NCBI GenBank assembly: GCA_903832005.1
Contig: CAIKZO010000132.1
Span: 26,035 to 90,034 of the forward strand
DNA from: Enhydrobacter aerosaccus
GTDB lineage: Bacteria; Pseudomonadota; Alphaproteobacteria; Reyranellales; Reyranellaceae
Direction of reading: 5' to 3'
DNA: 64,000 nucleotides
In this document: positions 1-64,000 of the stretch, one piece after another
How positions within the stretch are numbered: position 1 is the first letter of the stretch
Layout of the letters: each line of letters begins with the position of its first letter
Translations under genes and position numbers: made by a program
The notes under the pieces: generated by a model
The model's input: the letters and a program-made list of their open reading frames with translations, nothing else
The model's database searches: none
Told to the model about the DNA's origin: nothing

Positions 1-50
1 CCTTGCCACGCGGGGTACGAACGGCGTCGTAGATATATGCTTCGGTCATG
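1..50 (-). CDS. Acetyl-CoA C-acyltransferase (thiolase), N-terminal 16 codons only; the gene runs off the left edge
   Basis: Reverse complement of 1..50 translates to MTEAYIYDAVRTPRGK, the canonical thiolase N-terminus. It lies directly downstream (on the minus strand) of the acyl-CoA dehydrogenase gene. Confidence 0.7.
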
Positions 51-70
51 GTCTTCTCCTTCAACTCGAA

Positions 71-1210
<1,140 letters not shown>

Positions 1211-1292
1211 GTGCCTGATCCTCCGGGCTGCCCAATCTCTGTCTTTGCAGAACTTTGGGCCTGTGGCGGGGGCTCCGCCAGTGACGGTTAGG

Positions 1293-1316
1293 TAGTTTAC
1301 CTTTACGTAAACGTCA
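1293..1316. promoter_or_regulatory. Candidate operator: nested palindromes TGACG..GTTTAC-CTTTAC-GTAAAC-GTCA (core TTTACGTAAA) in the divergent promoter region
   Basis: Perfect inverted repeat GTTTAC-N6-GTAAAC (1295..1312) with an embedded 10-bp palindrome TTTACGTAAA and outer TGACG/CGTCA arms. Located between the divergent acyl-CoA dehydrogenase (-) and a small secreted protein gene (+). An AT-rich -10-like stretch follows at ~1360..1375. Confidence 0.4.
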
Positions 1317-1390
1317 ATGTCCGCCTGCGGACCGACCCAAGGGCTGACTTCAGTGCAAATATCGTATATATTGCAGATGGGCAGGTAGAC

Positions 1391-1765
1391 TTGGGGAAGC
1401 AGAGCATTCTTGGCGCATGGCTAAGCACGGCCCTCGTGGCTTGCGTCTGCACGTCCGCCTTCTCGCAACAGCAGCAGCCGACCCGCTCGCGCGATACGCG
1501 CGGCAATGACGAACGTAGCGCGCAATTCCGCTGCCTCAACGACGCCAAGGTCGCCTATGCCAGCTATGCCGGCCCGGAGGCCGCGCGCGAGGCCGGACAG
1601 TCGGCGTTCATGATGTCCTGCGTCGTGGCCGCAATGCCCGACGACTGGTCCGCCGCGTCGCGCTATCGCAAGCGCGCGCAGAGCTTCGCCGAGACCGCGC
1701 AGGAGTCCGATCCCAAGATCGACAAGTGCCTGCTGACGGCCTGCCCGGCGGCGGCGGGCAAGTAA
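1391..1765 (+). CDS. Hypothetical secreted Cys-containing protein (signal peptide)
   Basis: 124-aa ORF with N-terminal signal peptide (LSTALVACVCTSAFSQ). No recognisable domain. Confidence 0.45.
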   Translation: MGKQSILGAWLSTALVACVCTSAFSQQQQPTRSRDTRGNDERSAQFRCLNDAKVAYASYAGPEAAREAGQSAFMMSCVVAAMPDDWSAASRYRKRAQSFAETAQESDPKIDKCLLTACPAAAGK

Positions 1766-1774
1766 ACTGCAACC

Positions 1775-2107
1775 TTGAAGGGTCGCGGGCCGTTGCCTGC
1801 CGACCCTCGGTTTTGTGCCGAAGGTGGCACACCGAAAGGATTTCCCTTGAACAAGACCCTGAAAGCGGCCGCGCTCGCCGTTGCCTTCTTCGGCATCACT
1901 TCCGCGTCCTATGCCGCGGACGTCGTCGTCCAGTTCGATCCCAACACCGTCCAGTACGGCTACACCGACGGCTATTGGAGCCGCACGCACGAGTGGCACC
2001 AGTGGGCGGCCCCGGAGCATGTCGATGTCTATCGCAAGGCTCCGAACGCGTCGTACTACGAATACAAGCACGACCGCGATCCCGACATGGGCTGGCGCGT
2101 CCGCTAA
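1775..2107 (+). CDS. Hypothetical small secreted protein, aromatic-rich; true start probably TTG near 1847
   Basis: Track ORF starts at TTG 1775. The signal peptide LNKTLKAAALAVAFFGITSASYA begins ~1847. Mature part is W/Y/H-rich. Confidence 0.4.
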   Translation: MKGRGPLPADPRFCAEGGTPKGFPLNKTLKAAALAVAFFGITSASYAADVVVQFDPNTVQYGYTDGYWSRTHEWHQWAAPEHVDVYRKAPNASYYEYKHDRDPDMGWRVR

Positions 2108-3621
2108 CGGAACTTCAAGCCGACGACCCGGACGATTCCGTCCGGCATCGACTTGAACCCTTCGAGTTTCGCGGTATGCGCGATCAGCATCTGCGAGTGG
2201 TAGAGATAGATCATCGATCCCTCTGCCAGGAACTTTGCGGTGATCTTCTCATAGATCGCCTTGCGCGCGGCGGGATCTGACACCGCCCGCGCTTCGGCGT
2301 GCCAGGCATCGAGTTGCTTGTCGCAGTAGTGGCCGAGGTTCTGCGGCGCGCCGCAGAGCTGGTGGATCACCGAATTGCCGTCGGGATCGCTGCGGCCGCT
2401 CCACCAGTTCATGTAGAGCTGGAAGCTGCCGTCCTCGCCCTCCTTCAACGCGGTCGCGCCTTCGACGACCTTGATCTTGAGGTCGAAGCCCGCGTCGGCC
2501 GCCATCGCCTGCAGCACCTCCGCGACCGAGCGCGTCTCCGGCGTGTTGACCACCATGAATTCGATCGGCAGGCGGCCAGTGATGCCGGCTTCCTTCATCA
2601 ACGCCTTGGCCTTGGCGATATCGCGCTTCGGTATCGGGAAGGCCTGCTGATAGTAGGGATGCTTCGGGTTGACCCACTGGTTGCCCGGGATGAACTCGCC
2701 GTTGAACACGACCTGGTTGATGACCTCGCGATCGAAGCTGAGGGCGAGGGCCTGCCGCACCCTCAGATCCTTGCCGAGCGGGTTATTTGACTTGGGCCCG
2801 TTGTCGACGTTGACGATCAGGCTGGTGAAGCCGAGCGTCACCGCCGTGCTCAGCTTCAGCTTCGGATCGCCGCGCACCGTCTTGATGTCAGTCGCCAGCA
2901 CACGTTCGATCAGGTCGAGGCCGCCCGCGCGCAGATTGGCCAGCCGCACGGTGGCATCGATGATCGGCGTGTAGACGATGCGGTCGATGAAGACCTGGTC
3001 CTTGTTCCAGTAGTCGGCGAACTTCTCGACCACGATCCGGTCCTGCTGGACTCTTTCCACAAACTTGTAAGGCCCAGCGCACACGGGCTTGAGACCAAAC
3101 TTGTCACCCGCCGCTTCGGCTGCCTTGGGCGAGACCATCATGCCGGCGCGATCGGCGAACTGCGCCGGCAGCGGCGAGAACGGCGCCGTCAGGTTGACCT
3201 TGATCGTGAGCGGATCCACGACATCGACACTGTCGATCGCGCCGATCTCCGCCCGCCGATACGAGCCCTTCATCTTGAGGTGCCGGTCGATCGAGTACTT
3301 GGCAGCCGCGGCGTCGAACGGCTCGCCGTCATGGAACTTCACACCGGGCCGCAGCTTGATGGTGAGCGCCTTGCCGGCGGCCGAGGTCTCGTAGCCCAGC
3401 GCCAACTGCGGCACGAGGTTCAGGTTCTCATCGATGTCGAAGAGCTTGTCGCAGATCGACGCAAAGACGATGCGCGTCGTGTAGCTACGTGACAGTGTCG
3501 GATCGAGCACGTCCGGATCGTCCGCGAGCCCGACGCGCAACGTCGTCGTCTGCGCGAAAGCGCCAGCAGCGGCGCACACAAATGCAGCCACCAACACCAA
3601 GCGAATACCAAGCCGGCCCAT
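2104..3621 (-). CDS. ABC transporter substrate-binding protein, family 5 (peptide/nickel/opine type)
   Basis: 505 aa with signal peptide and DppA/OppA-like SBP_bac_5 architecture. Confidence 0.85.
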   Translation of the reverse strand: MGRLGIRLVLVAAFVCAAAGAFAQTTTLRVGLADDPDVLDPTLSRSYTTRIVFASICDKLFDIDENLNLVPQLALGYETSAAGKALTIKLRPGVKFHDGEPFDAAAAKYSIDRHLKMKGSYRRAEIGAIDSVDVVDPLTIKVNLTAPFSPLPAQFADRAGMMVSPKAAEAAGDKFGLKPVCAGPYKFVERVQQDRIVVEKFADYWNKDQVFIDRIVYTPIIDATVRLANLRAGGLDLIERVLATDIKTVRGDPKLKLSTAVTLGFTSLIVNVDNGPKSNNPLGKDLRVRQALALSFDREVINQVVFNGEFIPGNQWVNPKHPYYQQAFPIPKRDIAKAKALMKEAGITGRLPIEFMVVNTPETRSVAEVLQAMAADAGFDLKIKVVEGATALKEGEDGSFQLYMNWWSGRSDPDGNSVIHQLCGAPQNLGHYCDKQLDAWHAEARAVSDPAARKAIYEKITAKFLAEGSMIYLYHSQMLIAHTAKLEGFKSMPDGIVRVVGLKFR

Positions 3622-3677
3622 GTCCCCTCCCGATCAGTCCTTCGGGAGGGACATTGCACGCTCTATGCCATTCCGAC

Positions 3678-5192
3678 CTATTCCGGTGTCGTGGCGCTCA
3701 TGCCCAGCATCGCGCGACGGCGCAGCCATTGGCTGGGGCGGTAGCGGTCGTCGCCGGTGATCGCCTGGATCTGCACCAGGATCTCGTGGCACTCCTTGAC
3801 GCCCAGCCAGTCGGCCAACGCCAGAGGCCCACGCGGATAGTTGAGGCCCAGGGTCATCGCGGTGTCGACGTCGGCGGCGGAAGCAATACCGATCATCGCC
3901 ATCTCGCAGCCGAGGTTGGCGATCATCGAGACCATGCGCTGGGCGATGAAGCCGGGCGAATCCTTGATCAGGGTCACCTTGGTGCCGGACTTGGCGAACA
4001 TCGCGGCCGCTGCATCGCGCACCGCGGCGTCGGCGCCGGGCGGCGTCATGATGGTGATACGCTTGGCGGTGTCGCCCGTTACGTCGACGGCAACGGTGCG
4101 CTTGGGATCGAGGCCACGCTCGATTGCTTCCGTCGTCGCGTCCTTGCCGATCGGCGCCACCAGGATCGGGCTCTTGCCGTCGTCGACCGCCAACGTCTCG
4201 GCGCCCGACGCAACGACCAGCGCCACCAGCTTCTCGTTGTGGCTGTCCATCACGACAGCCCTAGCGGCCGGTGCGACCGATGTCGTGTAGTCGGCGCCGG
4301 GATCGACCTTGGCACCCTTGGCGTCATAAGCGTACCAGCCGCCGCCAGTCTTGCGGCCGAGCTTGCCCGCGGCGAACAGGCTCTCGTGATAGGGGCTCGG
4401 CGTCATGCGCCGGTCGTGGAAGAAGCCTTCGTAGATGATCTTGCGCGCCGGGAAGTTCACGTCGAGGCCGGTCAGGTCCATCAACTCGAACGGGCCCATG
4501 CGGAAGCCACAGCAGTCGCGCATCACCGCGTCGATCTGCGACGCACTCGCCCTTCCCTCCTGGTAGATCCGCAAGCCTTCGGTGCCGATCGCCGTGCCGC
4601 CCAGGTTCACCAGGAAGCCCGGCGTGTCGCCCACGACCACCGGCACGCGAGTCTGGCGCTTGCCCAGCGCGACCATGGCGTCGACCACCCACTGCGCCGT
4701 GTCGGCCGCGCGGATCACCTCCACGAGCTTCATCAGCGGCACGGGATTGAAATAGTGCATGCCGCAGATGCGGTCGCGGTGCTTCAACGAGCGCGCGATC
4801 GAGGCGATGCGGATCGACGAGGTGTTCGATGCCAGGATCGCGTCGGGCGCGATCACTGCCTCGAGCTCGCCGAACAGTTTCTGCTTCACCTCGAGATTCT
4901 CGAACACCGCCTCGACCACGACGTGGCAGCCCTTGAGGTCCTCGATCTTGTCGGCAACGCCCAGATTGGCGTCGGCCTTCGCAACATCCGCGTCGGTAAG
5001 ACGTCCTTTGACAGCAAGGCCCTTCAAGGTCTCGACGATGGCGGCCTTCGCCTTGGCGGCGCCGCCGGGGGCGGCGTCAAACATGATCGCCTTGATCCCG
5101 CCCTGCGCCGTCACCTGCGCGATGCCGCGGCCCATGGCGCCGGTGCCGACCACGCCCACGGTCAGATCGGGGCGGTTGATATCGAGACTCAT
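3678..5192 (-). CDS. 3-hydroxyacyl-CoA dehydrogenase (long form with duplicated C-terminal domain)
   Basis: N-terminal Rossmann motif VGVVGTGAMGRGIA. 504 aa is typical of NAD-binding 3-hydroxybutyryl/acyl-CoA dehydrogenases with tandem C-terminal domains. Confidence 0.85.
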   Translation of the reverse strand: MSLDINRPDLTVGVVGTGAMGRGIAQVTAQGGIKAIMFDAAPGGAAKAKAAIVETLKGLAVKGRLTDADVAKADANLGVADKIEDLKGCHVVVEAVFENLEVKQKLFGELEAVIAPDAILASNTSSIRIASIARSLKHRDRICGMHYFNPVPLMKLVEVIRAADTAQWVVDAMVALGKRQTRVPVVVGDTPGFLVNLGGTAIGTEGLRIYQEGRASASQIDAVMRDCCGFRMGPFELMDLTGLDVNFPARKIIYEGFFHDRRMTPSPYHESLFAAGKLGRKTGGGWYAYDAKGAKVDPGADYTTSVAPAARAVVMDSHNEKLVALVVASGAETLAVDDGKSPILVAPIGKDATTEAIERGLDPKRTVAVDVTGDTAKRITIMTPPGADAAVRDAAAAMFAKSGTKVTLIKDSPGFIAQRMVSMIANLGCEMAMIGIASAADVDTAMTLGLNYPRGPLALADWLGVKECHEILVQIQAITGDDRYRPSQWLRRRAMLGMSATTPE

Positions 5193-7087
5193 GTCACTTC
5201 CTTTTTCATTGCTGTAGCGATTTCACCGAGCACGGCGGGATCCTCGATCGTGGCCGGCATGGTCCAGGGCTGGTTGTCGGCTATCTTCTGCATCGTGCCG
5301 CGCAGGATCTTGCCCGAGCGGGTCTTGGGCAGGCGCTGCACGACCAGCGCGCTCTTGAAGAAGGCGACCGGGCCGATGCGCTCGCGCACCATCTTCACCA
5401 CGTCGCCCACGATCTCCTCGTCCGGCCTGTTGACGCCCGTCTTCAGCACCAGCAGGCCGAGCGGCACCTGGCCCTTCAATTCGTCGGCAATGCCGATCAC
5501 GGCGCATTCGGCGACATCATTGTGCGCGCCCAGCACTTCCTCGATCTGGCCAGTCGACAGGCGATGGCCCGCGACGTTGATCACGTCGTCGACCCGCGTC
5601 ATCACCGAGACGTAGCCATCGTCGTCGATGAAGCCCGCGTCGCCGGTTTTGTAGTAGCCGGGGAACTCGGTCATGTAGCCCTGCTTGTAACGCTCGTCGG
5701 CATTCCACAACGTCGGGAACGTGCCCGGCGGCAGCGGCAGCCGGGCCGCAAGTGCCCCCACCTCGCCCGGCTTCATCGCATGGCCATTCTCGTCGAGCAC
5801 ATCGAGCTTCCAGCCGGGCGACGGCACCGACGTCGAGCCGAGCTTCACCGGCATCGGATCGAGGCCCTCGAAGTTGCCGCAGATCGCCCAGCCGGTCTCG
5901 GTCTGCCACCAGTGATCGACCACCCGCACGCCCAGCAATGTCATCGCCCACTCGACGGTCGGCGGATCGCCGCGCTCGCCCGCGAGAAACAGCGTGCGGA
6001 AATGGGAGAGGTCGTACTTCTTGATCAGCTTGCCGTCGGGATCCTCGCGCTTGATCGCGCGGAAGGCCGTCGGCGCGGTGAACAGCGCCATCGCCTTGTG
6101 CTCGGAGATCACGCGCCAGAAGGCGCCGGCATCGGGCGTGCCCACGGGCTTGCCTTCATAGAGGATCGAGGTCGCACCGTAGATCAGCGGCCCGTAGACG
6201 ATATAGCTGTGGCCCACGACCCAGCCGATGTCCGACGCGCACCAATAGACCTCGCCCGGCTTCACGCCGTAGAGGTTCTTCATCGACCATTGTAGCGCCA
6301 CGCAATAACCGCCGGTGTCGCGCACGACGCCCTTGGGATAGCCCGTCGTGCCGGACGTATAGAGAATGTAGAGCGGATCGGTCGCTGCCACCGGCACGCA
6401 CGCCGCGGGCTTCGCGTCCTTCACGGCCTCGCTCCAATCGAGGTCGCGGCCCGCGACCATCGTCGCCTCGCCTTGCGGGCGCTGGAACAGGATGACCCTC
6501 GGCACCTTGTGCGTTGCCATCTCAATCGCCTGGTCGAGCAGCGGCTTGTACTGGACGATGCGCGCAGGCTCGACGCCGCAGGAGGCGGTCAGCACGAGCT
6601 TGGGCGTGCAGTCGTCGATGCGGCTCGCCAGCTCCTTGGCGGCGAACCCGCCGAACACCACGGAGTGCACGGCGCCCAGCCGCGCGCAGGCGAGCATCGC
6701 CATCACCGCTTCCGGGATCATCGGCATGTAGATGATGACCCGATCGCCCTTGCCCACACCCTGTGCCGCGATCATGCCGGCGATCGCCGCCACGCGGTCG
6801 CGCAGCACGCGATAGGTGAAGCTCTGCTTGGAGTTGGTGACCGGCGAGTCGTAGATCAGCGCCAACTGGTCGGCGCGACCACCGTCAACGTGGCGGTCGA
6901 GAGCGTTATGGCAGGCGTTGAGTTCGCCGCCTCCGAACCAGCGATAGAACGGTGGATTGGCCGAATCGAGGATCTGCGTGGGCTGCTTGTCCCAATCGAT
7001 CGCCTTCGCCTGCTCGGCCCAGAATCCTTCCGGGTCGTTCAGCGAGCGCGCATGCAGTGCGCGGTATGTATCGCCAGCGGCCCCCAT
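5189..7087 (-). CDS. prpE: Propionate--CoA ligase / acetyl-CoA synthetase-like (PrpE type)
   Basis: 632-aa AMP-forming acyl-CoA synthetase. N-terminus (DPEGFWAEQAKAIDW) and length match the PrpE subfamily. Overlaps the upstream gene by 4 nt. Confidence 0.75.
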   Translation of the reverse strand: MGAAGDTYRALHARSLNDPEGFWAEQAKAIDWDKQPTQILDSANPPFYRWFGGGELNACHNALDRHVDGGRADQLALIYDSPVTNSKQSFTYRVLRDRVAAIAGMIAAQGVGKGDRVIIYMPMIPEAVMAMLACARLGAVHSVVFGGFAAKELASRIDDCTPKLVLTASCGVEPARIVQYKPLLDQAIEMATHKVPRVILFQRPQGEATMVAGRDLDWSEAVKDAKPAACVPVAATDPLYILYTSGTTGYPKGVVRDTGGYCVALQWSMKNLYGVKPGEVYWCASDIGWVVGHSYIVYGPLIYGATSILYEGKPVGTPDAGAFWRVISEHKAMALFTAPTAFRAIKREDPDGKLIKKYDLSHFRTLFLAGERGDPPTVEWAMTLLGVRVVDHWWQTETGWAICGNFEGLDPMPVKLGSTSVPSPGWKLDVLDENGHAMKPGEVGALAARLPLPPGTFPTLWNADERYKQGYMTEFPGYYKTGDAGFIDDDGYVSVMTRVDDVINVAGHRLSTGQIEEVLGAHNDVAECAVIGIADELKGQVPLGLLVLKTGVNRPDEEIVGDVVKMVRERIGPVAFFKSALVVQRLPKTRSGKILRGTMQKIADNQPWTMPATIEDPAVLGEIATAMKKEVT

Positions 7088-7110
7088 GATCTCTCCTGTC
7101 GTTCCTCCCG

Positions 7111-8076
7111 TTATTGGGAACTTATCGGAATGCCGGACGCCTTCACCAGCGCCGCGTTTGTCGCGATCTCCTTCTTGATCCGCTCGTCGAAAGCCCTGGG
7201 CTCGAGCAGGTCCGGCTCGGCGCCGAGCTGGGCAAAGCTCTCCTTCACCTTCGGCGTGGCGAAGGCCTTGACGGTCTCGGCATAGAGCTTGTCGACGATC
7301 TCGCGTGGCGTCCCGGCCGGCGCGAACATGCCGACCCAGAAGTCGTAGTTGGACTCAGGCACCCCCAGCTCGACCGTCGTCGGCAGGTCGGGCAAGGCCG
7401 TCGCCCGCTTCGAGCTGCCGATGCCCAGCGCGAGCAACCGCTTCTCGTTGATCATCGGCAGGCAGACATTCACCGGGCAGAAATAATAGTCGACCCGGCC
7501 CGCCAACACTTCGGTCACTGCCTCGGGCGTTCCCTTGAACGGCACGTGCAGGGCATCGATGCCCGCCCCGACACGGAAGCGCTCGGCACTCAACTGGTTG
7601 GCGGTGCCGACACCCGCCGAGGCATAGGTGAAGGCGCCGGGCTTCGCCTTGGCCGCGGCGACGAGTTGCTGCACCGTGGCGATGCCCCGCTCCGGAGAGA
7701 TGACGAGCGCCTGCGGCAACTGCGCCAACGGCGTGACGCCCATGAGATCGCGCTGCGTGTCGTAGGGCGTGTTGGGATAGGTGATCGGCGTCAGCGTGTA
7801 CGAGGCCGACTGCACCAGGATCGTGTAACCGTCCGGCTTGGCCCGGGCGACCGCGCCCATGCCGATCGTCCCGCCGGCGCCCGGCTTGTTGTCGACGATG
7901 AAGGGCTGGCCGAGCTGCTCGGAGAGCTGCGCCGCCACCGTGCGCGCCATCACGTCGGTCGCGCTGCCGGCCGTCAGCGGCACGACGATGTGGACCGGCT
8001 TGTCGGGCCACGACTGCGCCTCTGCGTGTCCCGTGCACAGAACCGCGGCCAGCGCGACCCACCCCAACTTATTCAT
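7111..8076 (-). CDS. Bug-family tripartite tricarboxylate transporter substrate-binding protein (TctC-like)
   Basis: 321 aa with signal peptide. Typical Bug/TctC sequence and size. Confidence 0.85.
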   Translation of the reverse strand: MNKLGWVALAAVLCTGHAEAQSWPDKPVHIVVPLTAGSATDVMARTVAAQLSEQLGQPFIVDNKPGAGGTIGMGAVARAKPDGYTILVQSASYTLTPITYPNTPYDTQRDLMGVTPLAQLPQALVISPERGIATVQQLVAAAKAKPGAFTYASAGVGTANQLSAERFRVGAGIDALHVPFKGTPEAVTEVLAGRVDYYFCPVNVCLPMINEKRLLALGIGSSKRATALPDLPTTVELGVPESNYDFWVGMFAPAGTPREIVDKLYAETVKAFATPKVKESFAQLGAEPDLLEPRAFDERIKKEIATNAALVKASGIPISSQ

Positions 8077-8096
8077 CTCGACCTTCCTCCCACCCC

Positions 8097-9998
8097 ATGT
8101 ATACCGTGCTTCGCGTCGAACGGGATGGGAACCGCGCTATGGCGAAGGCAAAGAAGCCGAAGAAAGCTGCGAAGCGAAAGACGCCGAAGGCGAAGAAGCG
8201 CGCGGTAAAGAAGCCGGTCGCCAAGAAGCCTGTTGCCAAAAAGAAGGCCGCCTCGGCCAAGATCGCCGCTCCCAAGCCGATCGCACGGCCGGCCTTCAGG
8301 CGCTCGTCCAAGAACCGCACCTCCGTCGCCCGCATGCCCGGCGCCCGCCCTGCTCCGCACAAGGCGGCATTGGCGGCGCACAATATCTACGAGCGCGATC
8401 TCGACAAGACCGCGGCCAACTACGCGGCCCTCACGCCGCTCCAGTTCATGGAGCGCACGGCCAGCGTCTACCCGGAGCATCTGGCGCTGATCCACGGCGA
8501 GCGGCGGCAGACCTGGGCGGAGACCTATGCGCGCTGCAGGCGGCTGGCCTCGGCGCTCTCCCAGATGGGCATCGGCGTCGGCGACACGGTGTCGATCATG
8601 GCACCCAACATTCCGGAGATGTACGAGGCGCATTTCGGCGTGCCGATGTCGGGCGGCGTGCTCAATGCGCTGAACACAAGGCTCGATGCGGCGATGCTGG
8701 CCTTCATTCTCGACCACAGCGAGACCAAGGTGCTGCTGGTCGACCGCGAATATCATCGCGTGATGACCGAGGCGCTGAGCCAGTGCAAGGTCCAGCCGTT
8801 CGTAGTCGACATCGACGACCCGCTGTGTGACGACCGCGCGCAGATCGGCGACACGACCTACGAGGAGTTCCTCGCGACCGGCACGCCCGACTACGAGTGG
8901 CAGTATCCGTCCGACGAATGGAACGCGATCTCGCTCAACTATACCTCGGGCACGACCGGCAATCCGAAGGGCGTCGTCTATCATCATCGCGGCGCCACGC
9001 TCTCGGCCTACAGCAACGCAGCACTTTGGGGCGTGGGCACGCATCCGGTCTATCTGTGGACCCTGCCGATGTTCCACTGCAACGGCTGGTGCTTCCCCTG
9101 GACGCTCGCCCTCGTCGCCGGCACGTCGGTCTGCCTGCGTCGCATCACCGCCGGCACGATCTACGAGGCGCTTGCCGACCATGACGTCACGCACATGTGC
9201 GGCGCACCGATCATCATGCAGGCGATCATCGCCGCCTCGCCCACCGAGCGCCGCACCTTGGCGCAGCGGGTCGAGTTCATGACCGCGGCCTCGCCGCCAC
9301 CGGCCGCCGTGCTCGAGGCGCTGGAGCAGCAGAACTTCAAGGTGACGCACGTGTACGGCCTCACCGAGGTCTACGGTCCGGCGACCATGTGCGCCTGGCA
9401 CACCGATTGGGACTCGCTGCCGCCCGCCGAGCAGGCGCGGCTCAAGGCGCGGCAAGGCGTGCGTCATACCGCCGAGGATGGCGTCACGGTGATGGATCCG
9501 ATCACCATGAAGGAAGTGCCGCGCGACGGCACGACCATGGGCGAGGTGATGTTCCGCGGCAATCTCGTGATGAAGGGGTACCTCAAGAACCCCAAGGCCA
9601 CGAAGGATGCGTTCGAGAACGGCTGGTTCCACTCGGGCGACCTCGGCGTCCTGCACGAGGACGGCTACCTCGAACTGCGCGACCGCTCCAAGGACATCAT
9701 CATCTCGGGCGGCGAGAACATCTCGACCATCGAGGTCGAGGGCGTGATCATCAAGCACCCCGCCGTGGCCAACGTGGCCGTCGTCGCCAAGCCCGACGAG
9801 AAGTGGGGCGAGACGCCCTGCGCCTTCGTCGTGCTGAAGCCGGGCGCCTCGGCCACCGCCGAAGAGATCGTGGCGCATTGCCGCGCCCACCTCGCGAGTT
9901 TCAAGTGCCCGCGCTTCGTGGTGTTCCGCGACCTGCCGATGACATCGACGGGCAAGGTCCAGAAATTCATCCTGCGCGAGTGGGCCAAAGCCGTCTAG
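8097..9998 (+). CDS. AMP-dependent acyl-CoA synthetase/ligase with in-frame lysine/alanine/proline-rich (histone H1-like) N-terminal extension; catalytic core starts at 8334
   Basis: Residues ~16-60 are KAKKPKKAAKRKTPKAKKRAVKKPVAKKPVAKKKAASAKIAAPKP with no stop before the AMP-binding domain. From Met80 (ATG 8334) the protein is a standard ~554-aa medium-chain acyl-CoA ligase (TSGTTGNPKG motif). Confidence 0.8.
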   Translation: MYTVLRVERDGNRAMAKAKKPKKAAKRKTPKAKKRAVKKPVAKKPVAKKKAASAKIAAPKPIARPAFRRSSKNRTSVARMPGARPAPHKAALAAHNIYERDLDKTAANYAALTPLQFMERTASVYPEHLALIHGERRQTWAETYARCRRLASALSQMGIGVGDTVSIMAPNIPEMYEAHFGVPMSGGVLNALNTRLDAAMLAFILDHSETKVLLVDREYHRVMTEALSQCKVQPFVVDIDDPLCDDRAQIGDTTYEEFLATGTPDYEWQYPSDEWNAISLNYTSGTTGNPKGVVYHHRGATLSAYSNAALWGVGTHPVYLWTLPMFHCNGWCFPWTLALVAGTSVCLRRITAGTIYEALADHDVTHMCGAPIIMQAIIAASPTERRTLAQRVEFMTAASPPPAAVLEALEQQNFKVTHVYGLTEVYGPATMCAWHTDWDSLPPAEQARLKARQGVRHTAEDGVTVMDPITMKEVPRDGTTMGEVMFRGNLVMKGYLKNPKATKDAFENGWFHSGDLGVLHEDGYLELRDRSKDIIISGGENISTIEVEGVIIKHPAVANVAVVAKPDEKWGETPCAFVVLKPGASATAEEIVAHCRAHLASFKCPRFVVFRDLPMTSTGKVQKFILREWAKAV

Positions 9999-10031
9999 TC
10001 GCCATAATCCACGGGTTATTTCCCCCTCGGT

Positions 10032-11330
10032 ATGCCCACGCTCATCGCCACCACCCGGAGCGGCGTCCGCCCTCTGGGCGTGCGCGGCGAGCCCTTGCAC
10101 AATGCGGCAGCGCAGATTCGACGCGTGGTCCGTCGGCGGCTGGGCGATGCCGCGGCCGACCTGCTGGCCGAACCGCAGCTCCATGAAGATGGCAGCGCGA
10201 TCGACTGGTACGCCGACTGGACGGGCGACGTCCGTCAGGTGGCGAACCTCCCGCCCGCCGAACGGAGCGCAATCCTCTCCCGGGTCGATGCCTCCCTCGC
10301 CGACATCGCGAGCCTCGGCCAGACGCTGAAGGGCGCGGGCGACGGCGACGACATGGGCGTGGTCGGCCGCTCGCTGCAGCTTGCCGCCAAGCGACCCGCC
10401 GAGTCGTTCGTCTTTCTGGTGGGCGATCGGCCCGCGGTCGTGTGTTGGGGCTACGAGAAGGAAGCGGCCAACGCGCTGCTGCCGACGTCCTTGCCCAAGG
10501 CCCCGATCGCCGTCCCGCAGCATCAGCCGGTGCTCGCCGCGACGCGGCTGCCGATTTCCGTGCCCGCTGCCGCAACGACGATCCCCTGGGTGCGGACCCT
10601 GCTCGCGGCGCTGCCGCTGTTGCTGTTGTTGCTGGCCGGTGCGTGGCTGCTGCGTGACTGGCTACCGGGCGATCCGGCGACCGCGATGGCGCTGCACGAA
10701 GGCCCTGCCCGTCCGCCCGCGCCAACCATCGCCGATCCGCTGCCGGTATTGAAGGCCTCGCTCGCCACCGAGCAGGCGCGCGCCAAGGCGTTGGCGATAG
10801 AGATCGGCGATATCCAAGCCGAGTTGAAGAAACGCGTCGCCGACTGCAAGCCGCCTGAACCACCCAAGCCGCCGCAGACGGCGATGGTGCAGCCCAAGCC
10901 CGCCCCGCCGCCGTCTCCTCCACAGCCGCAACCGGTGCCACGTGCGCCGGGCGACAATCGCCTGCGCATGCCGAACCAGCCGACCAACGACTATTCCTTC
11001 ATGGCCGGCTGCTGGCGCACCGATCCGTTCCGGCATGAGACCGTGCAGGCGCAGCCCGGTATCTCGTCCTACTGCTTTGACGCCAGCGGCCGCGGCCAGC
11101 TCGAGTGGCGGCGCGGACGCACGGCCTGCCGCACGCGCGCCCAGGCGCAGTTCACCGGGTCGAACCTGGCGCTGCGCGACGGCGACACGACCTGCAACGA
11201 CGGCTCGCACTGGTATGCCGACCAGCTCACCTGCCAGCGCGGCGCCGACAATGTCGCCTTCTGCAGCGGCAGCTCGCGCGGCGCTTATGGGCCGACCTCC
11301 TGGACGGTCAATCTACACAAGGTAGACTAA
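10032..11330 (+). CDS. Hypothetical bitopic membrane protein: cytoplasmic N-domain, single TM, Pro-rich linker, coiled-coil segment, Cys/Trp-containing C-terminal domain
   Basis: 432-aa ORF. TM helix LLAALPLLLLLLAGAWLL at ~aa 190. PPEPPKPPQTAMVQPKPAPPPSPPQPQPVP linker. C-terminal ~110 aa contain 8 Cys. No family recognised. Confidence 0.55.
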   Translation: MPTLIATTRSGVRPLGVRGEPLHNAAAQIRRVVRRRLGDAAADLLAEPQLHEDGSAIDWYADWTGDVRQVANLPPAERSAILSRVDASLADIASLGQTLKGAGDGDDMGVVGRSLQLAAKRPAESFVFLVGDRPAVVCWGYEKEAANALLPTSLPKAPIAVPQHQPVLAATRLPISVPAAATTIPWVRTLLAALPLLLLLLAGAWLLRDWLPGDPATAMALHEGPARPPAPTIADPLPVLKASLATEQARAKALAIEIGDIQAELKKRVADCKPPEPPKPPQTAMVQPKPAPPPSPPQPQPVPRAPGDNRLRMPNQPTNDYSFMAGCWRTDPFRHETVQAQPGISSYCFDASGRGQLEWRRGRTACRTRAQAQFTGSNLALRDGDTTCNDGSHWYADQLTCQRGADNVAFCSGSSRGAYGPTSWTVNLHKVD

Positions 11331-11335
11331 CTCCC

Positions 11336-12058
11336 GTGTCCCTCTCCGCGCGCGTCACCTGGCGCAGCTTCCGGGCCGGCGCCCTGCGCATGATCCTGCC
11401 CGGGCTGGCCTCGCTTCCCTTCGGCATCGGCTTCGGTGTTGCGGCGGCCCACAAGGGCCTGTCCACGCTCGAGACCACGATCATGAGCTTCACCGTGATG
11501 GCCGGCACCGCTCAGATGGTGGCGCTCGACCTGTGGGCGCGTCCGCTGCCGCTGCTCGCCCTGTTCATCACCGTGTTCGTGGCCAACCTGCGCTACTTCG
11601 TGATGGGCGCGGCCCTGCAGCCTTTCCTGCCGCAGCTCGCCTGGTACAAGCAGCCGCTCGTGTGGTTCGTCACCGTCGACCAGAACTGGGCGGTCAACAT
11701 CGCCGAATACCAGCGCGGCAAGGGCGACCTCGGCAAGTTCATCGGCGGCGGCCTCGTCATGGCGCTGATCTGGACCGGCTCGACCCTGCTGGGCGGCCTC
11801 GCCGCCAACGGGCTGCTCTCCGATCCGAACCTCGTGCGCAGGCTCGGTCTCGATTTCGTCGGCGTCGCAGTGTTCGTCGTGGTGGCGGCGATGCTGTTCC
11901 GCGGCAAGCGCGACCTCGCCCCGTGGGCGGTCGCGATCGTGGCGGCGCTAGGCGCCAAATGGCTGTTCGCGGGCAACTGGTACATCGTCGTGGGCGGCAT
12001 GGCGGGCGGTCTGTTCGGCGCCTTCCTGGAGATGAGGCGCGGCGATGCTCCACGCTGA
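11336..12058 (+). CDS. azlC: Branched-chain amino acid exporter permease AzlC
   Basis: Multi-TM AzlC-family protein with conserved N-terminal region (RAGALRMILPGLASLPFGIGFG). GTG 11336 is the likely start; the track ORF begins further upstream, overlapping the previous gene. Overlaps azlD by 14 nt. Confidence 0.75.
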   Translation: MSLSARVTWRSFRAGALRMILPGLASLPFGIGFGVAAAHKGLSTLETTIMSFTVMAGTAQMVALDLWARPLPLLALFITVFVANLRYFVMGAALQPFLPQLAWYKQPLVWFVTVDQNWAVNIAEYQRGKGDLGKFIGGGLVMALIWTGSTLLGGLAANGLLSDPNLVRRLGLDFVGVAVFVVVAAMLFRGKRDLAPWAVAIVAALGAKWLFAGNWYIVVGGMAGGLFGAFLEMRRGDAPR

Positions 12059-12350
12059 TACGCTGGTCGCGATCGCGGTGATGGCGCTGGCGGCGCTCGC
12101 GGCCAAGGGCGGCGGGTTCGTGGCGATGCGCTGGCTGGGACGGCACCGCTTCGTCAGCGCGTGGCTACGGCACGCGCCAGGCGCAGTGCTGGTGTCGGCC
12201 GCCGTCGTACCGCTTGTGCAGAACGGCGGCGCCTACATGGCGGGGGCTGTGGCGGGTGCAGTGGTGACTCGCACCGCCGGCGGCTTCACGATGGGTCTCT
12301 TCGCCGCCGTCGGCGCGGTCGCTCTGGCCCGCGCAGCGGGCATCCAATAA
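12045..12350 (+). CDS. azlD: Branched-chain amino acid transport protein AzlD
   Basis: 101-aa small hydrophobic protein immediately downstream of azlC. Confidence 0.7.
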   Translation: MLHADTLVAIAVMALAALAAKGGGFVAMRWLGRHRFVSAWLRHAPGAVLVSAAVVPLVQNGGAYMAGAVAGAVVTRTAGGFTMGLFAAVGAVALARAAGIQ

Positions 12351-12387
12351 AGGGGCCGCTGGGCGGGCGTGCCGTAGCTAGCGGATG

Positions 12388-12570
12388 CTAGTGCTCGGTC
12401 TCGTCGCGCGGACGTAACCGCGTGATCTCGTCCTTGATCTGAAGTTTACGCTTCTTGAGGCTGCAGATCGCATCGTCGTTCGGATGCGGTCTCGAGACCT
12501 CCTGCCCGATCGCATGCTCCAGCGAAGCATGCTTGGCCTTCAACGCTTCGATATGGTCCATCGCGCTCAT
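12388..12570 (-). CDS. DUF465 (YdcH-like) small protein, copy 1
   Basis: MSAMDHIEALKAKHASLEHAIGQE...LKKRKLQIKDEITRL matches DUF465. Start placed at the internal Met. The track ORF extends to 12666. Confidence 0.6.
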   Translation of the reverse strand: MSAMDHIEALKAKHASLEHAIGQEVSRPHPNDDAICSLKKRKLQIKDEITRLRPRDETEH

Positions 12571-12677
12571 CTCGCTGACCTCCGATGCCTGTTGTCGACG
12601 CCGAAATCCTGACTCCGACATTGGACCGAGTCCACCGCGAATCAACCGTCTCCCACCGTTGTGCATAAAACGATAGG

Positions 12678-13253
12678 ATGGTCAGCATGGCTGACCCTAA
12701 GTCTCGTCTGATTGTTGGAATCTCCGGCGCGTCCGGGGTGATCTATGGCGTGCGCCTGCTCGAGGCGCTGCAGGAATTGCCGGTCGAGACGCATCTCGTC
12801 ATGACGCGGACCGCGGAGGTCACGCTGGCGCATGAAACGGAGTTGAAGGTCGCGGACGTTCGGCGGCTCGCGGATGTGGCATATAAAATAGACGACCTTG
12901 CCGCTGCGGTTTCGAGTGGGTCATTCCGGACCATGGGTATGGTCGTGGTGCCCTGTTCGATGCGCAGCCTTGGCGAGATCGCCCACGGCATCACCAGCAA
13001 TCTGCTGACGCGAGCCGCCGACGTCGTACTCAAGGAACACCGCCGCCTTGTTTTAGTTGCCCGGGAAACACCGATTCATGCGATTCATCTGCGCAACATG
13101 CTGACACTGTCAGAAATGGGCGCTGTGATCGCCCCGCCGATGCCCGCTTTCTACAACAGGCCCAAGACCTTGGATGACATCGTTAACCATACTGTCGGCC
13201 GGGTCCTCGATCTGTTCAATCTGGACACTGGCAAGGTCAAACGCTGGGACTGA
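12678..13253 (+). CDS. ubiX: UbiX-family flavin prenyltransferase
   Basis: RLIVGISGASGVIYGVRLLEAL flavoprotein motif. 191 aa. A second in-frame ATG at 12687 with better SD spacing (AGGA at 12675) may be the real start. Confidence 0.85.
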   Translation: MVSMADPKSRLIVGISGASGVIYGVRLLEALQELPVETHLVMTRTAEVTLAHETELKVADVRRLADVAYKIDDLAAAVSSGSFRTMGMVVVPCSMRSLGEIAHGITSNLLTRAADVVLKEHRRLVLVARETPIHAIHLRNMLTLSEMGAVIAPPMPAFYNRPKTLDDIVNHTVGRVLDLFNLDTGKVKRWD

Positions 13254-13800
13254 GTCCGACCGCTTCGGCGATTTCACCTGCGCTCACTGCGCCCACCGCC
13301 CCAAAGGCCCCGCGCAGCAGGGCCGACACCGCCCGCCGGTCGGCGTCGTCCGGCACCACTCCCAGGCAGAGCGCATAGACGGCGAGATTGCCGATCGCTG
13401 CCCGCAGGCGCTTTTCCACCGGCCGGTCCCGGTCGGCCAGCGGGGCATAAAGGTCGACCAGCTTGAGCTGTTCGGCATGCTCGGCGGCCAGTTCGGCGTC
13501 CGCGACCCGGCGGCGGGTGGCATCGGCGACCTCCTGGGGCAGGTCCTTCAGCCGGCGCCGGACCTCGCGCAGGGGCCTTACGACCTCGGCCTGCCACGGG
13601 TCGCTTTCGGCGAGGATGGAGCGCAGGCGGTCTGCGGTCAGGGTGGGCCGGCCGGAGGCGCCCAGCCAGCAGCAGAACAGCAGGATATTGACGTCGCAGC
13701 CGCGCCGCTCCTGCAGGTCGAGGCAGGCCCCGGAGACGCCCTCGGCGGAATAGATTTCCAGAGAGAAGTTCCAGAACGGATGGGGCAGAAAGTCGGACAT
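13237..13800 (-). CDS. DUF2390/TIGR02444-family hypothetical protein
   Basis: Start set at MSDFLPHPFWNFSLEIYSAEGVSGACLDLQERRGCDVNILLFCCWLG (ATG at 13800). The track ORF runs to 13923. Converges on ubiX, with a 17-nt 3' overlap. Confidence 0.6.
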   Translation of the reverse strand: MSDFLPHPFWNFSLEIYSAEGVSGACLDLQERRGCDVNILLFCCWLGASGRPTLTADRLRSILAESDPWQAEVVRPLREVRRRLKDLPQEVADATRRRVADAELAAEHAEQLKLVDLYAPLADRDRPVEKRLRAAIGNLAVYALCLGVVPDDADRRAVSALLRGAFGAVGAVSAGEIAEAVGLSPSV

Positions 13801-13842
13801 GCTTCCCTTGCTGGGGGCGAAGGGGTACACGGCGCGACGGCG

Positions 13843-14070
13843 ATGAGCAACGACGACTCCTCCGAGACCACGCTCGACAACGAGGCGACCAACGCCCGGC
13901 TGGAAGAGCTGCGCATCGAGCACCGCGACCTCGACGATGTGATCGACCGTCTGATCGAGAAGGCGCCGTTCGACCAGCTCCAGCTACAGCGGCTGAAGAA
14001 GCGCAAGCTCGGCCTGAAAGACCAGATTCTCCGGTTGGAAAGCCGGCTCATTCCCGACATCATCGCCTGA
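13843..14070 (+). CDS. DUF465 (YdcH-like) small protein, copy 2
   Basis: C-terminal DDVIDRL...[26 protein letters not shown] matches DUF465. ATG at 13843 lies inside a longer track ORF (13174..14070). Ends 5 nt before purE. Confidence 0.6.
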
Positions 14071-14074
14071 GAAT

Positions 14075-14596
14075 TTGATGGCCAAAGCGACAAAGAAGCC
14101 GGTAGTCGGCATCATCATGGGCAGCCAGTCGGACTGGGCGACCATGCACCATGCCGCCGATACGCTGGCGGCCCTCGGAATCCCCTGCGAGACCCGCATC
14201 GTTTCCGCCCACCGCACCCCTAAGCGTCTGTTCTCCTATGCGTCGGGGGCCAAGGCCCGCGGCCTGAAAGTGATCATCGCGGGCGCCGGCGGGGCTGCTC
14301 ACCTGCCCGGCATGACCGCCTCGATGACGCCGCTGCCCGTGCTCGGCGTGCCGGTCGAGAGCGCGGCGCTGAAGGGCATGGATAGCCTCCTCTCCATCGT
14401 GCAGATGCCGGCCGGTATTCCGGTGGGCACCTTGGCGATCGGCCGTGCCGGCGCGATCAACGCCGCCCTGCTGGCGGCCAGCATCGTGGGCCTCGGCGAC
14501 GCCAAGGCGATGGCGGCCGTGGAACGGTGGCGCGCGAAGCAGACCGACGCGGTGGCGAAAGCGCCGAAAGACGACCCCGTTCCCGCTCACCGCTGA
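14075..14596 (+). CDS. purE: N5-carboxyaminoimidazole ribonucleotide mutase PurE
   Basis: [11 protein letters not shown] and [10 protein letters not shown] motifs. 173 aa. Confidence 0.92.
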
Positions 14597-15657
14597 TGGC
14601 TCCGAAGATCCTGCCGCCGGGTTCGACCATCGGCATCCTGGGCGGCGGCCAGTTGGGCCGCATGACGGCGCTCGCTGCGGCGCGGCTGGGTTACCAGTGC
14701 ATCGTTTACGCGCCGGACGATGAATCGATCGCCGGCCAGATCGCCACGGTCTACGTCCAGGCCGACTATGACGACGCGCTGGCGCTCGAATGGTTTGCCG
14801 AGCACGTCGACGTCATCACCTACGAATTCGAGAACGTGCCGGAAGCGACGGTGCTTGCCTGCGAGAAGATGAAGCCGGTGCGGCCGGGCGTGACGCCGAT
14901 CCACTTCGCGCAGCACCGCATTCGCGAGAAGGACTTTCTCCGGAAGGCGGGCATCGGCACGGCCGACTATCAGCCGATCTATACCGAGGCCGACATCGAG
15001 AAGGCCACGGCGCTCCCCGGTATCCTCAAGACCTGCACCGACGGCTACGACGGCAAGGGACAGGCGAAGGTCGCGACCAGGGACGGCATCAAGGCGGCCT
15101 GGGAGAAGTTCGGCCGGCGCGAGTGCATCCTGGAATCGCTGGTCGATTTCCAGTGCGAGGTCTCGGCCATCGTCGCGCGCGGCCTCGACGGCACGACAAG
15201 ATGTTTCCCGATCGGCCGCAACGAGCATCGCGACGGCATCCTGCGCACGACGCATGTTCCGTCAGGGCTCGATGACGCGGTGATAAAGAAGGCCGAAGCC
15301 TTCGGGATCAAGCTCGCCGAGAGCCTCGACCTGGTCGGGCTGGTGGCGCTCGAGATGTTCGTGACGCGCGACGGTCGCGTGCTGGCCAACGAGATGGCGC
15401 CGCGTCCGCATAACTCCGGCCACTGGACGATGGACGCCTGCGCCACCAGCCAGTTCGAGCAGCTGGTGCGCGCGATCTGCGGCCTGCCGCTGGGCAGCGT
15501 CGAGGTGCTGGCGCCCTCGCGGATGGAGAATCTGATCGGCGATGAGGCCAACGACTGGATGAAGTATCTCGCCGATCCGACGGCGCGGCTGCACCTCTAC
15601 GGCAAGAGTAAAGCCCGCCCCGGTCGCAAGATGGGCCATGTAACCTACCTTACATAG
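14596..15657 (+). CDS. purK: N5-carboxyaminoimidazole ribonucleotide synthase PurK
   Basis: ATP-grasp enzyme. Start [23 protein letters not shown] overlaps the purE stop (ATGA). The track ORF begins upstream at 14527. Confidence 0.9.
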   Translation: MAPKILPPGSTIGILGGGQLGRMTALAAARLGYQCIVYAPDDESIAGQIATVYVQADYDDALALEWFAEHVDVITYEFENVPEATVLACEKMKPVRPGVTPIHFAQHRIREKDFLRKAGIGTADYQPIYTEADIEKATALPGILKTCTDGYDGKGQAKVATRDGIKAAWEKFGRRECILESLVDFQCEVSAIVARGLDGTTRCFPIGRNEHRDGILRTTHVPSGLDDAVIKKAEAFGIKLAESLDLVGLVALEMFVTRDGRVLANEMAPRPHNSGHWTMDACATSQFEQLVRAICGLPLGSVEVLAPSRMENLIGDEANDWMKYLADPTARLHLYGKSKARPGRKMGHVTYLT

Positions 15658-15800
15658 CGTCGCAACAATCTGCATCGACTTGCCGTCGTGACAACCGGTG
15701 GTTTAGCGATTGGATATGCGGCAACGCAGACCCGCTCGCCATGAATTGTAATACACCGTGTGATATCCCTCGTTAGTCGTATGACTTTCGGGGGAAGAAA

Positions 15801-17096
15801 ATGGCTGCGTTCAATGTAATCATCGTTTTGCCGGGCACGACCGGCACAAGTCTCGTTCAGAGTCAGAGTGACGAGACCAGTTCGACGCCGTTCTGGATGG
15901 ACTTGGCAATCAAGGAAGGCGCCGTAACTCCGACCCTTGCCGCCGCTCAATTGGTCGCCCCGCTGTGGGCCGGCACGCCCGGCGGCTACGGTAAGGACAC
16001 CGGCTACGCCTCGCTGATCAACACGCTGTGCGCCGCGAGCGGCTATACGCAACTCTACGCCTCCTGGCCGACCAACGACCCGGCGACCTTCAACGGCGAT
16101 ACGACGACGGCATGGCTGCCCAATAAAAACGTGCTCACCGCCAGCACGGTGATCGGCTGGGGCTACGACTGGCGGCAGGACAATCTCGTCACGGCGAAGA
16201 TGCTGCAGAATTTCCTCTCCTGCCTGTGGGCGAACAACCAAGGCAACATCGGCACGATCACGCTGATCGGCCACAGCATGGGCGGCCTGGTCTCGCGCGC
16301 CTATCTCGAATACGTCGGCTCCAAAGACCCGTGGTTCTCCAACATCGACCAGCTGATCACGCTGGGCACGCCGCATCTCGGCGCGCCGCTGGCCATGGCG
16401 CCGATCTCGGAGACCATGACGGTCACCGTCGGCGGCAAGGGCAACGCCAACTTCTTCCTCAAGCTGTGGGGTGATGCCCTGGGCATCCTGAAGCAGGACG
16501 CCGTCGACAATGTCATCAAGATGATCGAGCTGGTCATCAACGACGGCCACGACAAGGGCAAGGACGGCACCCAGGGCATGGGTGTCAGCACTTATCAGCT
16601 CCTGCCGCCGCCCAACGTCGCGACAAACACGGCGGACGCGAGCCTGATCGACTTCATCACCGATGTCGTCGCCGGCAAGACCTACAACGTCGGCAATATG
16701 CCGGCGGCGGTGCTGAAGCTTATTCCCGACCTGAACCAGGCGAACCTGGCCGGCGCGGAGAATTACTTCAGCAAGCTCAACTACACGGCCAATCCCATCC
16801 CGTACAATTGCATCTACGGCGTGGTGAATGCCCAGAACCCGAGCCTCGACCCGTCGCTGCAGGGCGTGCTCACCACCACCACGGGCTTCAGCTACGACTC
16901 CGGGAACAACACCTTCCTGTCGGTCGACACCGTGGGCGGCGGCGACCTCGTGGTGCCGATCGCCAGCGCCATGTTCGCCAGCAATACCTCGAGCAGCGTC
17001 ACGACGTTCGAAGTGCTGGGTTGCGACCACATCACCATGCCGGGCAACCAGCTGGTGCAGAACAAGGTCAGAGCCTGGCTGAACTTTCCGGCCTGA
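15801..17096 (+). CDS. Alpha/beta-hydrolase, LCAT/PGAP1/lipase class 2-like (putative lipase/phospholipase); lower-GC gene
   Basis: N-terminal VIIVLPGTTGTSL loop and nucleophile elbow IGHSMGGLVSRAYL. No signal peptide. Strong RBS GGGGGAAGAAAATG. Local GC is clearly below window background. Confidence 0.7.
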   Translation: MAAFNVIIVLPGTTGTSLVQSQSDETSSTPFWMDLAIKEGAVTPTLAAAQLVAPLWAGTPGGYGKDTGYASLINTLCAASGYTQLYASWPTNDPATFNGDTTTAWLPNKNVLTASTVIGWGYDWRQDNLVTAKMLQNFLSCLWANNQGNIGTITLIGHSMGGLVSRAYLEYVGSKDPWFSNIDQLITLGTPHLGAPLAMAPISETMTVTVGGKGNANFFLKLWGDALGILKQDAVDNVIKMIELVINDGHDKGKDGTQGMGVSTYQLLPPPNVATNTADASLIDFITDVVAGKTYNVGNMPAAVLKLIPDLNQANLAGAENYFSKLNYTANPIPYNCIYGVVNAQNPSLDPSLQGVLTTTTGFSYDSGNNTFLSVDTVGGGDLVVPIASAMFASNTSSSVTTFEVLGCDHITMPGNQLVQNKVRAWLNFPA

Positions 17097-17097
17097 G

Positions 17098-17745
17098 CTA
17101 GCGCCGCGTGGCCCCTGCCCGCGTGCGGGCGCCGGGCCACGCGCGCACCTGGCTCTTGAACTTCTCGATCTGCATCAGATCTTCGAGGCGGCGATCCAGA
17201 AATGCCCACGTCGCCTCGCCGCCCTCGGAGCGGTCGTTCAACCAATAAAGAAGTGTCGCCGAGTAGACGCCCGCCAGGGTCGCCCGCTTGGTGTAGAAAT
17301 TGAAATCGACCGAGGCATCGCCGGCGGCGTACCAGATCGCGTCGACCGTTCGATAGAGCAGCTTCGCCCCCAGCACGGCATTGAGCGGCAAGGCCAGCAG
17401 CGACAGCGCCCGGCGCGCCGAGTCGGGCGTGCCGGTGTGCTTCTGCAGGCGGATACGGACGCCGGTGCGGATACGCTCGCGCACCTTCATGCCGGCGGTG
17501 CCGGCGGCCTCCATATCGGCCACAGTACGAGCATCCGCGCGGCTGCTGACATATTCCAGGATACCCAGCGGCCCTCCCGGAAAGAGCCGCAGTGCCTCGC
17601 CCTCGGGCAGCCCCAGCTCCTGGGCGGAAGCGGCGATCGTAGCCTCCGTCCACCCGTCGAAAGTGGCGTTGGCGGCCACGGTATCGGCCAGCCGGTCGCG
17701 GATTTCGGCGTCGGGATCGGAAAATGCGGTGTTTTCTGAACTCAT
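17098..17745 (-). CDS. COQ9-family protein (rpsU-divergently transcribed protein)
   Basis: 215 aa. Divergent from rpsU, the typical alphaproteobacterial arrangement, with COQ9-like sequence. Confidence 0.7.
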   Translation of the reverse strand: MSSENTAFSDPDAEIRDRLADTVAANATFDGWTEATIAASAQELGLPEGEALRLFPGGPLGILEYVSSRADARTVADMEAAGTAGMKVRERIRTGVRIRLQKHTGTPDSARRALSLLALPLNAVLGAKLLYRTVDAIWYAAGDASVDFNFYTKRATLAGVYSATLLYWLNDRSEGGEATWAFLDRRLEDLMQIEKFKSQVRAWPGARTRAGATRR

Positions 17746-17868
17746 GGGGGCAATATAGGGGGTGGATCACCCCTTCCCAAGGCGGAATGCCTGTGATACC
17801 TACGCGCCTCCTCATTCAGGCCCTGGAGCGTTTTCCGGGGCCATTCAGCTTGGAAGGAAGCGATCGCA

Positions 17869-18072
17869 GTGCAGGTCCTCGTCCGCGAAAACAATGTCGA
17901 TCAGGCGCTCCGCGTCCTGAAGAAGAAGATGCAGCGCGAAGGTATCTTCCGCGAGATGAAGCTCCGCCGGAACTATGAGAAGCCCTCCGAGCGCCGCGCC
18001 CGCGAACGTGCCGAAGCCATCCGTCGTACCCGCAAGCTGATGCGCAAGCGCATGGAGCGCGAGGGCTACTAG
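17869..18072 (+). CDS. rpsU: 30S ribosomal protein S21
   Basis: 67 aa [34 protein letters not shown]..., canonical S21. Confidence 0.95.
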
Positions 18073-18105
18073 CCCGACGCGGGCAGCGAACGGACGAAAC
18101 GACGA

Positions 18106-18134
18106 CCCCCGGCATCCCCGGGGGTTTTTGTTTG
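18106..18134 (+). terminator. Rho-independent terminator downstream of rpsU
   Basis: CCCCCGGcatCCCCGGGGG stem-loop followed by TTTTTGTTT. Confidence 0.8.
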
Positions 18135-18180
18135 TCCGCACGCCGCCGGCAGAAATGCTATTCTCCCTCCGGGGGAGACA

Positions 18181-19281
18181 TTGGACGACCGAGACCGGGG
18201 TGACAGCCTCATCGACGACCGCGCGTTCCGGCGGGAACAGGAAGCGCTTCGCAGCACGTGGACGTTTCTCGGTCTCACGGTCGACCTGCCGCGCGACCAC
18301 GACTGGTTCCGCACCAGCCTCGCTGGCCGATCGGTGTTCGTCCAACGCTTCGGCGAGCAGATCCTGGGCTTCGAGAACATCTGCCCGCACCGCTTCTTTC
18401 CGCTGCGCACCGCCGACAAGGGCAACGGCCAAATCATCTGCGGCTTTCACCATTGGCACTTCGACCGCCGTGACGACGCCGTCGGTATCCCGAACTGCCG
18501 CGAGGTGTTCGATCTCACGCCGCGCGAGATGAAGGCACGCCTCCGGCCAATCGAGATCGCGATGTGCGGCACCCTGATCTTCGGCCGCCTCGACGCCGCG
18601 CCGGATGCCGAGAGCCTCGAGGGCTTCCTGGCCGGCAGCGCCGACATCCTCGCCGCCTTCAGCCGCGCTCCGGTAAAGGTGCAGCGCTTCGGCCGAACGG
18701 TCGAGGCCAACTGGCGGCTCATGATCCAGATCACGCTCGACGACTATCACGTCCCCGCAGTTCATCAGCTTCGCAGTCATATCGGCGCCGCGGACTATCG
18801 CTACTGGCGCTTCGGCCCGCACAGCGCGATGGCCGAGGGCCATACCGATACGTTGCCCTCGACGGCCGAAGACTGCGCTGCCGGTCGCTACCGCCCGACC
18901 CGCTACAGGATCTTCAACATCTTCCCGACCCTTGCCGTCTCGCTTTTTTCGGCAAGCCACTATTGGTACATCGACATCCAGCAGTTCATCCCGCTGGCGC
19001 CGGCGCGGTCGCAGTGGCGACACTGGGTCTTCCCCGCACCGTTCCAGACGGCCCGGAAGAAGTTCGTCCGCAGCCTGACGCGTCCCCTTGTCGACCCGAT
19101 TCGCGACCGCATTGTCCGGCGTACCGTCGAAAGGATCGGCAATGAGGACCATCTGGCCTGCGAGCGTCTCCAGCAGGTGGCGCACCAGCCCGATCATTGG
19201 CAGCCAATTCTCGGCCGACAGGAGGAGCGTGTGGCCTGGTTCACCGAGGCCTATGCGAAGGCCGTGTCCGACGCGCCCTAG
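18181..19281 (+). CDS. Rieske [2Fe-2S] domain aromatic-ring-hydroxylating oxygenase alpha-subunit-like protein
   Basis: Rieske ligands CPHRF...CGFHHW, followed by an SRPBCC-like catalytic domain. 366 aa. Confidence 0.7.
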   Translation: MDDRDRGDSLIDDRAFRREQEALRSTWTFLGLTVDLPRDHDWFRTSLAGRSVFVQRFGEQILGFENICPHRFFPLRTADKGNGQIICGFHHWHFDRRDDAVGIPNCREVFDLTPREMKARLRPIEIAMCGTLIFGRLDAAPDAESLEGFLAGSADILAAFSRAPVKVQRFGRTVEANWRLMIQITLDDYHVPAVHQLRSHIGAADYRYWRFGPHSAMAEGHTDTLPSTAEDCAAGRYRPTRYRIFNIFPTLAVSLFSASHYWYIDIQQFIPLAPARSQWRHWVFPAPFQTARKKFVRSLTRPLVDPIRDRIVRRTVERIGNEDHLACERLQQVAHQPDHWQPILGRQEERVAWFTEAYAKAVSDAP

Positions 19282-19514
19282 GCCGCGCAGAACCTCGCGA
19301 AGCCGGGCAAGGCGCAGACCTGGGCGGGAAACATCAGCCAGGCAACGCCGATGACGAACACCGCCAGCAGCAGGAAGCGCACGAGCGGATGGAGCGCGCT
19401 CAGCAGCAGGTAGACGACCAGCGCCGCCACGGCGACCGCGCCGATCCGATAGCGGGCATCCCAACCGGCCCAGGCGGTCATCAGGTCGGCGAAGAGCTTG
19501 TGCAGTAGATCCAT
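19278..19514 (-). CDS. Small hypothetical membrane protein (2 TM)
   Basis: 78-aa ORF with two hydrophobic helices. Overlaps the stop of the upstream gene by 4 nt. Confidence 0.35.
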   Translation of the reverse strand: MDLLHKLFADLMTAWAGWDARYRIGAVAVAALVVYLLLSALHPLVRFLLLAVFVIGVAWLMFPAQVCALPGFARFCAA

Positions 19515-19638
19515 GGACGATCCGCCAATACTGGTGTGTGCGGAAGATTACGCAGTCCGAGCGGCGGGGTTCCATTGAGGGCGTATCCGCCGCGCAAACC
19601 ATATCGGCAGTTACCACTACCCCCGCGCAGGCCGCCGG

Positions 19639-21606
19639 TTGTACCCTGCGGCGGGGGACAGCTTGAAGCGACGCAAGAACACCGGGGACCAATCCGTTCC
19701 GCCGTCGGCCACGGCCTTCGCCGCCAAGGCGCGCGACCTCGACGCCTTGCGCGGTACGGTGGTCGATGCGGCGACGGTGAGCTCGGCTTTGTGGTTCAGC
19801 TACATCACGCTGTTGTTCTTTCTGCTGATCGCCGTCGGCGGCGTGTCCCATCGCGACCTGTTCCTCGAAAGCCCGGTGGCGCTCCCGCTGCTCAGCATCA
19901 GCCTGCCGCTGATCGGCTTCTTTGCCCTCGGCCCCGCGCTGTTCCTGGTGGCCCACGCCTATGTGCTGCTGCACTTCGTCCTGCTGGCCGACAAGGTCGG
20001 CGCTTTCGACGACGAGCTGCATCTGCAGATCCACGACGATGAGACGCGAGAGCGCCTGCGCCGCCAGCTGCCGATCAACATCTTCACCCAGATCCTGGCC
20101 GGGCCGCGCGACATCCGCGGCAGCGTCATCGGCACCATGCTGCAGCTTGTCGCCTGGGTGACCCTGGTCGTGGGGCCGGTCCTGCTGCTGATGCTGTTCG
20201 AGCTGCAGTTCATCGCCTTCCACCACGCCTGGGTGACGTGGTGGCACAGGATCGCCGTCGTGGCCGACCTCGCGCTGCTGTGGACCCTGTGGCCGTCGAT
20301 CGCGCGCGGCGAGAAATCGCGCATCGCCTGGCACGACCTCCTCCGCCTCGGTGGCGCTGCCGGCGCCGTAACCAGCCTCGCCTCGGCCTATCTCGTCCTC
20401 GCGATCGTGAGCTACCCCGGCGAGTGGCAGGACGAGCATCTGATCGACCTGCGCTTCGTGCCGCTGAAGTGCCAGAGCGCCAATCGGCAATCGCTGCACG
20501 AAGTACTGGTCGCCGGAGACTGTTCGCAACGAATGCCGACCAGCCTCTGGTCGAACCGGATAGCGCTGGCCAACTTCAGTCCGCCCGAGAAGGCCACCGG
20601 GCCGATGCCGATCGATCTAACCGGCCGCAATCTCGACGGCATGGTCATGATTGGCGGCAACTTGCGCGGCGCAAATGGGACCGACGCCCTGCTGCGCCGT
20701 GCCCGCATTATCGAGGTCGACATGCAGGGCGCGAACTTCACCACCGCGCATTTCAATGGCGCAAACCTGTCCTACGTTAAGGCCCAGAAGGCCGTGTTCA
20801 GGGGAGCGGAACTGCGAGGCTTGTCGACTAACGGAGACTACTCCGGCGCCAACTTCAACGGCGCAGAACTCCAGGCCACGTCACTTGCCAATGCCCGTCT
20901 TGACGGCGCGAATTTCGAAAATGCGCACCTGCAGGGTGCCAGCCTGCGAAGCGCCTTCATGTCAGGAGCGCGATTTCCGGGCGCGCATATGCAAGCCGTG
21001 GATATGGCAGGCGCGATCCTGACGGCCGGCTCGCTCCAGACCGCTCAGCTTCAAGGCGCGAAATTGCAAGGCACCTCCCTGACCGCGGTCGATATGCGGG
21101 GCGCTTTCTTGTGGCGCAGTTTCGGCATTCCCGACAGCGAATACATCCTGTTGCCGACGGATTCTCAGTCCTGGGCGGCAGGAATGGGAGACACCTACGG
21201 GCAACTGACGCACCTCATGGATTTCGTCCCTGGCGGATCATTGAAAACGGATGCGCTGGCGAGGATTTCGATATTGGACTGCAGCACCCGCGCCTGCGAC
21301 GCCGAAGCCACCGCAGCCGAGAAAAACGCGCGGATTAGACTCTCGACGGGAGCCGTCTCTCAAGACGTCTACTATCAGCGCTTGTCCGACGAACTCATCG
21401 CTTTGATCTGCGAGGGCTCCTTCGCAGCGACATCGCTCGACTATATGATCCCTCGCCTGCGATGGGTCCCAGCGGCAGTGGACAAGATTCTTGTTCCCAC
21501 CTGCCCCGTCAGCCAGACGATGACGCCCGCGCAAAAGGCCAGCCTGGAAGCTTTGCGTCCCAAGCCCAAACCCCGAGGGGTGGCCGCAGTGGGCGCTACC
21601 CGCTAG
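19639..21606 (+). CDS. Membrane-anchored pentapeptide-repeat protein (N-terminal ~5 TM helices, central A(D/N)LxG repeats, Cys-containing C-terminal domain)
   Basis: Residues ~330-500 are tandem pentapeptide repeats (GANFTTAHFNGANLSY...GANFNGAELQATSLANARLDGANFENAHLQGASLRSAFMSGARFPGAHMQ). N-terminal 300 aa are hydrophobic multi-TM. Start is TTG in the track; true start uncertain. Confidence 0.7.
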   Translation: MYPAAGDSLKRRKNTGDQSVPPSATAFAAKARDLDALRGTVVDAATVSSALWFSYITLLFFLLIAVGGVSHRDLFLESPVALPLLSISLPLIGFFALGPALFLVAHAYVLLHFVLLADKVGAFDDELHLQIHDDETRERLRRQLPINIFTQILAGPRDIRGSVIGTMLQLVAWVTLVVGPVLLLMLFELQFIAFHHAWVTWWHRIAVVADLALLWTLWPSIARGEKSRIAWHDLLRLGGAAGAVTSLASAYLVLAIVSYPGEWQDEHLIDLRFVPLKCQSANRQSLHEVLVAGDCSQRMPTSLWSNRIALANFSPPEKATGPMPIDLTGRNLDGMVMIGGNLRGANGTDALLRRARIIEVDMQGANFTTAHFNGANLSYVKAQKAVFRGAELRGLSTNGDYSGANFNGAELQATSLANARLDGANFENAHLQGASLRSAFMSGARFPGAHMQAVDMAGAILTAGSLQTAQLQGAKLQGTSLTAVDMRGAFLWRSFGIPDSEYILLPTDSQSWAAGMGDTYGQLTHLMDFVPGGSLKTDALARISILDCSTRACDAEATAAEKNARIRLSTGAVSQDVYYQRLSDELIALICEGSFAATSLDYMIPRLRWVPAAVDKILVPTCPVSQTMTPAQKASLEALRPKPKPRGVAAVGATR

Positions 21607-21637
21607 GCTCCGGCCGCTTTCATTTGGGGAGATCGAC

Positions 21638-22024
21638 ATGACCGACGGTGTGCTGCTTCTGGGACGCCTCTTGATGTCCGCCATCTTCATCCTCGCCGGC
21701 GTGGCCAAGCTGTTGGCGCCCGCCGCCACGCAAGGGATGATGGCCAAGTACGGCCTGCCCGTGCCGCTGGCGGCCTATGCGGTGACCGTGATCGTCGAAT
21801 TGGGCGGCGGGCTGCTGCTGCTGTTCGGCTTCATGACGCGCCCCGTCGCAATCGTGCTCGCCGTGTGGTGCATCGCCACCGGGCTGGTCGCGCATACCGC
21901 TTTTGCCGATCCGAACATGCGCGCGCACTTCATGAAGAACGTCGCGGTCGCCGGCGGCTTCCTCTACGTCTGGGCGATGGGCGCGGGCGCCTACAGCATC
22001 GACGCCTGGCGCCGCCGCGCTTAA
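21638..22024 (+). CDS. DoxX-family membrane protein
   Basis: 128 aa, four TM helices, DoxX-like sequence. Confidence 0.75.
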   Translation: MTDGVLLLGRLLMSAIFILAGVAKLLAPAATQGMMAKYGLPVPLAAYAVTVIVELGGGLLLLFGFMTRPVAIVLAVWCIATGLVAHTAFADPNMRAHFMKNVAVAGGFLYVWAMGAGAYSIDAWRRRA

Positions 22025-22407
22025 TGCGCTGAGCTGAGGCTCTCGAGCGTGTGGATCAGCCGCTCGCCGTCGTAGGGCTTCGACAGGAAGTGGCCGCGCG
22101 CCGGCAGGTCGGCGTCGCCCACCTTGATATGGCCGGACGTCAGGACCAGCTCGACCGGTGGCCAGCGGTGGCGTATGGCGGCGGCCAGCAGCAGGCCGTC
22201 CATGTCGCCCGGCAGGTCGATGTCGGTGAAGACGATCTTGATGGAAGCGTTGCTCTCGAGCAGCGCGATGGCTTCCGCGGCCGATCCTGCCTGCACCGTG
22301 TCGAAACCCGCGTCCTCGATCAGCGACACGGCATGCAGGCGCAGCAAGGGCTCATCTTCGACGACGAGAACGAGGGGCCTTGAGGACACGCTACACACCC
22401 GAAACAT
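22021..22407 (-). CDS. Single-domain response regulator (receiver domain)
   Basis: VLVVEDEPLLR...D...K receiver motifs. 128 aa. Overlaps the upstream kinase gene. Confidence 0.85.
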   Translation of the reverse strand: MFRVCSVSSRPLVLVVEDEPLLRLHAVSLIEDAGFDTVQAGSAAEAIALLESNASIKIVFTDIDLPGDMDGLLLAAAIRHRWPPVELVLTSGHIKVGDADLPARGHFLSKPYDGERLIHTLESLSSAH

Positions 22408-23812
22408 ATGCCATAGGCGCCCGGAAGTGGGCGCACATCCCCTCAGGATCGTAACGGACGTCGGCCTTCCCGGTTCCCGCGAGACCCGACGCGATCAGGC
22501 GGCTGCCGAAGCCGCGCCGCGCCGGAGCCGTCACCGTCGGTCCGCCCTTCTCCGTCCAGTCGAAGACGAACTCTTCCTGCCCGTTGGCCGCACGCTCGCT
22601 GCGCCAACGCACGACTACACGGCCCTTGTCGTTCGACATCGCACCGTACTTCACCGCGTTGGTCACCAGCTCGTGGATCAGCAGCGAAAAGGACAGGACC
22701 GAGCGTGGATTGATGTCGATGTCGGGACCGGCGAGATCGAAGCGCGCCAGATCGGCCGCCATGCCGACCACCGCCTCGACGGTCGTGCGCACGGCGCCAC
22801 CCGCCATCGCACGGCCCAGCAGCACATCGTGCGCCCGGCCCAGCGCCTGGATGCGGCGGCCGAAGGTGGCCACCGCCGGCATGTCGGCTGCGTTGCGCAG
22901 GGTCTGCTGGGCGATCGCATCGACCATCGCCAGCGTGTTCTTCATGCGATGCGAGAGTTCCTCGTTCAACGTCTGCTGCACGGCCTCGAGATGCTTGCGC
23001 TCGGTGATGTCCTGCACCGCGCCCATCAGGCGCACCGGCTTGCCGGCGGCGTCATGCTCATAGTCGGCGCGGCGGGAAATCCAGCGCACCTCGCCGTCGT
23101 TGGCGCGGCGGATACGGAACTGCACGTCGCGCGGCGCGGTGCCGTCGCGGCGGCTCTCGGCTGTGGAACCGGGATTGTCGCCCGGCACGACCATCGCGTG
23201 GATATCGTCGATGACGAAGGAGTGGTCCCCGTTCAGCCCGTAGATGCGACAGAACCCGGCAGAGGGAAACAGCCGGTCGCTCTCCAGGTCGATCTCGAAG
23301 GTGCCGACGCCGCCGGCCTGTTGCGCGCCCTCGACCGCCTCGGCGCGGCGATGGCGCAGCAGGATCATGGTCTGCCGCGCCAGCGCCAACAGCGACGTCA
23401 CTTGTTCCTCGCTGAGGCCTTCGGGACGCGGCACGGTGTCGATCACACAGAGCGCGCCCAACGCCTCGCCGTTGCGCGTGCGCAGCACGGCGCCGGCATA
23501 GAAGCGGATGCGGGGCTCGCCGGTGACCAGCGGGTTGTCGCGCGTGCGCGGATCGAGCGAGAGGTCGGGAATGACCAGGATCTCGCGCTCCTTGATGGCG
23601 TGGACGCAGACCGACTGGTTGAGAGGCGTCCCGGTGCCGTCGAAGCCGACGCGCGCCTTGAAGAACTGGCGGTCGGCATCGACCAGGCTGACCAGTGCCA
23701 CCGGCGTCCGGCAGATCGTGCGGGCAAGTTGGACGATGTCGTCAAACTGCTGCTCAGGCGGTGTGTCGAGCACCTGGTACGAACGCAACGCCGCGAGACG
23801 GGGAGACAGCAT
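22391..23812 (-). CDS. Sensor histidine kinase, HWE/HisKA_2 family, with GAF and PAS-like sensor domains
   Basis: H-box ELSHRMKNTLAMVDAIAQQT and HWE-type catalytic region. GAF-like N-terminus. Start chosen at MLSPRLAALRSY (ATG 23812). The track ORF extends to 23935. Confidence 0.8.
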   Translation of the reverse strand: MLSPRLAALRSYQVLDTPPEQQFDDIVQLARTICRTPVALVSLVDADRQFFKARVGFDGTGTPLNQSVCVHAIKEREILVIPDLSLDPRTRDNPLVTGEPRIRFYAGAVLRTRNGEALGALCVIDTVPRPEGLSEEQVTSLLALARQTMILLRHRRAEAVEGAQQAGGVGTFEIDLESDRLFPSAGFCRIYGLNGDHSFVIDDIHAMVVPGDNPGSTAESRRDGTAPRDVQFRIRRANDGEVRWISRRADYEHDAAGKPVRLMGAVQDITERKHLEAVQQTLNEELSHRMKNTLAMVDAIAQQTLRNAADMPAVATFGRRIQALGRAHDVLLGRAMAGGAVRTTVEAVVGMAADLARFDLAGPDIDINPRSVLSFSLLIHELVTNAVKYGAMSNDKGRVVVRWRSERAANGQEEFVFDWTEKGGPTVTAPARRGFGSRLIASGLAGTGKADVRYDPEGMCAHFRAPMAYVSGV

Positions 23813-23915
23813 GAGCCGCTTATAACGCAAAACCAATCGTACGGTTCCGTACCTCTTCCGCAGGCAACCGATCGCCGAAAGCGCCGTTCGTCTAAAAGAG
23901 TACAGGAGGCGTGCA

Positions 23916-24191
23916 ATGGCATTCAGGTTTCTCAACCCGGAGTTTCGCGAAGCCTACAAGTCGATCGATGCGGGCTACCGTCCGATCCCCCTGGGCGGCC
24001 TTATCCGTACCGCGATCCTGGTCGTGATGGCGGTCGGCGGCACTTATCTCGTGGCCCATACCCTGCAGTCGCGGGCCGAACTGCAAGGCCAGGCGATCCT
24101 TGCCTCCCACCCGTCCGACGAATTGACCCAGACCGCGACTGTCCGCGAGACGGCGCCGTCCGACGCCGACGCGCGCTACTCGAGGCCATAG
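23916..24191 (+). CDS. Small hypothetical membrane protein
   Basis: 91-aa ORF with good SD (AGGAGG) and one TM helix. Confidence 0.45.
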   Translation: MAFRFLNPEFREAYKSIDAGYRPIPLGGLIRTAILVVMAVGGTYLVAHTLQSRAELQGQAILASHPSDELTQTATVRETAPSDADARYSRP

Positions 24192-25462
24192 ATCGAGAAC
24201 TGCTTGGCAACATCCGGCACGAGTGCCTTGGCGGCAGCCATATCGGCCTCGCCGTCTTTCGTGCGTCCGTCCCGGCTATAGGCAAGGCCGCGCCCATACA
24301 ATGAGAGCGCGCGGTTGGGATCCGCCTGCAGCGCCGCACTGTACTCGACCACCGCAATCGCGGGCTCGTCGGCCTTGAGGTAGGTGAAGCCGCGCGTGTC
24401 GCGCACATCGAGATTGCCCGGCAGCATCCTCAAGGCCGTGTCGCAGTCCGCCAATGCGCCCACGAGGTCGCGGCCCAGGATGGCGCGCACCAGGCAGCGG
24501 TTGGTGTAGGCTGGACCAAGAGTCGAATCGAGCTCGATGGCGCTGCGGAAGTCGGCCAGCGCGCGCTCGTAGTCGGACATGCGCAGATAGAAAGTGCCAC
24601 GGTTGTAGTGCGCCGTCGCATTGTTGTCCTCGATCGACAGCGCGGTCGTGAGATCCGCGATTGCGTCGCGCAGCGCGCCACCCTCGCCGTCGAGCGTGGC
24701 GCGGCGGACCAGGGCATCGACATTGTGCGGATCGATCACCAGCGCGGCGTCGTAGTCGCGCTTGGCCAGGATCGTCTCGCCACGGCTCGAGTTGGCCAGG
24801 CCGCGCATGGCCAGCGCCTCGGCATTGTCCGGCTCCTTGGCGACCGCGGCATCGAGGTCGGCGAGCGCCCGGCCGTAGTTGCCGATCTGGCGGTACGAGT
24901 CGCCGCGATGGATCAGGGCATCGACATTGTCCGGCTCGAGCGTCAGCACCTTGTCGAAGTCTTCGATCGCGCGCTGGTAGGCGCGCGTGCGGGTGGCCAG
25001 CATCACGCCACGGCCGTAGTAGGCCAGCGTGCTCTTCGGGTCGACGCGGATGGCGTCGTTGAAATCCTTCAGCGCCCGGTCGCCTTGACCCAGCGCGTCG
25101 AGCGTGGCGCCGCGCCGGAACAGGTCCAGCGCCGCCGGGTTCTTCGGATCGATCGCACTGTCGTAGCGGCGCAGCGCATCCCGGTAATCGCTCTCGGCCA
25201 TCACCTTGTTGCCGAGCGCCATGCGCGCGCCGGCACGATCGAAGCGTGCCTGTGCCAGCTCCGACGGTGCGAGCTTCTTGCTCTGGATCGCCTCGCTGCA
25301 GGCCGCCGCGCGCTTCTCGGCCTGGCTGGTGCCCGGCATGGCGCCCTTGGTGCAAACGTCGAAGGCGGCCTTGGTCTTGGGATCCATCTGGGCCTGCGCG
25401 GGCGAGGCGATGGAAAGCGCGGCAAGTGCCAGCGCAAACGTGAGTGTCCGGGGGTGAAGCAT
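24176..25462 (-). CDS. Secreted tetratricopeptide-repeat (TPR) protein
   Basis: Signal peptide, then many TPR-like 34-aa repeats (YDxAI/ALxxDPxNAxA pattern). Confidence 0.8.
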   Translation of the reverse strand: MLHPRTLTFALALAALSIASPAQAQMDPKTKAAFDVCTKGAMPGTSQAEKRAAACSEAIQSKKLAPSELAQARFDRAGARMALGNKVMAESDYRDALRRYDSAIDPKNPAALDLFRRGATLDALGQGDRALKDFNDAIRVDPKSTLAYYGRGVMLATRTRAYQRAIEDFDKVLTLEPDNVDALIHRGDSYRQIGNYGRALADLDAAVAKEPDNAEALAMRGLANSSRGETILAKRDYDAALVIDPHNVDALVRRATLDGEGGALRDAIADLTTALSIEDNNATAHYNRGTFYLRMSDYERALADFRSAIELDSTLGPAYTNRCLVRAILGRDLVGALADCDTALRMLPGNLDVRDTRGFTYLKADEPAIAVVEYSAALQADPNRALSLYGRGLAYSRDGRTKDGEADMAAAKALVPDVAKQFSIYGLE

Positions 25463-25523
25463 CGTCGGTCTTAACCGGAAAGACCGGGTTTCCGCAATTG
25501 GCGCTGCCCGCTACAGTGCCTTC

Positions 25524-27035
25524 ATGGCTCCGAAGAAAACTGCATTCACTATCGTCCGTGGCGGCAAGCTGCTCGACATCGCCAAGCGCAAGGCGGTTGC
25601 CGTCGACATCCTGATCAAGGGCGACACGATCGCCGAGATCGGCAAGCCCGGCCTCGCCGCTCCCGCCGGCGCCACCGTGATCGATGCAAGGCACCGGCTG
25701 ATGCATCCCGGCCTGATCAACGCCCACACCCATGGGCCGGGCAACCTCGCCAAGGGCTTCCACGACCGCTGGTCGCTCGAGCTGCTGCTGACCGGCAGCC
25801 AGTGGGTCGGCATCGGCCGCAACCTCGAGGACAAGTATCTGTCCGCGCTGATCGGCGCTGCCGAGATGGTGCTGAAGGGCTGCACCGCGGCCTACGATCT
25901 CGCGGCCGAGTTCCCGCTACCCTCGGTCGAGGGATTGTCGGCCATGGCCAAGGCCTACGAGGAAGTCGGCATGCGCTGCATGCTGGCGCCGATGGTGGCC
26001 GATCTCTCCTTCTTCGAAGCGATCCCCGGTCTGATGGATCGCCTGCCGCCGCGCCTCAAGAAGGACGTCGAGAGCTTCCGGATGGCGCCGTGGAAGGCCA
26101 CCACCAAGGAGATGAAGAAGGCGCTGCAGGGCTGGCGCTTCAAGGACGTGCATCTGGCCGTCGCGCCGACCATCCCGCATCATTGCAGCGACGACTTCCT
26201 CGCCGCCTGCCGCGACCTCTCGCGCGAATACGACGTCGGCGTGCACACCCATGTGGCCGAGTCCAAGGTCCAGGTGATCGCGGGCTACCAGCGCTACGGC
26301 ACGACGCTCGCCGCCCACATGGACGAGATGGGTCTGGTGAACGAGCGCTTCACCGTGGCGCACGGCGTCTGGCTCGACGACGACGACATGAAGCGGCTGG
26401 GAGATAAAGGCGCCTCGGTCGCGCACAACCCGGGCTCCAACATGCGGCTGGGCAGCGGCCTCGCCGACGTGCGCGGCATGCTCGACCGCAAGGTCAACGT
26501 CGGCATCGGCACCGATGGCGCGAGCTGCGCCGACAACCAGAACGTCTACGAGGCGATGCGGCTGGCCTCGATGGCCTCCAAGGTCCAGGGCCCGGATTGG
26601 CAACGCTGGCTCGGCACCGACGAGGCGCTGCTCGCCGCCACCGAAGGCTCGGCGCGGGCGCTGGGCCTGCACAAGCAGATCGGCAAGATCGCGCCCGGCT
26701 ACAAGGCCGACATCGTCTTCCTCGACCTGCACCATGTGAACTGGATCCCAATGAACGATCCGGTGAACCAGATCGTCCACACCGAGGACGGCACCGGCGT
26801 GCATTCGGTAATGATCGGCGGCCGCATGATCGTCGAGGACCGCAAGCTGCTCACCGTCGATCTGCCCAAGCTCGCGGCCCAGGCCGCCGCCTCGCAGGCC
26901 CGCCGCGTCAAGCTCACGGGCGAGGCGAAGAAGCTCTACGAGAAACTGGAGACTGTTGTCGGTAGCTTCTGCCCGGGCCTGGCCAAGCAGCCGCTGCACA
27001 TCCATCGCTATGGGGCGAGCCATCACCACCACTGA
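25524..27035 (+). CDS. Amidohydrolase-family deaminase/chlorohydrolase (MtaD/TrzA/SsnA-like)
   Basis: HPGLINAHTH metal-binding motif. 503 aa. Natural C-terminal HHHH. Confidence 0.8.
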   Translation: MAPKKTAFTIVRGGKLLDIAKRKAVAVDILIKGDTIAEIGKPGLAAPAGATVIDARHRLMHPGLINAHTHGPGNLAKGFHDRWSLELLLTGSQWVGIGRNLEDKYLSALIGAAEMVLKGCTAAYDLAAEFPLPSVEGLSAMAKAYEEVGMRCMLAPMVADLSFFEAIPGLMDRLPPRLKKDVESFRMAPWKATTKEMKKALQGWRFKDVHLAVAPTIPHHCSDDFLAACRDLSREYDVGVHTHVAESKVQVIAGYQRYGTTLAAHMDEMGLVNERFTVAHGVWLDDDDMKRLGDKGASVAHNPGSNMRLGSGLADVRGMLDRKVNVGIGTDGASCADNQNVYEAMRLASMASKVQGPDWQRWLGTDEALLAATEGSARALGLHKQIGKIAPGYKADIVFLDLHHVNWIPMNDPVNQIVHTEDGTGVHSVMIGGRMIVEDRKLLTVDLPKLAAQAAASQARRVKLTGEAKKLYEKLETVVGSFCPGLAKQPLHIHRYGASHHHH

Positions 27036-28053
27036 GTCGCCGATAAGCGCGACGCGTCTCGGCGAGATCCTCGGCCGCAAGGTCAGCGCCGTCACGGTCG
27101 AGGCCTCGAACCCGACGGTCATCTCGCACGTCTGGCGCCTCAAGCTCGACTACGACGGCGAAGCCGGACCATCCACCCTCTTCCTCAAGACGCGGCACCT
27201 CGACAAGACCCGGGGCTTCGCCGCGTCCGGCCCGCACGAGCTCGCCTTCTATCGCACCCTGGCACCCGAGACGCCCGGCGGCATCCTCGTGCACTGCCAC
27301 GACTCGCACTGGGACCAGGCTACCGGCGACTGGCACCTGCTGCTCGAAGACCTGCGCGACACGCACGAAGCGCCGTCGTCCTGGCCCTTTCCGCCGACGC
27401 TGCCGCGCTCTGAAGCCGTCATCCGCACCCTCGCCCGCTTCCACGCCACCTGGTGGGACGACAAGCGGCTGGGCGTCACGATCGGCTCCTGGGCCAGCGC
27501 CGCCGACATCGCACAAGGCCAGCAGCAGATGTCGGACGCGGTGGCCAAGCTCGCCGACGCGCTGGGCGACCGCTTCACGCCGGACAAGCGTGTCTTATAC
27601 GAGCAGCTGATCGACCGCACCGAACCGCTCAGCGCGCGCTACCATTCGCGCCGCAACATGACGATCATCCACGGCGATACGCATGTCTGGAACTGCTGGC
27701 TGCCTAGGACTGGCGTCGCCGCCCCGCCGAAACTGTTCGACTGGGACAGCTGGCGGCTCGACTACGCGACCGACGACCTCGCCTATCAGATGGCGCTGCA
27801 CTGGTATCCCGATATCCGCCGCGAGCGCGAAAGCCGCCTGCTCGATGCCTATCACGCCGAACTGCTGGCCCACGGAGTCACCGGCTACGACCGCCAGGCG
27901 CTACAGGACGACTACCGGCTATCGGTTCTCTGGATGACCATGAAACCCGTCTGGCAGCACGCCTACGGCATTCCCGCGCACATCTGGTGGCCCCACCTCG
28001 CGCGCATCCACACGGCCGTCGACGACCTCGGCTGCCGGGACCTGCTGACCTAA
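27010..28053 (+). CDS. Phosphotransferase enzyme family protein (APH-like kinase)
   Basis: Brenner motif IIHGDTHVWN and APH-like C-terminal region. Start uncertain: the track ORF begins at 26956, and both candidate starts overlap the upstream gene. Confidence 0.65.
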   Translation: MGRAITTTESPISATRLGEILGRKVSAVTVEASNPTVISHVWRLKLDYDGEAGPSTLFLKTRHLDKTRGFAASGPHELAFYRTLAPETPGGILVHCHDSHWDQATGDWHLLLEDLRDTHEAPSSWPFPPTLPRSEAVIRTLARFHATWWDDKRLGVTIGSWASAADIAQGQQQMSDAVAKLADALGDRFTPDKRVLYEQLIDRTEPLSARYHSRRNMTIIHGDTHVWNCWLPRTGVAAPPKLFDWDSWRLDYATDDLAYQMALHWYPDIRRERESRLLDAYHAELLAHGVTGYDRQALQDDYRLSVLWMTMKPVWQHAYGIPAHIWWPHLARIHTAVDDLGCRDLLT

Positions 28054-28174
28054 GTTCGCGCAATTTTGTTGCGCGGAGGGAGTGGCGGAATCCGGTACAA
28101 ATCGCAGGAAACCCTTATGCCATCGGCATCGAAGGTGCCCCAGGATTTCGGTGCACGCCGCGTCAACTTTTCCG

Positions 28175-29580
28175 CTAGTGCGCGGAGCCTTCCATCGCCT
28201 TGACGATGTTCTCGCACATCACCTTGGCGTCGGCGAAGAGCATCATGGTGTTGTCGCGGAAGAACAGCTCGTTCTCGACGCCGGCATAGCCCGAGGACAT
28301 GCCGCGCTTCACGAACAGTACGGTCTGCGCCTTCTCGACGTCGAGGATCGGCATGCCGTAGATCGCGCTCTTGGGGTCGGTCTTGGCGGCCGGGTTGGTG
28401 ACGTCGTTGGCGCCGATCACGAAAGCCACATCCGTCGAGGCGAACTCGCGGTTGATGTCGTCGAGTTCGAAGACCTCGTCGTACGGCACATTGGCTTCGG
28501 CCAGCAGCACGTTCATGTGGCCCGGCATGCGGCCCGCCACCGGATGGATGGCGTACTTCACCGACACGCCGTGCTTCTTCAGGATGTCGGCCATCTCGCG
28601 CAGCGCGTGCTGGGCCTGCGCCACCGCCATGCCGTAGCCCGGCACGATGATCACGCTTTGGGCGTTCTGCATCAGGAAGGCCGCATCCTCGGCCGAGCCG
28701 ACCTTGACCGGGCGGTCGTCCTTCACGTGCGCGGCGGCAGCGCCCCCGCTGTCGGTGCCGAAGCCGCCCAGGATCACGTTGAAGATCGAGCGGTTCATGC
28801 CCTTGCACATGATGTAGCTCAGGATCGCGCCCGAGCTGCCGACCAACGCGCCGGTGACGATCAGCGCGGTGTTGCCCAGGGTGAAGCCGATGCCCGCCGC
28901 CGCCCATCCCGAATAGGAGTTGAGCATCGAGACCACGACGGGCATGTCGGCGCCGCCGATCGGCAGGATCAGCAGGAAGCCGATGGCCAGCGACAGCACG
29001 ATCAGCAGGATGAAGGTGATCGGATGGCCGTGGAACGCGAACCACACGAGCAACAGCAGGATGACCACGCCGATCAGGGCGTTGAGCGGATGCTGACCCT
29101 TGAAGATCAGCGGCGCGCCCGTGACCAGGCCCTGCAGCTTGGCGAAGGCCACGATCGAGCCGGTGAAGGTGATGGCGCCGATCACGGTGCCCAGCCCCAT
29201 CTCGACCAGGCTCTGGGTATGGATGTGGCCGGGCGAGCCGATGCCGAAGGCTTCCGGCGCCACGAAGGCAGCGCCCGCCACGAACACCGCGGCCAGGCCG
29301 ACCAGCGAATGGAAGGCCGCCACGAGCTGCGGCAGGGCCGTCATCTGGATGCGCAGCGCCACGACGGTGCCGACCGCGCCGCCCACGATCAGGCCACCGA
29401 CGATCAGGTAAGGAGAAACGACGCCCGGCGTCAGCACCGTGACGCCGATGGCGACCACCATGCCGACGATGCCGAAGGCATTGCCCTGGCGTGAGGTCAC
29501 CGGCGAGGAGAGCCCGCGCAGCGCCATGATGAAGCAGATGGCGGCGATCAGATAGCCGTAGGCGGCCAGTTCCTGGGTCA
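28175..29580 (-). CDS. pntB: NAD(P) transhydrogenase subunit beta
   Basis: Typical PntB. Start at MTQELAAYGYL. The track ORF extends further, to 29698. Confidence 0.9.
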
Positions 29581-29591
29581 TGATGCGTCGC

Positions 29592-30020
29592 CTACTTCTT
29601 GGCCGCGGTGGGTTTCTTCTTGAACATCGCCAGCATGCGATGGGTGACGATGAACCCGCCGAAGATGTTGACGGCAGCCAGCGCCACCGCGATCGCACCG
29701 AACAACTGTGCCGCGCCCAGCCCCTTGAGGCCGGCCGCCAGCAGCGCGCCCACGATGATCACCGAGGAGACGGCGTTGGTGACGGCCATCAGCGGTGAAT
29801 GCAGCGCCGGAGTCACCCGCCACACCACGTAGTAACCCACGAAGCAGGCCAGCGCGAAGATGGTGAGCAGCGCCACGAACGGCATGTGACCGTCGGGGAT
29901 GGCGAGCGTGCCCTGCGCCGACATGTCGGTGATCTGCTGCGCCACGCCTTTCAGGTTGGTGGCGAGGTCCTGTGCCTGGGTCGCGATTTTGGCGGCTTCG
30001 CCGGCCAGCTTGTCGTCCAT
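29592..30020 (-). CDS. pntA: NAD(P) transhydrogenase subunit alpha part 2 (membrane part)
   Basis: 142 aa, 3-4 TM helices, PntAB-type small subunit between pntAA and pntB. Confidence 0.85.
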
Positions 30021-30028
30021 GACCGCTC

Positions 30029-31177
30029 CTAGCTCTGGGTCAGCGAAGGATGCACGATCTGGCCACCCTGAGTGACCAGCGTGCCCTTCACCACTTCGTC
30101 GTTGGTGTCGATCCTCAGCGCCTTGGTCTCTTTGTCGACCATGGGCGTGATGAAATTGAGCAGGTTACGCGAGAACAGCGCCGAGGCGTCGGTCGCCAGC
30201 TCGCCCGGCAGGTTGGCGGGACCGACGATCTTCACGCCGTACTTCTCGACCGTCTTGCCGAACTCGGAGAGCGGGCAGTTGCCGCCCTGCTCGACCGCCA
30301 TGTCCACGATCACCGAGCCTGGCTTCATGGTCTTGACCATGTCTTCCGTCACCAGCACCGGCGCCTTGCGGCCCGGGATCAGCGCGGTCGTGACCACGAT
30401 GTCCTGCATCTTGATGTGCTCGGCCACGAGGGCGGCCTGCCTGGCCTGGTACTCCGGGCTCATCTGCTTGGCGTAGCCGCCCGCCGTCTCCGCCGCCTTG
30501 AACTCCTCGTCCTCGACGGCGACGAACTTGCCGCCCAGCGACTGGACCTGTTCCTTGGTCGCCGGCCGCACGTCCGTTGCCGTGACGATCGCGCCCAGAC
30601 GACGCGCGGTGGCAATTGCCTGCAGACCCGCCACACCGACGCCCATGATGAAGGCGCGCGACGGCGCCAGAGTGCCGCCCGGCGTCATCATCTGCGGGAA
30701 GATGCGGCCGAAGGTATTCGCCGCCGTCAGCACCGCCTTGTAGCCGGCGAGGTTGGCCTGCGAGGACAGGATGTCCATCGACTGCGCGCGCGTGATACGC
30801 GGGATCAGCTCCAGCGCGAACGCCGTCACGCCCTTTGCCGCCAGCGCCTGGACCAGCTCTTTATTGTTGAGGGCACCCAGCGGCGCCATCAGGGTCTGAC
30901 CCTGGCGCAGCAGCCCCAGTTCATCCACACCCTCGTCACCCGACATGGGTCGGCCGATCTTGAAGACGATGTCGCCCGCCGCCATGGCGGACGCTGCATC
31001 CGGCACGATCGTTGCACCCGCCTCGGCATAAGCCTGGTCGGTGTAGGCGGCGGCGATACCCGCGCCCGCTTCGATGGTGACTTCCGCGCCCAACGCCTTC
31101 AGTTTTTTGACGGTCTCGGGGGTCGCGGCCACTCGGGTTTCGTGCGGCCGTCGTTCTTTGAGAATGGCGATTTTCAT
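30029..31177 (-). CDS. pntA: NAD(P) transhydrogenase subunit alpha part 1 (alanine dehydrogenase-like dI domain)
   Basis: [23 protein letters not shown] start, NAD-binding GVGVAGLQA. The track ORF extends to 31234. Confidence 0.9.
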
Positions 31178-31320
31178 GGAGCGCTTTTTGATCGTTGGAG
31201 GCGCGAAGGGATATCTCGGGGCCGCACCTTGCACAGCGTTCGGCTCGTTGCCAAGCCGGTTTTTCGCCGCGTGGAAGCCTTTCGTTTACGGACTTTCATG
31301 CCGCGTGCTACGGCTCCAGC

Positions 31321-32319
31321 ATGGCTGACCATCCCGACATCCTCACCGGCTTCCATTTCACCAAGGCGACGCTCGCCTCTTTCGAGGAGCGCTGCAGGAT
31401 CGTGGGGCACATGGACAATCCCACGCCCACCGTCGCCGACATCCCGCCCGGCACCGCCGCCACCGTGCAGGCGATCGTCAGCACCGGCAGCGTCGGCATC
31501 TCGGCCGCGATGATGGATGCGCTCCCCAAGCTCTCGCTGTTCTGCTGCTACGGCACCGGCTACGAACGCTGCGATCTCGAGGCCGCCCGCAAGCGTAACA
31601 TCATGATCACCCACGGCGCCGACGCCAACGCGCCCGACGTGGCCGAGCTTGCGCTCGGCATCCTGCTCGCCTCGACCCGCCGACTGGTGCGCGCCGACAA
31701 GATGATCCGCCGCGGCGAGTGGAAGCAGCGCATCCCCAACCGCTTCGGGGGCATCGCCGGCCTCACCGGCGGCAAGGTCGGCATCCTCGGCCTCGGCGCC
31801 ATTGGCCTCGAGTTCGCCAAGCGCATCGCCGGCTTCGGCGTCGAGATCGGCTACTGCAATCGCAGCAAGCGCACCGATGTCGACTTCCAGTATTTCCCCG
31901 ACGTGATGCAGCTCGCCACCTGGTGCGACTACCTGATCGTCTGCCTGCGCTCGGACTCGTCGAACAAGCACATCATCAACGCCAATGTGCTGAAGGCGCT
32001 GGGCCCACGCGGCCATGTCGTCAACATCTCGCGCGGCTGGGCCGTCGACGAGAAGGCGCTCGCCCATGCGTTACGCAACGACATCATCGAAGGCGCCGCG
32101 CTCGATGTGTACGACGAGGAGCCCTACAAAGGCACCGAGTTGCTCGAGCTCGACAATCTGGTGATGACGCCGCACTTCGGCGGCGGCACCCAGCACGCCC
32201 AGCGCCGCATGACCGACCTCGTCTGCCGCAACCTCGACAATCATTTCGCCGGCAAGCCGGTAGTCTCGCCGGTGCCGGAACTGAAAGACCTGGCCGGCGT
32301 CGTCAAGCCTCGCGGATAA
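31321..32319 (+). CDS. D-isomer-specific 2-hydroxyacid dehydrogenase (glyoxylate/hydroxypyruvate reductase-like)
   Basis: GILGLGAIGLEFAKR NAD-binding motif and catalytic R/E/H pattern. Start at MADHPDILTG (ATG 31321). Confidence 0.85.
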   Translation: MADHPDILTGFHFTKATLASFEERCRIVGHMDNPTPTVADIPPGTAATVQAIVSTGSVGISAAMMDALPKLSLFCCYGTGYERCDLEAARKRNIMITHGADANAPDVAELALGILLASTRRLVRADKMIRRGEWKQRIPNRFGGIAGLTGGKVGILGLGAIGLEFAKRIAGFGVEIGYCNRSKRTDVDFQYFPDVMQLATWCDYLIVCLRSDSSNKHIINANVLKALGPRGHVVNISRGWAVDEKALAHALRNDIIEGAALDVYDEEPYKGTELLELDNLVMTPHFGGGTQHAQRRMTDLVCRNLDNHFAGKPVVSPVPELKDLAGVVKPRG

Positions 32320-32413
32320 TATTTTAAGGAGGGCTTGAGGCGTCTGGAAGTACGCCCATACCTCTCCACATTCCCGCCACGAGGGTTGTACTGCCTTCGT
32401 AAAGGGGAACTCC

Positions 32414-34396
32414 ATGTATACGATGATACTGCCCGCAACCGCTCTTGCAGCGGCGGTGATCCTTATTGTCCTGTTCTATGCTTCCGGCGCCGTCCGCTAC
32501 GTCGGCAACAACGAGGTTGCCGTCGTCGAGAAGCTATGGAGCCGGTCCGGCTCCATCCGCGGCGGCCTGATCGCGCTGAAGGACGAGGCCGGCTTCCAGC
32601 CCGACGTCCTGCGCGGCGGTTTCCAGTTCTTCATGCCGTTCCAGTATCGCCTGCACCGCGAACCGCTGGTCACGATCCCGCAGGGCCAGATCGGCTACGT
32701 CTTCGCCCGCGACGGCCGACCGCTGGAGCCGACGCAGACGCTCGCCAGCAACATCGCCGCGCACGACTTCCTCGATGCGCGCGCCTTCCTGCTCGCCTTC
32801 GGCCAGAAAGGCCCGCAGCGCGCGATCCTGCGCGAGGGCACCTATGCGATCAATCTCGCGCAATTCGTCATCATCACGCGCGAACGCATCCACGGCCTGA
32901 AGATGGACGGCGAGGACGCCGCGCTGTTCACCAACATGGCCACCGTCATCAGCGAACGCGGCGGCTTCGACGCCGTCGTGATCAAGGATGCCGACGACAA
33001 GATCGGCGTGGTGACGGTGCATGACGGCCCTGCGCTCCCGGCCGACCAGATCATCGCGCCTTCGGTGGGCGACAATCCGGCAGTGACCGCTACTTTCCAC
33101 AACAGCTTCCAGGACCCGGAGAAATTCCTGGCTGCCGGCGGCCGCCGGGGCCGCCAGCTGCAGGTGCTGGTCGAAGGCAGCTACTTTATCAACCGCCTGT
33201 TCGCGACCGTCGAGGCCGTCGACAAGACGCTGATCGACGTCGGCCATGTCGGCGTCGTGATCTCCTATACCGGCGAGACCGGCGTCGACACGTCGGGCAG
33301 CGACTACCGCCACGGCGAGCTGGTCGCGCGCGGCACGCGCGGCGTCTGGAGCACACCTTTGCTGCCCGGCAAGTACGCGTTCAACACCTATGCCGGCAAG
33401 ATACTGATGGTACCGACCACCAACTTCATCCTGAAGTGGGACCAGCAGAACGTCGGCCCGCACAAGTTCGACGAGAACCTGTCCGAGGTGTCGCTGATCA
33501 CCAAGGACGCGTTCGAGCCGATCCTGCCCCTCTCGGTGGTGGTCCATATCGACTACACCAAGGCCGCGCTCGTCGTGCAGCGCTTCGGCGACATCAAGAA
33601 GCTGGTCGAGCAGACCCTCGACCCGATGGTCTCGGCCTATTTCAAGAACGTGGCCCAGAAGCGGACCTTGATCGAGCTGCTGCAGGAGCGCAGCAACATC
33701 CAGGAAGCGTCCGGCCTCGAGATGAAGAGCAAGTTCGCGGCCTATAACCTCGAACTGCAGGAGGTGCTGATCGGCACGCCGCGCGCGGCGGCCGGCAACA
33801 ACCAGATCGAGCTGATCCTGCAGCAGCTCCGCCAGCGCCAGATCGCGGACGAGCAAGTCGGCACCTACCAGCGCCAGGTGCTCGCCGCCCAGAAGGAACG
33901 CGAGTTGCGCGAGGCCGAGGCGCAGGCCCGCCAGCAGACGGCCATCACCGAGTCGGTGCTGTCGATCCAGGTCCAGGAGAACCAGGGCAAGGCGAACCTC
34001 GCCCGCTCGCAGCAGGAGGCCGACCAGACCCGCACGGTGGCGCAGGCGGAAGCCGACCGCATCCGCATGCTGGGCGAAGGCGAAGCCCGGAAGGTGGTGG
34101 CGCTGGCCTCGGCCGAGGCCGAGCGCGTCACCAAGGTGGGCCTGGCGCAGGCCGAGGCGATCGAGAAACAGGCCGCCGCCTCGGGCGGTGCACGCTACCA
34201 GCTCGCGCGCCAGATCGCCGAACGCTTCGCCGAGGCGCTCGAGAAATCGGGCGTCGACATCGTGCCGCGCATTTCGGTCTCCGGCGGCGGCGACTCGTCT
34301 GCAGCCGTTCCCGGCGGACCGGTCCTGCAGGCGCTGATGGCGATGCTGATGTCGGAAAAAGCCGAAGGGCTGGCGCCGGACAAGCGGGTCCAGTGA
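32414..34396 (+). CDS. Flotillin-like SPFH/Band 7 domain protein (YqiK type)
   Basis: N-terminal TM, SPFH domain, long Q/E/A/R-rich coiled-coil C-terminus. 660 aa. Confidence 0.8.
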   Translation: MYTMILPATALAAAVILIVLFYASGAVRYVGNNEVAVVEKLWSRSGSIRGGLIALKDEAGFQPDVLRGGFQFFMPFQYRLHREPLVTIPQGQIGYVFARDGRPLEPTQTLASNIAAHDFLDARAFLLAFGQKGPQRAILREGTYAINLAQFVIITRERIHGLKMDGEDAALFTNMATVISERGGFDAVVIKDADDKIGVVTVHDGPALPADQIIAPSVGDNPAVTATFHNSFQDPEKFLAAGGRRGRQLQVLVEGSYFINRLFATVEAVDKTLIDVGHVGVVISYTGETGVDTSGSDYRHGELVARGTRGVWSTPLLPGKYAFNTYAGKILMVPTTNFILKWDQQNVGPHKFDENLSEVSLITKDAFEPILPLSVVVHIDYTKAALVVQRFGDIKKLVEQTLDPMVSAYFKNVAQKRTLIELLQERSNIQEASGLEMKSKFAAYNLELQEVLIGTPRAAAGNNQIELILQQLRQRQIADEQVGTYQRQVLAAQKERELREAEAQARQQTAITESVLSIQVQENQGKANLARSQQEADQTRTVAQAEADRIRMLGEGEARKVVALASAEAERVTKVGLAQAEAIEKQAAASGGARYQLARQIAERFAEALEKSGVDIVPRISVSGGGDSSAAVPGGPVLQALMAMLMSEKAEGLAPDKRVQ

Positions 34397-34410
34397 AGCC
34401 GGCGTGACGA

Positions 34411-35091
34411 TCAAGTCGGCGGGTCGACTCCGATGGCGACCCGCCTCCCCTGCCGGATCCGCCGGTCGAGGACACTGTCCATGAAGGCGCGCAGCACCGA
34501 GAGGTCGCCGATGATATTGCCGCCCAGGCCGGCATAGGACTGGCCGGGCGAGGCGTAGCCCCAGGCGTCTAAGCCGACGTGATGAGCGATCAGCAGCGCC
34601 CTTGCCAAGTGATCGCGTTCCGACACGATGATCGTCCGATGCAGGCCGTAGATGTCGCGCCCGCGCACGATCGACTCCCAGGTCCGCACGCCACCGAAGT
34701 CGCGATAGACGAATTCCGGCGGCACGCCCAGCGCCGCCAGCCCGTCGCGCATGCGCGTCGGCTCGTCGTAGTCGGTGCCGATGCGGTTGCCGCTCACGAT
34801 CAGGTAACGTGCCTTCCCCGCGCTCCACAGATCGGCCGCCGCCTTCAGGCGATGAGACAGCGTTCGATAGCGCTGGCCGCGGGTGCCGTAGGGTGCCGTG
34901 CCCAGCACGATCGCGGCATCGACCGTCGGCAGCGTATCGACGTCGTCGGGAATGTAGGCCTCGGCCCAGGCGCCGCTGACGTCGCGACCGATGCGGCCCA
35001 CCGCCAGGATCGCCGCGATAAGGCAGGCCGCGCCCGCCAACGCGGCCAGCAGGAAGCGGGCCGTATGATGCAGCCGGTCGATGATCGTCAT
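34411..35091 (-). CDS. SanA/YdcF-family (DUF218) membrane-anchored protein, paralog 1
   Basis: N-terminal TM plus DUF218 core (AIVLGTAPYG...YLIVSGNRIG...HLARA). Confidence 0.7.
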   Translation of the reverse strand: MTIIDRLHHTARFLLAALAGAACLIAAILAVGRIGRDVSGAWAEAYIPDDVDTLPTVDAAIVLGTAPYGTRGQRYRTLSHRLKAAADLWSAGKARYLIVSGNRIGTDYDEPTRMRDGLAALGVPPEFVYRDFGGVRTWESIVRGRDIYGLHRTIIVSERDHLARALLIAHHVGLDAWGYASPGQSYAGLGGNIIGDLSVLRAFMDSVLDRRIRQGRRVAIGVDPPT

Positions 35092-35696
35092 CGGGCGGCA
35101 CTCCAGGCCTCGACGACGCCGATCAGCGCCGAGGGAAAGCGCCGCATTTCCGTGAAGACGCTGTAGGGCATGTCGACGTCGCGCGCATCGACGCCCCAGG
35201 CCTCCATCCCGGCCTGGTGGGCGATATAGAGAGCGCGGCCAAGGTGGAAGCGCTGCGAGACGATCAACAGCCTCGACTGACCGTAGACGTCCCGCGCCCG
35301 CAGCACCGACGCGCGCGTGCGGAAGCCCTCGGTATCCTGCCGAATTGCCTCGAGCGGTACGCCGCGCGCGATCAGCCCCGCCTCCATTGCCGCCGGCTCG
35401 TCGTAGCTGTCGCCGGTGCGATTGCCGCTCACCAGCAAGGTCTTGGCCTTGCCCGCTTTCCAGAGCGCGGCCGCGGTATCGAGGCGATAGACGAAGTAGC
35501 GGTTGGGTCCGCCCTCAGGCCCGATCGGCGCCGTGCCCAGCACCAGCGCCATGTCGACCGCGGGGGCCTCGGCAACCGTCGCGAACGACCAGCGCGCGGC
35601 CTCGCGCGCCATGCGGCGTTCGGCGAGCCACGCCGCCAGGGTCAGGACCAGCGCCGCACCGCCCATCGCAAGCAGGACTCCCACGATCAGACGCAT
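35088..35696 (-). CDS. SanA/YdcF-family (DUF218) membrane-anchored protein, paralog 2
   Basis: Same DUF218 motifs (ALVLGTAPIG...LLVSGNRTG...HLGRA). Tandem with paralog 1, overlapping by 4 nt. Confidence 0.7.
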   Translation of the reverse strand: MRLIVGVLLAMGGAALVLTLAAWLAERRMAREAARWSFATVAEAPAVDMALVLGTAPIGPEGGPNRYFVYRLDTAAALWKAGKAKTLLVSGNRTGDSYDEPAAMEAGLIARGVPLEAIRQDTEGFRTRASVLRARDVYGQSRLLIVSQRFHLGRALYIAHQAGMEAWGVDARDVDMPYSVFTEMRRFPSALIGVVEAWSAAR

Positions 35697-35755
35697 CTCA
35701 TCGCCTTGATCGGGTCATTCTTGATCGCTCGGGCCGCCCTCTATAGAGAGCCATC

Positions 35756-37381
35756 ATGACACGTCTCAGCACCGCCGAAGCCACTGTCGAAACCCTCCTG
35801 CGCCATGGCCTCGATACGGTCTATGCCTTGCCTGGCCTGCACAACGATCCCCTGTTCGACGCCTTCTACCACGCTGCAGACCGTCTGCGCGTGATTCATC
35901 CACGACACGAACAGACCGCCGCCTACATGGCGCTGGGCGCCGCCCTTGCGACCGGCAAGCCGCAGGCCTTCGCCGTCGTGCCCGGCCCCGGTTTGCTCAA
36001 CGCCGGCGCCGCCCTGCTGACCGCTTACGGCATGAATGCGCCGGTAATCGGGCTGATCGGCCAGATCCCGCAGGCCGACATCGATCGCGGGCACGGACAC
36101 CTGCACGAGATCCACGACCAGCTCGGCCTGATGCGCCACATCACCAAATGGGCCGAGCGCATCCGCGGACCGCAGGAGGCGCCGACGCTGGTCTCGCAGG
36201 CGATCTGGCAGGCGACTTCCGGGCGCCCGCGTCCCGTCGCCCTCGAATGCGCGCTCGACACCTGGGCCAAGCGCGCCGAAGTGACCCTGGCCGCCGAACC
36301 GCTGCGCCTCCCGCCCGAGACGATCGACGACGAGGCGATCGAGGCCGCCGCGAAGATCCTGGGCAATGCCGAGCGGCCGATCCTGGTGTTGGGCGGCGGT
36401 GCGCAGGATGCCTCAGCCGAAGTGATCGAGATCGCGCAGCTGCTCGAAGCACCGGTCAGCTCCTACCGCCGGGGACGCGGTGTGATCCCGAGCTCGCACC
36501 GCCTGGCCGTCGATATGCCGATCGGCCATCGCCTGTGGAAGGAGGCCGACGCCGTGCTGGCCATCGGCACGCGCTTCTTCATCCAGAACGGCAACTGGGG
36601 CATCGACGACAAGCTCAAGGTCGTGCGCATCGATATCGATCCCGACGAGCCCGACCGGCTGTGCAAGCCCGACGTGGCGTTGATCGGCGACTCCGCCGCC
36701 CAGCTGCGCGCGCTGATCGCGGCGCTGCCCAAACACAATCGCAAGCGCGCCTCGCGCGACGGCGAACTGAAGGGCCATCGCGACTGGTTCGCCGACCGCT
36801 TGTCGCGCCTCGAGCCGCAGATGGGGTTCCTCAAGGCCATGCGCGCCGCCCTGCCCGAGGATGGCATCTTCGTCGACGAGGTCTCGCAGATGGGCTTCGC
36901 CTCGCGCGTCGCCTTCCCCGTCGAGAAGCCGCGCACCTATCTCTCGCCCGGCTACCAGGACAATCTCGGCTGGGGCTTCGGCACGGCGCTCGGCGCCAAG
37001 GCCGCGATGCCCGACCGTAAGGTGCTGGCGATCGCCGGCGACGGTGGCTTCCTCTACCAGATGGGCGAGCTCGCCACCGCCGTGCGCCACAACCTCGCCG
37101 TCGTGGTCGTGGTGTTCGACAACGGCGCCTTCGGCAACGTGAAGCGCATCCAGCAGGAGCGCTACGGCAACCGCCTGATCGCCTCGGACCTGCACAATCC
37201 CGACTTCGTGCGTCTGGCCGACAGCTTCGGCGTCGCCTCCTTCAAGGCCACCGACGCAAGGCAACTCGAAGCCGCCCTGCACAAGGCCTTCGCGCTCAAC
37301 GCACCGGCCCTGGTCCACGTCCCGCACGGCGACGTGCCGAGCCCGTGGGATCTCATCATGATGCCGAAGGTCCGCGGCTAG
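35756..37381 (+). CDS. Thiamine pyrophosphate-dependent enzyme (acetolactate synthase / benzoylformate decarboxylase superfamily)
   Basis: TPP N-terminal, central and C-terminal domains. GDGGF...N TPP-binding motif near aa 430. Confidence 0.8.
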   Translation: MTRLSTAEATVETLLRHGLDTVYALPGLHNDPLFDAFYHAADRLRVIHPRHEQTAAYMALGAALATGKPQAFAVVPGPGLLNAGAALLTAYGMNAPVIGLIGQIPQADIDRGHGHLHEIHDQLGLMRHITKWAERIRGPQEAPTLVSQAIWQATSGRPRPVALECALDTWAKRAEVTLAAEPLRLPPETIDDEAIEAAAKILGNAERPILVLGGGAQDASAEVIEIAQLLEAPVSSYRRGRGVIPSSHRLAVDMPIGHRLWKEADAVLAIGTRFFIQNGNWGIDDKLKVVRIDIDPDEPDRLCKPDVALIGDSAAQLRALIAALPKHNRKRASRDGELKGHRDWFADRLSRLEPQMGFLKAMRAALPEDGIFVDEVSQMGFASRVAFPVEKPRTYLSPGYQDNLGWGFGTALGAKAAMPDRKVLAIAGDGGFLYQMGELATAVRHNLAVVVVVFDNGAFGNVKRIQQERYGNRLIASDLHNPDFVRLADSFGVASFKATDARQLEAALHKAFALNAPALVHVPHGDVPSPWDLIMMPKVRG

Positions 37382-37475
37382 TCGCGCGGAGTCTCACGCG
37401 CATGAGACAGCTGAAATGCCGCCGCCATGGGCATTTCCCGCGATTCGTCTCATTTCTCACCTGTCCGCCTCCCCC

Positions 37476-38384
37476 TCACAGCGCATCCAGCACCTGGCGG
37501 AAGTTGGTCGCGCACGTGAAGCCGAGCCGCCGCTGCGCCTTGCTGCTGTCGTAGACGCGATCGATCGTGTCGAACATCGTCCAGCCGCGCGCGGCGTATT
37601 TGGCGGCGTAGTCCGGGAAGTAACGCACGACGACAGACGGCGCGTTGGCGATCAGCTCGCGGCCGTCGGTGGGCGAGAACGGCGTCAGTGCCGACACGAT
37701 GAACGTGTCGAAGCCGATATCGGGCGCCTTTTGCAACGCCACGACGTGCGCCTCGGCGGCATCCTCGACACTCAGCCGCCGGAAGAGGAACTCGTTGGCC
37801 TTGGTGTTTTCGCCGGACTGCGCGATGGCGTGCGCCATGTCATCTTCCTCGGGAAAGAACCGCGAGGTGCGCAGGATCACGATCGGCAGCTTGTGGAGTT
37901 GGTGAAACAACCGGCAGAGATCCTCGGCCGCGAGCTTGGTCACGCCGTAGATGTTGCGCGGCTGAAGCGGCGCCATGGTCTCGTCGATCCAGATCGCCTC
38001 CTGCGCGCCACCGGATTTCCCGTCGCGGATCTTTTGCGAGATCATCAGTGAGGTGGTCGAGGTGAAGACGAAGCGGCTCACCCCGGCGGCGACCGCCTCC
38101 TCCAGGAGATTGAGCGTGCCCTGCACGTTGACGGCGACGAACTCGGAATTGTCGTGCGTCTCGATGTGCGGCTTGTGGCGCGCCGCGGCATGCACGATCG
38201 CCTCGATGCCCGTGTCCCGGATCGTCGAGCGCACCAGCGCGCGGTCGACGACCGAACCCACGACATCCGTCGTGGTGCCCGGCTCGGGATCGAGGCCGAC
38301 GACGAGATGCCCTTCCTTGCGCAGGCGCGGCACCAGGGTCTGGCCGAGCCAGCCCGACGATCCTGTAACCAGTATCCTCATCAC
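37476..38384 (-). CDS. NAD-dependent epimerase/dehydratase (SDR family)
   Basis: ILVTGSSGWLG Rossmann motif, YxxxK. 302 aa. Confidence 0.8.
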   Translation of the reverse strand: MMRILVTGSSGWLGQTLVPRLRKEGHLVVGLDPEPGTTTDVVGSVVDRALVRSTIRDTGIEAIVHAAARHKPHIETHDNSEFVAVNVQGTLNLLEEAVAAGVSRFVFTSTTSLMISQKIRDGKSGGAQEAIWIDETMAPLQPRNIYGVTKLAAEDLCRLFHQLHKLPIVILRTSRFFPEEDDMAHAIAQSGENTKANEFLFRRLSVEDAAEAHVVALQKAPDIGFDTFIVSALTPFSPTDGRELIANAPSVVVRYFPDYAAKYAARGWTMFDTIDRVYDSSKAQRRLGFTCATNFRQVLDAL

Positions 38385-39712
38385 AGGCCCGCTTGAACCA
38401 GCGCTTCCTGCTGGCGCGCCGCCAGGACATCGACGTCGAACCCCTCGATCAGGCTCTCGAACAGGCGGTGCCAGTTGATCGAAGCCTGCAGATGGATGAA
38501 CACCGAGCCGAGGCCGATGGCGGCGCGGTCCATGAACACGAACTCGCGCGGCGGCCGCACGCCGCCCATCTTGCGCAGCTCGCCGAACACGTCGTGCGCC
38601 ATCTCGCGGCCGTAGCCGCCCGCCACGCCTTCAGTGAGGCGGCGGGGCCGGTCGTCCATCAGCGGGCCGTAGAGGAAGGCCGCCCACCGGTTCAGCACCG
38701 TGATCGTCTCGCGCGTGAGTCCGCTGAAGCCCCAGTCCTCGTAGGCCGCGACGGCGCGCTCGAGATCGTCGGTCATCAGCGCGTGATAGAGCTCGATCGA
38801 GCCCTTCACGAAACGCGGCGGGAAGATGCGCACGCAACCGAAATCCATCAGGTTCACCGAACCGTCCGGCCGCACGCTGTAGTTCCCGAGATGCGGATCG
38901 CCATGGATCACGCCGTAGGAATAGAACGGCACGTACCAGGCGCGGAACATGTTGACCGCCAGCGCGTCGCGTTCCTCCTGCGGTCTTTCCTTCCAGTCGA
39001 GCAGCGGCCCGCCGGCCAGCCAGTTCATGCAAAGCAGCCGGTCCGTCGAGAGCGCGGGCACCGTTTCGGGCACATGCACCTGCGGCTCGTCACGGAGCAT
39101 GTGCCGGTAGAGCGCGACATGCTTGGCCTCGCGTCGATAGTCGAGCTCCTCGCGCAACCGCGTCGTGATCTCGGCATGGATCTCGTCGGTGCGGATCGCC
39201 GGGTCGAAGCGCTGGCCCATGGCGAACACCAGCTTGAGCTGATTGAGGTCGGCTTCCAGTGCCGAGGCCATGTCCGGGTACTGCAGCTTGACCGCCGCAT
39301 CGCTGCCGTCGAGCAGCACCGCGCGATGGACCTGGCCCAGCGAGGCCGCGAACGAGGCCTCCTTGTCGAACTTCCTGAACTTCGATTGCCAGTCCGGCCC
39401 CAGCTCGCTCGCCATGCGCCGGCGCACGAAGGCCCAGCCCATGGCGGGCGCATTGGCCTGGAGCTGGGCGAGCTCGCGGGCATATTCCGGCGGCAGCGCA
39501 TCGGGGATGGTGGCCAGCAACTGCGCGGCCTTCATCAACGGACCTTTTAGTCCGCCCAGCGCCGCCTTGAGATCGGAAGCATGCCTGTCGCGGTCGAGCG
39601 AGAAGCCGAGGTAACGCTGGCCCGCCAGCCGCACGGCCAGGCCCCCCATCGAGGTGCCGACCTTGGCGTAGCGGCCGAGCCGCCCACCGAGGGAGTCGCC
39701 CTCATCCGCCAT
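38381..39712 (-). CDS. ABC1/UbiB-family atypical protein kinase (AarF domain)
   Basis: ABC1 motifs (AASLGQVHRAVLLDGSDAAVKLQYP; HGDPHLGNY). 443 aa. Overlaps neighbours by 4 nt on each side. Confidence 0.8.
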   Translation of the reverse strand: MADEGDSLGGRLGRYAKVGTSMGGLAVRLAGQRYLGFSLDRDRHASDLKAALGGLKGPLMKAAQLLATIPDALPPEYARELAQLQANAPAMGWAFVRRRMASELGPDWQSKFRKFDKEASFAASLGQVHRAVLLDGSDAAVKLQYPDMASALEADLNQLKLVFAMGQRFDPAIRTDEIHAEITTRLREELDYRREAKHVALYRHMLRDEPQVHVPETVPALSTDRLLCMNWLAGGPLLDWKERPQEERDALAVNMFRAWYVPFYSYGVIHGDPHLGNYSVRPDGSVNLMDFGCVRIFPPRFVKGSIELYHALMTDDLERAVAAYEDWGFSGLTRETITVLNRWAAFLYGPLMDDRPRRLTEGVAGGYGREMAHDVFGELRKMGGVRPPREFVFMDRAAIGLGSVFIHLQASINWHRLFESLIEGFDVDVLAARQQEALVQAGL

Positions 39713-39715
39713 CGA

Positions 39716-41488
39716 TCAGAGCTTTTCGAGTTCGTCGACGAAGCCCGAAATCACGCCCAGCCCCTTGTCCCAGAAGGCGGGATCGGACGCATCGAGGCCG
39801 AACGGCGCCAGCAGCTCCTTGTGCCGCTTCACGCCGCCCGCCTTCAGCATGTCCAAGTACTTCGCCTGAAAGTCCGGCAGACCCGACTGATAGACGGCAT
39901 AGAGCGAGTTCACGAGGCAATCGCCGAACGCATAGGCATAGACGTAGAACGGCGAGTGGATGAAGTGGCCGATATACGACCAGTAGTGCTTGTACTCATC
40001 GTCGAAGGTGAAAGCCGGTCCCAGGCTCTCCTTCTGTACCGCCATCCAGATCTCGCCGATCGCATCCGGCGTCAATTCGCCCTCGCGGCGCTTCGCATGC
40101 AGGCGCGACTCGAAATCGTAGAACGCGATCTGGCGCACGACCGTGTTCAGCATGTCCTCGACCTTACCGGCCAGCATCGCCTTACGCGTCTTTGCGTCCG
40201 GCGCCGACTTCAGCATCGACTGGAAGGTCAGCATCTCGCCGAACACCGACGCGGTCTCGGCGAGCGTGAGCGGCGTGTCCGCCATCAGCGGTCCCTGCCC
40301 CGCCGCCAGTACCTGGTGCACGCCATGGCCCAGCTCATGAGCGAGCGTCGCCACGTCCCGCACCTTTCCCTGGTAGTTCAGCAGCAGGAACGGATGCGAC
40401 GACGGCACGGTCGGATGTGCGAAGGCGCCCGGCGACTTGCCGGGGCTCGCGGGTGCGTCGATCCAACCGGTGCCGAAGAACTTCTGGCCGACATCGGCCA
40501 GCTCCGGCGAGAAGGCGCGATAGGCACCGAGCACGGTCTGCTCCGCCTCGGCCCACGGGATCGTGCGGTCGTCATGCTCGGGCAGCGGCGCGTTGCGATC
40601 CCAGTAGGGCATCGTGTCTACGCCGAACCATTTGGCCTTGAGCTTGTAGTAGCGATGCGCGAGGCGCGGATAGGCGGCCTTCACCGCAGAGGCGAGCGCA
40701 TCAACGACTTCGTCCTCGACCACGTTCGACAGGTTCCGCGCCGACTGCGGCCGCGGATACTTGCGCCAGCGGTCGTCGATTTCCTTGTCCTTGATCAGCG
40801 TATTGGTGATCAGCGAGAAGACCGCGATATTGTCGCCCTGCACCTTGCCGAAGGACTTGGCGGCGTCCTTGCGCACATCGGCATCCTTGTTCGACATCTT
40901 GTCGAGGATCTGCGGCTCGCTCAGCATCTCGTTGCGGAACGGATAGCGCAGCCGCGCGATCGTCTCGTCGAACAGGCGCGACCAGGCGGCACCGCCGACG
41001 ACGGATTGATCGTGCAGCAGCTTCTCGAGTTCGTCGGACAGCTGATGCGGCCGGAACACGCGACGATCGCGCAGCCACGGGCCGTACTTGGCGAGCGCCG
41101 GCTCCTTCATCTTGGTCGCGAGGTCGGCATCCTCGATCTTGTTCAGCTCGAGGCCGAGGAACACGAGCTTGGCGTAAATGTCGTTCAGCTTCTCGGAGAC
41201 ATCCTGGGCAAAGCGGCCGCGCTCGGAGTCCGCCTGATTCTGCGCATAGTAGAGCTGGGCGTAGGAGCCGATGCGGCCCATCCGGTCCGACATCGTCTCA
41301 TACCGTACGATGGCGCCCGCCAGCGCCTTGCCGTCGAGCCCGACTATCTTGCCTTCGTAGTCCTTGGCAAAGGCTTCCGACTCCTCGGCCGCGCGCTTAA
41401 GATCGGCCTGCAGATCGGCGCCGGCGGGGCTCGAATAGAGGTCGGTCAGTTTCCAGGTCGGCAGATCGCCCAGCGCGGCATTCATCAA
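39716..41488 (-). CDS. M3-family oligoendopeptidase (PepF-like)
   Basis: HELGHGVH zinc motif, 590 aa, M3B-like. Confidence 0.85.
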   Translation of the reverse strand: MMNAALGDLPTWKLTDLYSSPAGADLQADLKRAAEESEAFAKDYEGKIVGLDGKALAGAIVRYETMSDRMGRIGSYAQLYYAQNQADSERGRFAQDVSEKLNDIYAKLVFLGLELNKIEDADLATKMKEPALAKYGPWLRDRRVFRPHQLSDELEKLLHDQSVVGGAAWSRLFDETIARLRYPFRNEMLSEPQILDKMSNKDADVRKDAAKSFGKVQGDNIAVFSLITNTLIKDKEIDDRWRKYPRPQSARNLSNVVEDEVVDALASAVKAAYPRLAHRYYKLKAKWFGVDTMPYWDRNAPLPEHDDRTIPWAEAEQTVLGAYRAFSPELADVGQKFFGTGWIDAPASPGKSPGAFAHPTVPSSHPFLLLNYQGKVRDVATLAHELGHGVHQVLAAGQGPLMADTPLTLAETASVFGEMLTFQSMLKSAPDAKTRKAMLAGKVEDMLNTVVRQIAFYDFESRLHAKRREGELTPDAIGEIWMAVQKESLGPAFTFDDEYKHYWSYIGHFIHSPFYVYAYAFGDCLVNSLYAVYQSGLPDFQAKYLDMLKAGGVKRHKELLAPFGLDASDPAFWDKGLGVISGFVDELEKL

Positions 41489-41547
41489 AAACTCCTTGGC
41501 TGTCCCAGATATGGGGCGTTCCCCGTCATCTGACTAGAGCTTTACCT

Positions 41548-41594
41548 CCTCCCCATTCAAATGGGGAGGTGGCGCGCAGCGCCGGAGGGGTCAG
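41548..41594. repeat. Left 47-bp terminal inverted repeat of DUF559 unit
   Basis: CCTCCCCATTCAAATGGGGAGGTGGCGCGCAGCGCCGGAGGGGTCAG. It is the exact reverse complement of 42020..42066 and contains an internal hairpin CCTCCCCAT/ATGGGGAGG. Confidence 0.9.
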
Positions 41595-41604
41595 GCGCCT
41601 TTCG

Positions 41605-41955
41605 TCAATCGAGGCGTCCGTCCATTTCGGTGCAATGCAGAGCGGCATAAATCGTCTCCACGACTTGGTCCGTTCGCGAGAGAACATCGCCATTCCAGAA
41701 ACGGAGGACGCGGAAACCGGCCGACCGGAGAAATCCATCACGCCGCGCATCGTAGGCTTTTCTGTCTACGTGCTGGCTTCCGTCGAGTTCGACGACGATT
41801 GATCCGTCCAGGCTGGCAAAATCACAGATGTAGAGACCGATCTGATGCTGTCGACGGAATTTGAAGCCGGCCAATTGCCGTCTGCGCAAGCGACTCCAGA
41901 GGAGTCGTTCGGCGTTTGTCATCTCTTTCCGAAGACTTCGGACGTAGTGTTGCAT
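41605..41955 (-). CDS. DUF559 endonuclease-domain protein (restriction-endonuclease-like fold)
   Basis: 116 aa with DUF559 signature (...NAERLLWSRLR...FRRQ...DF......VELDG..H...). Lies exactly between the two perfect inverted repeats. Confidence 0.75.
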   Translation of the reverse strand: MQHYVRSLRKEMTNAERLLWSRLRRRQLAGFKFRRQHQIGLYICDFASLDGSIVVELDGSQHVDRKAYDARRDGFLRSAGFRVLRFWNGDVLSRTDQVVETIYAALHCTEMDGRLD

Positions 41956-42019
41956 ACGGTATTGCTACCGTCCGAGCCAGACGAAAATATGGCAGAGATA
42001 CTACCTGGACGAGCATCTT

Positions 42020-42066
42020 CTGACCCCTCCGGCGCTGCGCGCCACCTCCCCATTTGAATGGGGAGG
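42020..42066. repeat. Right 47-bp terminal inverted repeat of DUF559 unit
   Basis: CTGACCCCTCCGGCGCTGCGCGCCACCTCCCCATTTGAATGGGGAGG, the perfect reverse complement of 41548..41594. Confidence 0.9.
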
Positions 42067-42071
42067 AACGC

Positions 42072-42563
42072 TCAGACTCCCTCGGGATCGGCGGCGATGG
42101 CGTCGAGGAACGGTCCGACCAGCAGCGCGGCGAAAGGCTCGCACAGATTCGGGTCGGTCTCCTTGTAGTGACCGGCGGCATCCAGCAGGTTCATGGTGCC
42201 CAGAAGACGGCCATTGTAAAGCACGGGGATGTTCATTGCCGATTCGCAGCCCAGCGAGATGATGAGCTTATGATCGAAAAACGCCCATTCGATGTCCTTG
42301 GCGTTGTAGCCGACCCAGGCCTTCTTCTGGCCGAGGATCTGCTTGTGCCACTCGGTCTCCCGGATTTCCTTGTAGCCGCCGACCGGATATTCCTTGGGCA
42401 TGTTGGTGTAGATGCGCTTCACGCGCTTGCCGTTGGGCGCCACGTAGAGAAGCGTGAAGAGCTTGTGGCCCACCGTATCCTTGGTGCCCTGCTCGACCGC
42501 CTTGAAGATGGCGTCGGTCGGACCGCTCCTGACGGCGGCGATGCAGGTGTCGAGCGGATTCAT
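42072..42563 (-). CDS. Small GAF-like domain protein, translationally coupled to the liv permease gene
   Basis: 163-aa ORF starting MNPLDTC. Its ATG overlaps the livM stop (ATGA). GAF call made by eye, not by search. The track ORF 42072..43295 extends upstream through the livM frame. Confidence 0.5.
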   Translation of the reverse strand: MNPLDTCIAAVRSGPTDAIFKAVEQGTKDTVGHKLFTLLYVAPNGKRVKRIYTNMPKEYPVGGYKEIRETEWHKQILGQKKAWVGYNAKDIEWAFFDHKLIISLGCESAMNIPVLYNGRLLGTMNLLDAAGHYKETDPNLCEPFAALLVGPFLDAIAADPEGV

Positions 42564-43477
42564 GTTGTTCCTCCAGTTTGGGGTTTTGGCGCGCGCGGAA
42601 TGCGTTCGGGCAGCAGCCCGCGCGGCATCAGGCGCAGGACGAGAATGAGGACCACGGCGATCAACAATTCCTTGAGGGCGGCGCGTTGCACGGCCGTGAC
42701 GTAGGGAATGAACTCGACCAGGAAGCGCGCGGATTCCAGCAGGGTCATCACGAGATAGGCGCCGACCAGCGCGCCGGACGGATTGCCAACGCCGCCCGAA
42801 GCGACGCTCAGGAAGATGTACACCGTGATCAACGGCAGGAAGAGATCGGGCGCGATATAGGACGTGAAGTGCCCGTAGAGCGCGCCGGCCAGACCCGCTA
42901 TCGCGGCCGACAGAGCGAAAGCCTGCGCCTTGAATCGCAGCACCGGCTTGCCCGCAACTTGGGCCACTTGCGCATCCTCCCGGATCGCCCGCAGCGCACG
43001 GCCATACGGCGAGCGATCGATGCGCCGCATCAGCACGAACACGACGGCCAGCACGGCCAACAGGATGAGGAGATAGGCCGCATTGAAGTTCTGCCCCAGC
43101 GCCGCCTTGCCAGGGCCGGGAATGCCCGAGATACCGTCGGTGCCCTTGGTCAGCCAGATCTCGTTGGCCGCGAACAGGCGCACGACCTCCGCAAAGCCCA
43201 GGGTCACGATGGCGAGGTAATCCTCGCGCAGCCGCGTCGTCGACAGAACCACGACCAGTCCTGCCACGCCGCCCGCGATCAGTGCCAGCACCCAACCCAC
43301 GGCAATCGGCAGATGGCCCGTCGTCGTCACCAGCGCGGAGGTGTAGGCGCCCACGGCGAAGAAGCCGGCCAGGCCCAGGTTCACCATCCCCGCGCCGCCC
43401 CAGATCAGGTTGAGGCCGAGCGCCAGCAACGCATAGATGCTGCCGATGGTGGCGATGAAGAGGATGTAGTTCAGCAT
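42560..43477 (-). CDS. Branched-chain amino acid ABC transporter permease (LivM-like)
   Basis: 305 aa, multi-TM, LivM family. Confidence 0.85.
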   Translation of the reverse strand: MLNYILFIATIGSIYALLALGLNLIWGGAGMVNLGLAGFFAVGAYTSALVTTTGHLPIAVGWVLALIAGGVAGLVVVLSTTRLREDYLAIVTLGFAEVVRLFAANEIWLTKGTDGISGIPGPGKAALGQNFNAAYLLILLAVLAVVFVLMRRIDRSPYGRALRAIREDAQVAQVAGKPVLRFKAQAFALSAAIAGLAGALYGHFTSYIAPDLFLPLITVYIFLSVASGGVGNPSGALVGAYLVMTLLESARFLVEFIPYVTAVQRAALKELLIAVVLILVLRLMPRGLLPERIPRAPKPQTGGTT

Positions 43478-43479
43478 CG

Positions 43480-44340
43480 CTAGAACGCCCGCTCGCCCAG
43501 CAGGCCGCGCGGCCGCACGGAGAGCACGATCAGGATGGCGAAGAAGCCGACGGCCGCCCGGTACGGCGAGCCTACCACCAGCACCGCCAGTTCCTCCGCC
43601 ATGCCGATCAGGAAAGCGCCCAACACCGCGCCCGGGGCGCTGCCGAGACCGCCCAGCACGGCGGCGGCGAAGATCGAGAGCAGGATGCGCGCGCCGGTCA
43701 GCGGATCGATCGAGCTGTCGAGGCCGAGCAGCATGCCGCCCATGCCGACCAGCCCCATGCCGACGAAGCTCGCCATCATCGCCACGCGCTCCGGCCGGAT
43801 GCCCTTCAGCGCCGCCAGTTCGGGATTGTCAGCCGAGGCGCGCATCGCCTTGCCGATCCGCGTGAAAGCGAGCGCCGCGAACACCAGCAGCATGATCGCG
43901 AGCGCCACGCCCATCGTCTCGGTCTGCTGCGGATTTACGCGCAGCTCGCCGAAGCGCACGTCGCGCGCGATCGGCCGGTCATAGCCGCGCATGTCGTTGC
44001 CGAAGCCCAGCCGCACGACGTTCTCGAGCACGAGACCCGAGGCGATCGAGGCGATGGCCGCGGGCAAGGCGCCCTGCTTCACCAGTGGCAGATGCGCCAC
44101 CTTGTCCAGGAAGAGCCCGACGATGCCCGCCACCAGGAACGCAACCGCCAGCGAGCCCACGATCTGGAATCCGGCGGCATAAGCGGTGTAGCCCGCGAAG
44201 GCGCCGAGCGTTGCCACGCCCGAGACCGAGAAGTTGGGAAAGCGCAGCACGGCGAACATCGCCGTGAAGCCGATGGCGGGCACGGCCAACAGCGCGCCCG
44301 ACACCAGTCCGTTCAACAACGCCTGGAGAACAAGCTCCAT
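43480..44340 (-). CDS. Branched-chain amino acid ABC transporter permease (LivH-like)
   Basis: 286 aa, multi-TM, LivH family. Confidence 0.85.
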   Translation of the reverse strand: MELVLQALLNGLVSGALLAVPAIGFTAMFAVLRFPNFSVSGVATLGAFAGYTAYAAGFQIVGSLAVAFLVAGIVGLFLDKVAHLPLVKQGALPAAIASIASGLVLENVVRLGFGNDMRGYDRPIARDVRFGELRVNPQQTETMGVALAIMLLVFAALAFTRIGKAMRASADNPELAALKGIRPERVAMMASFVGMGLVGMGGMLLGLDSSIDPLTGARILLSIFAAAVLGGLGSAPGAVLGAFLIGMAEELAVLVVGSPYRAAVGFFAILIVLSVRPRGLLGERAF

Positions 44341-44344
44341 GCGA

Positions 44345-45541
44345 TCAGACGATCTTCACCAGAACCGGCTTGCCGGCCTTGATCTGCTCGTAGCGGAACT
44401 GGCAGTCGAGGATGTCGCCCTTGTCGTCGAAGTCGCACGGGCCCGAGGCGCCCGCGTAGTCGACCTTCTCGCCGGCGGCGATCGCCTTCAACCCGTCGAC
44501 GGCATTGTCGACCGGCTTGCCGCCGCCCTGCGTCACCTTGCGGATGTTGTCCTTGATGACGGTGCCGGTCGTGCCCTTGCCGATCGCCATGGCCATCAGG
44601 ACCATGTTTACATGGTCGTAGATCTGGCTGGTGTAGGGATCGGGACTGGCGAGGCCGCTCAGCTTCTTCACTCTCTCCAGCGCGCCGCTGCCTTCGGCAA
44701 CCGACGGCGCGTAGGTGTAGACGCCCTCGACCACCTCGTTCTGGCCGACCTGCTCGATCAGCTTCTGGTTGATGGCATAGGCCTGGCCGATGATCTTGCC
44801 CTTGAAGCCGGCGCGATAGAGATCCTTCAGCAACACGACCGTGTCGGGCGTGTAGCCGGCGCACAGCAAGCCGTCGGGCGCGAAGCGCATCATCTGGTCG
44901 ACCTCGGTGCGATAGGTCGTCTTCTTGTCGTCGTAGATCAGGCTGCCGTGCGAGCCGCCAGCCTTCTTGGCGACGCCGTCCATGATCTCGATGCTCGACT
45001 TGGCAAACGGTGTCTGCGGCACGAAGGTGAAGATCTTCTTGGCGCCGAGCGAGACGAGGAAATCGCCGGTGCGCGATACTTGCAGGACCGTGTTCGGCTG
45101 GGTGCGCACGAGATAACCCTGATGCGGCAGCAAGGTGATCGAATCGGCGCCCGAGACGGTGCAGAGGAAGGTCTTGTTTTCCCAGCACAGCGGCGCCACG
45201 GCGGTCGTCACCGACGAGGCCCAGGTGCCCAGGATTGCCGAGACCTTGTCGACGTCGATCAGCTTGCGGGCCGCGCGGACGCCCGCATCCGGATTGGTCT
45301 GGTCGTCCTCGCTCACCAGCACGACCTTGCGGCCGAGCACGCCACCCGCCGCATTCACTTCCTCGACCACGCCAGCCGCGGCCTTGGCCATCACCGGACC
45401 GTAGGGACCGCCTGCGCCGGTGAGCGGTGTGAGGGTCGCGATCCTGATCGGATCTGTCTGAGCGCGCAGCACGGATGGTGCGGCGACGGCGGCGACGCCG
45501 CCGAGGACCGCAACGCGGCGGCCGATACGAAAACTCATCAT
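44345..45541 (-). CDS. Branched-chain amino acid ABC transporter substrate-binding protein (LivJ/K-like)
   Basis: Signal peptide plus periplasmic-binding-protein type I fold. 398 aa. Confidence 0.85.
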   Translation of the reverse strand: MMSFRIGRRVAVLGGVAAVAAPSVLRAQTDPIRIATLTPLTGAGGPYGPVMAKAAAGVVEEVNAAGGVLGRKVVLVSEDDQTNPDAGVRAARKLIDVDKVSAILGTWASSVTTAVAPLCWENKTFLCTVSGADSITLLPHQGYLVRTQPNTVLQVSRTGDFLVSLGAKKIFTFVPQTPFAKSSIEIMDGVAKKAGGSHGSLIYDDKKTTYRTEVDQMMRFAPDGLLCAGYTPDTVVLLKDLYRAGFKGKIIGQAYAINQKLIEQVGQNEVVEGVYTYAPSVAEGSGALERVKKLSGLASPDPYTSQIYDHVNMVLMAMAIGKGTTGTVIKDNIRKVTQGGGKPVDNAVDGLKAIAAGEKVDYAGASGPCDFDDKGDILDCQFRYEQIKAGKPVLVKIV

Positions 45542-45559
45542 AGCAGGTACCCCATTCCC

Positions 45560-46297
45560 TCAGACACTGCCGGCGAGCATAGGCTGGGCCTTGCCGCCAA
45601 GAAAGAGATCGCGGACCGTCGGATCGGACGCCAGTTCTCCGGCGTGACCTTCGCGTTCCACCCGGCCTTGGACCAGCACGCAGGCGCGCGCCGACACGGC
45701 CAGCGCTTCCAGCGCGTTCTGCTCGACCATCAGGATCGCCACGCCCGACGTGTTCAGCGCAACGATCGTGCCGAACAGTTCCTCGGCCGCACGCGGGCTG
45801 AGTCCTGCCGTCGGTTCGTCGAGCAGCAGGAGCTTCGGTGCATTCATGAGCGCGATCGCCATGGCGAGAATCTGGCGTTGGCCGCCGCTCAAGGTGCGCG
45901 CCGCCGCCCGGCGCTTGTCGGCCAGCATCGGGAAGCGCTCGTAGAGTTCGGCAATGCGCTGCTTGGCATGGCGGCCATCGACGAAGCCGCCCATCTCGAG
46001 ATTCTCGGCGATGGTCATGCCGCCGAAGACGTTGCGCTCCTGCGGCACGAACGAGAGTCCCAGCCGGCTGATCTCGGGTGCGCCCAGCCCGGCGGTATCG
46101 CGATCGCGCAACCGGACCTGCCCCGCTTTCGGCCGCAGCAACCCCGCGATCAACTTCAGCAAGGTCGACTTGCCCGCGCCGTTAGGGCCGATAAGCGAGA
46201 CGATCTCGCCCTCGTCGACATGCAAGGTGGCGCCTTTGACGATTTCGTCCGCAGCGACATAGCCACCGCGCAGGTCGTTGACCACGAGCAGACTCAA
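45560..46297 (-). CDS. ABC transporter ATP-binding protein (LivF-like)
   Basis: Walker A GPNGAGKST, signature LSGGQRQ. Confidence 0.9.
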   Translation of the reverse strand: MSLLVVNDLRGGYVAADEIVKGATLHVDEGEIVSLIGPNGAGKSTLLKLIAGLLRPKAGQVRLRDRDTAGLGAPEISRLGLSFVPQERNVFGGMTIAENLEMGGFVDGRHAKQRIAELYERFPMLADKRRAAARTLSGGQRQILAMAIALMNAPKLLLLDEPTAGLSPRAAEELFGTIVALNTSGVAILMVEQNALEALAVSARACVLVQGRVEREGHAGELASDPTVRDLFLGGKAQPMLAGSV

Positions 46298-47058
46298 GCC
46301 GCCCTCCGGCCGAGATAGGCTTCGCGCACGCGATGGTCGTTCCGCACTTCATCGAACGTGCCCTGGGTCAGCACCTGCCCCTCAGCCATCACGATCACCG
46401 GATCACAGAGATGCGCGATGAAGCCCATGTCGTGCTCGATCAAGAGCACCGAGATGCCGCGCTTAGGCAATTCCAGTAGCCGCTCGCCGATCTCGTTCTG
46501 CAGGGTCGGATTCACCCCAGCCGTCGGCTCGTCGAGGAGCACCAACTTGGGTTCGGCCATGAGCGCGCGCCCGATCTCGAGCAGCTTCTTCTGACCGCCC
46601 GACAAGGCCGTCGCCGGATTGTCGATCAACCGGTCCAGCCGAAGGAAACGCGCCGTCTCCAGCGCCTTCTCGGCCAACTCGGCTTCGCGATCGCGCGCCG
46701 CTCGACTGCCGAAGATCGCGGCCATCAGGCCTTCGCCCGGTTGGTCGCGGCCATAGAGCATCAAATGCTGGAACACCGAGAGCTTGGGAAAGCCGCGAGC
46801 GACTTGGAACGTGCGCAGGAGTCCGGCGCGGCTGATGACGTCAGGGGCCCGGCCACCCAGTTCGCGGCCGTCGAAGCGGACCGACCCCGCGTCGGGCGGC
46901 ACCAACCCTGACACGACATTGAAGAGCGTCGTCTTGCCCGCACCGTTCGGCCCGATAAGCCCCGTGATCCCGCCCACCTCGACCGCGAAGTCGACACCGC
47001 GCAGGACTTCCAGCCCATAGAAGGAGCGGCGCAGGCCTTTGAGTTCGAGGAGGGGCAT
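46294..47058 (-). CDS. ABC transporter ATP-binding protein (LivG-like)
   Basis: Walker A GPNGAGKTT, signature LSGGQKK, LivG-type C-terminal extension. Confidence 0.9.
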   Translation of the reverse strand: MPLLELKGLRRSFYGLEVLRGVDFAVEVGGITGLIGPNGAGKTTLFNVVSGLVPPDAGSVRFDGRELGGRAPDVISRAGLLRTFQVARGFPKLSVFQHLMLYGRDQPGEGLMAAIFGSRAARDREAELAEKALETARFLRLDRLIDNPATALSGGQKKLLEIGRALMAEPKLVLLDEPTAGVNPTLQNEIGERLLELPKRGISVLLIEHDMGFIAHLCDPVIVMAEGQVLTQGTFDEVRNDHRVREAYLGRRAA

Positions 47059-47074
47059 TATTTGAATCGTACCA

Positions 47075-47473
47075 CTATTTACGACCGCGTTGCTTGAAGA
47101 ACTCAGGGTTCGCCCATGGAACCTCCGCCATCCATTGACGAAAATATTCGTCTTGCCGAACGGTCATGCCCACCCCGAGAGGCCTCATCTTTTTGTCGTT
47201 GGGATAAAGAAGCAGGTACGAACGATCGATGTGCTTCGCCGCGATATCTTTCCGCAGCATGCGCCTCGTGCCAAAAGGCAGGCCGTTATTAACTTCAGCG
47301 TAATCTGCAGTAAGCGTCACGCGATACGTAAGAACGCCGCGAATAATAAAGCTTCCCATTAAGAATAAGGCGAGGCCTGAACAAACCACGGGAATTGGCT
47401 TCTTAATGACATCAAAGAGCGACACTGCTGCTGCGACCCCGCCCAGCGATGCCATCAATGTCCCGCCTACCAA
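47075..47473 (-). CDS. Hypothetical small membrane protein (two TM helices plus ~80-aa soluble domain), low-GC islet
   Basis: 132-aa ORF in a ~470-bp stretch whose GC is roughly 50% versus ~67% background. Architecture resembles bPH_2/YdbS-like proteins; that call is by eye only. Confidence 0.4.
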   Translation of the reverse strand: MVGGTLMASLGGVAAAVSLFDVIKKPIPVVCSGLALFLMGSFIIRGVLTYRVTLTADYAEVNNGLPFGTRRMLRKDIAAKHIDRSYLLLYPNDKKMRPLGVGMTVRQDEYFRQWMAEVPWANPEFFKQRGRK

Positions 47474-47536
47474 GCAAAATACGGTAAGCCAAAATCGCGT
47501 CTTATAGACGTGTTTGCCCAGCTGCCCGCTCCATGG

Positions 47537-48505
47537 TCACAACCGATTATACGCCTTAAACCACTCGACGAACCTGGGGATGCCCTCTTCGACCGGAACT
47601 TTCGGCGTCCAGCCGAAATCACGGGTCGTCTCGGTAATATCGGCGGAGGTTTCGAGCATGTCGCCAGGCTCGCCCTGATGCAGCTCGACCACGGCTTTCT
47701 TGCCCAACGCCTTCTCGAACAGCTCGATGATGTGGGCGATGTCCTCGCTGCCGGCGGCGCCGAGATTGTACAGCCGGTGGCTGGGCGCGGCGGCCGGACT
47801 GTCGAGCACGGCCAGAGTGCCGGCCACGATATCGTCGATGTAGCTGAAGTCGCGCCGGGCAAAGCCCAGGTGGAACAGCTTGATGACCGCGCCTTCGTGG
47901 ATCGCCTTGGCGAAGATATACGGCGCCATGTCGGGGCGCCCCCACGGACCATAGACCGTGAAGTAGCGCAGGCCCGTCGCCTTGAGCTTGTGCAGGTGGA
48001 CGTAGCTCTCGACCAGCAGCTCGCCCGCCCGCTTGGTCGCGGCATAGACCGACACCGGACGATCGACCCGGTCGCCCACCGCGAAGGGAAGCTTCCGGTT
48101 GCCGCCGTAGACCGAGGAGGACGAGGCGTAGACAAAATGCTTCAGGCCAGGAAGGCGCCGCGCCAGCTCGACCATGACCAGATGGCCCATCACGTTGGTC
48201 TGCACGTAGATGTACGGGTCGTTCACCGACGCCCGCACGCCGGGCTGGGCCGCGAGATGGACGATGCGGTCGATGTGCTTATGGCTGTCCGCCAAAGCCA
48301 GCGTCGCATCGCGGTCGGAGATGTCGCCTTCGATGAAGGTGAAGCTCCTGTCCTCGCGCAGCGGCTTCAGCCGGGCGAACTTCAGGATCGGGTCATAATA
48401 GGGGCTGAAATTGTCGATGCCGACGACCTGCTCGCCCCTGGCCAGCAACGCGCGCGCGACTTGGGAACCGACGAAGCCGGCGACACCAGTGACAAGGACG
48501 GGCAT
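47537..48505 (-). CDS. NAD-dependent nucleotide-sugar epimerase (UDP-glucuronate/UDP-glucose 4-epimerase-like)
   Basis: VLVTGVAGFVGS Rossmann motif, YAATK catalytic motif. 322 aa. Confidence 0.85.
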   Translation of the reverse strand: MPVLVTGVAGFVGSQVARALLARGEQVVGIDNFSPYYDPILKFARLKPLREDRSFTFIEGDISDRDATLALADSHKHIDRIVHLAAQPGVRASVNDPYIYVQTNVMGHLVMVELARRLPGLKHFVYASSSSVYGGNRKLPFAVGDRVDRPVSVYAATKRAGELLVESYVHLHKLKATGLRYFTVYGPWGRPDMAPYIFAKAIHEGAVIKLFHLGFARRDFSYIDDIVAGTLAVLDSPAAAPSHRLYNLGAAGSEDIAHIIELFEKALGKKAVVELHQGEPGDMLETSADITETTRDFGWTPKVPVEEGIPRFVEWFKAYNRL

Positions 48506-48713
48506 GAAATCGCTTAAAGAAATCCGAAGGGCGGGAAATGGTCGGCGGCGCTGATTACAACATTTCGTCCCGGGACGACACCGTGAAACGTCACGCTAGG
48601 CCGGCCGGTCGGCGAGTCAGAAAACGTTCTTTTTGAACGGCCCCTGCGTTCCTCGTTGAAACGCGCAACAATCTGTCGCTACCGTCCCCATATCAACCAC
48701 CAAGGAGGTTGCC

Positions 48714-51700
48714 ATGACAGCAACGGTGACCCTGGACGACAAGTATGTGGTGGAAACGGGCCGGATCTATCTGACCGGAACCCAAGCGCTGGTCCGGCTG
48801 CCGATGATGCAGCGGCAACGGGACCTGGCCGCCGGGCTCAATACCGGTGGCTACATCACCGGCTATCGCGGCTCCCCGCTCGGCGGCTTCGACCAGGCGC
48901 TCTGGCAGGCCAAGAAGTTCATCAAGAAGAGCCACATCGAATTCCAGCCCGGCCTCAACGAGGACCTCGCGGCGACCGCCCTCTGGGGCACCCAGCAAGT
49001 CCACCTTTATCCCGGCGCCAAGTACGACGGCGTTTACGGCATCTGGTACGGCAAGGGCCCGGGCGTCGACCGCTGCGGCGACGTCTTCAAGCACGCCAAC
49101 TATGCCGGCACCTCCAAGCATGGCGGCGTGCTGGTCCTGGCCGGCGACGATCACATGGCCAAGTCGTCGACTACAGCGCACCAGAGCGAGCAGGCCTTCA
49201 TCGCGTCCAACATCCCGGTCATCCATCCGGCCAACGTGCAGGAGTATCTCGACTACGGCTTGCATGGCTTTGCCATGTCGCGCTACTCGGGCCTCTGGGT
49301 CGCCTTCAAGGTATTGAACGAAGCCGTCGATTCCTCGGCCTCGGTCTATGTCGATCCGCACCGGGTCGAGATCCACACGCCGACCGACTTCAACCTGCCG
49401 CCCGAAGGCGTGCATATCCGCTGGCCCGACGAATGGCTCGGCCAGGAAAAGCGCGTGCTGACCTGGAAGCTGCCAGCCGCGCTCGCCTACTGGCGTGCCA
49501 ACAAGCTCGACAAGGTGATGCTCGGCCGCCCCGACGCGCGCTTCGGCATCATGACCGTCGGCAAGTCCTACATGGACGTGCGCCAGGCGCTCGATGAGCT
49601 AGCGATCGACGACAAGGAAGCCGAACGGCTGGGTCTCGCCGTCTACAAGGTGGGCATGGTCTGGCCGCTCGAGACCGAGGGCGCGACCGAATTCGCCGCC
49701 GGCAAGCGCGAGATATTGGTCGTCGAAGAGAAAGCGTCGCTGATCGAGCAGCAGCTCAAGGAAGCGCTGTTCAACGCGCCGGCCGATCGCCGTCCGGTCG
49801 TCGTCGGCAAGACAGACGAGCGCGGCCAGAAGCTGTTCAAGCAGGACGGCGAGCTGACGCCGCTCGAGATCGCCTCCGCGATCGTCGCACGTCTGGGCCT
49901 CGAGTCCTTCAGCGCGGCGACCAAGCAGCGCTTCGACTTGCTGCGCCGCCGCGCCTCCCGCCAAGTGCGCAACGAGTCGGGCATGGCGCGCGTGCCGTAC
50001 TTCTGCTCCGGCTGCCCGCACAATACCTCGACCAAGGTGCCCGACGGTTCGATGGCGATGGCCGGTATCGGTTGCCATACGCTGGCCATCGGCATGGAGC
50101 GCAACACCAAGACCTTCACCCACATGGGTGCCGAGGGCGTACCGTGGGTCGGCGCGTCGCACTTCACCGACGTGCCGCATGTCTTCCAGAACCTGGGCGA
50201 CGGCACGTATTTCCATTCGGGCTATCTTGCGATCAGGCAGGCGATCGCGACCAACACCACCATCACCTACAAGATCCTCTACAACGACGCCGTCGCCATG
50301 ACCGGCGGCCAGCCGCACGACGGCAATGTCCATCCCTGGACGATCAGCCAGCAGGTCCATGCAGAGGGCGCACGCCGCATCGCGCTGGTCACCGACGAGC
50401 CCGGCAAATATCCGATCGGCACCGAATGGGCGCCCGGCGTCACCTTCCATCACCGCGACCAGCTCGACGAAGTACAGCGTGAGTTGCGCGAGGTGAAGGG
50501 CGTGTCGGTCCTGATCTACGACCAGACCTGCGCTGCCGAGAAGCGCCGTCGCCGCAAGCGCGGCACCTATCCCGATCCCGCCAAGCGCGTGTTCATCAAC
50601 CAGGCGGTCTGCGAAGGCTGCGGCGACTGCTCGGTCGCCTCGAACTGCCTGTCCGTCACGCCGGTCGAGACCGAGTTTGGCTCCAAGCGCGCGATCGACC
50701 AGTCTTCCTGCAACAAGGACTTCTCCTGCCTCAATGGCTTCTGCCCCTCGTTCGTGACGATCGAAGGCGGCGGCCTGCGCAAGGGCAAGGCTGCGAACAA
50801 GTCGGACCAGGCGCCGCCTGAACTGCCGCTGCCGCCGCTCCCCACCCTGCCGTCGGTCGCCGACAGACCGTACGGCGTGCTGATCACCGGCATCGGTGGC
50901 ACCGGCGTCGTCACCATCGGCGCCCTCATGGGCATGGCCGCCCACATCGAAGGCAAGGGCGCCAGCGTTCTCGACCAGCTCGGTATGGCGCAGAAGGGCG
51001 GCGCGGTGATCAGCCACGTCCGTATCGGCGCTACGCCTGAGTCACTGCATGCCGTACGCCTGGCCGCCGGCGGCGCCGACGTGTTGCTGGGCTGTGACCT
51101 CGTCGTCAGCTCCAGCACCGATGCGCTGGCCAAGCTCGAACCAGGCCGCAGCCACGCCATCGTCAACACGCACCAGACGATTACCGGCGAGTTCACGCGC
51201 CATCCCGATCTCGCCTTCCCGACGGCCACGCTCAAGCTGTCGATCGAGGCCGCCGCGGGCGCCGATGCCTGCGACTTCCTCGAAGCAACCAACCTCGCCA
51301 CCGGCCTGATGGGTGACTCGATCGCCACCAACCTCTTCATGTTGGGCTATGCTTGGCAGAAGGGCCTGATCCCGCTCGCGCTCGAATCGCTCGAGAAGGC
51401 GATCGAGCTGAACGGCACCGCCGTGTCGATGAACCTCGGCGCCTTCCGCTGGGGCCGCCGCGCCGCGCACGATCGCGCCGCCGTGGAGAAGGTCCTGGCG
51501 CCGGCCGCGACCGTGGTTCCCTTCCAGCGCCTGTCGCGCACGCTCGACGAGATCGTGGCGAGCCGCGTGAAGCACCTGACCGCCTTCCAGAACGCTGCCC
51601 TTGCCGATCGCTACAGCGCCTTCGTCGAGCGGGTGAAGACGGTGGAGGAGAAGACCGGGCTCAGCGGCCTCGCCGAGACCGTCGCACGCAACTACGCCAA

Positions 51701-52193
51701 GCTCCTGTCCTACAAGGACGAGTACGAAGTGGCGCGACTCTACACCGAGACGGCTTTTGCCGCGAGCATCGACCAGCAGTTCGAGGGCGACTTCAAGCTC
51801 AAGTTCCACCTCGCCCCGCCGCTATTCTCCGCGCGCGATCCCAAGACCGGCCATCTCCTTAAGAAGGAGTTCGGTCCGTGGATGCTGCCGATATTCAAGC
51901 TGTTGGCCGGGCTCAAGGGCCTGCGCGACACGGCGTTCGATCCGTTCGGCTATACCGCGGAGCGCAAGCTGGAGCGCGCATTGATCGGGCAGTACGAAAG
52001 CCTGGTCGACGAACTCCTGGGCGGCCTGACACCGGCCAACCATGCGCTGGCGATCAAGCTCGCGGCAATCCCCGACGACATCCGTGGCTATGGCCATGTG
52101 AAGGACGCGCACCTGGCGAAAGCCAAGCGCAAGGAAGCCGATCTTCTTGCCCAGTGGCGCAATCCGGAATCGCTGAAGCAGGCCGCGGAGTAA
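48714..52193 (+). CDS. Indolepyruvate:ferredoxin oxidoreductase family protein (fused IorA-IorB)
   Basis: 1159 aa. N-terminal TPP-binding IorA-like region, 4Fe-4S Cys cluster (CEGCGDC...CNKDFSC) and C-terminal IorB-like region. Confidence 0.9.
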   Translation: MTATVTLDDKYVVETGRIYLTGTQALVRLPMMQRQRDLAAGLNTGGYITGYRGSPLGGFDQALWQAKKFIKKSHIEFQPGLNEDLAATALWGTQQVHLYPGAKYDGVYGIWYGKGPGVDRCGDVFKHANYAGTSKHGGVLVLAGDDHMAKSSTTAHQSEQAFIASNIPVIHPANVQEYLDYGLHGFAMSRYSGLWVAFKVLNEAVDSSASVYVDPHRVEIHTPTDFNLPPEGVHIRWPDEWLGQEKRVLTWKLPAALAYWRANKLDKVMLGRPDARFGIMTVGKSYMDVRQALDELAIDDKEAERLGLAVYKVGMVWPLETEGATEFAAGKREILVVEEKASLIEQQLKEALFNAPADRRPVVVGKTDERGQKLFKQDGELTPLEIASAIVARLGLESFSAATKQRFDLLRRRASRQVRNESGMARVPYFCSGCPHNTSTKVPDGSMAMAGIGCHTLAIGMERNTKTFTHMGAEGVPWVGASHFTDVPHVFQNLGDGTYFHSGYLAIRQAIATNTTITYKILYNDAVAMTGGQPHDGNVHPWTISQQVHAEGARRIALVTDEPGKYPIGTEWAPGVTFHHRDQLDEVQRELREVKGVSVLIYDQTCAAEKRRRRKRGTYPDPAKRVFINQAVCEGCGDCSVASNCLSVTPVETEFGSKRAIDQSSCNKDFSCLNGFCPSFVTIEGGGLRKGKAANKSDQAPPELPLPPLPTLPSVADRPYGVLITGIGGTGVVTIGALMGMAAHIEGKGASVLDQLGMAQKGGAVISHVRIGATPESLHAVRLAAGGADVLLGCDLVVSSSTDALAKLEPGRSHAIVNTHQTITGEFTRHPDLAFPTATLKLSIEAAAGADACDFLEATNLATGLMGDSIATNLFMLGYAWQKGLIPLALESLEKAIELNGTAVSMNLGAFRWGRRAAHDRAAVEKVLAPAATVVPFQRLSRTLDEIVASRVKHLTAFQNAALADRYSAFVERVKTVEEKTGLSGLAETVARNYAKLLSYKDEYEVARLYTETAFAASIDQQFEGDFKLKFHLAPPLFSARDPKTGHLLKKEFGPWMLPIFKLLAGLKGLRDTAFDPFGYTAERKLERALIGQYESLVDELLGGLTPANHALAIKLAAIPDDIRGYGHVKDAHLAKAKRKEADLLAQWRNPESLKQAAE

Positions 52194-52208
52194 CTCCGCG
52201 GCGCAGGG

Positions 52209-52592
52209 TTACTGAGAGCTCGTCTTCTCTTCGCTCTGCTGGCGCGCCTGCTCTTTCAGCTTCCGCGCCTGTTCGGCGTCTGCCGCCGACTCTTCCTTCA
52301 GCACCTTGTCCTTCTGCGCCTTCTGGCCGCCGCTGCCGGACACGGTCCCTCCGACCTTGGAGCCCTTCTCCTCGTTGTCCGGGACGATCGACGCATCGTA
52401 CGAGCCGGCGCGCGTCGCCCGCGGCAGAGAGGTGCTGGCCGGCGCACTCTGGTCGGCGCCCGCTCTCGGGGGCTCGGTCATCAAGGGTGACGGGGTACTG
52501 CTGCACGCGGCGAGAAGAAGGGGCGTCGCGGAAATGAAGAGACGGAATGAGGCCATGAACGGCTTAACGCCCGACATACGATTCGGTTGCAT
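52209..52592 (-). CDS. Hypothetical lipoprotein, Lys/Glu/Gln-rich C-terminus
   Basis: Lipobox LLAAC after a hydrophobic signal. Low-complexity charged C-terminus. Confidence 0.5.
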   Translation of the reverse strand: MQPNRMSGVKPFMASFRLFISATPLLLAACSSTPSPLMTEPPRAGADQSAPASTSLPRATRAGSYDASIVPDNEEKGSKVGGTVSGSGGQKAQKDKVLKEESAADAEQARKLKEQARQQSEEKTSSQ

Positions 52593-52595
52593 GTT

Positions 52596-53060
52596 CTACG
52601 GCTTGGCCAGTTGTTTCGTGCGCCACTCCCAGGCCTTCAAACACGGATGGGCGTGGACGCCGCGGATCGCCGACATCGCATTGGTTTCCTGCACGGTGTA
52701 GGCATCTGTCTCGCGCGTGAGAGCCCACGCCATGCCCGCGCTCGCCATCTCGGCGCCGATATCCTTGCCGTCTGCCGTGCACTGCGCGGCAACACGCGTG
52801 GACTTTTCCTCGCTCTTCAGGATGCAAAGGACCTCATGTCCTTTCATCAGCTTGGTGAGGTGATCCATCGCGGCCTGGCCTGCATTCCAGTTGTCAGCGC
52901 ACAGCTCGCCCTTCTCCGGCGCGTCGATACCCCAGAGGTGCACGACAACACCCTTGTAGTCGATCGTGTCGCCGTCGACGACGGTCTGGGCGCTTGCCTT
53001 GGATGTGAGCAGGGCGAACGCAAGTGCCGCCGCCATGCGATATCTTGCCGTTGCAATCAT
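52596..53060 (-). CDS. Secreted thermonuclease-family (SNase-like) nuclease
   Basis: Signal peptide, then DGDTI...LWGIDAPE staphylococcal-nuclease motifs. Start at MIATARY (ATG 53060). The track ORF extends to 53285. Confidence 0.7.
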   Translation of the reverse strand: MIATARYRMAAALAFALLTSKASAQTVVDGDTIDYKGVVVHLWGIDAPEKGELCADNWNAGQAAMDHLTKLMKGHEVLCILKSEEKSTRVAAQCTADGKDIGAEMASAGMAWALTRETDAYTVQETNAMSAIRGVHAHPCLKAWEWRTKQLAKP

Positions 53061-53147
53061 GGCCGTCGTTTTGCACCGGCCACGGAACGTTGACAACCCA
53101 CCCCGCCTGCGCGCCCAATCCACGAGCCGCACCATCGAGGTCGTCGC

Positions 53148-54329
53148 ATGAGCACAGTCACAGCGTTGTCTCCGCGTATCGATCCCGTCGCCCGCGCCCG
53201 AGCGCTTGGACCCTCCATCGCCAAGATGGCCGACGTTCTCGAGCGCACCCAAGAGATTCCCGAGCCCTTCCTCACGGAACTGCACGAGTCACGGCTGCTG
53301 CGATTGCTGCTGCCGCGCTCGGTCGGCGGCGACCAGGTCGAGCCCTGGACCTATCTCCATGTCGTTGAGGAGGTGGCGCGGCATGACGGCTCACTGGGCT
53401 GGAACATGTTCGTTTCCAACAGCTCGTCTTTCATCTGCCCGTTCATTCCGCTCGAGACGGCCAAGACGATCTTCGGTAATCCCCGCAGCGTGATCGCCTG
53501 GGGCCCACCCAACCGTCATCGCGCGACGGCGGTGTCCGGTGGCTATCGTGTGACCGGCGAATGGCACTTCGCCTCGGGCTCGCGGCAGGCCAACTGGATC
53601 GGCGCCCACTGCCAGGTTGTCGAGCCCGACGGCAGCTTGCTCAAAAATCGCTTCGGCCGGCCGACCATCCGCACCCTGCTGATGCCCAAGGAGCGCACGA
53701 CTCCGATCCACAACTGGACCACGCTCGGCATGCGCGGCACCGCTTCGGAGGGCTACCGGATCAACGATGTGTTCGTGCCCGAGGAGTTCTCCGGCACGCG
53801 CGAAGACCCCGCCCTGCGCCGCGACCGTGGCAAGCTCTACGCCTTCACCACGCAGGGCATCTATGCCGTGGGCGTGGCTGGCGTGGCGCTGGGCATCAGC
53901 CGCGCCATGCTCGATGCCTTCAGAACCCTGGCGGCAGACAAAACGCCGCGCGGCATGGACCGGCTGGCCGACGAACCGGTGATCCAGTCCAACTTTGCCC
54001 GCCGCGAGGCCAGCTTGAGTGCCGCTGGCGCCTGGCTGACGAATGTCTTGAAGGATGTCTGGGCAACCGCCGACGACATGGAGCCGGTCGGCACCGACGA
54101 CCGCGCCAAAGTCCGTCTGGCTTGCACTCACGCCATCCAGACGGCGATCGAAGTCGGCGACTGGACGTTCAAGGCAGCGGGGGCCAGTGCAATTTTCATC
54201 GGCACTCCCTTTGAGAGACGGTTCCGCGACCTGCACACGCTCTCCCAGCAGATACAGTCGCGCGAGGCGCATTACGAAGCCGTCGGCAAGGTGCTCTTCA
54301 ACGGCGATCCGGATGGCACTTTCATGTGA
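53148..54329 (+). CDS. Acyl-CoA dehydrogenase-fold flavin-dependent monooxygenase (HpaH/DszC/SfnB-like, group D)
   Basis: 393 aa with ACAD N/middle/C-terminal domains, but type-2 ACAD (monooxygenase) features. Confidence 0.65.
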   Translation: MSTVTALSPRIDPVARARALGPSIAKMADVLERTQEIPEPFLTELHESRLLRLLLPRSVGGDQVEPWTYLHVVEEVARHDGSLGWNMFVSNSSSFICPFIPLETAKTIFGNPRSVIAWGPPNRHRATAVSGGYRVTGEWHFASGSRQANWIGAHCQVVEPDGSLLKNRFGRPTIRTLLMPKERTTPIHNWTTLGMRGTASEGYRINDVFVPEEFSGTREDPALRRDRGKLYAFTTQGIYAVGVAGVALGISRAMLDAFRTLAADKTPRGMDRLADEPVIQSNFARREASLSAAGAWLTNVLKDVWATADDMEPVGTDDRAKVRLACTHAIQTAIEVGDWTFKAAGASAIFIGTPFERRFRDLHTLSQQIQSREAHYEAVGKVLFNGDPDGTFM

Positions 54330-54372
54330 AATGCTCGCGGGCGTCTTGCCGTAACGGTGGAGTTACGGCACC

Positions 54373-54849
54373 GTGACGCGCATGGAAAGCGAGACCGGGA
54401 GCAGCAGCGACAACACCGAAAGCGAAAGCAGAGGTGGATATCGCCGCCGGCGCAGGCGGAGAAGCAAGAGAAAGGGCGAGGACGGACTGAGCGCGGAAAC
54501 GCGCCACCTGCTCAAGCTGGCACGCTGGACCGTCGGCGGTATCGTCATGCTCGCGACCTGGGCTTACGGCGTCTACGTCATCCCGAAGCTGGGCTGGGGT
54601 GCCGCCATGTTCTTCCCGGCAGGCGCGGTCGCGATGGTGTGCATTGCCAGTGCACTGTCCATTCCCTTCGTCTCTATCCTGCTGATGATCGTGGGCTTTC
54701 TCTTGGCGATCGACGGCGGCCCCCTCGCCGGCTTGCGCCGGGCCGGCATGGCGTTCGTCGCCGTCGGCGGGCTGAATGCGGTCTGGCAGACGATGATGTT
54801 CTTTCTCAGCAAGCGCGAAGTGACCCGCAACGAGGCCGGCTACAAGTAG
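54373..54849 (+). CDS. Hypothetical membrane protein with Arg-rich N-terminus (RRRRRRRSKRK) and 3-4 TM helices
   Basis: 158-aa ORF. No family recognised. Confidence 0.45.
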   Translation: MTRMESETGSSSDNTESESRGGYRRRRRRRSKRKGEDGLSAETRHLLKLARWTVGGIVMLATWAYGVYVIPKLGWGAAMFFPAGAVAMVCIASALSIPFVSILLMIVGFLLAIDGGPLAGLRRAGMAFVAVGGLNAVWQTMMFFLSKREVTRNEAGYK

Positions 54850-54852
54850 CCT

Positions 54853-55314
54853 CTACTGGCCGCGTGAATTGACCCGCCGGCTGCCACGCACCGCCGCCTG
54901 TCCTTGGTCGGGTGACACTTCCCTGATCTCGCAGCCCGGCATCAGCATGCCGACCTTCATCGAGACTTCGACGTAGCGGGTGCGGCCGGCATCTATGGTG
55001 ACCTGCTGCCCACCCTGCTGGTCGCCGATCCGGCACGAGAGATCGACCGGTCCCGGCGGCCCTTCCAGGCGCAGGTAAGTATTGGACGCCAACTCGGCAT
55101 TGACGCCGCCGGCGATGCTGACGTCGATCGGGCGGGCAACGCCCATCAGGCCCGAGCGATAGACATAGAGCGCACCGCTGTCCTGTCCCGGCTGCACGAA
55201 GCGCTTGGCCTCGGCATCCTGCTGCGAATCGGCCAAGGGCACATTGGCACACGCGGCTGCCAACATAAGCAATGGCAACGTCCGGCCGATACGCAAGATC
55301 TGATTATGGTTCAT
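54853..55314 (-). CDS. Lipoprotein (DUF2846-like)
   Basis: Start MNHNQILRIGRTLPLLMLAAACAN with lipobox. Strong SD GGAGGA. The track ORF extends to 55518. Confidence 0.55.
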   Translation of the reverse strand: MNHNQILRIGRTLPLLMLAAACANVPLADSQQDAEAKRFVQPGQDSGALYVYRSGLMGVARPIDVSIAGGVNAELASNTYLRLEGPPGPVDLSCRIGDQQGGQQVTIDAGRTRYVEVSMKVGMLMPGCEIREVSPDQGQAAVRGSRRVNSRGQ

Positions 55315-55397
55315 GGCATCCTCCGGGACTTCAACGCCTTCACCGGAACATAGCTGCATGTCGTCTTGCCGGCGGATTGGCGGCGATTTGGTGGTGG

Positions 55398-56324
55398 TCA
55401 GACCAGCATCGTGCGGATCGACACGGCGAGTTCGACCCCCGGCAAGGCCGCCGCCAGATCGACCGTCAGTTGTCGCTCGACCTCCTCGACCGCGCGCACG
55501 GCCGTGTCCTCCGGGCACGTCAGGGCTACCTCGAGCGCAACGGCGCGCGAGGTGCCGTGCGAGCGAAAGCCCGCAAGGCCGAAGCCCGAAGGAAGCGACG
55601 CTGCCGCGTGCTCCAGCGCCGGACCCGCGATAGTGGCGACCGATTTATCGAGCAGATCCGGCACGGACTCGGCCATCAGATCGAGGCCGGCCTTCATCAT
55701 GATCGCACTGACGATTACGGCGCCCAGCCCGTCGGCCAGCGCTACCACCACCGGATCCTTGGCCAGCGCCGCAATCGTCATGGTGGCCTGGATCAGCACC
55801 GACGCCATGAGCTTGGTGACGCGCGCCTGGAGCAGCGCGCGCATGATGGCCGACGGCGTCCCGAGTGTCGCCCGGCGCACGCCGTCCCAGGCCACGAAGT
55901 TCAGGAGGAGATTGAACGCCGACACCACCGCCGCGGCGGTGAGGCCGAAGGGCGAGGCATCGCTGCCTTCCTCCAGCGCCATTGCAACGGCACTGTAGGC
56001 CACCCAGGCCGCGCCGATGAAGAGCCCGCACGCCACGCCGACACTGCAGAGTTGCTCGATCTTGCCGGTGCCGTAGTCGAAGCCGCGCAACGCACCGCGA
56101 TGGATGCGCCGCATCACCAGCAGGGTGAGGAGGTCGATCAGAGTCATCAGGGCGCCACGGATCGCTTCCGCGAGGCAGGTGAGCGATTGGCCGACGATGC
56201 CGCCGACGATCAGCAGCAGCAGGAGCATCGCGAAGTCGAGTGTCCAGGCCAGCAGCAATGCGCTTTCGCGGCCACGCTGCTCCAGTTTCCGGCCGTCACT
56301 GCCCGGGATGGCGGCGTCGGCCAT
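55398..56324 (-). CDS. Cation-diffusion-facilitator-fold membrane protein with non-canonical (apparently degenerate) metal-site residues
   Basis: 308 aa, 6 TM plus CDF-like cytoplasmic C-terminal domain. Conserved FxYGxGKxE loop is present. In a by-eye alignment to YiiP, the TM2 DxxxD and TM5 HxxxD positions read E/R...G/M and Q...T. Confidence 0.6.
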   Translation of the reverse strand: MADAAIPGSDGRKLEQRGRESALLLAWTLDFAMLLLLLIVGGIVGQSLTCLAEAIRGALMTLIDLLTLLVMRRIHRGALRGFDYGTGKIEQLCSVGVACGLFIGAAWVAYSAVAMALEEGSDASPFGLTAAAVVSAFNLLLNFVAWDGVRRATLGTPSAIMRALLQARVTKLMASVLIQATMTIAALAKDPVVVALADGLGAVIVSAIMMKAGLDLMAESVPDLLDKSVATIAGPALEHAAASLPSGFGLAGFRSHGTSRAVALEVALTCPEDTAVRAVEEVERQLTVDLAAALPGVELAVSIRTMLV

Positions 56325-56327
56325 GGG

Positions 56328-57653
56328 CTAGTGCAGGCCGAGCCGCGCCATCAGCACGGCCAGCACACCCGCATTCGGGAAATGGACGTAAGCCGCCTGA
56401 CCGACCGGACAGGCATGGAACTCGCCCGATTCGGCTTCCAGGCGCAGCAACACCTGGCCGTCGCCGCGCCCCCGTCCCTTGGCGACCGCCGCGATATCGG
56501 TCACGCCGATCGTCTCGGCCGCGCCACGCAAGGCAACGACACGCGCCGGCAACCAGTGGTTTTCTCCTTCGATGATCGCCTCGGCCTCGCTGCCGAGAGG
56601 GATCAGCGGCAGCGCCGCGTCCGCGACCGGGGCGTCGATAAAAAGCTCGCGGCAGTCGATCCAAGTCGCCACGGGATTGCCCGGTTCGACCGCGGCGCCG
56701 GCGCCGATGATGGAGCTGCGGATGGTGGCGCCGGGAGGCGCCAGGACCGGCGCCTTGCTCTGCAGCCTGAAAGCCTGCCGCGCCGCCTCCAGCGCATGGC
56801 TGGATTTGCCCAAGGCCGCTTGCGCCTGATCGACGGCCAACTGCGCGCGCTTGATCTCGGTCTTGGCCTGCTGCTGGTCGTCATAGGCCCAGTTCACGCT
56901 CGAACCGTCGGATGCCAGGAAGATGCCCTGGTCGGCCGCGGCGCGTCGGCGCTGGGCCCGCTCGAGTTCCATGCGCCCGGCGGCGAGGTCGACCTGGGCC
57001 TCGGACAGGCGGATCACCGCCTCGTCGCGATAATCCCTCGAGCGATAGCCGCTATCGCTTACCGACTTGGTCCGGTCGGCTACCTGTGTCGCCGCGGCCA
57101 CCTTGGCGTTGAGAAGCGCCATCTTGGCCTGCATGACGCCGATCTCGGCATCGAGATCGGCGCGATAATTGGCGGCATGCAGTCGCCGCCGGGTACGACG
57201 GTCGTTGTCGAGGTCCTGCACGCCCTGCAGATAGTTCTTGGCCGCCGCGAGCCGCGCCGTCGCACCGTCGAGATCGGCCTCGGCGATCTTGATGCCGCCG
57301 GGATCGAGCAGATCGTTGGTGATTTCCACGATGATGCCGTCGGCTCCCACCTCGGCCCCCGGCAGCGGCGTGCTGGCAGGCATGCGTCCGCGGATCGGTG
57401 CGGTGGCGACGTTGTTCCAGGCAGTGACGGCCGAGCCGCGCACCAGCGAGGCCACGAGATAGGGCCACAACATGATGACGGAATAGCCCACGACCAACGC
57501 CATCACCGCCAACCGGACCATCGTGCGATGTGCGTCGTTGAGGCGTCGTGCCGACCGCAAGGCACTTCCGATGCGGCCGTTCACGGTATCTAGCCGCCGA
57601 TCTTCTGCCACCACGACTTCTGCGCCTGCGGCCAACCGCGCGCTTCCATGCAA
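56328..57653 (-). CDS. HlyD-family membrane fusion (periplasmic adaptor) protein
   Basis: N-terminal TM, coiled-coil (LAAAKNYLQGVQDL...), beta-barrel/lipoyl-like C-terminal region. Start uncertain: an alternative Met at 57521 avoids overlap with the upstream lipoprotein gene. Confidence 0.75.
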   Translation of the reverse strand: MHGSARLAAGAEVVVAEDRRLDTVNGRIGSALRSARRLNDAHRTMVRLAVMALVVGYSVIMLWPYLVASLVRGSAVTAWNNVATAPIRGRMPASTPLPGAEVGADGIIVEITNDLLDPGGIKIAEADLDGATARLAAAKNYLQGVQDLDNDRRTRRRLHAANYRADLDAEIGVMQAKMALLNAKVAAATQVADRTKSVSDSGYRSRDYRDEAVIRLSEAQVDLAAGRMELERAQRRRAAADQGIFLASDGSSVNWAYDDQQQAKTEIKRAQLAVDQAQAALGKSSHALEAARQAFRLQSKAPVLAPPGATIRSSIIGAGAAVEPGNPVATWIDCRELFIDAPVADAALPLIPLGSEAEAIIEGENHWLPARVVALRGAAETIGVTDIAAVAKGRGRGDGQVLLRLEAESGEFHACPVGQAAYVHFPNAGVLAVLMARLGLH

Positions 57654-57939
57654 CTGGCCATGAACTTGTCGGCGTTGCGGCTGTCGCTGTAGTTGGCCAT
57701 CTGGTTGGACAGGCCGTCCCGGCCGGACCGGTCGGTGTCGTTGGCGAACGTGCCCGCGCTGGCGTCATCGATCCGCCGGCGCGAGTGCATGTACTCGTCG
57801 ACCTGGCCTTGGCACAGGCTGCGGTCACGCGTGTACTTCTCCGGATTCGCCGCAGCCCGGCCATTGGGATCCGCCGGCTGCTGGCAACCCGCCACCAGGA
57901 TGCCAATACCGAGTGCCATCACGGCGAGGCTACGGTGAC

Positions 57940-57943
<4 letters not shown>
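57590..57943 (-). CDS. Hypothetical lipoprotein
   Basis: [22 protein letters not shown] lipobox. SD GGAGGAG. ATG overlaps the alaS stop. Hidden inside a longer track ORF (57590..58594). Confidence 0.55.
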
Positions 57944-60603
<2,660 letters not shown>

Positions 60604-60673
60604 GATGCGATCCTTGTAGCGTGCGCCCGGCGGCCAAGTCCACATAGGGAACGAACAGGGAAATTGCGGGTCC

Positions 60674-61363
60674 ATGGCCGATTCCGGCTCCTCGACGGCA
60701 ACACTCAGACTGACGATCGGCGATCTGAAGATCGCGCACCCGATCACCGTTCCCAACGCCGCCGTTCCCGCCCGCGACATCGTCCCTGCATTGCAGGGGC
60801 TGGTGAACGCAGCGGTCACCGCCGCCGAGAGCGGACAGGCGATCTCCTGCCGCAAGGGCTGTGGCGCCTGCTGCCGCCAGCTCGTGCCGGTCTCGCGCAC
60901 CGAGGGCGAGCGGCTGCTCGACCTCGTCGAGGCGATGCCCAAGGAACGTCGCAGGGAGATCCGGCGGCGCTTCGCGGCGGCCGAGGCCGTGCTCGCCCCG
61001 GCGGGCTTCGACAAGCGCACCGGCAAGACCGACCGCGAACTCTCGACCACTTACTTCGCGCTGGGCGTGGCCTGCCCGTTCCTCGAAGAAGAAAGCTGCT
61101 CGATCCATGAGGAGCGTCCCCTGATTTGCCGCGAGTATCTGGTGACGTCGCCGCCTGAACTCTGCGCCGGGCCACTGCAGGAGGGCGTGACGCCGGTGGC
61201 AGTGCCGAAAATCTCCCTCGCCGCCCGCAAGCTGCAGGACGAGAAGGACGAGTGGTTTCCGCTCGCGTTGCTCATGATGTGGGGACGTTCGCGTCCCAAG
61301 GGCGGCACTCGCCGGACGGGACCGGAATGGGTGCAGAGGTTTTTGAAGGGGGTAGCGGGGTAG
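60674..61363 (+). CDS. YkgJ-family cysteine-cluster (CxxCxxCC zinc/iron-chelating) protein
   Basis: [11 protein letters not shown]...CPFL...[14 protein letters not shown] motif set. 229 aa. Confidence 0.65.
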
Positions 61364-61443
61364 CGCTAATTGCGCCAACTGGCGCGATCGCAATCGTGCG
61401 CCCCGTCGCCAAGCACTCGCCCATTAAACAAATGGGAAAAAAA

Positions 61444-61469
61444 CGGCGCCCCCTTTTCAAGGGGCGCCG
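61444..61469 (-). terminator. Rho-independent terminator for recA (minus strand)
   Basis: CGGCGCCCC/GGGGCGCCG hairpin. A-run on the plus strand (T-run on the recA strand) immediately follows on the transcript side. A second strong hairpin (GGGCGGTGCTGC...GCAGCACCGCCC, 61477..61510) is adjacent. Confidence 0.75.
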
Positions 61470-61543
61470 GATAAAAAGGGCGGTGCTGCGCGTGGGGTTG
61501 CAGCACCGCCCGTAGACCATCGGAGACAGGGGATCCGAGTGGG

Positions 61544-62620
<1,077 letters not shown>

Positions 62621-62674
62621 TGGGTGCCTCCCTTGATAATCCACGCCCCTGTCAGGAGCGGCAATACGATAACT

Positions 62675-62700
62675 GTACGCATTTTGTTCTATACAGCAAC
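62675..62700. promoter_or_regulatory. Candidate alphaproteobacterial SOS (LexA) box upstream of recA
   Basis: GTACgcattttGTTCtatacagCAAC resembles the alpha-type direct-repeat LexA motif GTTC-N7-GTTC with one mismatch per half. It sits 55-80 bp upstream of the recA start, in AT-rich DNA. Confidence 0.35.
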
Positions 62701-63760
62701 AGGGGAATTAACCTGCTGATAGGATTAAACTTATTGACACTAGTTCTAGGTCTGTTCCCTGTCTTCCACAACCCAGTTATCCCCTTGACGCATGTAGGCA
62801 CAAAGCCTAGATTCTGGACATGGCCAAGACCAAACCAATGACCGTCCGTCAGTTCTTCCAGATGTTCCCGACGGACGACGATTGCCTCGACCACCTGATG
62901 CGAACCCGCTTCGGGGATCGGCACGTCTGCGAGAAGTGCGGGAAGTCGGCCCACTACTACCGGATCAAGGCGCGCAAGGCTTACCAGTGTGAATACTGCG
63001 CCAATCACCTGTACCCCTGTGTCGGGACGCCCTTCGAGAAGTCGCGCACGCCTCTTCAATACTGGTACTTCGCCATGTATCTGTTCTGCGCCTCGCGTAA
63101 CGGCGTAGCGGCCAAGGAACTCCAGAGGCAGCTAGGCGTGACCTACAAGTGCGCATGGCGCATGGGCCACGAAATCCGCAAGTACATGGGCAAGGTTGAC
63201 GGTGATGCCCCGCTGGGTGGTTTCGGCATTGTGGAAGCCGACGAGACGTTTATCGGCGGCTACGACGAGCGCGGACACGATGACAAGGTGATCGTGCTGG
63301 GCGCGATCGAGCGCGGCGGCGAAGTGCAAACCGAAGTGGTCAAAAACCGCCGCGCGGGAACTCTTATTCCCGAGTTGAAGCAAATGCTGGTTCCGGGCGC
63401 TCGCGTTGTGACCGACGATTTCGTCAGCTATCACGATCTGCCGGGAGAGGGCTTCCCGCACGCCACCGTCAATCATTCGGCCGGTGAGTACGTCCGTGGC
63501 CCAGTCCACACGAACAACATTGAGGCGTTCTGGTCGGTGCTAAAGCGCGGCATTAACGGCACCTACATCCACGTCTCGGAAAAGCATCTACCGAAGTACC
63601 TGAGCGAGTTTGAGTTTCGCTTTAATCTTCGGAAGAGCCCGCACGCTTTGTTCGATGCTTTGATTTTGGCTTTTCCACGGGGCCACCAAGCGCCATAGCT
63701 TCGGTTAGTTTCTGGAAGCGCTCGCTCGCATCGTCGCGAGTTTGATCCTCTTCGCGCTCG
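62700..63760 (+). mobile_element. IS1595-family insertion sequence (boundaries approximate)
   Basis: ~45-50% GC DNA surrounding the transposase gene. Clean terminal IRs could not be defined by eye: only weak CTTCCA(C/G)AA similarity between ~62745 and ~63705. Confidence 0.45.
62820..63698 (+). CDS. IS1595-family transposase (N-terminal zinc-ribbon plus DDE domain)
   Basis: CEKCGKS...CEYCANH zinc ribbon, followed by an ISXO2-like DDE domain. 292 aa. Confidence 0.85.
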   Translation: MAKTKPMTVRQFFQMFPTDDDCLDHLMRTRFGDRHVCEKCGKSAHYYRIKARKAYQCEYCANHLYPCVGTPFEKSRTPLQYWYFAMYLFCASRNGVAAKELQRQLGVTYKCAWRMGHEIRKYMGKVDGDAPLGGFGIVEADETFIGGYDERGHDDKVIVLGAIERGGEVQTEVVKNRRAGTLIPELKQMLVPGARVVTDDFVSYHDLPGEGFPHATVNHSAGEYVRGPVHTNNIEAFWSVLKRGINGTYIHVSEKHLPKYLSEFEFRFNLRKSPHALFDALILAFPRGHQAP

Positions 63761-64000
63761 TTCACGAATAGCTCAAGCTTCTTTTTCTTCCGGGCGTCTC
63801 TGAGATTCATCGCCATATGGATATCCGACGATTGGAATTTTGTCTTTGACGCCCTGCTTGCGCGCGTCCTCCAAGAGGCTGTCACATAACGACTTCGCAA
63901 GATACATGGTTACTTGCGCAAAATAACAGCCGTCAAAAATAGCTCCCTCAAAGACAATCGCTGCTTGGGTGAATGTGTCGTACGGCAGATAGATTTTGTC
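63757..64000 (-). CDS. 3' end of an unidentified gene entering from beyond the window (low-GC cargo region)
   Basis: Open frame from the window edge reading ...DKIYLPYDTFTQAAIVFEGAIFDGCYFAQVTMYLAKSLCDSLLEDARKQGVKDKIPIVGYPYGDESQRRPEEKEA to a stop at ~63757. Not in the track because it has no in-window start. Competes with the track ORF 63622..63900. Confidence 0.3.

Follow-up and report, generated by a model that had tools for sequence, protein, structure and literature searches.

Is a lysine-rich, histone-like tract next to an acyl-CoA synthetase gene really part of the enzyme, and, if it is, what would such a tail do on a metabolic protein? The question is raised by a gene of Enhydrobacter aerosaccus, a soil alphaproteobacterium of the Reyranella group, lying in a 64-kb stretch of DNA (the window, by which we mean the whole stretch that was analysed), for which an earlier note had described a K/A/P tract fused in frame to an AMP-binding domain. 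The tract and the domain do share one frame, with no stop codon between them, within the longest open reading frame (8097..9998, 633 aa), and the peptide quoted in the note is the exact frame-3 translation of positions 8142-8279. Positions 8139-8282 of the window translate to MAKAKKPKKAAKRKTPKAKKRAVKKPVAKKPVAKKKAASAKIAAPKP, and this reading frame continues into an acyl-CoA synthetase of the PRK08162 type. The features of the locus are collected in Table 1.

Table 1. Coordinates of the features at the synthetase locus (positions in the window).
Feature	Position	Strand	Details or basis
Complete CDS, 619-aa acyl-CoA synthetase with N-terminal extension	8139..9998	+	Stop codon 9996-9998
True start codon ATG, protein opens MAKAKK	8139..8141	+	Orthologue N-termini
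Shine-Dalgarno-like GGGAA	8127..8131	+	7 nt upstream of ATG 8139
K/A/P-rich tract, aa 1-48	8139..8282	+	19 Lys, 0 acidic; fast-evolving, length variable
15-bp tandem repeat AAGAAGCCGGTCGCC (KKPVA), 2.4 copies	8208..8243	+	Tandem Repeats Finder
Conserved Arg-rich linker, aa 49-83, ARPAFRRSSKNRTSVARMPGARPAPHKAALAAHNI	8283..8387	+	Alignment A1, N-terminal listing
Catalytic ANL-type acyl-CoA synthetase body, aa 84-619	8388..9995	+	Net charge -15, pI 5.7
Upstream in-frame ATG opening the longest ORF, rejected as start	8097..8099	+	
Internal ATG, Met66, not a conserved start	8334..8336	+	
Divergent intergenic region and 5' leader, 62 bp	8077..8138	.	DNA alignment A3
TctC/Bug-family solute-binding protein gene, divergently transcribed	7111..8076	-	Pfam PF03401, E 3e-73

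The extension is translated as the N-terminus of the enzyme

Several lines of evidence establish that the extension is the translated N-terminus of the enzyme. The codon periodicity check proposed in the earlier note gives an in-frame GC3 of 0.81-0.85 in the tract, with 0.90 in the remainder of the gene. Compared with L081, a relative with 96% identity, dN/dS is 0.10 in the linker, 0.06 in the catalytic part and 0.05 in the tract, where the value represents six substitutions in all (5 synonymous and 1 non-synonymous). The same DNA alignment holds two 15-bp indels, each in frame, L081 lacking one 15-bp KKPVA unit; the tract evolves via in-frame slippage of short repeats. The orthologue comparison that the note had also proposed points the same way: the 120 closest homologues (Reyranellaceae, 77-96% identity, 611-647 aa) all have the tract as a Lys-rich open frame, and none supports a start equivalent to 8334. 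Two alternatives put forward in the note thus fall away, a cryptic separate K-rich peptide because no stop codon precedes the domain, and a non-coding AAG-rich spacer because of the GC3 periodicity, the dN/dS of 0.05-0.10, the exclusively in-frame indels and the conserved MAK start.

The start codon is ATG 8139, which gives a protein of 619 aa. The N-termini of 95 unique orthologues open with MAK (86), MAR (5), MVK (3) or MAT (1), alignments A1 and A2 show no variation at M1 and A2, and L001, L002, L003 and L005 carry GGGAA(G) 6-9 nt 5' of the MAK ATG. ATG 8097, where the earlier note had placed the beginning of the feature, was rejected as a start, being AAG in L003, while 116 of the 120 closest database homologues begin at the MAK position; it is also 20 nt away from where the divergent tctC starts, behind CT-rich sequence. 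The note's independent start at ATG 8334 would indeed yield 554 aa, but did not hold up either: the position is Met in just 44 of the 95 unique orthologues (otherwise L 20, V 12, P 7, T 5, A 4, I 2), and no purine-rich site lies upstream. Automatic pipelines give this gene three different starts (8097-type, 8139-type and shorter).

The synthetase gene stands in a fatty-acid oxidation neighbourhood and adjoins the TctC solute-binding protein gene; the divergent tctC is found in the same place in L081 and L003, against both of which positions 8100-8135 of the intergenic region are nearly invariant. A promoter scan of 7900-8450 found no sigma-70 consensus site, and its minus-strand terminator-like match inside the tract scored no better than shuffled sequences; a search for structured RNA or riboswitches in 7900-8500 matched no Rfam family, even with E = 1 as the limit. 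Locally, G+C drops to 0.58-0.61 in the tract, compared with about 0.67-0.71 in adjacent windows, in a genome of 66% G+C.

The catalytic body is that of a PRK08162-type synthetase

Downstream of the extension, the protein is an otherwise canonical, acidic short/medium-chain acyl-CoA synthetase of the PRK08162 type. It scores 914.1 bits against NCBIfam NF006020/PRK08162 (cut-off 677), with positions 3-540 of the 545-position profile covering residues 82-618, and matches Pfam PF00501 (AMP-binding, aa 119-496, E 3.4e-75) and PF13193 (AMP-binding_C, aa 546-620, E 3.1e-25), both in the numbering of the 633-aa ORF. The ANL core motifs YTSGTTGNPKG (A3), YGLTEVYGP (A5), RDRSKD (A8 hinge) and PMTSTGKVQK (A10, with the catalytic Lys) are present, and they are invariant in alignments A1 and A2. 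At 619 aa the protein exceeds the canonical length of about 545 aa, residues 1-81 falling outside the NF006020 profile; this extra length is the feature under study, and the catalytic body stays within the family. A relative in the PDB is M. tuberculosis FadD13 (3R44). A link to PHA ligases of the PP_0763 type may exist. The enzyme was also compared with the NF005426 equivalog for DmdB (3-(methylthio)propionyl-CoA ligase), which was rejected at 322 bits against a cut-off of 822. As a side observation, the DmdB name that UniRef gives to the homologue P0061, and to some others, is unsupported as a function.

A predicted disordered polycation selected for charge

The 83-aa extension contains 21 K, 22 A, 10 P and 8 R, and not one Asp or Glu, for a net charge of about +29. 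Lys is strongly enriched, with 19 in the first 48 residues compared with 3.7% in the catalytic part (binomial P ~3e-15), and the absence of Asp/Glu from 83 residues departs from a background of 11.8% (P ~3e-5). It is the sole stretch with at least 8 Lys per 30 aa in the six frames of the window, and the flanks of related loci hold no further K-rich tracts.

The earlier note's likening of the tract to histone H1 and AlgP is borne out by composition, which is K/A/P-dominated and acid-free as in H1, and fails at the level of homology, Pfam HC2 (PF07382) reaching only 12.1 bits (E 0.22) against the extension with a cut-off of 40; a Pfam search of the clade 2 tails described below likewise returned no relevant H1-like profile. 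The K-rich 47-mer used alone as a query gave 4 candidates, none of which scored, low-complexity words probably not being indexed. Similarly, what the note called a KAKKP repeat tract is K/A/P-rich, but it is weakly repetitive, with a single 15-bp unit (KKPVA) in 2.4 copies, and it forms only the first of two parts, the second being the Arg-rich linker. The tails of orthologues show irregular K-x-K, AKK and PKK patterns with no long tetra- or pentapeptide array.

The first 83 residues or so are predicted to be an intrinsically disordered polycation. In an AlphaFold2 model built with 144 sequences, residues 1-97 have a pLDDT of 28-49 and no secondary structure, residues 1-82 contain no helices of four or more residues, much of the core of the N-terminal domain is at 80-96, and the conserved linker is not predicted to dock onto the catalytic body. 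Mean pLDDT was 48 with 54 close orthologues and 65 with 144 sequences, and because models of this quality are modest, the low values in the tail are weak evidence of disorder. The net charge of the catalytic domain is -14 and -9 in extended orthologues and -12 +/- 6 in non-extended ones; being alike with and without the tail, it does not suggest that tail and body have co-evolved, and an intramolecular electrostatic switch is therefore unsupported. Behind its RR motif a Tat signal peptide has an uncharged h-region of 12-20 residues and an AxA cleavage site. We considered such a signal, suggested by F-R-R-S-S-K, and rejected it because no hydrophobic region follows the twin arginines: after R54-R55 comes SSKNRTSVARMPGARPAPHK, which is charged and Pro-rich. 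The enzyme itself requires cytoplasmic ATP and CoA.

Distribution among orthologues

The extension is lineage-restricted relative to the family. It is absent from 72 of 80 species-level orthologues, whose first residue lies 2-10 aa ahead of the Y-D/E-x-D-L motif, and the representatives of 50%-identity clusters are 540-568 aa long, with their own residue 3-10 aligned to query residue ~80-90. Beside the clade of the present enzyme (clade 1) there is a second, Rhizomicrobium-type clade (clade 2) with analogous tails, in which 116 of 120 homologues have at least 593 aa and the listed N-termini are K/R/A/P-rich; a third lineage, L033, has an analogous tail as well. In bootstrap trees clades 1 and 2 were each monophyletic in 100 of 100 replicates and were grouped together in 0 of 100. 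An RPAPH-x9-Y linker motif is common to clade 1 and to an L007-type subset of clade 2, the other clade 2 members lacking it; as a sequence likeness, this sharing is too weak to argue either for a common origin or for convergence of the linkers.

The charge of these tails varies little. The 92 unique tails of clade 1 are 75-111 aa long, with a net charge of +29 (25-35) and 0.13 acidic residues each, and the 113 unique tails of clade 2 are 54-103 aa long, with a net charge of +28 (range 18-34). In clade 1 the linker residues R54, R55, K58, R60 and R70 are invariant (alignment A1). The tail, with almost no aromatic residues either, is under selection for charge and not for sequence.

A possible electrostatic tether

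On balance, we consider it somewhat more probable than not that the N-terminus translated from ATG 8139 is a disordered, charge-selected polycation that tethers the synthetase to nucleoid DNA/RNA or to polyphosphate/PHB granules. The tail would act as a multivalent electrostatic tether, holding the enzyme on a cellular polyanion, and acyl-CoA production would thereby be localised or concentrated there. Polyanion binding and localisation are suggested by analogy with the tails of AlgP, PhaF, Hlp, Ku and H1, and nucleoid DNA/RNA would be the most likely target, then polyphosphate or PHB granules, then the membrane. Against a tether stands the nature of the host, a metabolic enzyme that is not known to need DNA; the characterised K/A/P tails found in our literature searches are all on DNA-binding proteins or phasins, and the searches returned no acyl-CoA synthetase linked with a Lys-rich tail.

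The polybasic tail could instead hold the enzyme on the anionic phospholipids of the inner membrane, close to the uptake of fatty or organic acids (vectorial acylation), in the manner of peripheral-membrane FadD. Acyl-CoA synthetases are frequently peripheral membrane proteins, FadD13 of M. tuberculosis reportedly using a basic surface patch; the adjoining tctC and the fatty-acid oxidation neighbourhood fit this setting, and with a net charge of +29 the tail would adhere to anionic surfaces of any kind. Well-studied polybasic membrane anchors, however, pair charge with hydrophobic residues or a lipid, and these tails have 0.28 aromatic residues each and few hydrophobic residues, with no helices of four or more residues predicted in positions 1-82 of the present protein. 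The K/A/P composition is moreover typical of tails that bind nucleic acids and polyphosphate, and we regard a membrane anchor as unlikely.

We are equally doubtful that the tail has no specific partner and serves as an aid to solubility or expression, either as an entropic bristle or as an A-rich, weakly structured 5' coding region, its charge being a by-product of AAG-rich codons. The low G+C content of the tract, its poorly conserved sequence with a two-fold variation in length, and the MAK(R/G/A)K opening, which fits the usual preferences at first codons, would all agree with such a role. An effect on initiation, however, needs only the first ~10-15 codons, and the tails have 54-111; nor is the predicted mRNA structure around ATG 8139 (-19.2 kcal/mol) any weaker than around the other ATGs (-14.3 and -17.3 kcal/mol). 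Some 200 unique tails keep within a narrow band of net charge and exclude acidic residues, dN/dS at short divergence matches the low value of the catalytic domain, and the Arg-rich linker is conserved in sequence, which all counts against this reading.

The use of both ATG 8139 and ATG 8334 in this strain, yielding a tailed protein beside the canonical 554-aa one, each at its own location, strikes us as quite improbable. The shorter product would fit the canonical family length, and besides the 44 orthologues that share the in-frame Met, another 32 of the 95 have V or L there, potentially encoded by GTG, CTG or TTG. Nevertheless, no Shine-Dalgarno-like sequence precedes 8334, the position is P, T, A or I in 18 of the 95, and 43 of the 95 have no internal Met anywhere in the extension. 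As Met66 sits within V-A-R-M-P, a conserved motif of the linker, the protein itself accounts for its conservation.

Finally, mis-annotation, under which 8139-8333 would be an AAG-rich spacer that codes for nothing, or a small peptide gene of its own, and the enzyme would begin at 8334, can practically be discarded: high-G+C DNA commonly holds low-complexity open frames, and long open Arg-rich frames do lie upstream of the non-extended L021, L048 and L078, but this reading is contradicted by the coding evidence given above (no intervening stop codon, GC3 periodicity, dN/dS of 0.05-0.10, solely in-frame indels), by a frame and MAK start kept in more than 200 unique homologues of two clades, and by the poor conservation of Met66.

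Returning to the tether to nucleoid or granules, a far-reaching extension of it may be imagined, which we consider a long shot. A synthetase resident on the nucleoid (or on polyphosphate/PHB granules) would supply acyl-CoA or acyl-AMP locally, feeding the acylation of nucleoid proteins, and the ~20 lysines of its own tail could be acylated in cis by the acyl-adenylate. If true, the enzyme would be a bacterial counterpart of the chromatin-bound ACSS2 of eukaryotes; the charge of the cis-acylated tail, and with it the tethering, would serve as a readout of short-chain acid supply; and the charge-matched tails in clades that group in 0 of 100 trees would mean repeated selection for nucleoid or granule localisation.

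Significance and comparison with known systems

Studies of Lys/Ala/Pro tails have until now dealt with DNA-binding proteins and phasins, whose existing contact with the nucleoid these tails tune. In the present case such a tail has long been retained on an ordinary metabolic enzyme, in hundreds of orthologues of two deep alphaproteobacterial clades. The family thus offers a clean natural test case of whether bacteria place metabolic enzymes by means of polycationic disordered tails, and also of selection acting on charge rather than on sequence. On the practical side, it exposes conflicting automatic start calls and unsupported DmdB names.

A close likeness is to AlgP and PhaF of Pseudomonas, whose tails are also K/A/P-rich, acid-free, predicted-disordered polycations of similar charge density. 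AlgP has a KPAA tail (net +55) that binds DNA and is required for the spacing of polyphosphate granules, and PhaF has a net charge of +35 (PMC9239181), compared with +29 here; DNA binding by the AAKP tail of PhaF is non-specific (PMC5658603). Through these tails a functional domain is anchored on DNA or on polyphosphate/PHA granules, as the synthetase would be by analogy. They differ in being C-terminal, long and built of regular tetrapeptides (25 perfect KPAA in AlgP), on structural or regulatory proteins, whereas the synthetase tail is N-terminal, barely repetitive, followed by a conserved Arg-rich linker and carried by a metabolic enzyme.

Mycobacterial Hlp/HupB and Ku and the HU of Deinococcus likewise have lineage-specific, fast-evolving, Lys-rich low-complexity extensions, that of Deinococcus HU being N-terminal as in the synthetase. 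Such PAKKA tails modulate DNA binding by Ku, Hlp and HU, are missing from orthologues elsewhere and are considered to have arisen repeatedly (PMC3553676). Their hosts, however, are all DNA-binding proteins, and what the tail modulates is a DNA contact already in place; no nucleic-acid function is known for the synthetase. With the C-terminal domain of the eukaryotic linker histone H1 the tail shares K/A/P composition, disorder and the lack of acidic residues, but the synthetase has neither the globular winged-helix domain nor a nucleosome context, and the likeness is compositional only.

Among adenylate-forming enzymes, eukaryotic aminoacyl-tRNA synthetases of the LysRS/AspRS type also bear a disordered, Lys-rich N-terminal appendage; the appended domain is described as absent from other lineages and as binding the polyanion tRNA non-specifically (PMC6213541). 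They belong to an unrelated superfamily, and tRNA is their own substrate, whereas the substrates of acyl-CoA synthetases are small molecules. Canonical PRK08162 enzymes, such as those of Bosea, Xanthobacter, Stella and Pseudomonas, have bodies 57-67% identical to the present one, with the same motifs, and many Alphaproteobacteria also have the divergent PrpE-like gene next to theirs, but these enzymes begin 2-10 residues before Y-D/E-x-D-L and have no extension. ACS1 of Pseudomonas putida, an acyl-CoA synthetase located on PHA granules (PMC5658603), provides a precedent for such an enzyme on the surface of a storage granule, although no polycationic tail is reported for it.

A translated lysine-rich extension on an acyl-CoA synthetase

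Within the long open reading frame 8097..9998 (+), the lysine-rich peptide shares its frame with the AMP-binding domain and no stop intervenes, so that ORF translation confirmed the in-frame fusion described in the earlier note. Counted from ATG 8139, the first 48 residues hold 19 lysines, against 3.7% lysine in the catalytic part (binomial P ~3e-15), Asp and Glu are absent from residues 1-83 (P ~3e-5), and across all six reading frames of the window (64 kb) no second stretch has at least 8 Lys per 30 residues. The tract is weakly repetitive, with Tandem Repeats Finder returning one 15-bp unit (AAGAAGCCGGTCGCC, KKPVA) in 2.4 copies.

Four independent lines of sequence evidence indicate that the tract is translated. 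First, GC at codon positions 1/2/3 is 0.50/0.48/0.81 in 8139-8282 and 0.51/0.55/0.85 in 8139-8333, a coding-like third-position bias upstream of 8334 that agrees with the rest of the gene (0.62/0.46/0.90) and with neighbouring genes; AAG encodes 18/20 lysines in the tract and 19/21 in the catalytic part. Second, comparison with L081, a contig encoding a 96%-identical protein, gave dN/dS of 0.05 in the K-rich part (few changes, 5 synonymous and 1 non-synonymous), 0.10 in the Arg-rich linker that follows (small numbers, 9 and 3) and 0.06 in the catalytic part; the counts are small, the direction is nonetheless clear. Third, the only indels relative to L081 are two 15-bp events, the loss of one KKPVA unit and a duplication of ARMPV, and the frame stays open across five species-level Reyranella-type loci; the tail lengthens and shortens through in-frame repeat slippage. 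Fourth, the 120 closest database homologues (77-96% identity; named sources Reyranella, Reyranellaceae and Enhydrobacter aerosaccus) are all 611-647 aa long, and all 120 carry a Lys-rich N-terminus. A non-coding AAG-rich spacer, which had also been suggested, is contradicted by the codon-position bias, the dN/dS values, the in-frame indels and the conserved MAK start.

The N-termini of orthologues place the start codon at ATG 8139: among 95 unique sequences, 86 begin MAK, 5 MAR, 3 MVK and 1 MAT, and four gene calls extend farther upstream yet hold the same MAK internally. GGGAA(G) lies 6-9 nt 5' of the MAK ATG in the window (8127-8131) and at the related loci L001, L002, L003 and L005. ATG 8097 was rejected, as L003 has AAG there and the start codon of tctC, which runs divergently, is 20 nt away. 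ATG 8334 (Met66), the start proposed earlier as an alternative, was rejected as well: Met occupies this position in only 44/95 unique orthologues (L in 20, V in 12, P in 7, T in 5, A in 4, I in 2), 43/95 have no internal Met in the whole extension, and nothing purine-rich precedes ATG 8334. Orthologues therefore do not begin at the equivalent of 8334, and the Lys-rich segment upstream is conserved; the outcome named in the note as refuting the fused-tract reading did not occur. Dual initiation, with Met66 as a second start, may occur in this strain but cannot be the conserved function.

Conserved properties of the tail

Residues 1-48 are K/A/P-rich and drift fast in sequence and length, and residues 49-83 form the Arg-rich linker, in which R54, R55, K58, R60 and R70 are invariant and V63, R65, P71 and K75 near-invariant among 54 sequences of clade 1 (the Reyranella-type tailed orthologues). 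Tail charge is held constant: 92 unique clade 1 tails (75-111 aa) have a net charge of +29 (25-35) with 0.13 acidic residues per tail, and 113 unique tails of clade 2 (the Rhizomicrobium-type; 54-103 aa) one of +28 (18-34) with 0.42. Hardly any residues are aromatic (0.28 and 0.39 per tail, respectively). In the window protein, the tail (21 K + 8 R) precedes a body of net charge -15 (pI 5.7), giving the whole protein a pI of 9.1. AlphaFold2, run with a 144-sequence alignment, assigned residues 1-97 a pLDDT of 28-49 and no regular secondary structure, and much of the N-terminal domain core 80-96; since the model is moderate overall (mean 65), this is supporting rather than decisive for tail disorder. 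These data show the tail to be a polycation that is translated, under selection, free of acidic residues and confined to certain lineages.

Enzyme body and gene neighbourhood

The tail precedes an ANL-type acyl-CoA synthetase body, which scores 914 bits with NCBIfam NF006020/PRK08162 (cut-off 677); in the protein of 619 aa, the profile of 545 positions begins to align at residue 82. The name DmdB on some homologues is unsupported, as the equivalog model scores 322 against a cut-off of 822. Alignment to the closest structures in the PDB (Thermus LC-FACS 1ULT, DmdB 6IHK/6IJB, FadD13 3R44) begins no earlier than residue 102.

The setting is one of fatty-acid oxidation, as the opposite strand carries a PrpE-like acyl-CoA synthetase gene as well as genes for an acyl-CoA dehydrogenase and a 3-hydroxyacyl-CoA dehydrogenase. 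The minus-strand cluster at 71-5192, which ends before the PrpE-like gene, is of beta-oxidation type and may give a clue to the class of substrate that both CoA ligases use. The divergent PrpE-like neighbour is common to ~20 non-extended alphaproteobacterial orthologues, which marks the Reyranella gene as an orthologue with an acquired tail, not a different enzyme. The two ligases form a conserved gene pair in the window and ~20 alphaproteobacterial species-level loci (60-95% identity; L003, L008, L011, L012, L014, L015, L017, L018, L019, L024, L032, L036, L046, L049, L051, L053, L055, L061, L068, L079, L081), with tctC inserted between them in Reyranella. The tctC-synthetase leader, GTATACCGTGCTTCGCGTCGAACGGGATGGGAACCG, is near-invariant in L081 and also in L003, where the proteins are only ~84% identical. 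It holds an imperfect inverted repeat (TTCG-CGT-CGAA) and a GTATAC palindrome, matches neither a sigma-70 consensus nor Rfam, and may be an operator or a shared promoter of the divergent genes. The ORF directly 3' of the synthetase combines a hydrophobic stretch (LLAALPLLLLLLAGAWLL) with a middle rich in Pro (PPKPPQTAMVQPKPAPPPSPPQPQPVP) and a C-terminal part rich in Cys, and is kept beside it in L002, L003, L005 and L081 (62-96% identity).

Features in the window and at related loci
Feature	Sequence	Position	Strand	Remark
Acyl-CoA dehydrogenase	window	71-1210	-	
ORF	window	1421-2071	-	no Pfam match
Family-5 solute-binding protein	window	2104-3621	-	
3-hydroxyacyl-CoA dehydrogenase	window	3678-5192	-	
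PrpE/ACAS_N-type acyl-CoA synthetase	window	5189-7087	-	632 aa; divergent, upstream of the tailed synthetase
tctC (TctC/Bug-family solute-binding protein)	window	7111-8076	-	divergent
Leader	window	8100-8135		candidate operator or promoter
Tailed acyl-CoA synthetase	window	8139-9998	+	619 aa
KKPVA repeat	window	8208-8243		
ORF	window	10032-11330	+	432 aa; no Pfam match
Lys-rich extension	L033	~843-1034	+	uncultured alphaproteobacterium
Small protein with K/A-rich tail	L022	2026-2475	-	Aquabacterium MAG
Small protein with K/A-rich tail	L057	~1808-2520	-	Aquabacterium MAG

Distribution and origin of the tails

Cluster representatives at 50% identity have lengths of 540-568 aa, their residue 3-10 aligning to query residue 80-90, and at 72/80 species-level genomic loci the protein is non-extended, beginning 2-10 residues ahead of the Y-D/E-x-D-L motif. 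The best-scoring representative, P0121 (958 aa), carries a different, large N-terminal fusion on the same enzyme family, its synthetase body beginning at residue 443. Lys-rich extensions occur in three places among the 80 loci: the Reyranella clade L001-L005 (catalytic part 83-85% identical), the Rhizomicrobium-type L007 and L054 (61-64%), and L033. Clade 2, sampled by a search seeded with L054, is also large: 116/120 closest homologues (72-95% identity) reach at least 593 aa, and the N-termini listed are K/R/A/P-rich tails of 54-111 aa opening MAKRK or MAPRK.

In a tree of catalytic domains by neighbour-joining only (98 sequences, 534 columns, 100 bootstraps), clades 1 and 2 were each monophyletic in 100/100 replicates and grouped together in 0/100; clade 2 lies at a distance of 0.28-0.35 from non-extended Hyphomicrobiales-type orthologues versus 0.49 from clade 1. 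This pattern calls for repeated gain of the tail, its movement between lineages, or many losses. An RPAPH-x9-Y motif shared by clade 1 and part of clade 2 hints at a common origin of the tails; the motif is absent from other clade 2 members.

The L033 extension (MGSARKVKPVKPKAKSPKSLPKQKAKAATRSKPAAAKAKPVKVAKG) is sequence-unrelated and has no Arg-rich linker, and its catalytic domain falls outside both clades. In two Aquabacterium MAGs, a small protein whose N-terminal part is globular and whose tail is rich in K and A (AAKKAPAKKAPATKAVKPKA; VKKAVVKKAVAKKAAAKKVAAKKAAA) is encoded ~0.5-1 kb upstream of a non-extended orthologue, an H1-like tail beside, not on, the same enzyme gene, which may be coincidence. 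No other enzyme encoded in ~110 kb around the gene and its relatives carries a similar tail.

Possible function and comparison with known tails

We infer, from characterised tails of the same composition, that the tail would tether the enzyme electrostatically to a polyanion. AlgP (net +55) binds DNA and localises to polyphosphate granules, its KPAA tail being required for granule spacing, and PhaF has a net charge of +35 (PMC9239181); the AAKP tail of PhaF, which has non-specific affinity for DNA, connects PHA granules with the nucleoid (PMC5658603), and PAKKA tails alter how Ku, Hlp and Deinococcus HU bind DNA (PMC3553676). Nucleoid DNA or RNA would be the most likely target and polyphosphate or PHB granules the next, ACS1 being a known granule-bound acyl-CoA synthetase (PMC5658603). 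The membrane is less likely, as the tail is poor in hydrophobic and aromatic residues. The tail may instead serve expression or solubility alone, a role that would leave the narrow charge band, the low dN/dS, the tail length and the conservation of the linker poorly explained.

We found no description of an acyl-CoA synthetase with such a tail in the searched literature, where reviews place Lys-rich tails on 'unrelated DNA-binding proteins' (PMC3553676); public databases already contain tailed sequences, under the plain annotation acyl-CoA synthetase. The interest is moderate, since the tail sits on a metabolic enzyme and is charge-conserved over hundreds of orthologues, in clades that do not group together. 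The earlier description as histone-H1/AlgP-like stands for composition and fails for family membership: there is no profile match (HC2 12 bits versus 40) and no regular repeat array. The synthetase tail also differs from H1, AlgP, PhaF and PAKKA tails in its N-terminal position and in a host that is not DNA-binding, and would resemble them in its way of working.

Follow-up and report, generated by a model that had tools for sequence, protein, structure and literature searches.

A DUF559 nuclease gene framed by triplex-type inverted repeats, a probable selfish cassette of a widespread and apparently undescribed kind

A 64,000-nt stretch of Enhydrobacter aerosaccus DNA (GCA_903832005.1 CAIKZO010000132.1:26035-90034; the window) contains a small DUF559 endonuclease gene bracketed by two inverted, structured repeats (arms), and this unit is, together with its flanking bases, inserted DNA. 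Each arm has the three-block architecture of the triplex-motif repeats known from other bacteria, and the association of DUF559 genes with such repeats was observed across phyla. Units of this type apparently represent a widespread kind of selfish cassette that has not been described. On balance, we lean toward a cassette whose nuclease acts on its own arms and whose non-autonomous partners are pairs of arms without a gene (doublets), which are present in the genomes of relatives. A mode of action resembling that of homing genes or of the REPIN-RAYT system is most likely by analogy, although no activity has been shown.

The arms comprise 48 nt each, are 100% complementary, and are separated by 425 nt, as determined with an inverted-repeat search, which results in a unit of 521 bp (Table 1). 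A sequence-only reading of the same DNA had described perfect terminal inverted repeats of 47 bp in a unit of 519 bp; the exact complementarity was confirmed, but both lengths had to be corrected. It had also assigned to each repeat a hairpin of its own with a tcaa loop, and this inner hairpin, CCTCCCCAT(tcaa)ATGGGGAGG, is indeed found in both arms. The gene order, all on the minus strand, is liv-type ABC transporter genes, a GAF-like gene, 5' arm, DUF559 gene, 3' arm, and pepF. The unit had been placed between pepF and the liv operon; its immediate upstream neighbor is the GAF-like gene. As had been stated, there is no target-site duplication, neither at the flanks (...TGAGCGT/T... and ...A/GGTAAAGC..., with the slash at the edge of the unit) nor in comparison with sites lacking the unit. 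The GC content is 57.6% in the unit, 55.6% in the open reading frame, and 65.4% in the window. The arm halves each occur nowhere else in the 64 kb, and 100 dinucleotide-preserving shuffles yielded zero matches. No further arms or DUF559 copies were detected in the window with strict and relaxed motif finders or tblastn, and no Rfam 15 covariance model matched the region 41000-42600 at E ≤ 1. The leader between the 5' arm and the start codon contains a conserved block of the form GGT(T/A)GT, about 9 nt, and CA(T/C)ATTT.CG (MAFFT alignment of 62 leaders). Scans for sigma-70 promoters and terminators detected neither in the leader nor at the arms, and the conserved block could not be fitted by hand to promoter spacing. 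The 44-nt segment on the other side of the unit contains the hairpin GGGGaacgCCCC; its origin could not be traced, as no match longer than approximately 14 nt was present in any fetched locus.

Table 1. Position of the inserted unit, its parts, and the neighboring genes in the window (positions count from the first nucleotide of the window)
Feature	Position	Strand	Remarks
pepF (peptidase M3)	39716-41488	-	downstream of the DUF559 gene
Gained DNA	41503-42071	-	569 nt = 4 nt + 521-bp unit + 44 nt; no counterpart in orthologous empty sites
44-nt segment	41503-41546	-	between 3' arm and pepF ribosome-binding site; not in relatives
3' arm (relative to gene)	41547-41594	+	exact reverse complement of 5' arm
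3' arm, CCTCCCC	41548-41554	+	
3' arm, GGGGAGG	41563-41569	+	
3' arm, second hairpin	41571-41583	+	
3' arm, mirror block GGAGGGG	41584-41590	+	
DUF559 endonuclease gene, 116 aa	41605-41955	-	Pfam PF04480
Leader, 5' arm to ATG	41956-42019	-	clade-conserved block at approximately 41980-42019
5' arm (relative to gene)	42020-42067	-	inverted-repeat search and single-strand DNA fold
5' arm, mirror-block complement	42024-42030	+	
5' arm, second hairpin	42031-42043	+	
5' arm, first hairpin	42045-42066	+	
GAF-like gene, 163 aa	42072-42563	-	after the liv-type ABC transporter genes

The insertion is observed directly in the comparison with relatives in which the site is empty. These relatives were identified by tracing proteins to their contigs, and their GAF-like neighbors share 91% (L216), 89% (L208/L209), and 80% (L210-L213) identity with that of the window. 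In all of them, the stop codon of the GAF-like gene lies 15-23 nt from the ATG of pepF without arms and without a DUF559 gene, a typical junction being TGA-ccaaggagttcgtga-ATG. The comparison of the junctions with L208-L213 and L216 defined a gain of 569 nt, and not merely the 519 bp that had been taken for the discrete element before. In a further relative with a neighbor of 80% identity (L214), an AAA_28 gene is located at the site instead. Two metagenome assemblies of independent origin, L001 and L002, contain the identical insertion with identical arms, and the GC content of the unit, 8 points below that of the window, also speaks for an insertion. Homology at the DNA level amounts to 72-74% in the nearest relatives and spans from arm to arm. 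Identity does not exceed 74% even in the closest relative found at this level, so that a recent donor is lacking. The presence/absence polymorphism at an otherwise conserved site fulfills a criterion for homing genes, and the empty site in the relatives holds no doublet able to serve as a homing target.

The arms follow a common plan, in which a pyrimidine block and a complementary purine block form hairpin 1, a linker forms hairpin 2, and a third block of purines closes the arm. On the gene strand, the 5' arm reads T-CCTCCCC-AT-tcaa-AT-GGGGAGG-T-[GGCGC-gca-GCGCC]-GGAGGGG-TCAG. The third block, GGAGGGG, mirrors the purine half of hairpin 1 and is complementary to nothing in the arm. Neither the second hairpin GGCGC-gca-GCGCC nor the mirror purine block GGAGGGG had been noticed in the sequence-only reading, and the arms had not been recognized as intrastrand triplex motifs, which are a described class of repeats. 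The possibility that the third block forms Watson-Crick pairs with the pyrimidine block was discarded, as 5'-GGAGGGG-3' is not the reverse complement of CCTCCCC and the mismatch is worse in the GGAAGGGGG variant. In all fetched loci taken together, a hairpin with a homopurine stem was followed by a full mirror in 283 of 433 cases and by a direct copy in 11. Six different placements of the A residues were observed, all of them mirrored and some with T opposite A: GGGGAGG/GGAGGGG, GGGGGAAGG/GGAAGGGGG, GGGGGAGGG/GGGAGGGGG, GGGGAAG/GATGGGG, GGGGAGAGGA/AGGTGAGGGG, and GGGGGGAGGG/GGGTGGGGGG. Because six registers are mirrored, a chance similarity of low-complexity sequence was rejected. The commonest arm type was partly selected by a DNA pattern, and the other types stem from protein-based retrieval. 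Hairpin 1 differs by lineage (ATTCAAAT, CGTCATACG, ACGCTACGCGT, CCTTCCCCC.../...GGGGGAAGG), and the third block changes along with it. In purine-motif triple helices, the third strand runs antiparallel to the purine strand and places G opposite G and either A or T opposite A. As such a helix, the third block could fold back onto hairpin 1 when the arm is single-stranded; for the variant in the window, the formation of a triplex is inferred.

Both arms fulfill the three-block criterion of a purine-motif intrastrand triplex (PIT or TM class II). The criterion of short loops is not met, since the second connector consists of a T and a 13-nt hairpin (41570-41583), 14 nt in all. In the two published searches, the loops were restricted to 1-6 nt (ITxF; PMC4666352) and to 0-10 nt (Hoyne et al., as cited in PMC4666352), and the second loop of TM-ECO has 3 nt. 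The 14-nt connector lies outside these limits, and therefore such searches would not list the variant of the window. The evidence for triplex formation is likewise limited to TM-ECO with its 3-nt second loop and does not include the variant with a 14-nt hairpin. In 75 of 81 distinct arms, hairpin 2 retains four or more Watson-Crick pairs counted from its ends, with 23 different stem sequences, and it differs between the two arms at most loci of the family, so that structure and not the identity of the ends is conserved. The perfect match of the 48-nt arms in the window is thus unusual and suggests a recent conversion of one arm by the other; one related locus (L014) shares hairpin 2 with the 5' arm of the window, but has a different 3' arm. 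Folded as single-stranded DNA with ViennaRNA, which considers only Watson-Crick hairpins and no triplexes, the arms reached -15.6 to -17.9 kcal/mol (z = -4.1 to -5.9), with -15.7 kcal/mol (z = -5.0) for the 5' arm.

The arm-gene-arm arrangement is not restricted to the window. From metagenomes, 80 homologous DUF559 loci were chosen by protein similarity alone (52-82% identity), 67 of which had sufficient flanking sequence. In 48 of these 67 loci, each flank carries a strict arm whose third block lies closest to the gene (inward-facing); one arm was found in 10, and none according to the strict rule in nine, several of which are visibly decayed copies. Homologous units of this type occupy many unrelated genomic contexts. 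Species-representative genomes were scanned with the pattern GGGGAGGTG-N7-20-CGGAGGGGTCA, which returned at least 120 stretches, mostly from Reyranella or other Reyranellaceae. Among the matches listed (120 stretches, 888 kb), there were at least 199 strict arms, and adjacent arms were arranged with the third blocks inward in 56 pairs, outward in eight, and on the same strand in three. The gap within a doublet among these matches is usually about 28 nt, and some doublets abut as GGAGGGGTCATGACCCCTCC, a perfect palindrome of 20 bp. DUF559 is encoded in only three of the 120 stretches listed. The gene-carrying unit is hence the rare form and the doublet the common one, a ratio that by analogy resembles that of an autonomous element to its MITEs or of a RAYT to its REPINs. 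In one of these three (L155), a DUF559 gene whose product is 40% identical exactly fills the gap between two inward-facing arms of another type. In the genomes of the relatives, the REPIN-RAYT criterion of a gene flanked by inverted repeats that are also common as gene-less doublets is met. The sequence-only reading, which had suggested a miniature selfish or mobile cassette or else a hairpin-insulated nuclease gene, would have been refuted if the repeat occurred only here or if no empty sites existed. The units in unrelated contexts and the doublets in Reyranella speak against the former, the relatives without the unit against the latter; both refutations fail, and the reading as a discrete, inserted, and probably selfish cassette is therefore supported.

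The single gene between the arms, already recognized as a 116-aa DUF559 gene, is an intact open reading frame. Its product matches Pfam DUF559 (PF04480) with E = 1.4e-39 and 134.7 bits (cut-off 20.6 bits), residues 3-106 corresponding to profile positions 5-108 of 109. The only other Pfam match was a weak one to MTES_1575, and no HUH/Y1 (IS200/IS605-like) transposase domain was detected. With 101.7 bits against a cut-off of 218 bits, the protein did not reach the NCBIfam equivalog of YcjD (PRK09767-like) and is therefore a member of the DUF559 family without being an ortholog of YcjD. When 16 sequences including E. coli YcjD were aligned, residues D45, F46, E56, D58, G59, H62, D69, and R72 proved invariant; they comprise the putative catalytic residues (the D of a DF motif, E-x-D-G, H, and D..R), for which, as for the protein itself, no activity has been shown. 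The only close relative with a solved structure is an "endonuclease-like protein" of Neisseria gonorrhoeae from a structural genomics project (PDB 3HRL, E = 7e-24). The profile of the 16 sequences further reached 3R3P (E = 0.007), deposited as "mobile intron protein" and presumably the homing endonuclease I-Bth0305I, and Vsr (1CW0, E = 0.46). A comparison with the Vsr fold had been recommended on the basis of the sequence; in hhalign, the catalytic regions of the protein and of E. coli Vsr are aligned (E = 5e-4, probability 31%), and the similarity is only remote. Published surveys of PD-(D/E)XK nucleases place Vsr, DUF559, and the I-Bth0305I type of homing endonuclease in one clade. Among the PADLOC defense models, only a marginal and partial match to DpdF was obtained (E = 6e-4, 53 residues), and neither PHROGs nor NCBIfam provided a functional lead or an assignment to a phage family. 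The exact 116-aa protein is absent from the protein collection, which contains a 105-aa version called from an internal methionine. The DUF559 family is very large, and one structure has been solved (3HRL), but to our knowledge no role has been established for it; we know of no DUF559 protein with a determined biochemical activity.

The association with triplex-type repeats extends to distant bacteria. A tblastn search against plasmids and chromids yielded 33 DUF559 records from very diverse taxa, 12 of which were fetched first. A triplex-type motif was located within approximately 150 nt of the DUF559 gene in 11 of these 12 loci, which belong to Alpha-, Beta-, and Gammaproteobacteria, Deinococcus, and cyanobacteria: Azospirillum (two), S. 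meliloti, Shinella, Sphingomonas, Methylobacterium, Deinococcus (two), N. gonorrhoeae, Synechocystis, and Photobacterium. The twelfth locus, from Picosynechococcus, has G5-type hairpins instead. In stretches of 50 kb around four of these loci, 3 of 6, 2 of 7, 5 of 11, and 1 of 3 motifs (11 of 27 in total) lay no more than 250 nt from a DUF559 gene, a zone that makes up about 1.7% of the DNA in these stretches. One Sphingomonas genome encodes three DUF559 paralogs, each with a different arm type, two of which are located inside operons, in the sufB-sufC and pntAA-pntAB gaps. In distant taxa, the arms do not always face the gene in the same way: the polarity of the upstream arm is reversed in Deinococcus NW-56, and in enterobacteria the genes are accompanied by arms on the 3' side only. 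Enterobacter asburiae and Klebsiella quasipneumoniae encode YcjD homologs with 62-65% identity to E. coli YcjD, and the three genes are each found at a different chromosomal site. In both species, the open reading frame extends at its 3' end into a motif whose hairpin loop contains the stop codon; this motif is followed by a second one in inverted orientation.

In E. coli K-12, a decayed copy of this motif is present at the stop codon of ycjD, and TM-ECO no. 9 is located 167 nt downstream; according to our own arithmetic (18 motif sites, 4.6 Mb), the chance of such proximity is approximately 0.003. The gene occurs as a single copy in 3,378 of 5,426 complete E. coli genomes. The strains for which motif counts are available include a set with many motifs, which we take to belong to the ycjD-carrying phylogroups A, B1, and C, and a set with one or two, which we take to be B2 and thus without ycjD. 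In the fabI-sapF gap, ycjD is present in phylogroups A, B1, and C, and the eefRABCD operon in B2, D, E, F, and G (PMC12817139). TM-ECO was counted 18-30 times in K-12, BL21, HS, 55989, IAI1, SE11, W, E24377A, and similar strains, 6-15 times in O157, D, and F strains, and once or twice in CFT073, UTI89, IHE3034, S88, APEC O1, SE15, and other B2 strains (PMC4666352, supplement). These counts fit a nuclease that sustains a population of repeats, but represent very few independent events, and lineages without ycjD still carry 1-15 motifs.

According to the explanation that we favor, the DUF559 nuclease would recognize and cut its own arms, either folded or as duplex, or the palindromic junction of two arms, and host repair and recombination would then copy the arms, either alone or together with the gene, to further intergenic sites. 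Doublets that lack the gene but share its arm polarity would act as non-autonomous partners, comparable to the REPINs of a RAYT or the MITEs of a transposon. While the insertion, the architecture of the arms and its covariation, the association of gene and repeat across phyla, and the doublets were observed, cleavage of the arms by the nuclease and the way in which the unit moves are inferred; a PD-(D/E)xK nuclease on its own is unable to rejoin DNA, so that the host would have to contribute to any movement. The lack of a target-site duplication, of any other arm within the 64 kb, of a doublet at the empty site, and of a recent donor was counted against the cassette, as were the inconstant arm orientation in distant taxa, the absence of a known activity for any DUF559 protein, and the motifs in E. 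coli lineages without ycjD. A broader and more tentative idea, which may well not hold, is that DUF559 proteins are the cognate enzymes of intrastrand-triplex-motif/BoxC repeats in general, each lineage cutting its own repeat and thereby propagating or maintaining cassettes and doublets. In that reading, the three-block repeat would possibly be recognized as a folded triplex or hairpin.

The main competitor of the self-acting cassette is homing into pre-existing repeats. The doublets might spread by some other means, and a free-standing DUF559 homing gene might cut their center and be copied into it by repair, which would reduce the arms to halves of the target; we consider this possible, but rather unlikely. 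The gene is always found at the position of the short spacer of the gene-less doublets and with the same arm polarity, and the perfect palindrome formed by abutting doublets as well as the match of the family profile to the homing endonuclease 3R3P point in the same direction. Doublet centers also hold other nested palindromic inserts and therefore behave as insertion hot spots. However, homing presupposes a doublet at the locus of the window, whereas the relatives have none, and therefore the arms came either with the gene or in an earlier step that has not been seen. Two further observations are difficult to reconcile with arms that are mere target halves: within one genome, every paralog has an arm type of its own, and the DNA homology between cassettes runs through the arms.

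A guardian role and an insulating role explain the tight architecture less well than a cassette does. The nuclease might be a structure-specific guardian that processes triplex or hairpin DNA of the repeats and limits instability, the linkage being a result of joint travel or recombination. We judge this improbable, even though the enzyme shares its fold with the repair nickase Vsr, increased rearrangement between E. coli strains has been reported for triplex-motif loci (PMC4666352), and the gene is conserved as a single copy at one site over some divergence (L023, L060, L061, L066, L069, L070, L072) and, in the case of ycjD, occurs as a single copy in all 3378 E. coli genomes that possess it. 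Left unexplained by such a role are the exact position of the gene between inward-facing arms in 48 of 67 loci and the homologs with 60-65% identity that are attached to arms at different sites in related genera; moreover, strains without ycjD have fewer motifs, not more. We give the least credence to arms that act as terminators or RNA-stabilizing stem-loops, shielding the neighboring genes or limiting the expression of a potentially toxic nuclease, with gene conversion as the source of their match. The gaps between genes that harbor cassettes are indeed very short, and in the case of sufB-sufC and pntAA-pntAB they even lie within operons; moreover, single-stranded arms form stable folds, and in a full-length transcript they would pair to a 48-bp stem that encloses the mRNA (z = -10.9). 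This long stem cannot be general, though, because the arms differ in the second hairpin in most members of the family. Matching bidirectional terminators, which the sequence-only reading had named as the alternative to a cassette, are also not borne out: a T-run follows neither arm (TGGCGC and AGGTAA are found instead), and no terminator-like site was called. The mirror purine block would be superfluous in a terminator, but is conserved and covaries in six registers, and gene-less doublets are abundant.

Returning to the selfish cassette, the DUF559 domain and the triplex-motif repeats are both known, as is, by analogy with REPIN-RAYT, the lifestyle; their combination seems not to have been described before. 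The literature searched contained no paper that connects DUF559 with triplex-motif repeats, but its coverage was incomplete, so that this absence is no proof. The recurrence of the pairing across bacteria suggests that the DUF559 family is the missing protein partner of the triplex repeat. Catalogs of triplex-motif (BoxC/PIT/TM) repeats cover hundreds of bacterial genomes, and a connection of these repeats with genome instability has been reported; the consistent physical link from Reyranellaceae to E. coli, Deinococcus, and cyanobacteria offers a candidate explanation for both the repeats and DUF559. If the idea of DUF559 proteins as cognate enzymes is correct, this would be a new class of mobile or persistent bacterial elements parallel to REPIN-RAYT, with an unrelated nuclease fold and a repeat of non-B DNA, and hence a second, independent case of a lifestyle based on a nuclease and non-autonomous repeats. 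It would further provide a naturally occurring case in which recognition may depend on a non-B DNA structure, and a function for E. coli YcjD. With one DUF559 gene (ycjD) and 23 mapped motifs, E. coli K-12 is a direct test system.

Among known systems, the arms themselves are closest to the PIT ("potential intrastrand triplex") elements (Hoyne et al., 2000, cited in PMC4666352) and to TM-ECO, with the consensus CCCTCNCCC-N3-6-GGGNGAGGG-N3-GGGNGAGGG (Holder et al., 2015; PMC4666352). Triplex formation of TM-ECO was demonstrated in vitro by CD and NMR, and the motif occurs 3,610 times in 262 proteobacterial genomes, always in intergenic regions and, in K-12, in inverted pairs at 5 of 18 sites; BoxC structures are treated as the same kind of element (PMC4666352). 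PIT and TM-ECO/BoxC share with the arms the order of the blocks, the mirror block with A or T opposite A, the strictly intergenic location, the multiple copies, and the frequent inverted pairs, and essentially the TM-ECO sequence is present in the arms that accompany the DUF559 genes of S. meliloti, Azospirillum, Enterobacter, Klebsiella, and E. coli. The arm of the window differs in its triplet stem of 7 nt (CCTCCCC) and in the 14-nt hairpin that takes the place of the second loop. It also brackets a nuclease gene, whereas no associated gene is reported in these papers, as far as the PIT work is cited there; according to the authors of the TM-ECO study, transposases, integrases, and other mobility functions were never found near triplex motifs (PMC4666352).

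On the side of the protein, Vsr shares the fold, and the catalytic Asp and the E-x-D...H region align, but the similarity is only remote and no dcm-like methyltransferase gene is located near the gene of the window. The nearest functionally characterized relative by profile (E = 0.007) is I-Bth0305I (3R3P) of the "EDxHD" group, which is likewise a selfish nuclease gene with a polymorphic presence. The gene of I-Bth0305I is located in a group I intron of a phage, and its product is larger and composed of several domains, whereas the protein of the window has 116 aa and is encoded by a free-standing, chromosomal gene flanked by structured repeats. MITEs and small transposons resemble the unit in their long terminal inverted repeats, the one small open reading frame, and the shorter, gene-less derivatives with the same ends. 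In contrast to them, the DUF559 unit has no target-site duplication and no recognizable transposase, and the two ends of units in this family often differ in the second hairpin, so that the structure rather than the end sequence is conserved. A further parallel is that to REPIN-RAYT, in which a nuclease gene, usually single-copy, is also flanked by inverted structured repeats with many gene-less doublets elsewhere, paralogs pair with different repeat types, and inheritance is partly vertical. The enzymes are different, a PD-(D/E)xK/Vsr-like protein in the window and an HUH tyrosine transposase in the case of RAYT, and so are the repeats, with three blocks including a mirror element on the one hand and the simple REP hairpin with a GTAG head on the other. 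In the window, unlike in REPIN-RAYT, the gene and its arms together constitute an insertion polymorphism.

When the region was folded in silico as minus-strand RNA, a minimum free energy of −278.7 kcal/mol was obtained (z=−10.9). According to this model, pairing of the two perfect arms in a read-through transcript would produce a 48-bp duplex around the entire DUF559 mRNA, which RNase III could plausibly recognize as a substrate. This RNA duplex is peculiar to the copy in the window, because the arms are non-identical in most family members. The leader of the DUF559 gene contains a block conserved in 62 homologous loci, which reads GGT(T/A)GT, approximately 9 nt, and CA(T/C)ATTT.CGCC. No sigma-70 spacing fits this block; a different kind of promoter, an operator, and an RNA element are all possible identities for it.

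On the pepF side of the cassette, the 44-nt stretch is absent from all empty sites of the relatives and had no match in any fetched locus. Two possible origins are flanking DNA carried over from the donor site and a newly formed promoter region for pepF. On the opposite side, a small indel is located exactly at the insertion junction, due to which the final codons of the GAF-like gene differ from those of the relatives (...DPEGV and stop in the window, ...DPDIG(S/G) and stop in the relatives).

In Sphingomonas parapaucimobilis, DUF559 cassettes are inserted within conserved operons, one in the sufB-sufC gap and one in the pntAA-pntAB gap. They share the orientation of the operon, and their arms overlap the ORF ends; operon function is evidently not blocked.

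In some gene-less inverted arm pairs (doublets) of Reyranella, a further, unrelated palindrome (gggagcgcgccac...gtggcgcgctccc) is nested at the exact center. Doublet centers thus seem to be preferred sites at which other small repeats insert. In L003, an additional partial arm (ccccctccagccccttcgggggcacct) in 3'-arm orientation is located just upstream of the complete 5' arm, suggesting that arms have inserted repeatedly, or have decayed, at a single site.

Positions of the features (L-handles denote loci fetched for comparison, with their own coordinates)
Feature	Sequence	Position	Location
44-nt stretch aggtaaagctctagtcagatgacGGGGaacgCCCCatatctgggacag	window	41503-41546	between 3' arm and pepF ribosome-binding site
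Folded region	window (−)	41530-42085	
Leader block	window (−)	41980-42019	non-coding, 5' arm to DUF559 start
GAF-like C-terminus	window	42072-42090	
Partial arm	L003	2846-2872	
Doublets with nested palindrome	L089	1603-1701, 4184-4284	
Doublet with nested palindrome	L177	2871-2960	
Doublet with nested palindrome	L195	6672-6743	
S. parapaucimobilis cassette	L243	677-1087	
S. parapaucimobilis cassette	L244	674-1069	
ycjD-end duplication, E. coli K-12	L207	1836-1858, 1940-1962	downstream of ycjD
Tandem units, Klebsiella quasipneumoniae	L241/L242	10364-10590	3' of DUF559 gene
Motif array, Photobacterium sp. GJ3	L226	892-1435	directly 3' of DUF559 gene

Repeats were also observed downstream of the DUF559 genes of E. 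coli K-12, K. quasipneumoniae and Photobacterium sp. GJ3. In E. coli K-12, the ~23 nt with which the ycjD coding sequence ends (ggagacggtgctggagaatattc) recur ~100 nt downstream. This second copy lies between the decayed motif that is present at the ycjD stop codon and the E. coli triplex motif TM-ECO no. 9, and the duplication looks like a local rearrangement scar. In K. quasipneumoniae, approximately three tandem copies of a ~72-nt unit, each with a decayed hairpin (ccctctccctcagcgagaggg), lie between the two triplex motifs of the DUF559 gene. Six triplex motifs of two sequence types on opposite strands form a regular array with a period of ~148 nt in Photobacterium sp. GJ3, and this periodic arrangement resembles a BIME cluster.

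Follow-up and report, generated by a model that had tools for sequence, protein, structure and literature searches.

A conserved two-gene cassette pairs an EmrA-like periplasmic adaptor with a CDF-fold protein whose canonical metal sites are replaced: a possible tripartite exporter

Results and discussion

The window (i.e. the whole 64,000-nucleotide stretch of DNA analysed here) contains an autonomous, translationally coupled two-gene cassette at 55398-57584 on the minus strand, encoding a periplasmic adaptor protein (PAP) of the EmrA/HlyD type and a CDF-fold inner-membrane protein that, by alignment, has lost the metal ligands of its family. The same pairing recurs in genomes and metagenomes from many unrelated contexts. 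We hold with about as much belief as doubt that the cassette would be a tripartite exporter of a new kind, built on a CDF protein and serving a non-metal, possibly anionic, substrate; if so, it would represent an envelope-spanning export pump of a previously undescribed type.

Layout of the locus

An ORF check on the window recovered, at the same positions, all five open reading frames that a first-pass annotation of this DNA had listed.

57590..57943, minus strand: lipoprotein, 117 aa, lipobox LVAGC; in the sequence its start codon and the alaS stop overlap (ATGA)
56328..57584, minus strand: PAP gene, EmrA/HlyD-type periplasmic adaptor, 418 aa from GTG 57584
55398..56324, minus strand: inner-membrane protein of CDF fold, 308 aa, made up of six TM helices followed by a C-terminal alpha/beta domain
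54853..55314, minus strand: DUF2846-like lipoprotein, 153 aa, lipobox LAAAC; sub-cut-off Pfam match
54373..54849, plus strand: Arg-rich membrane protein, 158 aa, convergent to the cassette

The PAP stop codon lies 3 nt upstream of the CDF-like gene. The adaptor had been placed at 56328..57653 and the gene is indeed there, but GTG 57584 is a likelier start than TTG 57653 (441 aa): it lies 5 nt past the lipoprotein stop, and the N-terminal peptide that it adds is conserved in the sequence P0046. A third start, ATG 57521 (397 aa), is the one picked by gene callers on identical contigs, and PAP residue numbers are counted from it throughout.

The three flanking genes, which the first-pass annotation had grouped with the pair, fall outside the conserved unit. 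Both lipoproteins are lineage-specific neighbours whose recurrence is limited to the Reyranella-like clade. The 117-aa protein matches no Pfam or NCBIfam family, and among the loci compared its homologs occur only in Reyranella-like ones. Its 153-aa counterpart does match Pfam DUF2846, as had been suggested, but at 29.7 bits against a cut-off of 34.3; it is confined to the clade with at least 52% CDF identity and stands at a variable distance from the cassette, in relatives sometimes ~2 kb away. The Arg-rich protein matches no Pfam or NCBIfam family, has no tblastn match across about 110 related loci and is present only on identical contigs.

The adaptor and CDF-like genes are obligately linked

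The CDF-like gene has the PAP gene immediately before it, on the same strand, at 22/22 genome loci and at 68/68 metagenome loci with enough upstream DNA, so that the pairing seen in the window is a conserved one. Where loci were read in detail, the intergenic gap is no longer than about 15 nt, or the genes share a 4-nt overlap. The cassettes are embedded in many unrelated genomic contexts, one locus (L091) carries the cassette duplicated in tandem, and the assignable hosts are nearly all diderms (Alphaproteobacteria and Verrucomicrobiota); Pelagibius marinus NBU2595 is a carrier in culture. Divergence in one protein also tracks divergence in the other (r = 0.945, Mantel 0/999), a correlation expected of any gene pair inherited together.

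The surroundings of the cassette are otherwise variable. A set of 119 proteins encoded next to about 40 loci has no Pfam family with more than four members, and OEP, ABC, RND and MFS families are all missing from the 25 most frequent; no biosynthetic, regulatory or metal-related gene was found consistently linked to the cassette, and 10 of the window's large ORFs include no outer-membrane factor. Since no other transporter or OEP recurs as a neighbour, the CDF-like protein is the sole conserved candidate partner of the PAP. The first-pass annotation had remarked that a CDF partner is not a described combination; two reviews of tripartite pumps and PAPs are likewise silent on CDF proteins, and literature searches returned no report of a CDF-PAP pairing in open-access full text.

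A CDF scaffold with replaced metal sites

The CDF-like protein matches Pfam Cation_efflux (E 4.6e-20) and aligns with EcFieF, SoYiiP and ZitB at an hhalign probability of 98.8%, while its AF2 model (pLDDT 80) matches YiiP and ZnT structures in Foldseek (E 2e-10, TM-score up to 0.68). Of the curated models, CDF, MamB, MamM and FieF come closest, and the protein scores below the cut-off of every one (TIGR01297, 59.4 vs 82.35). The charge interlock of the dimer is kept (K88/D226, equivalent to YiiP K77/D207), as is the TM6 aspartate (D198, YiiP D179). The CDF scaffold and cytoplasmic domain are thus retained, as first proposed, and the protein would be a dimer in the inner membrane, presumably a homodimer here given the single CDF-like gene of the window.

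56145..56186, minus strand: TM2 signature SLTCLAEAIRGALM, containing E53 and R56
55800..55823, minus strand: TM5 signature RVTKLMAS (R168, K171, S175)

The DxxxD and HxxxD pairs that form site A in YiiP are absent by profile alignment. In TM2, phmmer, hmmsearch and hhalign agree in placing R56 at YiiP D45 and M60 at D49. In TM5, hhalign and phmmer place K171 at H153 and S175 at D157, whereas the hmmsearch register is off by one helical turn (4 residues), giving A167 and K171. The loss of both pairs had been noticed by eye at the outset; the TM2 replacement stands, but the TM5 residues then put forward ('Q...T', i.e. Q179/T183) are not the aligned pair. The conclusion that the site is lost holds despite this, because D, H, E, N and C are all absent from TM5 of the CDF-like protein. 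R56 and K171 occupy the positions at which Asp45 and His153 of YiiP bind zinc, flanked by the conserved acid E53. In the hhalign alignment zinc site B is gone as well (YiiP D68/H71/H75 to L79/F82/T86) and the histidines of site C are replaced by A251, A267, E280 and S302, so that, as judged by alignment, all three canonical metal sites are replaced.

The clade is small: a set of 1.84 billion proteins contains about 480 clusters of it. In an alignment of the cassette-linked sequences (A2), E53 and R56 never vary. Across the wider clade, counted over 104 representatives of 50%-identity clusters, the acid E/D53 is found in 100, R56 in 102, D198 in 100, R168 in 90, S175 in 84 and K/R171 in 66; position 171 is Met in a further 26, and K171 is therefore not essential everywhere. 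The charged and polar residues aligned to the YiiP transport site (E53, R56, R168, K171, N138, N142 and D198) are the most conserved of all at divergence down to about 25% identity, and this pattern of conservation indicates that the signature is under selection.

Some cassettes carry a second, degenerate CDF paralog (CDF2) and some fuse the two; P0165, directly downstream of a PAP homolog, is a natural CDF1-CDF2 fusion. CDF2 keeps the scaffold and loses E53, R56 and K171, the pattern expected if these residues form the working site of the active protomer. D190, on the periplasmic face, is invariant across the PAP-linked set and absent from all four PAP-less relatives checked (P0175, P0221, P0240 and L030, the last read by eye without alignment), three of which also lack T183. 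This distribution is consistent with D190 being a PAP contact.

The adaptor resembles EmrA and carries an RLS-type motif

The PAP scores 28.5 bits against Pfam HlyD_3, where the gathering score is 22.2, and 26/26 family members scanned hit the same model. Its AF2 model (pLDDT 85) comprises an N-terminal TM helix, lipoyl and beta-barrel domains, a C-terminal helix and a ~120 Å hairpin with an 82-residue hairpin helix, and has no membrane-proximal (MP) domain. The top Foldseek matches are EmrA in EmrAB-TolC (8zal/8zar, E 1.5e-15) and 4tko, with the metal-pump adaptor ZneB at rank 10.

57453..57518, minus strand: N-terminal TM anchor, residues 2-23, a helix in the AF2 model, preceded by the basic cytoplasmic tail RSARRLNDAHRT
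57039..57074, minus strand: RLS-type TolC-docking motif R150-x3-V154-x3-G158-x2-S161 (RTKSVSDSGYRS) at the predicted hairpin tip
56454..56528, minus strand: beta-barrel segment RGAAETIGVTDIAAVAKGRGRGDGQ, residues 332-356, the most conserved segment of the PAP
56409..56654, minus strand: span between the two invariant cysteines, C290 (WIDC, 56652-56654) and C371 (CPVG, 56409-56411)

Within the anchor, Y13 and P20 never vary, and conservation of Y21 is at least 90%. The RLS motif has been defined as RxxxLxxxxxxS (PMC3391258); its counterpart in the PAP is highly conserved (R150 30/30, V/L154 27/30, G158 30/30, S161 28/30) and falls in the model at the tip loop 157-161, between helices 75-156 and 162-197. 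The 332-356 segment contains nine invariant positions (R332, G333, A335, A345, A347, K348, G349, G353 and Q356), and residues 336-347 have pLDDT below 50 and are predicted to be flexible. EmrA uses beta-barrel loops to touch EmrB and the inner membrane (PMC13139468) and, by analogy with its beta-CL loop, the segment is a candidate membrane- or partner-facing loop. C290 and C371 are invariant in alignments of 30 and 26 sequences, with the codons verified, and may form a periplasmic disulfide. A few PAP homologs have fused cytoplasmic domains, sensory or enzymatic in nature: P0122 carries a cNMP-binding domain and P0139 an alpha/beta hydrolase.

A possible CDF-based tripartite exporter and the alternatives

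The loss of the metal sites and the conserved pairing support the early suggestion of a repurposed CDF-like module working with a periplasmic adaptor. In the exporter that we envisage, the CDF-like dimer would be the inner-membrane engine, in some relatives a heterodimer or covalent fusion with the degenerate second paralog. A PAP hexamer would be anchored around it through its TM helices and the conserved beta-barrel loop, and would dock tip-to-tip on a TolC-family outer-membrane factor encoded elsewhere. The exported substrate would not be a transition-metal cation; a small molecule, anionic or zwitterionic and held by R56/K171, is the most plausible candidate, with E53 as protonatable coupling residue and alternating access powered by the proton-motive force. 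Against a tripartite arrangement, CDF proteins protrude so little into the periplasm that a PAP would have hardly anything to grip, and a gene for an outer-membrane factor was not found in the ORFs and neighbours examined; against a non-metal substrate, a hard cation could still find ligands in the conserved acids D30, E53 and D198.

A simple accident of position, with an ordinary CDF standing beside an unrelated HlyD gene through synteny downstream of recA-alaS, is very improbable. The block recA-alaS-lipoprotein-PAP-CDF-DUF2846 is indeed syntenic in the closest relatives (Reyranella-like, 52-77% identity), and, taken by itself, that clade might need nothing beyond inheritance to explain the conservation; but the pair is found in 90/90 loci, in many unrelated contexts and two phyla, with genes a few nt apart or overlapping and a tandem cassette copy in one case, and the CDF-like protein is no ordinary CDF. 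The co-occurrence analysis therefore effectively refutes this explanation. It is unlikely, though far less so, that the CDF-like protein is a pseudo-transporter, i.e. a non-transporting scaffold, assembly factor or regulatory subunit of the PAP, which would then serve an unlinked ABC, MFS or RND pump or have a non-efflux role in the envelope. ZnT6 is the non-transporting subunit of the ZnT5-ZnT6 heterodimer, and the more degenerate second paralog, sometimes fused, recalls it; the loss of every metal site, the lack of a linked outer-membrane factor in the ORFs and neighbours examined and the PAP fusions to cNMP-binding and hydrolase domains point the same way. The strong conservation of the residues aligned to the transport site fits a working site and not a passive scaffold, however, it is specifically the degenerate CDF2 that has lost the signature residues, and no other transporter is linked in about 40 diverse contexts.

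Somewhat more doubtful still is continued export of a metal or other cation (for example a hard cation or metal complex) via alternative ligands (D30, E53, N138, N142, S175, T183 and D198), where R56/K171 would gate or compensate charge and the PAP, like CusB or ZneB, would pass the cation on to a channel in the outer membrane. In favour of this, the protein has the fold and dimer interlock of a CDF exporter, E/D53, D198 and N138/N142 are strongly conserved, the PAP has ZneB among its structural matches, and family members are auto-annotated 'divalent metal cation transporter'. Yet the four site-A positions contain no His, Cys or Asp and two are positively charged, which should repel cations; the zinc-sensing/holding sites B and C have also gone, and the score falls short of the curated CDF-superfamily cut-off. 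Moreover, the PAP is far closer to EmrA, a drug-pump adaptor without an MP domain, than to metal-pump adaptors, and the neighbouring genes include no recurrent metal-responsive regulator or other metal gene.

Comparison with known systems

The PAP has the domain set and order described for EmrA (PMC13139468), its best structural match, including the missing MP domain, a very long alpha-hairpin and an RLS-type motif at the tip. As in EmrAB-TolC, the PAP gene immediately precedes a gene for an inner-membrane protein of secondary-transporter size, and the outer-membrane factor is unlinked, as is tolC in E. coli. The partner differs, being of CDF fold (2 x 6 TM plus cytoplasmic domain) instead of a 14-TM MFS monomer, and the PAP itself is only about 15% identical to EmrA (NCBIfam EmrA/EmrK, 29.8 vs a cut-off of 390.8), has a hairpin return helix broken by a conserved loop (FLxxDGxxxxWA), and has two invariant cysteines.

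With YiiP/FieF and the Fe/Zn-CDF group (including MamB/MamM) the CDF-like protein shares the six-TM plus CTD fold, the K88/D226 interlock and D198. It departs from them in site A, where DD-HD has become R56, M60, K171 and S175, and in its obligate linkage to a PAP gene, which the two reviews of PAPs and tripartite pumps do not report for CDFs. ZnT5-ZnT6 and MamB-MamM are heterodimeric CDFs, and cassettes with a signature-less paralog resemble them in pairing an active with a degenerate or modulatory subunit, although here the 'active' subunit is itself without metal ligands. AaeAB is a PET/FUSC-family system for p-hydroxybenzoate efflux with an EmrA-like adaptor, AaeA (listed in PMC8277102). 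Its transporter fold is unrelated (FUSC vs CDF) and only generic PAP domains are in common, but there too an EmrA-like adaptor has been recruited by a transporter that is not ABC, RND or MFS, in a two-gene PAP-transporter arrangement, and the exported substrate is an organic anion.

Organisation of the locus

Downstream of recA and alaS, the window carries a two-gene cassette in which a gene for an EmrA/HlyD-type periplasmic adaptor protein (PAP) is followed by one for a 308-residue CDF-like protein. All five of the ORFs that the first-pass annotation had placed here are present.

Genes of the locus, by position in the window
61544-62644: recA; the cassette lies downstream of recA and alaS
57940 to about 60600: alaS, between recA and the cassette
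57590-57943, minus strand: lipoprotein, 117 aa; ATG overlapping the stop of alaS (ATGA, 57940-57943)
56328-57653, minus strand: HlyD-family (PAP) gene, as maximal ORF
55398-56324, minus strand: CDF-like gene, 308 aa; starts 3 nt past the stop of the HlyD-family gene
54853-55314, minus strand: DUF2846-like lipoprotein, 153 aa
54373-54849: Arg-rich membrane protein, 158 aa; convergent to the other four ORFs

The PAP most likely starts at GTG 57584 (418 aa), since this codon lies 5 nt past the lipoprotein stop and the N-terminal peptide that it adds is kept in a homologous protein, P0046. Another candidate, ATG 57521, is the choice of gene callers on identical metagenomic contigs and gives the 397-aa form in which residues are numbered here. 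Given the ATGA stop/start overlap, alaS may in this organism be co-transcribed with, or translationally coupled to, the lipoprotein gene and possibly the cassette as a whole. In the Reyranella MAG L001 the alaS and lipoprotein genes are 15 nt apart. Synteny, together with 57% identity to a protein of a Reyranella MAG, assigns the window to a Reyranella-like alphaproteobacterium. Beyond recA lies an IS1595-family transposase ORF (about 62820-63698, plus strand; Zn_ribbon_IS1595 and DDE_Tnp_IS1595 on the identical ENA contig), at which GC content falls from about 0.65 to about 0.56-0.60.

Although present at its flanks and described together with the pair, the lipoproteins and the Arg-rich protein do not belong to the core of the conserved unit. 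Both the lipoprotein and the DUF2846-like protein are confined to a Reyranella-like clade, within which the distance of the DUF2846-like gene from the cassette varies, and the Arg-rich protein recurs at no related locus. The assignment of the downstream lipoprotein to DUF2846 (PF11008) falls below the gathering threshold (29.7 against 34.3 bits), and precomputed matches are likewise flagged as 'weak'. We also considered the alaS-coupled lipoprotein as the true partner of the PAP, by analogy with YbjP-TolC structures; we found no evidence for this, and most cassettes lack this lipoprotein.

A CDF fold without the canonical metal sites

The CDF-like protein is unambiguously of the CDF fold. It matches PF01545 (Cation_efflux) with an E-value of 4.6e-20 (72.7 bits; cut-off 26.6), and its AF2 model (pLDDT 80) has six TM helices and an alpha/beta C-terminal domain. 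The top 46 Foldseek matches to this model are all CDF transporters, led by YiiP (E 2e-10, TM-score up to 0.68) and followed by ZnT1/3/4/7/8 and SLC30A10. Against TIGR01297, the curated CDF superfamily model of NCBI, the protein scores 59.4 bits, under the cut-off of 82.35, and it lies far under every cut-off of the equivalog models FieF, MamB, MamM, ZitB and MntE.

Residues at the YiiP zinc sites were compared in three independent alignments: by phmmer and by hmmsearch with a family profile, both against PDB, and by hhalign, in which the family was set against E. coli FieF, S. oneidensis YiiP and ZitB (probability 98.8%; E. coli sequences from MG1655).

Residues of the CDF-like protein at YiiP functional positions
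D45, site A (TM2): R56; all three methods
D49, site A (TM2): M60; all three methods
H153, site A (TM5): K171 by hhalign and phmmer, A167 by hmmsearch
D157, site A (TM5): S175 by hhalign and phmmer, K171 by hmmsearch
D68, H71, H75, site B (TM2-3 loop): L79, F82, T86; hhalign
H232, H248, H261, H283, site C (binuclear, C-terminal domain): A251, A267, E280, S302; hhalign
K77, D207, dimer charge interlock: K88, D226; retained
D179, TM6: D198; retained

The canonical CDF site A, formed of D/H/N ligands in a TM2 xDxxxD and a TM5 HxxxD motif, is missing, as are sites B and C. The ambiguity of one helical turn in the TM5 register is immaterial, because D, H, E, N and C are all missing from this helix. 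The alignments thus bear out the core of the first-pass annotation, namely a preserved scaffold that has lost its metal sites; the TM5 pair that it read as Q...T is not the one aligned to YiiP H153 and D157. CDF proteins have been described as stand-alone metal exporters and are defined by their D/H site. The protein studied here is a structural member of the family that lacks this defining functional feature and falls short of the curated sequence threshold. Annotating it as a metal exporter is unwarranted: with the metal ligands absent, the name 'divalent metal cation transporter' is unlikely to be right, and its routine use for this family is due for correction.

A conserved Arg/Lys/Glu signature in a small clade

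A phmmer search of 1.84 billion cluster representatives returned 481 clusters with E <= 1e-3, 185 with E <= 1e-10 and 41 with E <= 1e-30; with so few matches, the CDF-like proteins form a small and divergent clade, not the CDF family at large. The family is common among Alphaproteobacteria and Verrucomicrobiota of soil (Reyranella, Stellaceae, Ca. Udaeobacter), abundant organisms that have been little studied. Conservation was counted over 103 full-length representatives and the window protein.

Conservation of selected residues of the CDF-like protein (n = 104)
E/D53: 100/104
R56: 102/104
R168: 90/104
K/R171: 66/104 (Met in 26)
S175: 84/104
N138: 76/104
N142: 89/104
D198: 100/104
D226: 102/104
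K88: 97/104

The count for R56 means that a positive charge is near-universal at the position of a zinc-binding Asp of canonical CDFs, one helical turn from a conserved acid. The clade has a conserved Arg/Lys/Glu signature and has lost the metal sites.

The adaptor is a divergent EmrA-like protein

The PAP matches HlyD_3 (28.5 bits, cut-off 22.2), as do all 26 of the family members scanned (best E 1.8e-11). In its AF2 model (pLDDT 85) a TM helix (residues 2-23), preceded by a basic tail that implies an N-in, C-out topology, leads into lipoyl half-domains (30-68 and 256-300) separated by a long hairpin, which runs out along an 82-residue helix (75-156, about 120 Å) and back through helices 162-197 and 211-255, which a conserved loop separates. 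The chain ends in a beta-barrel (301-380) and a C-terminal helix, and has no membrane-proximal domain. The domain list published for EmrA (PMC13139468) is the same, and the best structural matches are the EmrA chains of EmrAB-TolC cryoEM structures (8zal/8zar, E 1.5e-15) and A. aeolicus EmrA (4tko). The score against the NCBI EmrA/EmrK subfamily is 29.8 for a cut-off of 390.8, which marks the PAP as a divergent member of the EmrA/HlyD type.

At the modelled hairpin tip the PAP family carries R150-x3-[V/L]154-x3-G158-x2-S161, conserved in 30/30, 27/30, 30/30 and 28/30 members, respectively. Its spacing is exactly that of the RLS motif, RxxxLxxxxxxS, through which MacA, AcrA and HlyD touch the TolC tip (PMC3391258). 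Two cysteines, C290 (WIDC, 56652-56654) and C371 (CPVG, 56409-56411), are invariant across the family and could be joined by a periplasmic disulfide that staples the beta-barrel domain. Conservation along the protein is highest in residues 332-356, a low-confidence beta-barrel loop in the model; by analogy with EmrA, whose beta-CL loops seal onto EmrB and the inner membrane (PMC13139468), it is a candidate partner-facing element. In the features compared, the PAP is of the EmrA/HlyD type except that it is paired with no recognised transporter family.

The two genes are linked across unrelated genomic contexts

When one genome of each GTDB species was scanned, 28 loci were recovered. Of these, 22 have a CDF-like match of E <= 1e-30, and each of the 22 has the PAP gene immediately upstream of it, in the same orientation. 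Host taxa comprise Reyranella, Dongiaceae, Stellaceae, Rhodospirillales, Pelagibius marinus NBU2595 (an isolate), Verrucomicrobiia and Ca. Udaeobacter. A metagenome scan gave 80 loci, 68 of them with at least 300 nt upstream, and the PAP gene is directly upstream in 67 of these; the exception, L066, has a PAP gene and two tandem CDF-like genes. Viewed from the PAP, the adjoining gene is CDF-like at 90/90 genome and metagenome loci, so the co-occurrence on which the proposed pairing was to be judged is conserved. Where loci were read closely, the gap between the genes is a few to about 15 nt, or they share 4 nt; the linkage is obligate and operonic. One metagenomic contig holds two complete cassettes in tandem (L091 3381-7992).

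That the two genes adjoin by chance is exceedingly improbable: the flanks vary between loci (aconitase/transposase, cyclase/TPR genes, hslU/hisB, cox genes and others), and the 22/22 genome loci together with the 68 metagenome loci in such unrelated surroundings exclude it. Across 55 distinct cassettes, pairwise identities of the PAP and the CDF-like protein correlate with r = 0.945 (Mantel 0/999), showing that the cassette has been inherited and has moved as a unit, a co-divergence that is no proof of contact. A third conserved partner (OMF, ABC/MFS/RND pump or regulator) was sought among 119 neighbouring proteins from about 40 loci outside the Reyranella clade, with genes picked by GC3 before a Pfam scan because plain ORF clustering in GC-rich DNA yields mostly antisense shadow ORFs. 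No Pfam family occurred in more than four of the 119, and OEP, ABC, RND, MFS and FUSC were all absent from the 25 most frequent families. No OMF was found among 10 large ORFs scanned in the window; genes for such outer-membrane factors are often unlinked to the rest of the pump. The PAP has a single conserved candidate partner, the CDF-like protein, and the two probably form a functional complex.

Paralogues, fusions and relatives without an adaptor

In one clade (L004-L006, Pelagibius L026, L077 and L102) a second CDF paralogue lies downstream, with the scaffold kept and E53, R56 and K171 lost. The 605-aa protein P0165 (L118 2467-4284) is a natural fusion of two CDF-like halves, one bearing the signature and one degenerate, and directly upstream of it is a PAP homologue (L118 1234-2457, 33% identity, E 4e-74). 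This fusion provides Rosetta-stone evidence that the two paralogues may form one dimer, and it suggests that E53, R56 and K171 mark the active protomer.

Four more distant relatives that we checked (L030, P0175, P0221 and P0240), occurring as tandem pairs or singly, have no PAP. D190 is missing in all four and T183 also in three (L030 by eye, unaligned); both residues are invariant in the alignment of PAP-linked proteins. D190, in the loop between TM5 and TM6, is on the periplasmic face and hence a candidate site of PAP contact. The E-x-x-R signature is therefore older than the recruitment of the PAP.

A possible CDF-based exporter

In tripartite pumps the PAP gene normally sits beside that of an ABC, RND, MFS or PET/FUSC transporter, whereas here it sits beside a CDF-like gene. 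A recent review (Front Microbiol 2026, PMC13328181) gives ABC, RND and MFS partners, the last with AaeAB, which review lists of pump classes often put under MFS, and leaves CDF proteins unmentioned; the same holds for the accessible portion of an earlier one (Chem Rev 2021, PMC8277102). Targeted searching of open-access full texts turned up no account of an HlyD/PAP-CDF pair, only unrelated metal-resistance genome papers, in keeping with the earlier view that the combination is undescribed. The adaptor-transporter cassette belongs to a known type; the proposed switch of substrate class within the CDF fold is the more novel element.

The proposal of a repurposed CDF-like module working with a periplasmic adaptor is supported, with function and substrate inferred. 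A PAP hexamer would surround a CDF-like dimer, whose 12 TM helices would approximate the footprint of the 14-TM EmrB, and would dock onto an unlinked TolC-family duct. The dimer would run the alternating-access cycle of CDF proteins on a substrate other than a transition-metal cation, with E53 as a protonatable coupling residue. For this CDF-based tripartite exporter as a whole we judge the chances to be about even. Because cationic side chains stand in place of cation ligands, the most economical guess for the substrate is a small molecule, anionic or zwitterionic; that it is an anion specifically is doubtful. Only tentatively do we propose a further class of trans-envelope pump, in which a CDF-fold dimer with its zinc site rebuilt as Arg/Lys/Glu would be the engine for a non-metal, probably anionic substrate, joined by an adaptor like EmrA and a duct like TolC that it would have recruited.

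Two other readings keep the adjacency and change the role of the CDF-like protein. Like ZnT6, it could transport nothing and act as a scaffold or regulatory subunit; loss of the metal sites would suit such a role, conservation of the charged signature would suit it less well, and we consider it unlikely. Alternatively, it could export cations in an atypical way through D30, E53, D198, N138 and N142, most of which are widely conserved; set against the near-invariant Arg at a former ligand position and a TM5 devoid of ligands, this appears quite improbable. Were the CDF-based exporter correct, it would add a new inner-membrane engine to the envelope-spanning pumps, and the CDF scaffold would have been re-tooled for a non-metal substrate, a switch of substrate class in a textbook family. 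The cultured carrier P. marinus NBU2595 opens the hypothesis to direct test.

Domain fusions and neighbouring systems

Some PAP homologues are extended at the N-terminus by cytoplasmic fusions: P0122 (635 aa) by a membrane region and a cNMP-binding domain, and P0139 (669 aa) by an alpha/beta hydrolase. A stand-alone cNMP-binding gene lies directly upstream of the cassette at L005 (6114-6614), and several guanylate-cyclase/TPR genes flank that of L006. From the P0122 fusion and these neighbours, the cassette may be under cyclic-nucleotide control in one clade.

Beside the cassette at L017 (839-4661) are three ORFs: one for a Gly-rich peptide of 68 aa whose leader is of the double-glycine type (…LVAGG), one of 481 aa, and one of 725 aa that at its N-terminus (…EPSECGLACLAMV…) resembles, by eye, the C39-peptidase domain of bacteriocin ABC exporters. 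We rejected this exporter as a part of the cassette, as it looks like a separate bacteriocin system and occurs at that locus only. At L120 (1-1483), an AaeA-like adaptor and FUSC/AaeB-like transporter pair lies about 2.5 kb upstream of the PAP-less P0221, with MgtC and a dCache-GGDEF gene following; the proximity of P0221 to this anion-efflux module is probably a coincidence.

Follow-up and report, generated by a model that had tools for sequence, protein, structure and literature searches.

The window, by which we mean the whole analysed stretch of 64,000 nucleotides, carries near its right end the recA gene on the minus strand (61544-62620, 358 aa, Pfam RecA 1.6e-144 plus RecA_C), with the ribosome-binding site AAGGGAGG in front of it. 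Upstream of recA lies the left part of an IS1595-family element with its passenger module (62772-64000, plus strand), the right end of which is past the window. The GC content is 0.656 for positions 1-62620, 0.457 for 62621-62771, 0.586 for the transposase gene and 0.493 for 63699-64000. An initial annotation had noticed this sharp fall near the window end, the intact transposase, a partial minus-strand ORF that leaves the window, and the IS1595-family insertion adjoining recA, and all of these were confirmed.

That annotation had also considered the entire low-GC block to be foreign and to begin about 80 bp from recA. Comparison with relatives allowed us to place the true left IS end at 62772, where the conserved IS end CCCAGTTATCCCCTTGACGCATGTAG begins. 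This is 152 bp before the recA ATG and about 70 bp away from the boundary proposed earlier. The low-GC DNA is thus foreign only from 62772 on. Relatives share the low-GC segment 62621-62771 upstream of recA, and their alignment establishes it as native, AT-rich recA control DNA. The initial annotation had itself named such a shared, native AT-rich promoter as evidence that would speak against it, and for most of the low-GC stretch beside recA this is what we see.

recA control region and its LexA boxes

From the sequence, we read the recA core promoter as a -35 element TTGCTG (62699-62694), a 16-nt spacer and a -10 element TACAGT (62677-62672), covering 62672-62699 on the minus strand; it is not called by a simple promoter scan. 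In the relative L090, whose RecA is 91% identical, the counterpart TTGTCG-16-TACATT has the same arrangement and is found in conserved alignment columns. The alignment of L090 and the window starts at the recA ATG, includes two LexA-type boxes and extends up to the spacer behind the distal one.

The alphaproteobacterial LexA operator is a direct repeat, GTTC-N7-GTTC or GAAC-N7-GAAC (PMC9578287, table 1). When the control region was tested against this pattern, the site at 62743-62757 was found to be perfect and the one at 62675-62689 to have one mismatch. We consider both to be predicted LexA operators, the motif having been assigned from the literature on other alphaproteobacteria. The distal, perfect box (GAACAGACCTAGAAC on the recA strand, GTTC-N7-GTTC on the plus strand) starts 137 bp before the recA ATG and is conserved in L090, L093 and L176. 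It is the only perfect box of the recA region and had been overlooked previously. The perfect pattern occurs twice in the 64 kb, and we rejected the second copy (8118-8132) as an SOS operator: it is inside long ORFs and probably a chance match. Of 78 alphaproteobacterial recA loci, 48 have a perfect box in the 350 bp that precede the RecA match.

The proximal box, which starts 69 bp before the ATG, is the GTAC-N7-GTTC motif that had been proposed to resemble a LexA box (GTACGCATTTTGTTC at 62675-62689, which is GAACAAAATGCGTAC, GAAC-N7-GTAC, on the recA strand). It overlaps the promoter spacer and the -10 element and is kept in L090 as GAACAAAAAGCGTAC. In Bradyrhizobium/Afipia-type recA promoters, too, a second box GAAC-N7-GTAC follows the perfect one. 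In a motif scan of the window, boxes with one mismatch were no rarer than expected by chance (27 observed vs 43 expected), so that the proximal box is credible because of its conservation and position, not because of the rarity of the bare pattern. No part of either box or of the inferred core promoter is within the element, and the earlier idea that the insertion altered SOS control of recA is therefore unlikely to hold: operators and promoter appear intact.

The IS1595-family element and its passenger module

The left terminal inverted repeat (IRL, CCCAGTTATCCCCTTGACGCATGTAGGC, 62772-62799, plus strand) was recognised through relatives, as an inverted-repeat search inside 62560-64000 returned only chance-level pairs. 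It has 21 positions that do not vary among four relatives, whose transposases are 73-77% identical, and its counterpart pairs with right repeats in the relatives. The copy at 62772 is the only inverted repeat of this element type in the window; no right inverted repeat was found before 64000, the element being cut by the window end. The IS terminus is abutted by TTCCACAA (62764-62771), which by analogy with relatives is presumably the left copy of an 8-bp target-site duplication. In about 50 related elements, perfect 8-bp duplications adjoin termini that are 6 nt outside a TATCCCC core. One isolate that carries a related copy is Afipia birgiae 34632 (NZ_HG326654.1). Both terminal repeats could be defined in more than 55 elements, the right repeat being 0.6-1.9 kb past the transposase gene, and resolved relatives have a total length of 1.5-2.9 kb. 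By analogy, we infer an intact right end and a second duplication for the window copy as well; its right repeat would resemble ...CTACATG..GGGGATAACTGGG.

The transposase (62820-63698, plus strand, 292 aa) matches Zn_ribbon_IS1595 (PF12760, 1.8e-11, residues 17-62), DDE_Tnp_IS1595 (PF12762, 1.9e-36, profile positions 4-153 of 153) and NCBIfam NF033547 transpos_IS1595 (4.6e-60, 203 bits vs a cut-off of 75). The zinc-ribbon cysteines C37, C40, C57 and C60 are invariant in 21 homologues. In the homologue alignment D141, D199 and E235 are invariant and K242, seven residues past the glutamate, is nearly so; from what is known of the family we take these four to be candidate catalytic residues. Together, the profile matches and the conserved terminus establish that the element belongs to the IS1595 family and that its left end is at 62772. 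Inside the IRL, facing the transposase gene, is a sigma-70-like promoter TTGACG-17-TAGATT (62785-62813, plus strand), which is a consensus match only. As the ATG at 62820 is about 7 nt after the -10 element, the transposase transcript may be leaderless.

Ends and DDE-K signature resemble those of the passenger-carrying ISNwi1-like type. The criteria of this subgroup in ISfinder we take to be an end ggnnatTAT, a DDEK signature and passenger genes. The window end reads CCCAGTTAT, those of relatives CGCAATTAT or GGGGATTAT, and passenger ORFs are present; the assignment is provisional.

Low-GC DNA indeed continues after the transposase gene, as had been noted earlier, yet up to 64000 it is inside the IS rather than past it. 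A conserved small ORF of 62-64 aa (63622-63816, with ATG at 63810 or 63816) is encoded on the opposite strand and overlaps the transposase 3′ end. It was found throughout the clade and has four database homologues. In its non-overlapping part, divergence at the third codon position is 0.52, compared to 0.22-0.26 at positions 1 and 2. No Pfam or NCBIfam match and no recognisable DNA-binding family was found for it; an AlphaFold2 model (pLDDT 71) predicts two helices and a disordered basic tail. The partial minus-strand ORF which leaves the window (coding from 64000 to 63776, 75 codons, stop at 63773-63775) overlaps the start of the small ORF and represents the 3′ end of a passenger ORF. No homologue of the 75-aa fragment was found, and its sole profile match is sub-threshold (Pentapeptide_3, E 0.0085).

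In every resolved relative this slot is filled by a hypervariable ORF, about 120-360 aa long. These passenger ORFs are mostly unrelated and many have hydrophobic N-termini; Pfam returned no matches for them except Peptidase_M78 in one distant element. By analogy with these relatives, what had been regarded as cargo, possibly an accessory island, is the element's own passenger module, which is 0.6-1.9 kb long in the relatives, and a large island is neither needed nor shown. The element consists of three genes: the transposase, the small ORF on the opposite strand and, upstream of the latter, the hypervariable passenger ORF.

Exact-protein look-ups (transposase, RecA and a CxxCxxCC protein) revealed seven contigs that carry the window element, all of which stop at 63914-64000. 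An explanation of these ends by assembly k-mers (a repeat from 63861, with ends at 63914, 63936 and 64000 for k = 55, 77 and 141) was ruled out, as two contigs named k141 end differently, at 63936 and at 64000. In one population variant the transposase is split into two ORFs.

Insertion next to LexA boxes

The IS terminus in the window is 14 bp from the distal perfect box, counted to the first base of GAAC-N7-GAAC. This distance is composed of a 6-bp spacer (62758-62763) and the 8-bp target, and a spacer of 6-7 bp is also found in 28 related insertions. The initial annotation had not considered that abutting an SOS box could be the stereotyped landing habit of an IS clade.

We analysed 61 elements with defined ends (a first set of 55, the closest relatives and the window element), nearly all of them with perfect 8-bp duplications. 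A LexA-type box with at most one mismatch is found 12-16 bp from one terminus in 32 of the 61, and 24 of these 32 boxes are perfect. Among 55 elements, a perfect, outward-reading GAAC-N7-GAAC occurs at 14-15 bp in 17 cases and at 14-16 bp in 20, while 0.005 would be expected by chance (background 2.2e-5 per position). The resulting P of about 5e-56 overstates independence: it treats all insertions as independent, while many of the boxes concerned belong to recA promoters of Bradyrhizobium/Afipia-type hosts that are related to one another, although the duplications differ there. The polarity is fixed: boxes in the GAAC orientation lie 14-16 bp from the terminus, and the four reversed ones 12-13 bp from it. 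Downstream of the targeted operators are recA (at least 19 loci), lexA (L103, L146), the class II ribonucleotide reductase gene nrdJ (L092), mraZ (L099) and an SNase locus (L149). As to the INDEPENDENCE of insertions, each locus has a different duplication, with two identical copies. The box can be next to the left or to the right element end, and different elements carry unrelated passenger genes. Spacing and polarity are stereotyped across many independent insertions. Insertions elsewhere in SOS promoters may be removed by purifying selection, which would sharpen the spacing pattern.

Two other relations between element and box were considered and rejected. The box is not part of the element, as the 8-bp duplication separates it from the terminus and either end can face it. 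Nor does the transposase mimic the LexA DNA-binding domain, BLASTP showing no similarity.

The association could also reflect general features of SOS promoters (AT-rich, bent, nucleoid-free DNA) combined with selection for harmless sites, without recognition of the operator. Many IS prefer AT-rich or intergenic DNA, the native recA upstream DNA with its GC content of 0.457 is of this kind, and about half of the wider family has inserted without an adjacent box, the association tracking the inverted-repeat/transposase clade. However, such features would hardly account for a nucleotide-precise distance of 14-15 bp with fixed polarity to a direct repeat at five genes with unrelated host flanks, nor for the frequency of boxes given their low background density. 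In addition, the 8-bp targets share no composition, ranging from GC-rich CCGCACCC to AT-rich TGTAAAAA. We therefore consider this explanation quite improbable. Among close relatives the target 8 bp differ completely while the box is conserved, which is not fully explained.

The recA site itself is occupied by four different elements of one alphaproteobacterial clade (window, L176, L093 and L090; transposases 74-84% identical), all at the same position 14 bp from the operator. Taken alone, the presence of related elements at one place might suggest an ancient, vertically inherited and possibly domesticated element, fixed in this lineage's recA promoter, with no ongoing targeting. Against this, the orientation differs, recA being faced by the IRL in the window but by the IRR in L176, L093 and L090. 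Each element has a different duplication and an unrelated passenger gene, and the transposases have diverged to 74-84% identity while the operator is nearly identical. The same spacing is found at lexA, nrdJ and mraZ in other taxa, and the split transposase of the population variant points to decay rather than domestication. Finally, one contig with an identical RecA, found by exact-protein look-up, has no IS and a gap of 271 bp between recA and the ABC permease gene. An empty allele thus exists in the population of the window organism, seen as gene spacing. Descent from one ancient insertion is accordingly very improbable. Uninterrupted versions of the Bradyrhizobium/Afipia-type site exist as well. 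A RecA scan of the genome collection gave no relative above 83% identity, and hence no empty site at the nucleotide level; the close relatives L090, L093 and L176 were reached through homologues of the transposase and the small ORF.

This also bears on the reading implied by the initial annotation, according to which a larger accessory island of low GC content arrived with a randomly inserted IS, came to lie within about 80 bp of recA and disturbed its regulation by LexA. It is true that an IS and low-GC DNA adjoin recA, and the window ends at 64000. recA could still be modulated by outward or divergent transcription that starts at the IS end, where the promoter-like site 62785-62813 is located, or by the loss of upstream DNA. 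However, the element starts only at 62772, and the boxes and inferred promoter are native, conserved and intact. Its position is stereotyped in more than 30 independent insertions and so is not random, and in all resolved relatives a right repeat closes a passenger module of 0.6-1.9 kb after the transposase gene. We regard a random island insertion as improbable; the control region of recA has very probably stayed intact, and both broken SOS control and an accessory island are unwarranted assumptions.

The placement suggests transposition targeted to the operator, not a chance insertion that disrupted recA control. We consider it likely that an IS1595-family transposon has landed at the LexA-operator flank characteristic of its clade and that SOS control of recA was spared. 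The element would have transposed into the intergenic region between recA and the ABC transporter gene, generating an 8-bp target duplication, and the transposition machinery would select the promoter-distal flank of alphaproteobacterial LexA operators. This might be achieved by docking on operator-bound LexA or sensing the DNA distortion caused by bound LexA, or else by reading the operator sequence directly. Candidates for target selection are the transposase itself and the product of the conserved small ORF. With both LexA boxes and the core promoter left whole, recA and its SOS control would be spared, while the element would gain a conserved, selectively neutral 'safe' site. How targeting works, where the promoters lie and any link of the element's genes to the SOS response are what we infer from these comparisons.

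A more far-reaching version, which we put forward tentatively and hold to be possible rather than probable, is that this IS1595 clade uses operator-bound LexA as a protein landmark. By landing 14-15 bp upstream of SOS operators it would bring a hypervariable passenger gene beside SOS-regulated promoters, and LexA cleavage upon DNA damage or prophage induction could then control when the element transposes or when its passenger is expressed. Analogues of such a landmark are eukaryotic retrotransposons tethered to transcription factors, and Tn7 with TnsD.

If operator targeting is true, these elements are natural bacterial transposons whose target choice is set by the operator of a global repressor. 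They would add a new class of landmark beside those of Tn7, REP-hunters, res-hunters and RNA-guided elements, and would explain why alphaproteobacterial recA and lexA promoters are recurrent IS hot spots. They would provide a tractable system for asking if a simple DDE transposase can be guided by a DNA-binding protein of its host. They would also represent a widespread three-gene element whose middle slot places extremely diverse, uncharacterised ORFs beside SOS promoters. We found no description of LexA-operator-targeted transposition in the literature; as curated IS databases were outside this search, its status is provisional.

Comparison with known systems

Siguier et al. reportedly described, in 2009, the ISNwi1-type, passenger-carrying subgroup of IS1595 as 'transporter IS'. 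With the IS1595 family and this type, the window clade shares a transposase with Zn ribbon and DDE_Tnp_IS1595 domain, carrying a candidate D-D-E triad with a lysine seven residues on. Also as in the ISNwi1 type, there are 8-bp duplications (seen in relatives), ...ATTATCC... terminal repeats, and genes inside the repeats that are not involved in transposition. The window clade differs by its landing site 14-15 bp from LexA operators, of which we found no description, by the conserved small antisense ORF over the transposase 3′ end, and by a single hypervariable passenger slot with mostly unrelated ORFs.

Transposons with a fixed 'safe' site are known: Tn7, where TnsD binds glmS and insertion occurs at a fixed distance downstream, the REP-targeting IS1397 and ISPpu9/10, and IS1111-attC elements. 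As in these systems, insertions of the window clade occur at a reproducible distance and polarity from a recognisable host sequence and spare the adjacent gene together with its control region. In contrast to them, the landmark is the operator of the SOS repressor, which occurs at several genes per genome, and the transposase family is unrelated. While Tn7 has TnsD, neither a TnsD-like nor another dedicated targeting protein is recognisable in the window clade, but only the 62-aa protein with its two predicted helices.

Mobile elements can be wired to the SOS response, Tn5/IS50 being one of them. The promoters of ISCR transposases carry their own LexA boxes (PMC13393415), and integron integrases, too, are SOS-wired via LexA boxes of their own (PMC8876359). 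The window element is similar in that a LexA box is found near the promoter of the mobility gene, about 28 bp upstream of the promoter-like -35 element of the transposase. However, this box is the host gene's own, and the target duplication separates it from the element. Since it can be next to either end of the element, it represents a chosen target and not a built-in operator.

The IS1595-family element and the recA control region

The right end of the window carries alaS (minus strand, to about 60600), recA (61544-62620, minus strand; Pfam RecA 1.6e-144) and, between them, a plus-strand gene for a CxxCxxCC-domain protein (60674-61363, PF03692). The full recA-CxxCxxCC-alaS order is kept in contigs of the window's own population, and the recA-CxxCxxCC adjacency is also present in the relative L090. 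To the right of recA, a non-coding stretch of 199 bp is followed by an ORF of 292 aa (62820-63698, plus strand), a small ORF (63622-63816, minus strand) and a minus-strand ORF that leaves the window (coding from 64000 to 63776), the last of which had already been noted in the initial annotation. The drop in GC content that it had described near recA is confirmed, from 0.656 in the window up to recA to 0.457 at 62621-62771; the transposase gene has 0.586 and the DNA behind it 0.493. The transposase had rightly been called intact: the 292-aa protein matches DDE_Tnp_IS1595 over the whole profile (1.9e-36), Zn_ribbon_IS1595 (1.8e-11) and NCBIfam NF033547 (203 bits, cut-off 75), and is by these matches a complete IS1595-family transposase. 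On sequence tests, the element is placed in the IS1595 family. Its ends, its DDE-K spacing and its passenger genes resemble those of the ISNwi1-type subgroup.

When the window was searched alone, convincing inverted repeats were absent from 62560-64000. Element ends were mapped by aligning the DNA upstream of the transposase genes from loci with transposases 73-77% identical to that of the window. Among these relatives, similarity sets in abruptly at an invariant TTATCCCCTTGACGCATGTAG, which occurs only once in the window (62777-62797) and is paired in the relatives with an inverted copy 0.6-1.2 kb past the transposase stop. The same architecture was found in more than 50 elements, with a total length of 1.5-2.9 kb, in a single metagenome scan that used an alignment of 21 transposase sequences as query. 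These elements have TATCCCC as the core of the repeat, a terminus exactly 6 nt further out, and a perfect 8-bp direct duplication abutting both termini. By this rule the left end in the window is at 62772 (CCCAGTTATCCCC...), with TTCCACAA (62764-62771) as the presumed left copy of the 8-bp duplication. The foreign block, previously thought to begin about 80 bp from recA, is thus 152 bp away. A right repeat was not found before 64000, so that only the left part of the element falls in the window. What the window carries is an IS1595-family element that looks competent for transposition.

GTTCN7GTTC has been reported as the SOS box of Caulobacter (PMC9578287, table 1). Only two perfect matches occur in the 64 kb. 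One of them is at 62743-62757, beginning 137 bp ahead of the recA ATG and reading GAACAGACCTAGAAC on the recA strand. The other, GAAC-N7-GAAC at 8118-8132, falls where long ORFs overlap, close to the 3′ end of one with 816 aa on the minus strand, and is therefore probably a chance match. Of the 78 recA loci compared from alphaproteobacterial genomes, 48 carry a perfect box in the 350 bp upstream, and most boxes in these loci start 70-190 bp before the RecA match. The LexA-like motif initially pointed out next to recA is found at 62675-62689 (GAACAAAATGCGTAC on the recA strand) and has one mismatch. As a bare pattern it is not special, 27 one-mismatch matches being observed in the window versus 43 expected, but it is conserved in L090. 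The RecA of this relative is 91% identical to that of the window, and its recA upstream region aligns with that of the window over a stretch from the ATG that takes in both boxes (GGGAACGTACCTAGAACTTGTGTCAA versus GGGAACAGACCTAGAACTAGTGTCAA and GAACAAAAAGCGTACA versus GAACAAAATGCGTACA). The pair of a perfect box and a subsequent GAAC-N7-GTAC recurs in recA promoters of the Bradyrhizobium/Afipia type. The proximal box falls into the spacer and -10 region of a plausible recA promoter, TTGCTG-16-TACAGT, with TTGTCG-16-TACATT as its putative counterpart in L090. By box conservation and the alignment with L090, 62621-62771 is native, AT-rich regulatory DNA of recA. Neither box and no part of the putative promoter falls within the element, and the proposal that the insertion has altered the SOS control of recA is left without support.

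Spacing between elements and LexA-type boxes

The gap between the element terminus and the perfect box in the window is 14 bp, made up of the 8-bp target and a 6-bp spacer. In three relatives with nearly the same recA operator, a different family member occupies the same 14-bp position: L093 (transposase 79% identical to that of the window, duplication GAGATGCG), L090 (74%, GGATAATC) and L176 (transposase region 84% identical at the DNA level, box region identical in 29 of 30 positions, CTCCGAGT). The right inverted repeat (IRR) faces recA in all three, in L090 thus in the orientation opposite to the window, where it is the left one (IRL). Their passenger ORFs are unrelated to one another and to that of the window. 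In L092, from Reyranella, the IRR lies 15 bp from a box that precedes a gene for class II ribonucleotide reductase (duplication GAATCCCT). No box was present in L088 and L089, two further relatives.

We reconstructed the target site for every element with defined ends (55, later 61 with the closest relatives and the window). A perfect box is found at 14-15 bp in 17 of the 55 elements and at 14-16 bp in 20 of them, and all of these boxes read GAAC...GAAC outward from the element. With a background of 2.2e-5 per position for perfect boxes (about 0.88 Mb of surrounding DNA, both strands), 0.005 would be expected (binomial P 5e-56 for the 55 elements, the recA-promoter cases being partly non-independent). 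When one mismatch is allowed, a box lies 12-16 bp from one terminus in 32 of the 61 elements, and it is perfect in 24. Reverse polarity (GTTC...GTTC outward) occurs in four elements, at 12-13 bp instead of 14-16 bp (L094 and L135, and with one mismatch L144 and L145). The gene downstream of the targeted box is recA at at least 19 loci and lexA in L103 and L146 (LexA_DNA_bind and Peptidase_S24); mraZ-rsmH follows in L099, and a small hydrophobic ORF with an SNase gene in L149.

The duplications vary from one locus to the next, but the two copies at a locus match perfectly. The passenger genes are unrelated too, and either end of the element is seen next to the box; the insertions are therefore many, independent and fairly recent. 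Uninterrupted sites of the Bradyrhizobium/Afipia type occur in genomes (e.g. ...ggccagtac CGACACGT cggaaa GAACATATTGCGAAC), and the isolate genome Afipia birgiae 34632 has an element at its recA box. Box association follows the transposase/repeat clade: elements with termini of the CG...TATCCCC type are mostly box-associated, those with GGGGATTATCCCC termini mostly are not. Judged from these sequence comparisons, the abutment of element and box is no coincidence, and the association with LexA-type operators is shown to be clade-wide and specific for position and polarity.

Members of the sister clade with GGGGATTATCCCC termini (L113, L132, L138, L140, L169) insert in the middle of palindromes of the TGTAA-N8-TGACA or TGTCA-N8-TGACA type, and L119 and L123 are placed between inverted GGCCAGTAC motifs. 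These are target classes of another kind, and they too are non-random.

The insertion is polymorphic in the window's own population. An 11.3-kb contig (0taj4mvY, sample ERZ1426846) encodes identical RecA and CxxCxxCC proteins, has no transposase and represents the empty allele; in it, recA and a divergent operon for an ABC transporter (two permeases, a solute-binding protein) are just 271 bp apart. In contig y_ZNZ4bH (sample ERZ1426547), the transposase is split into ORFs of 207 aa and 73 aa and is evidently pseudogenised; L007, another copy of the window's locus, has a single substitution in the transposase gene (A to C at 63192). All seven contigs carrying the locus (L001-L007, several samples) break off within the passenger ORF, two at 63914, two at 63936 and the others at about 63978 and 64000 (L001, the window end). 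Strain-level variants, or a repeat in the passenger gene, may lie behind this; the contig ends were not explained by a simple k-mer boundary model. The 8-bp target differs completely among the window, L090, L093, L176 and four empty sites (L015, L026, L033, L047), and the operator 6 bp away is conserved. The hypervariable target could be an unconstrained spacer or the footprint of repeated insertion and excision.

The passenger module

All resolved relatives have a single layout, with the transposase on one strand and two ORFs on the other. The ORF nearer the right repeat is large (about 120-360 aa); the second is small (57-77 aa), and its 3′ end overlaps that of the transposase gene throughout the clade. 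The small ORF is conserved clade-wide, with a motif like LSLEEARKxGKLxxFAKEHP...FDRLLxAMA. In its non-overlapping part, divergence is 0.52 at the third codon position versus 0.22-0.26 at positions 1 and 2, which reads as a clear coding signature. It had no match in Pfam and NCBIfam searches and has only four database homologues, so that most gene callers seem to have overlooked it. Structure prediction gives two helices and a basic disordered tail (pLDDT 71). Right past its start codon the DNA similarity between elements is lost, much as at the edge of a cassette.

In an all-against-all BLASTP comparison, nearly every large ORF is a singleton, even where transposases are 73-84% identical. Many start with hydrophobic, membrane-helix-like segments, as judged by eye, and those tested have no Pfam family save in one distant element. 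In this element, L147, an ImmA/IrrE-type metallopeptidase as passenger (element coordinates 1038-1559, Peptidase_M78, 6.8e-19) lies beside a 156-aa ORF. By its position, the partial ORF of the window occupies the large-ORF slot; a homologue search gave no detectable match, and a pentapeptide-repeat match is sub-threshold.

As the layout is common to all resolved relatives, the low-GC DNA that follows the transposase gene is identified as the passenger module of the element. The accessory island initially suspected beyond 64000 has found no support; a larger island may exist but is not indicated. By analogy with the relatives, the right repeat is expected some 0.3-1.7 kb past 64000, with a second TTCCACAA, about 120 bp of native DNA and the ABC permease gene after it.

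Target selection and comparison with known systems

We consider operator-directed targeting very probably real, with the LexA-type operator directing the target selection of the element. It is rather doubtful that targeting depends on the LexA protein. One tentative proposal is that the element recognises operator-bound LexA, or the DNA distortion caused by it; this would fit a landmark that is defined functionally (recA, lexA, nrdJ), the acceptance of one-mismatch boxes with a freely variable N7, and insertion always on the promoter-distal flank. Alternatively, the repeat may be read directly by the transposase or the small protein. The other, palindromic targets of sister clades suggest that the element itself encodes the specificity; the transposase does not resemble LexA in sequence.

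The insertion has in effect reached a 'safe site', as it leaves promoter and operators intact. A sigma-70-like promoter match lies inside the IRL (TTGACG-17-TAGATT, 62785-62813). Its -35 region is about 28 bp from the box, so that SOS coupling of the element genes is possible. As either end may face the box, a fixed regulatory wiring is not implied.

The initial annotation was partly right in what it observed at this locus and largely wrong in its interpretation; the boundary, the altered SOS control and the island are without support. Following up its lead has led to something more interesting, a passenger-carrying IS family that very probably homes to SOS operators, with the window copy as a typical member. 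In a literature search of incomplete coverage, we found no description of LexA operators as IS targets. Other elements are known that insert at a set distance from a landmark of the host, among them Tn7/TnsD, REP-targeting IS and attC-targeting IS. ISCR elements (PMC13393415) and integrons (PMC8876359) are also tied to the SOS response, in both cases via a LexA box inside the element.
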